This document shows, piece after piece, positions 1 through 6,356 of a DNA stretch of 6,356 nucleotides. The notes beneath the pieces are model-generated. The model saw nothing but the letters and a program-made list of their open reading frames with translations, did no database searches and was not told where the DNA came from. Location of the stretch: positions 1 through 6,356 of IMG/VR virus record IMGVR_UViG_3300045988_023818. The stretch is one strand, 5' to 3'. Both the position numbers and the translations under genes were made by a program. The stretch comes from a virus. How positions within the stretch are numbered: position 1 is the first letter of the stretch; every line of letters starts with the position of its first letter.

Positions 1-55
1 AAGGAAGGCAAATAGGTTCCAAGAGAAAGACTATGTGTCAAAGACAACGCTTGAA
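1..55. repeat. Terminal redundancy copy A, identical to 6302-6356. This is a circular-permutation or assembly overlap.
   Basis: Base-by-base comparison: aaggaaggcaaataggttccaagagaaagactatgtgtcaaagacaacgcttgaa occurs at 1-55 and at 6302-6356. The repeat runs to the window end, so its true length is not bounded. Confidence 0.95.
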
Positions 56-353
56 TCTGATTAATGTCCTGCATCTGAGTCAATACAGAAGGCGCAGATT
101 TCCAAAGAAGACGCAACGGCACAGCATAGAAATCAAAATACTCACGAAGACGAGTATAAGCAGACGTTTCAACCGGCTGAGTACGGGTAAAATACTCAAT
201 GTTAAACTTATACTTATCACCGGGCATCGAAATATCCCAGTAAACAGGAAGAAGCTCACCAACCTTTGCGGTAAACGCATTTTTACGTCCAATATCAAAA
301 CCAGAACGGTGAGGATGGTTCTGGAGATTGGACATTCCAGTGTAAGAAGCCAT
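1..353 (-). CDS. Major capsid protein (Microviridae VP1/F-like), N-terminal segment. It continues across the circular junction into 6301..4792.
   Basis: Minus-strand ATG at 353 (cat at 351-353). Hand translation gives MASYTGMSNLQNHPHRSGFDIGRKNAFTAKVGELLPVYWDISMPGDKYKFNIEYFTRTQPVETSAYTRLREYFDFYAVPLRLLWKSAPS..., which carries the conserved N-terminal signature of Microviridae capsid proteins (RSGFD..FTAK.GELLPV..PGD). The frame is continuous with ORF 4792..6348 when 6302-6356 is overlaid on 1-55. The total is 353 + 1510 = 1863 nt, or 620 aa plus stop. Confidence 0.93.
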   Translation of the reverse strand, partial: MASYTGMSNLQNHPHRSGFDIGRKNAFTAKVGELLPVYWDISMPGDKYKFNIEYFTRTQPVETSAYTRLREYFDFYAVPLRLLWKSAPSVLTQMQDINQIQALSLTHSLSLGTYLPS

Positions 354-362
354 AAAAAAAAA
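354..362 (-). promoter_or_regulatory. T9 homopolymer (A9 on the plus strand) directly abutting the VP1 start codon. Probably an unstructured U-rich translation leader.
   Basis: The minus strand reads CTATTTTTTTTTATG. No Shine-Dalgarno motif lies between the VP4 stop (383-385) and the VP1 ATG (353). Confidence 0.35.
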
Positions 363-379
363 TAGTTAAGGTTTAAGTA

Positions 380-395
380 TTATCAATCTTGATAA
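380..395. repeat. Inverted repeat TTATCAA-tc-TTGATAA overlapping the VP4 stop codon.
   Basis: ttatcaa (380-386) and ttgataa (389-395) are exact reverse complements separated by 2 nt. The VP4 TGA corresponds to tca at 383-385. Confidence 0.7.
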
Positions 396-2065
396 GAAAA
401 GATACCAGACAAGTCATTAAGCTTCTTGTGCTTGACCTTATCCCGACACTTCATAAGTGACGCGGCAGCCAAACGACGAACAAGAGGCAATTGCTTATAA
501 GGTGTTTCCTCATCAAGAACAGTTTTATCATAACGGAAGGAGTAGTTCCGAAGCTCCATATCAAGTAAATCTTTATCATCAGAATCTTCCAAAGTCTGAT
601 AAAAATCAACAAGACGGGAATAATCGTAACGACGCCAAAAATCTACTATCTTCTCGGAGAAGACTCGTAAAAATCTCTCTCGGCCGCTGGCATATTCTCC
701 AAGTCCGAAGACGGGTGTGCCATCCGATACGTACATTCGTAAACTTTTCGCAATTCCGAGAAAAAAGCGGTATAATCGGGCTATGCGATGAACACTTTCC
801 AAATCGACACCATCATACAAACGACATTCAGACAAAATGAGAATATCACTATGCGGGAGATTTTCCTTAGGTGAAAGAACATTTCTTTCGTCATTTCGTT
901 TTCCATAATTGTCTACATAATTTAAATACTGTTTACAAAAAGATAATATACTTTGTTTGGAAGAGTTATTCCAAGGGTCACAATCTAAACCACCGCATCC
1001 GCTATGAATGACTCGTAAGGGCGCTGTGAACGCAGCAGATAATAACTGGTAAACGTTCGATGGAGATTGACGAATAGCGTCTGAAAATCTGGGGAATACT
1101 CGAAGGAGATACGACCATGAAGGCTTAATCGTGCGAAAAAAGCCATCGCGCTCAATGCTGACTCCATTAAGGCACTTATCGGCAACTTCGTCAATTTCGG
1201 TAATTTGTACCGTTTGAGGAAAGAGATTTGACTCTGTAAATCCAATGGAATGGAAGGATTTAGGTCGCACCACTTTTGGCATCTGAGTATAAAAGTCGGG
1301 TAAAGCGACAAAACTATTAACATACGACGCAACATACGGAGCTGCGAATCCTCGCGACAATGATGCATCACAACGTCCGTAAGACCATGCCTTAGATACA
1401 TTTTCAAGAACAGTTTCCGAGAATCGTTCGGAATTGGAAAACAGTAACAGATGCCAATGCGGGCGGAAACTTGTAGGGCCGTATTCTGATACAGCGTAAT
1501 AACGTAATTTTTCATCTGGATAATAACTGCGTAAACGTTTTAAAAATAAGTCAAGATCACGATTACAAACATAAGGTATTCTATTTGGAACAGGATACTT
1601 AATTTTGCCAAGAATAGCCAACAAATCCTTCGGATACATAGGGTAGGAGAAACGAACCTCTGGATCTTTAAAAGTACGTTCAACCGTAGAATTCTTCAAA
1701 CGGAGAGAAGCGGAACGAGGAACGCTGCGAAAACCAAACAGATAACGATTAGAGTCACAAGCGTCCAAGTTATCAATATCGGGAACGCAGGATACATCCG
1801 CAACATCATCCGTACAATTTTCAACAATCTCAACCTGTAATGTAGGCAAAAAACAATTAGCATAAGTAAGAGTAACAAAATAGACAAAACGGAATTGAGA
1901 AGAATAAGAAGTAAGCAAGTTAGTCTGAATACCCGAACGACGGAGAATACAAGAAGGGCATTGACCACAAGAAACCAAAACGGGTTCATGGGTGTACTTA
2001 TTGATAACCGTACGAGGGTTCTGACAACGAGTCACTAACTTATTCTGCAATTCCTTGGTAATCAT
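383..2065 (-). CDS. Rolling-circle replication initiator (Microviridae VP4 / phiX174 A-like HUH endonuclease).
   Basis: 560-aa ORF. Motif I is FVTLTY. The HUH motif is RPHWHLLLF, with CAT TGG CAT verified at 1459..1451. The two-tyrosine motif is APYVASYVNS, with Y codons verified at 1336..1334 and 1324..1322, and it closely resembles my recollection of the phiX174 A catalytic-tyrosine motif (YVAKYV). An N-terminal CGQCPSC Cys cluster is typical of the family. The start overlaps the upstream gene's stop as ATGA (2065..2062). Confidence 0.93.
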   Translation of the reverse strand: MITKELQNKLVTRCQNPRTVINKYTHEPVLVSCGQCPSCILRRSGIQTNLLTSYSSQFRFVYFVTLTYANCFLPTLQVEIVENCTDDVADVSCVPDIDNLDACDSNRYLFGFRSVPRSASLRLKNSTVERTFKDPEVRFSYPMYPKDLLAILGKIKYPVPNRIPYVCNRDLDLFLKRLRSYYPDEKLRYYAVSEYGPTSFRPHWHLLLFSNSERFSETVLENVSKAWSYGRCDASLSRGFAAPYVASYVNSFVALPDFYTQMPKVVRPKSFHSIGFTESNLFPQTVQITEIDEVADKCLNGVSIERDGFFRTIKPSWSYLLRVFPRFSDAIRQSPSNVYQLLSAAFTAPLRVIHSGCGGLDCDPWNNSSKQSILSFCKQYLNYVDNYGKRNDERNVLSPKENLPHSDILILSECRLYDGVDLESVHRIARLYRFFLGIAKSLRMYVSDGTPVFGLGEYASGRERFLRVFSEKIVDFWRRYDYSRLVDFYQTLEDSDDKDLLDMELRNYSFRYDKTVLDEETPYKQLPLVRRLAAASLMKCRDKVKHKKLNDLSGIFSYQD

Positions 2066-2370
2066 TTTCTATCAGTAAAATCTAATTCCATAAGGCGAGG
2101 CTTACGGAGACGAGTAAAAGAAATATGAACAAAAGTGCGATACTTTATAAGCTGGTCGAATTCAAATCCGGAATCCTTGACTTTCAGAATAAAACTATCT
2201 AACGAAAAATCAAGAGGTTTCAAATCAATAGCATCTCCAGTCAAGTGTTGAGAGTTTTTAGAACCTCCGCATGCTTTATTTTCAGAATCAGTACGAAAGG
2301 CGGAAGTAACAGTAAACTTAACATTATTCCGAAGAAGCCATTCAACAAACTTCATTAACTTGGCATTCAT
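2062..2370 (-). CDS. Zn-dependent peptidase, M15 family (Peptidase_M15_3 / M15A-like cell-wall hydrolase). Candidate endolysin.
   Basis: 102-aa ORF. SAFRTDSENKACGGSKNSQHLTGDAIDL matches the S-x-[FY]-R...N...GG...S-x-H-x6-D metal-binding signature. H42 is CAC at 2247..2245 and D49 is GAT at 2226..2224. The distal FVHIS histidine, H82, is CAT at 2127..2125. No obvious signal peptide is present. The gene is coupled to VP4 through the ATGA overlap. Confidence 0.85.
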   Translation of the reverse strand: MNAKLMKFVEWLLRNNVKFTVTSAFRTDSENKACGGSKNSQHLTGDAIDLKPLDFSLDSFILKVKDSGFEFDQLIKYRTFVHISFTRLRKPRLMELDFTDRK

Positions 2371-2373
2371 GAC

Positions 2374-2463
2374 CTACGGAAACATCTGAGCAATAGACGT
2401 AAGAAGACTAACAGCAGCTGCAATAATTGCAGACCAGATCTTAGATTTAGTTTCACTTTTCAT
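2374..2463 (-). CDS. Possible 29-aa single-pass membrane peptide (MKSETKSKIWSAIIAAAVSLLTSIAQMFP). Candidate holin-like or lysis accessory peptide.
   Basis: ATG at 2463..2461 and TAG at 2376..2374, 3 nt upstream of the peptidase ATG (2370). It has a charged N-terminus followed by a hydrophobic segment of about 20 residues. By hand count, 16 of 29 codons end in T, like the bona fide phage genes. It fills what would otherwise be a 79-nt gap in a very compact genome. It is the C-terminal part of track ORF 2374..2562. Confidence 0.35.
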   Translation of the reverse strand: MKSETKSKIWSAIIAAAVSLLTSIAQMFP

Positions 2464-2647
2464 CAGAAATTGGCTTAAAAGTTGAACACTGGGAAAGAAT
2501 AATAACACAATCGGGATGAAGATTAGAAGAAACAAACTCAGAAACTTCATCAACTGAAACAAGAACGGTCTCGTTCTGATTAGGATTAACCTTTGACTGG
2601 ATAGAACACAAATAATACTTTTCCATAATCAAAATAAATTTTATCAT
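2453..2647 (-). CDS. Hypothetical protein, 64 aa, or 57 aa if translation starts at the ATG at 2626.
   Basis: It is the first ORF after the large intergenic region and has the same orientation as all other genes. By hand count, 37 of 64 codons end in T (GTT, TCT, AAT, CTT, GAT), matching VP1 codon usage. I recognise no family motif. Confidence 0.55.
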   Translation of the reverse strand: MIKFILIMEKYYLCSIQSKVNPNQNETVLVSVDEVSEFVSSNLHPDCVIILSQCSTFKPISDEK

Positions 2648-2657
2648 TAAACAAAGG

Positions 2658-2665
2658 CAAATATA
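2658..2665 (-). promoter_or_regulatory. Candidate Bacteroidota-type -7 promoter box (TATATTTG, which fits TAnnTTTG).
   Basis: Plus-strand caaatata at 2658-2665 reads TATATTTG on the minus strand. This sits just upstream of the first gene of the minus-strand gene block. I could not find a clean -33 TTTG partner. Confidence 0.3.
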
Positions 2666-2707
2666 TAGGGAAAGTTCAATATGTAGAGAATGTTAATATA
2701 AGAAATA

Positions 2708-2718
2708 ACATTTATAAA
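2708..2718. repeat. Direct repeat copy 1 of ACATTTATAAA.
   Basis: The same exact 11-mer occurs at 2748-2758, 40 bp away, in the AT-rich half of the intergenic region. Confidence 0.8.
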
Positions 2719-2747
2719 CGCAAAACAGTTGTAATTAACAAAATAAT

Positions 2748-2761
2748 ACATTTATAAATGT
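2748..2761. repeat. Perfect 14-bp palindrome ACATTTATAAATGT, which contains direct repeat copy 2.
   Basis: The sequence at 2748-2761 equals its own reverse complement. Its first 11 nt repeat 2708-2718. Confidence 0.85.
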
Positions 2762-2810
2762 GATAAATATGAAGGTCTGTGAGTTTACGTATATAAGACA
2801 AGAAAGGTAT

Positions 2811-2835
2811 GAAAGCGATGAGGTAAATCGCTTTC
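2811..2835. other. Hairpin with a 9-bp perfect stem, GAAAGCGAT / ATCGCTTTC, and a 7-nt loop.
   Basis: 2811-2819 is the exact reverse complement of 2827-2835. The loop is gaggtaa (2820-2826). Confidence 0.75.
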
Positions 2836-2843
2836 CCTTCGGG
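2835..2843. other. Mini-hairpin CCC-TTC-GGG, which reads CCC-GAA-GGG on the minus strand.
   Basis: cccttcggg lies at 2835-2843. It can extend through TTT/AAA (2832-2834 with 2845-2847). It overlaps the 3' arm of the 2811-2835 hairpin. Confidence 0.65.
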
Positions 2844-2855
2844 TAAACTCATGTA

Positions 2856-2864
2856 GGCTTCGCC
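2856..2864. other. Mini-hairpin GGC-TTC-GCC, which contains GCGAAGC on the minus strand.
   Basis: ggcttcgcc lies at 2856-2864, with a 3-bp stem and a 3-nt loop. Confidence 0.6.
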
Positions 2865-2898
2865 AATATCCAGAGACTTTAAAGTATTCTGATTTTTT

Positions 2899-2915
2899 TG
2901 CTCGCGGTGCTCGCG
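2899..2915. repeat. Tandem direct repeat TGCTCGCG-g-TGCTCGCG.
   Basis: The exact 8-mer occurs at 2899-2906 and 2908-2915. Its CGCG cores can also pair with each other (2903-2906 with 2912-2915). Confidence 0.75.
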
Positions 2916-2936
2916 CGTTCTTCACTGCGTTCATCA

Positions 2937-2977
2937 CTTAGACGATCCTTCTTCCTTCGGACTTGGATCGTTTTAAG
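2937..2977. other. Extended hairpin: CGATCC/GGATCG stem with flanking CTTA/TAAG pairing, capped by TCC-TTC-GGA.
   Basis: 2943-2948 is the exact reverse complement of 2965-2970. 2937-2940 pairs with 2974-2977. The apical tccttcgga lies at 2953-2961. Confidence 0.65.
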
Positions 2978-2994
2978 TAAATCGGCCAAATGGG

Positions 2995-3006
2995 GTCGCA
3001 AGCGAC
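2995..3006. other. Hairpin GTCG-CAAG-CGAC.
   Basis: A 4-bp stem (2995-2998 with 3003-3006) and a 4-nt loop, flanked by G4 runs. Confidence 0.5.
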
Positions 3007-3092
3007 AGGGGTGTTTAGGGGAGCAGTTACTTTTAAAAAGGAGAGGGAAGGAAGCTGCTATTCCGTTCGTTAAGGAAGGGAAGATGAACCCT

Positions 3093-3103
3093 ATGCTTCG
3101 CAT
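3093..3103. other. Mini-hairpin ATGC-TTC-GCAT, which contains GCGAAGC on the minus strand.
   Basis: atgcttcgcat lies at 3093-3103, with a 4-bp stem and a 3-nt loop. Confidence 0.6.
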
Positions 3104-3117
3104 CACATTTCAGTCAT

Positions 3118-3138
3118 ACTTCCCGAAATGTGGGAAGT
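3118..3138. other. Hairpin with a 7-bp perfect stem, ACTTCCC / GGGAAGT, and a 7-nt loop.
   Basis: 3118-3124 is the exact reverse complement of 3132-3138. The loop is gaaatgt. Confidence 0.75.
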
Positions 3139-3141
3139 GTA

Positions 3142-3162
3142 TAACCACGCTTCGCGCGGTTA
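3142..3162. other. Hairpin TAACC-a-CGC-TTC-GCG-c-GGTTA, with a GCGAAGC core on the minus strand.
   Basis: It has 8 Watson-Crick pairs. The single A/C mismatch (3147/3157) on the plus strand becomes a G-T (G-U) wobble on the minus strand, giving 9 contiguous pairs there. Confidence 0.7.
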
Positions 3163-3183
3163 CCAGAAATTACTCCAAACAGC

Positions 3184-3213
3184 AAAACCCGACGCGCATT
3201 ACTGCGAGCCGGG
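3184..3213 (-). terminator. Candidate rho-independent terminator downstream of VP2, ending the minus-strand gene block.
   Basis: The minus strand reads CCCGGCTCGC-AGTAAT-GCGCGTCGGG followed by TTTTGCTGTTTGG. The stem has 8 Watson-Crick pairs, 1 G-U and 1 mismatch. It begins 30 nt after the VP2 stop. The mismatch pattern pairs better on the minus strand than on the plus strand. Confidence 0.45.
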
Positions 3214-3242
3214 TAAAACAACAATGAAAAACAAACAATTAT

Positions 3243-4304
3243 CTACCAGGGTAAAAAATTACCTATAGTATTACCAATAGCCGTACCGTAAGAAACAGCT
3301 TTATCAGAATCGTAGTACTTGTATTTCTTACCTTCATTACGAGAGCGATACCAATCCTCAATACTACGAGAACGAGCACGCTCACGATTATATTTAGAGG
3401 CTTCAAGTTCATACTCTGCATTCGAATTATTAGCAGCATTAGATGAACGAATAAGAGAATCAGCAGTAGACTCAGCAACCTTATTGCTAATTCTCTGACC
3501 TTTAGCACGGGCATAAGTCAAGACCTCATCAGCAAGAACCTTCTTTGCCTGGTTATAATTCAAATGACCGTGAGACATCTGATTATAATACTCGGCAGCT
3601 TTCGTACTTAAGTCAGCCTGCTGTTGCTGATCAAGATACTTATTCAAGACTGTCTTTGCCTCTGCATCAAGCAAGGACATTGTACCTTGGGCTTGAAGTA
3701 AACGACCTGCAAAAGCCATATTATCAAGTTCCTGCATCTCTTTAGAATAACCAAGCTGGGCACGAGCCAAGCCAGTAGCCTTCAAATACTCACGGGTCTC
3801 TTTAGTCATTTTAGACCAATCGACATTAGAAAGAGCCTGCATAGCCTGGGCATCCGCAAGATTTTTCTGACCTTGTAACTGAGATACCTGGGCTTGCTGA
3901 ACTTGAGACTGAAAAACAGAGCCTATAGATTGAGAAATACCAGAATAATCAGCCTGGAAAGGTTGCATCTGAGCATTACCAGAAGAAGAAGCAGTAGCAC
4001 CGGTGCCAACGGAACCAGCGGCACCAGCAGAACCACCATTCATCATCAGATAAGGATTTAAACCAGCTTCCTCGAGACGTTGGCGTTGGGCAGAAGCAGT
4101 GTTATAGGCATTTTCCTTATTCCACATATCTTCCTGCCAGTTACGCTGCTGTATTGCCATACGCTCGTTAAACTGGTTATTCATCTGATTTATCTTATAA
4201 TTCATTTGGTTGGTTTCACGGACAGACTGGGCATTCTGAGCATTCTGCATCGCAGAAGATCCAGCACTGAACAATCCACCAACCAAAGAACCAAAAAGTC
4301 CCAT
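3243..4304 (-). CDS. Minor capsid / DNA pilot protein (Microviridae VP2 / H-like).
   Basis: 353-aa ORF. It has a Gly-rich N-terminus (MGLFGSLVGGLF), a Q/N-rich coiled region, the family-typical RQRLEEAGLNPYLMM motif (AGLNP), and a Gly/Ala/Ser-rich linker. Its start overlaps the upstream stop as TAATG (4306..4302). Confidence 0.87.
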   Translation of the reverse strand: MGLFGSLVGGLFSAGSSAMQNAQNAQSVRETNQMNYKINQMNNQFNERMAIQQRNWQEDMWNKENAYNTASAQRQRLEEAGLNPYLMMNGGSAGAAGSVGTGATASSSGNAQMQPFQADYSGISQSIGSVFQSQVQQAQVSQLQGQKNLADAQAMQALSNVDWSKMTKETREYLKATGLARAQLGYSKEMQELDNMAFAGRLLQAQGTMSLLDAEAKTVLNKYLDQQQQADLSTKAAEYYNQMSHGHLNYNQAKKVLADEVLTYARAKGQRISNKVAESTADSLIRSSNAANNSNAEYELEASKYNRERARSRSIEDWYRSRNEGKKYKYYDSDKAVSYGTAIGNTIGNFLPW

Positions 4305-4780
4305 TACTCAGAAGAGGCGGAAGAATCGACAGCAGCAACCTCTTCCACTTTTTGTTTAGCATTCTCGGCTTCAATTAAAGATCGAGCTTCACGTTCAAGA
4401 ACTTCAGCATGAGCAGCAAGTTCTTTCGACCAAGCAATAATCTCAGAAGGAGACTGGACATGTCGAGAACGAACTGTCGCCAAAAGGTCGTCATCAGACA
4501 TCTTATCCATAATTTGCTGAATCTGAGAAGAAGAATTACGGCTCTGGCCAAACTTAGAAGCAATAGACAAACCAGCACGAGAAGCCAAGTCCTTAGTATG
4601 GAGAATTAAACGAACATCAGACGTATAACGAACGGGACGAGTCTCATCCGTTTCGTCAATTTCAACACGGAGTTCTTCCGTAGAATCAAACTCGGGTGCA
4701 ACAGAAAAAGTATCGGGAGAAACATCAGGAACTAATAATTCCTGGTTTTCAACAGGGTTTAAAGTAGAAAATACAGCCAT
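4304..4780 (-). CDS. Acidic hypothetical protein, 158 aa. Its position and composition fit an internal scaffolding (VP3-like) protein.
   Basis: The track ORF begins at a TTG (4789). The first ATG is at 4780 (cat at 4778-4780), 11 nt after the VP1 stop, giving MAVFSTLNPVENQ.... The protein is D/E-rich, shares the codon bias of its neighbours, and sits between the capsid and pilot genes. The functional call rests on synteny only. Confidence 0.75.
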   Translation of the reverse strand: MAVFSTLNPVENQELLVPDVSPDTFSVAPEFDSTEELRVEIDETDETRPVRYTSDVRLILHTKDLASRAGLSIASKFGQSRNSSSQIQQIMDKMSDDDLLATVRSRHVQSPSEIIAWSKELAAHAEVLEREARSLIEAENAKQKVEEVAAVDSSASSE

Positions 4781-4791
4781 AACAAACAATA

Positions 4792-6356
4792 TTAATAAGG
4801 TACACCATCACGAGACAAGTTACGAGCAACGTAACAACCAATATAAGAGTTAACCAACAACTGGTCTGAATCCCAGGTAGAATCGGCCTTAACGCCGAAA
4901 ATAGGGTCAAGTACAGAAGGATTAACCTTAAAAAACTTATAATTCAAAACAACACGAGTATTCTTATCAACATCACCTTCTTCATATCCATGAACAAACC
5001 ATCCGGAAAGAAGAGACTCAGTAACAGGAGAAACCCAAGATTTTTGAGTAGTAGTAAACGCACCATTGACAACGTCAAGCTTGGTTTTCCAGTTGAAATA
5101 ACGAGGATTATAACCAGCATTAAACAGGTTAACGATAGAAGCCTTAGGAGAATTGAATATCTGAGTCATAGGGAGAGCCTCCATACCAATGTTGTCAAAT
5201 TCCGGAATAGGAAGAGACTCAGCATCAGTTACAAGTAATTGGCCATCTTGTCCAGTAATCGTATAATCAAGCAAAGGAACGGCATGATAAATACACATAA
5301 CAACACAATGTTCATTAGTTGTATAAGTAAATGAACCATTACCAGCACCAACACCCTTACCAGCAATTATAGCGGAATCACCAGCACCAGCAAGATTGCT
5401 GTTTACAACCTCACTGATGTCAAGATTGCGAGAAATACCACCAATATAGGTACACATATTGGAAAGAGCTTGAGGCAAGTTCACACCAAAATGTTTACGA
5501 ATCTGCTCACGATAATCAGAATCACCGGACTGAGAGATCTCTTTCCAACGTTGAAGGGCCTCGGCTTGACGAAGAGCGAGAACAGTAAATTGACCCTGCA
5601 AACGAGAAAGGTCAACTTGAAGAGAAGAACCAGCAGCAATAATATTAGAAGTAGAAGCATCCTTAGCCGCGAAAGATATCGGAGTAAGAGGAGCATTATA
5701 AGAACCAGTAGTAATAACTTCAGAAGAAGCATCACCACTTGGACTCTTTAAAAATACAGAAGAAGGGATAGAACCCTCAGTATTTGAAATATTAATCACA
5801 GCAACATCGCCAAACTGAGAATTCGGAAGAATACCCATCAGCATATCCTTATTCCAATTACAATATCTGAGGTCGAACATTGTAGGGGATTTCCAATAAG
5901 AAGAAGAGGCATCGGGAGTAACCTCAATAAAATTAGGAGAAACACCGGAATAATAATCAACATTATAAGAAGACGGGTTCGAATTTTCCCACTGAGACCA
6001 GCGGAAAAAATCTTGATAAATCTTCTGGTAAGCCAATAAAGGAAAAACATTTACATAATTGTTCTGAATATATAGTTGAGTATAATCAGAAGATTTTCCG
6101 GAATTTTTCAAAGAAGTAGACCACCAACGATTATCAGAAGAGGGGGCGGTATCAATTATATTACCATATCCAAGATAGCTTAACAATTTATAAGACAAAT
6201 CAGAACGGGAAAAACCAAAAGGATTTCTATAAGAAGAAGAACCCGGAGAAGGAGAATTCCCATTCAGTCGGAAAAGAATAGTAGACAACTGAGAAAGATT
6301 CAAGGAAGGCAAATAGGTTCCAAGAGAAAGACTATGTGTCAAAGACAACGCTTGAA
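4792..6356 (-). CDS. Major capsid protein (VP1/F-like), remaining C-terminal part. The frame is open to the window edge, and 6302-6356 duplicates 1-55.
   Basis: The frame is open from 4792 (TAA at 4792-4794) to the window end. It contains the family-typical stretch FTVLALRQAEALQRWKE and strongly T-ending codons. The track's M at 6348 is an internal Met, not the true start. Confidence 0.93.
   Translation of the reverse strand, partial: QALSLTHSLSLGTYLPSLNLSQLSTILFRLNGNSPSPGSSSYRNPFGFSRSDLSYKLLSYLGYGNIIDTAPSSDNRWWSTSLKNSGKSSDYTQLYIQNNYVNVFPLLAYQKIYQDFFRWSQWENSNPSSYNVDYYSGVSPNFIEVTPDASSSYWKSPTMFDLRYCNWNKDMLMGILPNSQFGDVAVINISNTEGSIPSSVFLKSPSGDASSEVITTGSYNAPLTPISFAAKDASTSNIIAAGSSLQVDLSRLQGQFTVLALRQAEALQRWKEISQSGDSDYREQIRKHFGVNLPQALSNMCTYIGGISRNLDISEVVNSNLAGAGDSAIIAGKGVGAGNGSFTYTTNEHCVVMCIYHAVPLLDYTITGQDGQLLVTDAESLPIPEFDNIGMEALPMTQIFNSPKASIVNLFNAGYNPRYFNWKTKLDVVNGAFTTTQKSWVSPVTESLLSGWFVHGYEEGDVDKNTRVVLNYKFFKVNPSVLDPIFGVKADSTWDSDQLLVNSYIGCYVARNLSRDGVPY
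6302..6356. repeat. Terminal redundancy copy B, identical to 1-55.
   Basis: Same exact 55-nt match. It implies a unit genome length of 6301 nt. Confidence 0.95.

Follow-up and report, generated by a model that had tools for sequence, protein, structure and literature searches.

A composite, hairpin-rich intergenic module of gut microviruses as a candidate complementary-strand origin

The stretch of viral DNA analysed here (the window; 6,356 nt) carries all of its genes on the minus strand: VP1 (6348-4792), scaffold (4789-4304) and pilot (4304-3243) on one side of a gene-free interval of 595 nt (2648-3242), and small ORFs (2647-2374), an M15 peptidase (2370-2062) and Rep (2065-383) on the other, with no primase or polymerase gene among them. 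Within this interval, positions 2775-3183 form a non-coding, GC-enriched module. Its base composition stands out as originally predicted, with a G+C content of 0.455-0.50 over 2801-3200 as compared to 0.22-0.31 just upstream and ~0.40 genome-wide.

On the gene strand, the module sits 3′ of a terminator-like hairpin and 5′ of the next promoter-like box, the very site that had been proposed for it. The former (3187..3214, minus strand) lies directly 5′ of the module and, in the minus-strand fold, consists of a G+C hairpin, ACCCGGCTCGCAGTAATGCGCGTCGGGT, and then a U-run, TTTTGCTGTTTGG. It closes the VP1-scaffold-pilot transcription unit and is kept in relatives, stem changes included; an internal mismatch kept it from being picked up by a simple terminator scan. 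From the module to the next ORF runs an AT-rich minus-strand spacer (2648..2774; G+C 0.22-0.31), in which CAAATATAT is kept in all relatives compared. The spacer also holds the candidate -7 box TATATTTG (TAnnTTTG; 2665-2658, minus strand), 10 nt before the ATG at 2647. Going by the Bacteroides consensus, we take this box to be of the Bacteroidota type and to mark a putative promoter.

The block had been said to contain no convincing gene, and none emerged. All three ORFs that cross it are broken by stops or frameshifts in the related genomes L025, L043, L107, L141, L168 and L035, and none matched Pfam or PHROG. An Rfam covariance search of the window (E ≤ 1) returned only a chance snoRNA match at 509-584, the same search of seven related genomes returned no match, and ARAGORN found no tRNA or tmRNA in the window. 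When 185,579 bacterial and archaeal species genomes were scanned for one exact pattern of the hairpin Pa (described below), only chance hits in G+C-rich genomes appeared, a scan that divergent copies could escape. There was no match to the module among 72,556 plasmids, and with blastn-short the G4 genome yielded nothing beyond chance matches (9-16 nt), all outside the origin; these comparisons brought up no known origin as a homologue of the module. A scan of 2775-3183 gave no sigma-70-type promoter-like site, inspection revealed no TAnnTTTG box inside the module, and neither scanning nor inspection brought out a conserved promoter or terminator of its own. A CS-6-like TAGCGT occurs only where the variable Pa loop is GTA (56/100).

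Rather than a single module starting at 2811, as first proposed, the structured unit begins at ~2775 and is composite, with three separable sub-modules: a 5′ block (2775-2865), an optional extension (2866-3007) and a ~175-nt core (3008-3183). All features given in the following lie on the minus strand.

The best-conserved piece, found in every module-carrying lineage, is the core hairpin Pa (AACCGCGC-GAA-GCGTGGTT, 3143..3161), an 8-bp stem with one G·T wobble and an exact GCGAAGC cap. It served as search pattern and retrieved 47 + 77 loci. Across 100 aligned sequences, the wobble pair reads G·T in 94, A-T in 5 and G-C in 1, and the pair adjoining it covaries (C-G 96 / T-A 4). The same 100-sequence alignment brought out a small hairpin, M1 (GGAG-TAAT-TTCT, 3165..3176), in whose 3′ arm only C and T alternate opposite G (G-C 47 / G·T 46, G-C 70 / G·T 16); M1 is weak and is absent in a second, unrelated lineage (lineage B). 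Between Pa and the hairpin Pb runs the near-invariant tract GGTTATACAC (3137..3146), made up of invariant or nearly invariant columns of alignment A2; it opens with GGTT, which still belongs to the Pa stem as its 3′ end, and is unpaired thereafter. The CTG that follows this tract on the minus strand (conserved at 100/97/97%) sits 12 nt 3′ of Pa and is, as a primer start, suggestive only. Pb itself (CACATTTCGGGAAG...CTGAAATGTG, 3104..3132; family consensus CTG-A-ATTTCGG / CTGAAAT-CAG) combines a compensatory pair (T-A 66 / C-G 33) with a fixed G·T and a C-G 94 / T·G 6 pair, and in many relatives its apical part bears an extra GAC-YYY-GTC hairpin.

The core comes in a long form, to which that of the window belongs, and a short form. 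Where the window has the mini-hairpin ATGC-GAA-GCAT (3093..3103), again an exact GCGAAGC, short-form modules have AGCC-G(N)NA-GGCT at the same position, with a G(N)NA loop in 97 of 100 sequences and a covarying stem (G-C 96 / A-T 3). Alignments and folds further delimit the 5′ half of the long-form core in plus-strand numbering (3008..3092), which contains a hairpin at 3021-3059 (AGCAG.../...CTGCT) and the segment CCGTTCGTTAAGG and is unlike its short-form counterpart (GGGTATAGCAGCGACGG...TACGCGTTGCAA...). The extension (2866..3007) is confined to long-form modules, namely those of the window, L001, L021, L025, L043, L107, L141 and L168 and, in lineage B, of L035, L134 and L165, and is missing from ~100 short-form genomes. 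It comprises a long hairpin with a TCC-GAA-GGA cap (2941-2971), the hairpin GTCG-CTTG-CGAC (2995-3006) and a twofold GCTCGCG repeat (2900-2915). The 5′ block (2775..2865) is specific to the lineage of the window: it was found in 65 IMG/VR contigs, and not in lineage B or in Dulem 262-type genomes. Its branched fold has an outer stem (2780-2788/2843-2851) around a 9-bp hairpin (2811-2835) and a mini-hairpin, CCC-GAA-GGG (2835-2843), next to a separate mini-hairpin, GGC-GAA-GCC (2856-2864), which is another exact GCGAAGC; an unpaired CTTGTCT is conserved, together with an AT-rich stretch. Compensatory changes occur in the 9-bp hairpin (G-C 25 / T-A 19) and in GGC/GCC (A-T 17 / G-C 26, T-A 7 / C-G 38), and in short-form genomes the distance from the 5′ block to Pa is constant at 233-244 nt.

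Local hairpins number at least nine (2811-2835, 2835-2843, 2856-2864, 2941-2971, 2995-3006, 3021-3059, 3093-3103, 3104-3132 and 3143-3161), where at least eight stem-loops had been claimed. Compared with dinucleotide-shuffled controls, the check that had been suggested, the region folds better on both strands, both as RNA (2780-3240: z = -3.65 on the plus and -3.85 on the minus strand, 0/100 shuffles as good) and as DNA (2775-3183: z = -2.91 and -3.61, respectively). The conserved 177-nt core alone yields modest minus-strand scores, from +0.1 to -3.8 depending on the homologue, and conservation and loop chemistry are stronger evidence for the module than folding energy. Consensus fold energies for the minus strand as compared to the plus strand were -32.6 vs -16.2 with RNA parameters and -13.8 vs -8.1 with DNA parameters. 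RNAalifold consensus folds over the whole module were unstable, and naive covariation scans proved too noisy for use. Four candidate helices (TATAGTA/TGCTATA, GCTT/AAGC, GAGAG/CTCTT and GACG/CGTC) were unsupported or contradicted by the 100-sequence alignment, and on inspection an H-type pseudoknot at ~3104-3137 that fits the window was lost in relatives. Much of the conservation of the module resides in unpaired sequence, and the proposed long-range helices are without covariation support.

The hairpins of the module are under selection. In an alignment of 100 distinct short-form cores, pairing holds in 98.8% of cells, and nine pairs show changes on both sides; none of 500 shuffles matched the observed values, and slid controls paired at 27-45%. 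Read on the window-minus strand, Pa, Pb, Pc and Pe contain 290 G·T cells vs four A·C cells, an excess for which selection for pairing need not be the whole reason, since C-to-T mutation pressure on the packaged strand could account for part of it.

The loops are likewise strand-specific. Hairpins of the type c(GNA)g with a stem of at least 3 bp occur six times on the minus strand of the window, five of them inside the module, and never on the plus strand; the three copies of GCGAAGC are all on the minus strand and all within 2857-3155. On this strand the hairpins of the module bear c(GNA)g or c(GNNA)g caps; in the window, five are c(GAA)g, and three of these the exact GCGAAGC. In relatives, the Pa loop is GNA in 93/100 (variants GTA, GAA, GCA and GGA), and Pc loops read GTTA, GTCA, GAA, GTA or GCCA: the outer G...A is retained, the middle bases and the loop length vary, and most tetraloops are not GNRA. 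A reading of the plus-strand CTTCG motifs as RNA UUCG tetraloops was rejected on register, which makes them triloops or U(N)NC there and G(N)NA on the other strand. As DNA, the mini-hairpins GCGNAGC and GCGNNAGC are extraordinarily stable (Tm ~76 C), which they are not as RNA (39 C), and they bind single-strand binding protein (SSB) poorly (PMC13037366). Instances are known from complementary-strand origins, namely that of G4, where one lies at the primase start (GCGAAAGC), and those of St-1 and alpha3 (GCGTTAGC), as well as from RSF1010 ssiA (CCGAAGG) and the single-strand promoters of phage N4 (PMC13037366). As a control, we recovered cggcGAAAgccg inside the annotated primer site of G4.

Both the conservation and the covariation in relatives that had been put forward as checks were found: the module is conserved in >100 contigs of gut microviruses, and its hairpins show compensatory changes. 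Window positions 2865-3174 and L035 positions 3959-4266 are 90.3% identical over 310 nt. This is the sole nucleotide similarity between the two genomes, whose proteins share 21% identity over 86 aa (Rep) and 28% over 96 aa (capsid). The module is, hence, a portable cassette that is horizontally exchanged between microvirus lineages. Each genome carries one copy, which is under strong purifying selection and always occupies the main intergenic region, be it after the pilot gene, after Rep, or between Rep and the pilot gene. The module varies in form and shows local duplications and deletions, and in one natural relative, L206, most of the core is gone, Pa included. Genomes whose Reps are 50-62% identical to that of L035 do not have the module.

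In lineage B, the module is inverted relative to the genes. Overall, 99 of the unique contigs have their genes antisense to the module plus strand and 4 have them sense, and in 103/103 the module minus strand is the T-rich strand; the number of independent insertion events behind this orientation argument is small, roughly 3-5. At fourfold sites the two lineages are exactly complementary (T.635, C.163, A.125, G.077 vs A.63, G.157, T.118, C.096), and the known viral strand of G4 has a matching composition (T.47, C.27, A.16, G.09). Chp2, SpV4 and G4 all fit a rule by which the T-rich strand is the packaged one. As a safe rule it had to be discarded, given that the cultured gokushovirus phiMH2K is A-rich (A.467, fourfold sites of the annotated coding strand). 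From base composition we infer that the packaged strand is probably the T-rich strand. A clade of gut microviruses with an A-rich coding strand comprises at least 67 genomes, most of which are without the module, and their skew is the same with or without it. Across this clade, G+C-rich mini-hairpins show no T-rich-strand preference (37 vs 30), and a cluster of them occurs only in module carriers and in Sigmofec virus UA08Rod_4510.

What the original prediction described as a non-coding, structured and conserved element stands. Of the two roles it offered, DNA origin or novel structured RNA, we favour an element of the single-stranded-DNA origin type, and the origin function is one that we infer. 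This preference follows from the lack of an Rfam match, the DNA-type G(N)NA loops, the G·T wobbles on the T-rich strand, the T-rich-strand orientation kept despite inversion, and the site between the terminator-like hairpin and the promoter-like box. We give about an even chance to the module being a complementary-strand origin (single-strand initiation signal) that host machinery recognises. It would act in cis on the single-stranded, packaged form of the genome. The incoming circular single strand would be coated by host SSB, and the c(GNA)g- and c(GNNA)g-capped, G+C-rich hairpins, stable as DNA and poor binders of SSB, would remain folded, presenting fixed stems and unpaired tracts (GGTTATACAC, CTG and, in the short form, TTGCAACGCGTAAGCAAT). 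Host primase or RNA polymerase would then begin the complementary strand, so that priming may well start at the module. Because it would be read by host factors and not by the phage Rep, the module could pass between microviruses that differ greatly but infect the same host, always inserted such that the same strand enters the virion. The loss of the core in L206 fits a minus-strand origin that is helpful but dispensable; minus-origin deletions of M13 and of RCR plasmids are viable. If the module is an origin, the module-less members of the A-rich clade must use something else.

A further-reaching proposal is that the module is a portable, host-read origin cassette on the encapsidated strand and that the A-rich clade packages the antisense strand, which would make it the first negative-sense Microviridae. 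It draws on the inversion of the module in the L035, L125 and mar45 lineages and on the complementary synonymous-site composition throughout the clade, and we advance it tentatively, at somewhat less than an even chance.

Strand-coupling would also follow, by definition, if the module, or the invariant 41-nt part around Pa, were the viral-strand (double-strand) origin, nicked by Rep and setting which strand is packaged. HUH nucleases often act beside hairpins, GGAGTAAC..AACCGCGC-NNN-GCGTGGTTATACACC is nearly invariant across all lineages, and CTTGTCT with the AT-rich stretch in the 5′ block is, by eye, faintly like the CTTGATA nick sites of phiX174 and pC194. However, two lineages that share the module have Reps only 21% identical, the module is missing where Reps resemble that of L035 at 50-62% identity, the hairpin loop is variable, and a core loss including Pa, as in L206, would be lethal. 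Moreover, carriers and non-carriers in the A-rich clade have the same skew, so polarity is not set by the module. We regard a Rep-nicked origin as unlikely, though with an appreciable residual chance.

We are somewhat more doubtful of a structured non-coding RNA gene of a new family, or a processed part of a transcript, serving for example in host manipulation or counter-defence. A defined size and the constant 233-244 nt spacing, conserved hairpins with compensatory changes, horizontal movement resembling that of an accessory gene, and RNA folding that also beats shuffles would all suit an RNA. The caps, however, are atypical for stable RNA hairpins on either strand (PMC13037366): the strand with the G·T pairs has triloops and GNNA loops whose third base is a pyrimidine, and the other has U(N)NC caps with A·C mismatches. 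The gene-strand transcripts of the two lineages would hold opposite module strands, and the searches described above count against an RNA as well, with no Rfam match, no conserved promoter or terminator of its own and no cellular copy in the exact-pattern genome scan.

The strand-specific evidence that speaks for an origin would serve equally for a non-priming role on the packaged strand, such as nucleation of condensation or packaging, a cap resistant to SSB or nucleases, or a decoy for defences that sense single-stranded DNA, and it would be in keeping with a core that appears dispensable and a module that is patchy in the A-rich clade. Against this, no sequence feature specifically indicates such roles, and we know of no precedent for a packaging signal in Microviridae, in which packaging is coupled to Rep-driven synthesis; we consider such a role improbable. 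Least credible is a selfish, non-autonomous mobile element, for instance one bounded by hairpins and mobilised in single-stranded form by a host HUH transposase: strand-specific insertion is known from IS200/IS605 elements, and the module does appear in unrelated lineages at differing genomic positions and in variable forms with local duplications and deletions, but it is strongly constrained by purifying selection and is present once per genome, never outside the main intergenic region, with only chance hits to the exact Pa pattern in the 185,579 bacterial and archaeal genomes, no plasmid match, and neither target duplications nor terminal repeats noticed.

To our knowledge, the only complementary-strand origins with an experimental characterisation are those of the E. 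coli phages phiX174, G4, St-1, alpha3 and phiK. We know of none for the microviruses of the gut and the environment, by far the larger group, in which such an origin would serve the first step of infection, the conversion of the incoming single strand into a duplex. The module supplies a concrete, sharply bounded candidate that nature offers in two alleles, with one deletion and one inversion. On the reading that we prefer, a complementary-strand origin, it would imply that cis-acting replication signals are traded between microviruses almost without protein similarity. The module may further serve as a sequence marker for the strand that functions as single-stranded DNA. Together with the synonymous-site skew, this marker suggests that a large clade may have reversed its genome polarity; if this were confirmed, the definition of the family and the annotation and orientation of its genomes would change.

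Among known systems, the phiX174 primosome assembly site (PriA or n′ site) is also intergenic and structured and starts complementary-strand synthesis, as we propose for the module, but it consists of just one hairpin (~55 nt), which PriA reads. With RSF1010 ssiA/ssiB and the promoters of the N4 virion RNA polymerase, the module has in common short G+C stems under GAA or GGA caps; on single-stranded DNA, those hairpins are entry sites for primase or polymerase (PMC13037366). Those sites, however, are single hairpins of 20-40 nt that work with enzymes encoded by the element itself, whereas the window phage encodes no primase or polymerase. The Ff (M13/f1/fd) minus origin and the plasmid origins ssoA, ssoU, ssoT and ssoW are, like the module, orientation-dependent and highly structured over 150-300 nt; they are recognised by host factors, RNA polymerase among them, are beneficial without being essential, and move horizontally between replicons as cassettes, traits to which we liken those of the module. 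In the module, by contrast, scanning and inspection found no sigma-70- or Bacteroidota-type promoter mimic, and no plasmid homologue came up. The G4-type oric of G4, St-1, alpha3 and phiK (Bullavirinae) is, like the module, a non-coding, intergenic cluster of hairpins; those of oric are on the viral strand, and those of the module on the T-rich strand, which from its composition is putatively the packaged one. Both have mini-hairpins of the GCGNAGC or GCGNNAGC type, even with the same GTTA and GAA loops, and then an unpaired CTG. The module is three times larger (~175-410 nt vs ~135 nt), bears no sequence similarity to the G4 oric, and probably belongs to hosts among the Bacteroidota, unlike the G4-type origins. 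These origins differ in type among related phages and are therefore modular, as is the module described here, whose exchange extends across phages with almost unrelated Rep and capsid proteins.

The window spans all or nearly all of a microvirus genome whose nearest GenBank entries are the faecal microviruses bajarodmic virus 1134 and Dulem viruses 257 and 236 (81-84% identity). Every recognisable gene lies on the minus strand: major capsid (6348-4792), scaffold (4789-4304), pilot (4304-3243), two overlapping small ORFs of 64 and 62 aa (2374-2647) and, downstream of these, the M15 peptidase (2370-2062) and Rep (2065-383). PHROG and Pfam gave no family for either small ORF; the strongly hydrophobic 62-aa product might assist the peptidase at the membrane or in lysis. 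The sole large gap between genes, 2648-3242, holds the hairpin-rich block, hereafter the module. On the gene strand, a terminator-like hairpin with a U-run (3214-3187) precedes it and an AT-rich spacer follows, with a conserved TAnnTTTG box (TATATTTG, 2658-2665, minus strand) 10 nt ahead of the ATG of the next ORF, placing the module between transcription units in this lineage.

The G+C content of the block is 0.455-0.50, as compared to 0.22-0.31 in the adjacent spacer and ~0.40 overall. On both strands it folded better than dinucleotide-shuffled controls, none of which equalled it, with RNA (z = -3.65, plus; -3.85, minus) as well as DNA parameters (z = -2.91, plus; -3.61, minus). The three ORFs crossing it carry stops or frameshifts in the closest genomes with the same sequence and matched no Pfam or PHROG family; searches for an Rfam family (E <= 1), a tRNA or a tmRNA returned nothing for the block. 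The observation is therefore real, and the original prediction of a GC-enriched, structured region outside known Rfam families and devoid of a convincing gene held, although its 5' limit is better set at ~2775 than at 2811. Elsewhere in the window, a match inside Rep (509-584, minus strand) to the C. elegans snoRNA ceN106 was discarded as chance (21.9 bits against a gathering score of 60; E 0.59). In Dulem virus 257 (L003, PP511330), a GenBank 'hypothetical protein' CDS at 1511-1714 falls wholly within the module and is probably a spurious call, since the frames are broken in relatives.

With a 25-nt pattern taken from the best-conserved hairpin, 47 IMG/VR contigs were retrieved, and with a looser pattern 77 metagenome contigs, mostly human-gut circles of ~6.2 kb; the block is conserved among relatives. 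Their alignment divides the module into three separable pieces: a 5' block (2775-2865) confined to the window's lineage; an extension (2866-3007) present only in a minority 'long form' that includes the window; and a core of ~175 nt (3008-3183), whose 3' half (3093-3176) is common to every carrier and reaches distant Dulem 262-type genomes and marmot microviruses having only part of the core. In genomes lacking the extension (short form), the distance between the 5' block and the conserved hairpin is always 233-244 nt. The module is thus real, conserved, composite and non-coding. The region after the 5' block is a rearrangement hotspot: in L206 (IMGVR_UViG_3300029126_000060) the 5' block is kept and a truncated long-form core runs directly into the pilot gene, implying that most of the core was deleted, and in L205 (IMGVR_UViG_3300022758_000054) module segments are tandemly or locally duplicated. 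Three metagenome contigs hold two copies each; L109 and L127 resemble assemblies of a circular genome that run past one unit length, and L159, with inverted copies, is probably chimeric. In Microvirus mar45 (L186; 4542-4714), and also in mar40, the annotated Rep gene runs at its 3' end into the 5' part of the core; either that annotation is too long or module and coding sequence truly overlap.

A second microvirus lineage (lineage B; gene order capsid-scaffold-pilot-Rep-[module]-ORF-peptidase, Rep of 355 aa) carries the long form in L035, L134 and L165 and the short form in L125, L154, L171, L175, L190 and L191. At nucleotide level, the window and L035 match in the module alone (90.3% over 310 nt); the Rep proteins share 21% identity over 86 aa and the capsids 28% over 96 aa. 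Judged from sequence, the evidence for cassette exchange is unusually clear. Module and genes run in the same direction in lineage B, whereas in the window lineage the module is antisense to the genes. Downstream of it in lineage B (e.g. L125), a conserved TACGTTTG with TTTG 20 nt upstream lies just before the next ORF. The boxes of both lineages resemble what we take to be the Bacteroidota -7/-33 promoter consensus, which suggests a Bacteroidota host for both. The possibility that the module is the Rep origin is weakened by its not being co-inherited with Rep, and the core loss in L206 and duplications in L205 argue against a Rep nick site within the core. In the 5' block (2795-2812, minus strand), a conserved unpaired CTTGTCT precedes a variable AT-rich hexamer; it faintly resembles the CTTGATA nick sites of phiX174 and pC194-type Reps and could be the Rep nick site of the window lineage.

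Consensus folding of the whole module gave unstable structures, and the alignment did not bear out several long-range helices. The covariation sought in homologous intergenic regions was found in local hairpins, which are well supported. In a set of 100 distinct short-form cores, pairing is kept in 98.8% of cells, and both sides changed at nine pairs; one pair in hairpin Pb (3104-3132, minus strand) is T-A in 66 and C-G in 33, and one in Pa (3143-3161, minus strand) C-G in 96 and T-A in 4. None of 500 shuffles reached the observed values, and slid controls gave 27-45% pairing. Hairpins of the 5' block also covary (e.g. G-C 25, T-A 19). Single-sequence z-scores of the core are only modest and its long unpaired tracts are nearly invariant in the alignment, suggesting that sequence-specific recognition counts as much as stability.

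Four independent features point to the minus strand as the one that folds. Its supported hairpins contain 290 G·T cells versus 4 A·C cells, the main hairpin having a G·T pair in 94% and A-T or G-C in the remainder; this excess is not pure evidence of pairing selection, since C-to-T pressure on a packaged strand would itself make G·T from G-C. Consensus folding energy is about twofold better on this strand. Its loop caps are G-N-A or G-N-N-A closed by C-G, with variable middle bases and even loop length: the Pa loop is GNA in 93 of 100 sequences, and that of a further conserved hairpin, Pc, is G(N)NA in 97 of 100, mostly GTTA or GTCA and thus not RNA-type GNRA. Five of the six c(GNA)g hairpins in the window genome lie inside the module, with none on the other strand, and three of the module's are exact GCGAAGC. 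A review by the motif's discoverers gives GCGNAGC and GCGNNAGC a Tm of ~76 C as DNA, an extraordinary stability that the RNA versions lack (39 C), and describes both as poor SSB binders. It places such mini-hairpins at the primer start of G4 (GCGAAAGC) and in the origins of phages St-1 and alpha3 (GCGTTAGC), and also in RSF1010 ssiA and the single-strand promoters of phage N4 (PMC13037366). In our G4 control, the mini-hairpin was recovered within the annotated primer site. This loop chemistry, the absence of transcription signals of its own and the inversion between lineages all weaken the case for a new structured RNA. A selfish mobile element is disfavoured by the lack of cellular copies in a scan of bacterial and archaeal genomes (one exact Pa pattern).

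Inversion would also count against a single-strand function, were it not that the two lineages mirror each other in composition. At fourfold-degenerate sites, the coding strand of the window lineage has T.635, C.163, A.125 and G.077, and that of lineage B is its exact complement (A.63, G.157, T.118, C.096). All 103 unique contigs have the hairpin strand of the module on the T-rich strand. T-rich fourfold sites also characterise the viral strands known for G4, Chp2 and SpV4, in keeping with the C-to-T bias described for single-stranded phage DNA (PMC4032129). An A-rich coding strand was found in all 67 fetched second-clade genomes and in GenBank members, with or without the module, which therefore follows the skew and does not cause it. 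This large clade of gut/faecal microviruses (L035, L125, L154, L175, L183-L186, L190-L195, L210-L269; Rep ~355-400 aa) has A 0.56-0.72 at fourfold sites of the coding strand, the exact complement of the window lineage and the G4 viral strand. We propose, as a hypothesis and not a result, that it packages the antisense (non-coding) strand, and give this slightly less than an even chance because independent module insertions are few, the cultured gokushovirus phiMH2K is A-rich on its annotated coding strand (A.467, C.23, T.235, G.068) and G+C-rich mini-hairpins show no general strand bias across the clade. The G/C pattern of phiMH2K differs from that of the second clade. One member without the module (L183, Sigmofec virus UA08Rod_4510) has a G+C-rich intergenic block after Rep (~4700-4900 and ~5350-5400), non-homologous to the module, in which five mini-hairpins of the c(GNA)g or c(GNNA)g type cluster (cgccGAAggcg, ggcGCAgcc, cgcGTAgcg, ttttccgcGTAgcggaaaa and gaatttcGGTAgaaattc) on the T-rich (non-coding) strand, suggesting an analogous module of independent origin.

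On this comparative evidence, the module is most probably a single-strand replication initiation signal, new in form and not homologous to the known ones. The simplest model fitting everything would be a cis-acting element on the packaged single strand, its mini-hairpins staying folded on SSB-coated DNA and its conserved unpaired tracts being offered to primase or RNA polymerase. Reading by host proteins would account for its portability between phages with unrelated Reps and a shared host. The rearrangements in L206 and L205 fit a helpful yet dispensable element, as are the minus-strand origins of filamentous phages and rolling-circle plasmids. Such a signal would also bear, in a way that can be tested, on the genome polarity of a large gut microvirus group.

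The originally predicted complementary-strand origin, or single-strand initiation signal, would by analogy be the best precedent. Membership in a known origin family is unsupported, as the module has no similarity to G4 oric and yielded no promoter mimic, plasmid homologue or conserved copy of CS-6. In its working the module would thus be akin to the known origin elements, yet by sequence it stands separate from them.

Follow-up and report, generated by a model that had tools for sequence, protein, structure and literature searches.

Why does a circular microvirus genome, in which every gene lies on one strand, keep five copies of the same small hairpin in a non-coding gap behind its pilot gene? 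The genome in question is the window, by which we mean the whole 6,356-nt stretch that was analysed (IMG/VR record IMGVR_UViG_3300045988_023818, positions 1 to 6,356); coordinates are those of its plus strand, and all genes are on its T-rich minus strand. Microviridae package the strand with mRNA polarity. With every gene on the window minus strand, that strand should be the packaged (viral) one, an assignment made from the Microviridae rule and the gene strand. Relatives of this virus integrate into Bacteroides chromosomes, and the genome yielded no dedicated primase gene.

A first-pass annotation of the window had reported five CTTCG mini-hairpins with complementary flanks, three of them reading GCGAAGC on the gene-sense strand, and this description was exact. 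CTTCG starts at 2837, 2858, 2955, 3096 and 3150, and each copy is enclosed by at least three contiguous Watson–Crick pairs (3, 3, 3, 4 and 3 in that order, C-G pair included), with spans identical to those first given (Table 1). GCTTCGC is found at 2857, 3095 and 3149 and nowhere else in the genome, and only two further copies of CTTCG exist in the remainder of the 6.3 kb. Shuffled controls had been proposed as a check on enrichment. When 2767-3236 was shuffled with dinucleotides preserved, the counts averaged 0.65 for CTTCG, 0.04 for hairpinned CTTCG and 0.04 for GCTTCGC, and the observed counts of 5, 5 and 3 were matched by 0/5000 of them; moreover, five CTTCG copies inside 322 nt were seen in 0/2000 whole-genome shuffles.

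All five hairpins are held by a non-coding element at ∼2773-3176, which is ∼340-470 nt long and is bordered by a terminator-like hairpin behind the pilot gene on one side and by a Bacteroides-type promoter box on the other.

Table 1. Features of the intergenic element and its flanks (window plus-strand coordinates; hairpins 1-5 in viral-strand letters)
Feature	Position	Strand	Details
Bacteroides-type -7 promoter box	2658-2665	-	TATATTTG; upstream of small ORFs, peptidase gene and Rep
dif-like attachment site	2675-2700		TTCAATATGTAGAGAATGTTAATATA; borders the element, outside the hairpin array
5′ domain	2773-2867	-	hairpin 2 + three-way junction, 95 nt; first in plus-strand order, last part on the viral strand
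Junction helix P2	2780-2787 with 2844-2851	-	three-way junction arm
CTTGYC	2797-2802	-	invariant; single-stranded joiner of the junction
Junction helix P3	2812-2819 with 2827-2834	-	loop TTACCTC
Hairpin 1	2835-2843	-	CCC-GAA-GGG; three-way junction arm
Hairpin 2	2856-2864	-	GGC-GAA-GCC
Insert, ∼130 nt	2867-2999	-	subset of relatives only; carries hairpin 3
Hairpin 3	2953-2961	-	TCC-GAA-GGA; tops stem 2942-2948/2966-2972
GTCG-CTTG-CGAC hairpin	2995-3006	-	continuation of the ∼130-nt insert
Middle domain	3000-3092	-	variable
Hairpin 4	3093-3103	-	ATGC-GAA-GCAT; GCC-loop-GGC in most relatives
Hairpin Pb	3104-3111 with 3125-3132	-	CACATTTC with GAAATGTG (plus-strand letters)
Hairpin 5	3143-3161	-	AACCGCGC-GAA-GCGTGGTT; 8 pairs, c(GNA)g triloop; mini-hairpin span 3148-3156
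Terminator-like hairpin	3177-3225	-	stem 3188-3213, loop GTAA, tail TTTTGCTGTTT

Neither of two open reading frames, 2898-3227 (+) and 2879-3106 (-), matches Pfam; a coding role for them was rejected on this ground, on the presence or absence of the ∼130-nt insert among relatives and on the covariation of the helices. At least one database record annotates a hypothetical protein over the element sequence.

The first-pass annotation had also pointed to two larger stems that pair better on the minus strand, where the plus-strand A/C mismatches at 3147/3157 and 3192/3209 become G.T. The mismatches are there and so is the gain in pairing, and the 3157/3147 wobble is a conserved part of hairpin 5, but for the stem at 3188-3213 a plain transcription terminator is the better reading, as predicted from its features: a G+C-rich hairpin, which includes the 3192/3209 G.T pair, with a U-run tail (UUUUGCUGUUU), immediately past the stop codon of the pilot gene (3243). 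Its RNA fold has −22.1 kcal/mol (z −3.98). Hairpin and T run are kept in relatives, with loop GTGA in 46/56 and 52 G.T against 1 A.C on the minus strand; in one relative (L019) the terminator loop is flipped. A simple terminator scan missed 3177-3225 owing to the internal mismatch, and a sigma-70-type promoter scan returned no more than chance.

The element starts ∼15 nt after this hairpin. At its other side, 2658-2665 matches the -7 box consensus of Bacteroides promoters; TAnnTTTG occurs only once in 2300-3300 on both strands, with no copy within 2770-3260, and six GenBank relatives share the underlying CAAATATAT. At the level of a consensus prediction, this promoter-like box is the downstream limit of an apparently untranscribed gap. 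The P2 arm, whose majority sequence TGAGTTTG resembles the -7 box, was considered as an M13-like promoter mimic and rejected; other clades have TCATTTTT, TAATTTTT or TCATTTAT there.

Is the element under selection, and for what? Nucleotide identity is 89% in the 5′ domain and 84% in the 3′ domain as against 72-82% in the genes, i.e. the element is conserved more strongly than any gene. A covariance model of the 5′ domain matches 75/80 capsid-related loci, once per genome and always on the gene strand. Among 14 representatives, pairing holds in 99.7% of cells and compensatory changes occur at 14/22 pairs; for 80 distinct sequences the values are 98.9% and 20/22, which was matched by 0/500 shuffles. 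Compensatory changes are also seen in the stems of hairpins 2, 3, 4 and Pb, those of hairpin 4 covarying between TGC/GCA and GCC/GGC, and once in hairpin 5 (C-G to T-A), whose shape and wobble a distant clade retains. Pb has one covarying pair (T-A 31, C-G 24) and conserved viral-strand G.T pairs. Conservation in the same intergenic place, another check first proposed, extends to a clade further away that escaped the sequence search (L104-L108), in which four viral-strand mini-hairpins are present, two of them with the same 21-22-nt spacing.

Not all parts are equally constant. The ∼130-nt insert is present in the window and four relatives (L001, L019, L023 and L039) and partial in L021; its long stem covaries (CGATCC/GGATCG, CGATTC/GAATCG, CGGTTC/GAACCG), and the loop of hairpin 3 is GAA or GTA. 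In the middle domain the window group is unlike the majority of relatives, and alignment folding of 3000-3092 gave no consensus fold; its candidate helices have wobbles almost exclusively on the viral strand, e.g. 46 A.C and 0 G.T in plus-strand terms for ACGC/GCGT. Whole-element consensus folding and averaged pair probabilities recovered only the outer helices, and covariation scans allowing A.C or G.T were discarded, as nearly any transition-variable column pair looked paired in them. Two further pairings were rejected: a pseudoknot of 3118-3123 in the Pb loop with 3133-3138, which looks plausible on inspection of the window group but lacks support in most relatives, and a local stem GTCT/AGAC (2776-2779 with 2797-2800), invariant in close relatives and lost in distant clades.

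The loops carry the most specific pattern. On the viral strand, they were of the expected form in 52/56 relatives for hairpin 1 (GNA), 56/56 for hairpin 2, 54/56 for hairpin 4 (G..A) and 55/59 for hairpin 5, counts that come from related sequences and so do not represent independent events. In the model alignment hairpin 1 has GAA 52, GGA 11 and GTA 8 times, and hairpin 2 has GAA in 74/82, GAAA in 3, GCA in 2 and GTA in 1. Hairpin 4 in 56 relatives has GTTA 26, GTCA 9, GCCA 6, GTA 5, GAA 5, GTAA 2 and GCAA 1, and hairpin 5, in a metagenome set unselected on this hairpin, has GTA 34, GAA 19 and GCA 1. The closing pair is C-G in 79/80, 54/56 and 56/56 for hairpins 1, 4 and 5, and for hairpin 2 it is C-G 70 and U-A 9 times. 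Hence the first G and last A of the loop and the 5′-C...G-3′ closing pair are fixed while the middle bases are free, as in the DNA mini-hairpin motif, where a sheared G.A pair in c(GNA)g or c(GNNA)g makes even a 3-bp stem unusually stable. Hirao's d(GCGNAGC)/d(GCGNNAGC) occurs in three exact GCGAAGC copies on the viral strand, and all five window hairpins are c(GAA)g, though the stems CCC..GGG and TCC..GGA depart from the canonical GC..GC. The loop variants of the relatives (GGA, GTA, GCA, GAAA, GTTA, GTCA, GCCA, GCAA, GTAA) are those of the published permissive set, and the published order of preference, A > G > others, is shared.

The register of the loop bears on a plus-strand reading, in which the element would be an antisense RNA with cUUCGg-type tetraloops. 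Two of the five sites do fit C-UUCG-G, the number first reported, and the hairpin-1 variants TTCG, TCCG and TACG are all UNCG; the other three sites cannot form cUUCGg. The closing and outer pairs change in a compensatory manner that suits a triloop and not a UUCG tetraloop (CCT-TCC-AGG, TCC-TCC-GGA and TGC-GAA-GCA in L110). Read on the plus strand the loops would be U-N(N)-C, which is no known motif, no Bacteroides-type box was found within 2770-3260, and, as seen below, the helices would be burdened with A.C mismatches. We regard an antisense RNA, which the strand test contradicts, as very improbable.

The side on which wobble pairs form distinguishes the two strands. In conserved helices we counted 117 G.T against 2 A.C on the viral strand, again in related and hence non-independent sequences, so that the mismatches would fall on the plus strand. 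The 3147/3157 wobble of hairpin 5 is G.T in 55/56 relatives, and in the metagenome set this position is G.T 56, A-T 2 and G-C 1 times. Exceptions are G.T on the plus strand in hairpin 2 of two relatives (L045 and L046) and 3 cells among the candidate helices of the middle domain. Thermodynamic folding gave no clear separation of the strands (z −3.46 versus −2.63 as DNA, −3.57 versus −3.10 as RNA), with DNA energy models that omit the special stability of mini-hairpins. From compensatory changes, loop pattern and wobble side in ∼80 relatives, we favour the viral (minus) strand as the structured one, in agreement with the triloop and minus-strand reading of the first-pass annotation.

The strand evidence suits a gene-sense RNA equally well as viral-strand DNA. 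Such an RNA could belong to the capsid-scaffold-pilot transcript as a structured 3′ end or read-through part, could lead the downstream operon, or could be a non-coding RNA of its own, with GNRA-like loops; the terminator loop (GTAA/GTGA) and the tetraloops of L104-L108 (GAAA, GCAA, GTAA) are indeed compatible with GNRA, the three-way junction with its conserved loop and joiner resembles a folded RNA, and read-through of the terminator is conceivable. However, a purine at the third loop base, as GNRA has, is not the rule in hairpin 4: in the metagenome set 32/33 of its tetraloops are G..A, of which 30 are GNYA and 2 GNRA. Because the commonest tetraloops, GTTA, GTCA and GCCA, are not GNRA, the DNA motif fits better. 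Among GCNNNGC fragments only GNA gives the DNA mini-hairpin, with GTTA accepted as a tetraloop, and r(GCGAAAGC) melts at 39 °C compared with 76.5 °C for the DNA form (PMC13037366). Scored as RNA, hairpins 1-4 reach just −0.6 to −2.5 kcal/mol and do not outperform shuffled sequence; the 3-bp triloop hairpins would be marginal in that form, yet they are invariant across clades. The position past the terminator-like hairpin, in a gap free of Bacteroides-type boxes on either strand, also speaks against a sense RNA. A search of Rfam 15 on both strands with E up to 1 gave one chance-level match (E 0.59), inside the Rep gene and none in the element, and a tRNA/tmRNA scan gave nothing relevant. We therefore consider a sense RNA unlikely; the loops fit the DNA mini-hairpin motif, and a DNA-level structure, as first proposed, is favoured over RNA on the sequence pattern.

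Taken as DNA, the element would fold in single-stranded form on the packaged gene-sense strand into a 95-nt three-way junction plus 4-5 c(GNA)g/c(GNNA)g hairpins. What such a fold might do is suggested by precedent, since the motif itself is a structural building block and not a function. The first-pass annotation mentioned related motifs near phage replication origins, and in kind this was right: mini-hairpins are present at the priming sites of G4, St-1 and alpha3 and within ssiA of RSF1010, and their affinity for single-strand-binding protein is low (PMC13037366). The G4 record bears this out, with CGGC-GAAA-GCCG situated within the annotated ‘RNA primer of replication’, adjoining the complementary-strand origin. 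The mini-hairpin is GCGAAAGC in G4 and GCGTTAGC in St-1 and alpha3, and the GTTA loop of the latter is also the commonest hairpin-4 loop in our element. These origins, like the element, are non-coding intergenic sets of hairpins on the packaged microvirus strand with a DNA mini-hairpin; a non-coding, viral-strand region of stable hairpins including a mini-hairpin is what characterizes the G4 type, a feature known here from the sequence. The element differs in its 4-5 mini-hairpins, where those origins have one, in its three-way junction and in its length (340-470 nt against ∼135 nt), and it belongs to a different host phylum (Bacteroidota) and viral lineage. The best score of the 5′-domain model (R1) in G4 was 7.8 bits (E 2.4), away from the origin, and does not indicate homology; likewise, the CS-6-like TAGCGW of ssoA does not occur in the element, its single genome copy being at 1075 inside the Rep gene. 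The likeness to the G4 oric and ssoA is thus one of presumed function only, without sequence similarity.

Plasmid and other phage signals offer a comparable picture. RSF1010 ssiA has a CCGAAGG mini-hairpin, a heptamer of the class to which hairpin 1 (CCCGAAGGG) belongs. Like the element, ssiA, the origins of ssoA type and the filamentous-phage minus-strand origin are orientation-specific, highly folded non-coding DNA of comparable size, and they work only as single strand. Reekeekee- and roodoodooviruses, uncultured microviruses known from metagenomes, have conserved intergenic hairpins with compensatory changes, proposed and as yet unproven as minus-strand initiation sites (PMC9865509). Those are one or two simple hairpins, whereas the present element is multi-domain, with a defined loop motif, strand-specific wobbles and a much larger comparative set. 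Plasmid records had no similarity to the element, a pattern search of bacterial genomes gave no matches, and no phage outside the clade of the window matched the element region.

On this combination of comparative evidence and precedent, we infer, with a little better than even confidence, that the element is a single-strand (complementary-strand) replication origin of the microvirus. In this mechanism the incoming single-stranded genome would be coated by host single-strand-binding protein, while the mini-hairpins would remain folded and largely clear of it. One of the host priming systems (primase, PriA primosome or RNA polymerase) might then recognise the exposed fold and make a primer, from which the complementary strand would be synthesised, so that the element would act like the complementary-strand origins of G4, St-1 and alpha3 and the ssi/sso signals of plasmids.

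The invariant joiner of the junction raises the question of a viral-strand (plus) origin. CTTGYC is unpaired, is present in 77/82 copies of the 5′ domain, occurs once in the genome, is followed by AT-rich sequence, and loosely resembles the phiX174 site, CTTG/ATATTAAT. Rep might nick and rejoin there, with the hairpins serving for Rep binding or rolling-circle termination. Rep works on the viral strand, which matches the strand asymmetry, and a search allowing up to 3 mismatches placed no phiX-type origin (CAACTTGATATTAATAAC) anywhere in the genome. Against this, the resemblance to the phiX origin amounts to four bases, a 95-nt junction with 300 nt of hairpins far exceeds known microvirus Rep sites and is more like single-strand origins, extrusion of the fold from the double-stranded replicative form is unlikely, and the precedent for mini-hairpins is at priming sites and not at Rep nick sites; besides, both functions could share one intergenic region, as in filamentous phages. 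We consider it doubtful that the 5′ domain or the whole element is a plus-strand origin, and hold slightly less to it than to a sense RNA.

Other roles for the folded DNA were suggested by its neighbourhood. By comparing the junction of an integrated relative (L182) with an empty site in Bacteroides rodentium (L280), we located a dif-like site ∼75 nt from the 5′ domain, and the L182 contig points to a lysogen related closely to B. rodentium; published work agrees with dif-like attachment, and some Bacteroidetes proviruses resemble CTX phage (PMC3091885). The single-stranded genome might therefore fold for Xer/dif integration in a CTX phage-like manner. However, no second, inverted dif-like copy able to fold against 2675-2700 was found, the hairpins contain no dif-like sequence, and distant clades keep the 5′ domain and not the AT-rich flank. 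The other such role, a packaging or condensation signal, had been suggested in the first-pass annotation, and we saw no specific support for it; microvirus packaging is coupled to replication and has no known packaging site. Either role seems quite unlikely to us.

Between the complementary-strand origin that we prefer and the Rep site, there is also a combined possibility. The three-way junction may be an RNA-like DNA fold for both replication steps, with CTTGYC as the site of Rep nicking and rejoining, the array, expected to withstand single-strand-binding protein, recruiting the Bacteroides priming enzyme, and the dif-like site belonging to the same compact replication and integration module. 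We offer this only as a tentative idea with a small chance of being correct; if true, it would be the first covariation-defined single-strand origin in Bacteroidota phages.

Support for the DNA mini-hairpin motif had come chiefly from biophysics, along with a small number of cases in phages and plasmids. Here, stems drift and the loop centres change, yet G..A persists on the strand that exists as single-stranded DNA, which provides natural comparative evidence of selection on the motif. With the covariance model, ‘empty’ stretches of several hundred nucleotides can be annotated in many genomes of microviruses, and a working single-strand origin, if the reading is true, would be useful for Bacteroides ssDNA vectors. 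The human gut is reportedly rich in Alpavirinae-like microviruses (PMC9865509), and the element is a concrete, testable candidate for the start of the complementary strand in such viruses.

The window is a circular genome of ~6301 nt with a 55-nt terminal redundancy (1-55 repeated at 6302-6356), and its minus strand holds every large ORF. The encoded proteins are an F-type capsid protein, a scaffold protein, a pilot protein, an M15 peptidase and a rolling-circle Rep protein; the capsid gene (4792-6348) crosses the circle junction and continues to ~354, with an ATG near 354 on the minus strand. Gut microviruses, among them bajarodmic virus 1134 and Dulem viruses 236 and 257, are the nearest GenBank records, at ~84% identity. 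Microviridae package the strand of mRNA polarity, and since all genes are on the minus strand, this strand was taken as the viral strand; it is T-rich, matching expectation. The hairpins lie in 2648-3242, the sole long stretch of the window without a credible coding ORF, which is flanked by the pilot gene and by small ORFs preceding the peptidase and Rep genes. In Dulem virus 257 a hypothetical protein (XCD03224.1) is annotated over the structured element, and this gene call is probably spurious, given helix covariation and insert polymorphism. Two compared contigs were unusual: L168 (1345-5211) carries an ORF of 1288 aa that matches the capsid protein at its end, as might result from a fusion, an insertion or a chimeric assembly, and L123 (9968 nt, whole contig) joins more than one genome unit head to tail in a single assembly.

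The genome contains seven copies of CTTCG, five of them inside 2835-3156, and at all five clustered sites (hairpins 1-5) the TTC loop is flanked by at least three contiguous Watson-Crick pairs, exactly with the positions and flank lengths given in the first-pass annotation. GCTTCGC occurs three times, never outside the hairpin region. The enrichment that the annotation had asked to be compared with shuffled sequence was clear: dinucleotide-preserving shuffles of the element gave means of 0.65 CTTCG, 0.04 hairpinned CTTCG and 0.04 GCTTCGC, the observed counts were reached by 0/5000 of them, and five CTTCG within 322 nt were found in 0/2000 whole-genome shuffles.

The hairpin region is also kept in related microviruses from GenBank, IMG/VR and metagenomes. 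Copies were collected by an exact-pattern scan of IMG/VR (43 contigs), a capsid-based search independent of the element (80 loci), a looser pattern scan, which gave further copies, and a metagenome scan seeded with the 5′ part only (108 contigs). The usual length is ~343 nt, and the window and a few other copies have an extra insert of ~130 nt. Compared with the window, the median nucleotide identity reaches 89% in the 5′ domain and 84% in the 3′ domain, against 72-82% in protein genes. No match for the element was found in Rfam with both strands of the window, and no publication on it was found in the literature searched, whose coverage was incomplete.

Features of the element and its surroundings (window positions unless a related locus is named)
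Feature	Location	Description
dif-like attachment site	2675-2700	adjoins element
TAnnTTTG match	2665-2658	just upstream of next ORFs
5′ domain	2773-2867	three-way junction
P3 loop	2820-2826	
Hairpin 1	2835	
Hairpin 2	2856	
Hairpin 3	2953-2961	caps long insert stem; stem covaries in the five relatives having the insert
Middle part	3000-3092	no resolved fold from alignment analyses
Hairpin 4	3093-3103	stem TGC/GCA or GCC/GGC
Hairpin Pb	3104-3132	one cleanly covarying pair (T-A 31, C-G 24)
Hairpin 5	3143-3161	eight pairs, G.T at 3157/3147
GGAGTAA	3170-3176	conserved
Terminator-like hairpin	3177-3225	stem 3188-3213
Tandem 5′ domains	L093 6265-6467, gene strand	second copy degraded
Second mini-hairpin pair	L104 3383-3402; L105 5161-5180; L106 3243-3262; L108 3112-3131	viral strand
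Filled site	L182 ~5800-5980	prophage end TCCAATATCGTCAGAATGTTTAATATAAAT
Empty site	L280 ~4130-4220	TTCAATATCAGCATTATGTTTAATATA
CRISPR spacer	L188 ~5510-5545	32 nt spanning hairpins 1 and 2
Annotated XCD03224.1	L002 1511-1714	Dulem virus 257

The 5′ domain is retained in clades with capsids only ~50% identical. In viral-strand order, hairpin 2 (GGC-GAA-GCC) is followed by four unpaired bases and helix P2, then by hairpin 1 (CCC-GAA-GGG) and helix P3 with the conserved loop TTACCTC, and a joiner of ~25 nt with an invariant CTTGYC leads to the return strand of P2. The sequences of both helices are replaced clade by clade, P2 being TGAGTTTA/TAAACTCA, TCATTTTT/AAAAATGA, TAATTTTT/AAAAATTA or TCATTTAT/ATAAATGA and P3 being AAAGCGAT/ATCGCTTT, TAATTACT/AGTAATTA, CTTTGAAT/ATTCAAAG or TTTTCGG/CCGAAAA. 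Among 14 representatives, 99.7% of cells were paired with both-side changes in 14 of the 22 pairs, and pairing fell below 50% when the partner was shifted by one column. This alignment served to build a covariance model, which matched 75 of the 80 capsid-related loci, on the gene strand every time and in a single copy per genome except for L093; the five loci without a match are contigs of 4.0-5.3 kb, compared with genomes of ~6.3 kb. For 80 distinct model matches, 98.9% of cells were paired and 20/22 pairs were compensatory, in an alignment that was fitted to the model and is therefore biased toward structure; an independent MAFFT alignment agrees with it, and no shuffle equals the 80-sequence alignment on any measure.

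Further features were seen in and around this domain. The second tandem copy in L093 (35.6 vs 93.7 bits) carries a T.G in hairpin 1, and its hairpin 2 contains a mismatch. The P3 loop is near-invariant across clades and resembles the anti-Shine–Dalgarno end of 16S rRNA, and the conserved GGAGTAA comes after the terminator T run; pairing between these two was imperfect, with no covariation by eye. In L104, L105, L106 and L108, from a clade missed by sequence search and with a module order unlike the window, a second mini-hairpin pair lies upstream of the 5′ domain, at a distance of ~110 nt, and consists of CGGC-GGA/GTA-GCCG and then a stem that resembles hairpin 5 and shares its G.T.

Loops, register and wobbles agree on which strand folds. 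On the viral strand, the loop is GAA, GGA or GTA in 52 of 56 copies of hairpin 1, GAA or GTA in 56/56 of hairpin 2, G..A in 54/56 of hairpin 4 (GTTA 26, GTCA 9, GCCA 6, GTA 5, GAA 5, GTAA 2, GCAA 1) and G..A in 55/59 of hairpin 5 (54 GNA and one GAAA, in a set not selected on hairpin 5). The first G and last A are kept, whereas copies differ in the middle bases and even in loop length; L110 has a wholly replaced hairpin 1 stem (TGC/GCA) with the GAA loop retained. Compensatory changes at the closing and outer pairs match a three-base loop, not a UUCG tetraloop. Moreover, the two A/C mismatches named in the annotation are present, and among consensus helices in the 3′ half viral-strand G.T cells outnumber A.C cells by 117 to 2, counts that come from related and hence non-independent sequences. 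The hairpin-5 wobble position is G.T in 56 copies, A-T in 2 and G-C in 1; the terminal hairpin has 52 vs 1 in the same direction, and a few opposite-direction cells occur in L045 and L046. This asymmetry is large and seen in several helices, which supports the viral strand as the structured one.

Because sense RNA is identical in sequence to viral-strand DNA, the strand evidence does not separate them. A sense-strand RNA element is one of the two main rivals to an origin. Only GNA among all GCNNNGC fragments makes a mini-hairpin (stability A > G > C > T), G..A tetraloops, GTTA among them, are tolerated, and r(GCGAAAGC) melts at 39 C vs 76.5 C for the DNA (Kimoto and Hirao, PMC13037366). In the independent metagenome set, 30 of 32 G..A tetraloops of hairpin 4 have a pyrimidine at the third position, which departs from RNA GNRA and fits the DNA motif; tetraloops of the L104-L108 clade are GNRA-compatible and would allow RNA. 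Scored as RNA, hairpins 1-4 reach only −0.6 to −2.5 kcal/mol, not better than shuffled sequence, yet they rank among the most conserved features. Directly 3′ of the pilot stop codon, a sense-strand hairpin of −22 kcal/mol followed by UUUUGCUGUUU is kept in relatives. The Bacteroides-type −7 box consensus is TAnnTTTG, which has a single match within 2300-3300. With these two flanking it, the element appears to sit between a predicted terminator and the next predicted promoter, at consensus level, a position that also counts against RNA. Hence the RNA alternative is weakened, and DNA triloop hairpins on the packaged strand, as the annotation had proposed, are supported by loops, register, wobbles and the DNA-type loop motif. 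The terminator-like hairpin of L019 has its loop and inner stem inverted against all other copies, with GTGA read on the plus rather than the viral strand, so that the tip looks flipped.

A 34.8-kb contig (L182) contains an integrated relative that adjoins a universal-stress-protein gene; the encoded protein is 100% identical to its counterpart in Bacteroides rodentium JCM 16496. Comparison of filled and empty sites placed the junction at a dif-like sequence, consistent with Krupovic and Forterre (PMC3091885), and the pattern fits Xer-mediated integration. The product identity and this comparison therefore make Bacteroides a host genus. Moreover, a type I-C CRISPR array (repeat GTTTCAATCCACACACCTACATGAGGTGTGAC) in contig ODKV01003099.1 (L188), adjoining cas3, cas5d, csd1, cas7, cas4, cas1 and a 96-aa ORF in the cas2 position, carries a spacer that matches hairpins 1 and 2, so a bacterium has gained immunity to this non-coding element.

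Mini-hairpins, with c(GNA)g or c(GNNA)g loops, are found where complementary-strand priming takes place in G4 (GCGAAAGC) and in St-1 and alpha3 (GCGTTAGC), RSF1010 ssiA carries CCGAAGG, and such hairpins are bound poorly by single-strand-binding protein (PMC13037366). A control scan of G4 for intergenic viral-strand c(GNNA)g hairpins of three or more pairs gave a single one, CGGC-GAAA-GCCG at 3979, which falls within the annotated ‘RNA primer of replication’, beside the annotated complementary-strand origin. The two systems share motif class, strand and kind of location, but no sequence or covariance-model similarity to the element was found in G4, nor any similarity in plasmids or to ssoA motifs, and the element is larger and contains a three-way junction as well as four to five mini-hairpins. 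For other uncultured microviruses, conserved intergenic hairpins have been suggested, without proof, to be initiation sites (PMC9865509). The other main rival, that the conserved CTTGYC is a Rep nick site, is compatible with a coexisting origin role. From analogy and position, the most likely function of the element would be that of a single-strand (complementary-strand) origin in these microviruses.
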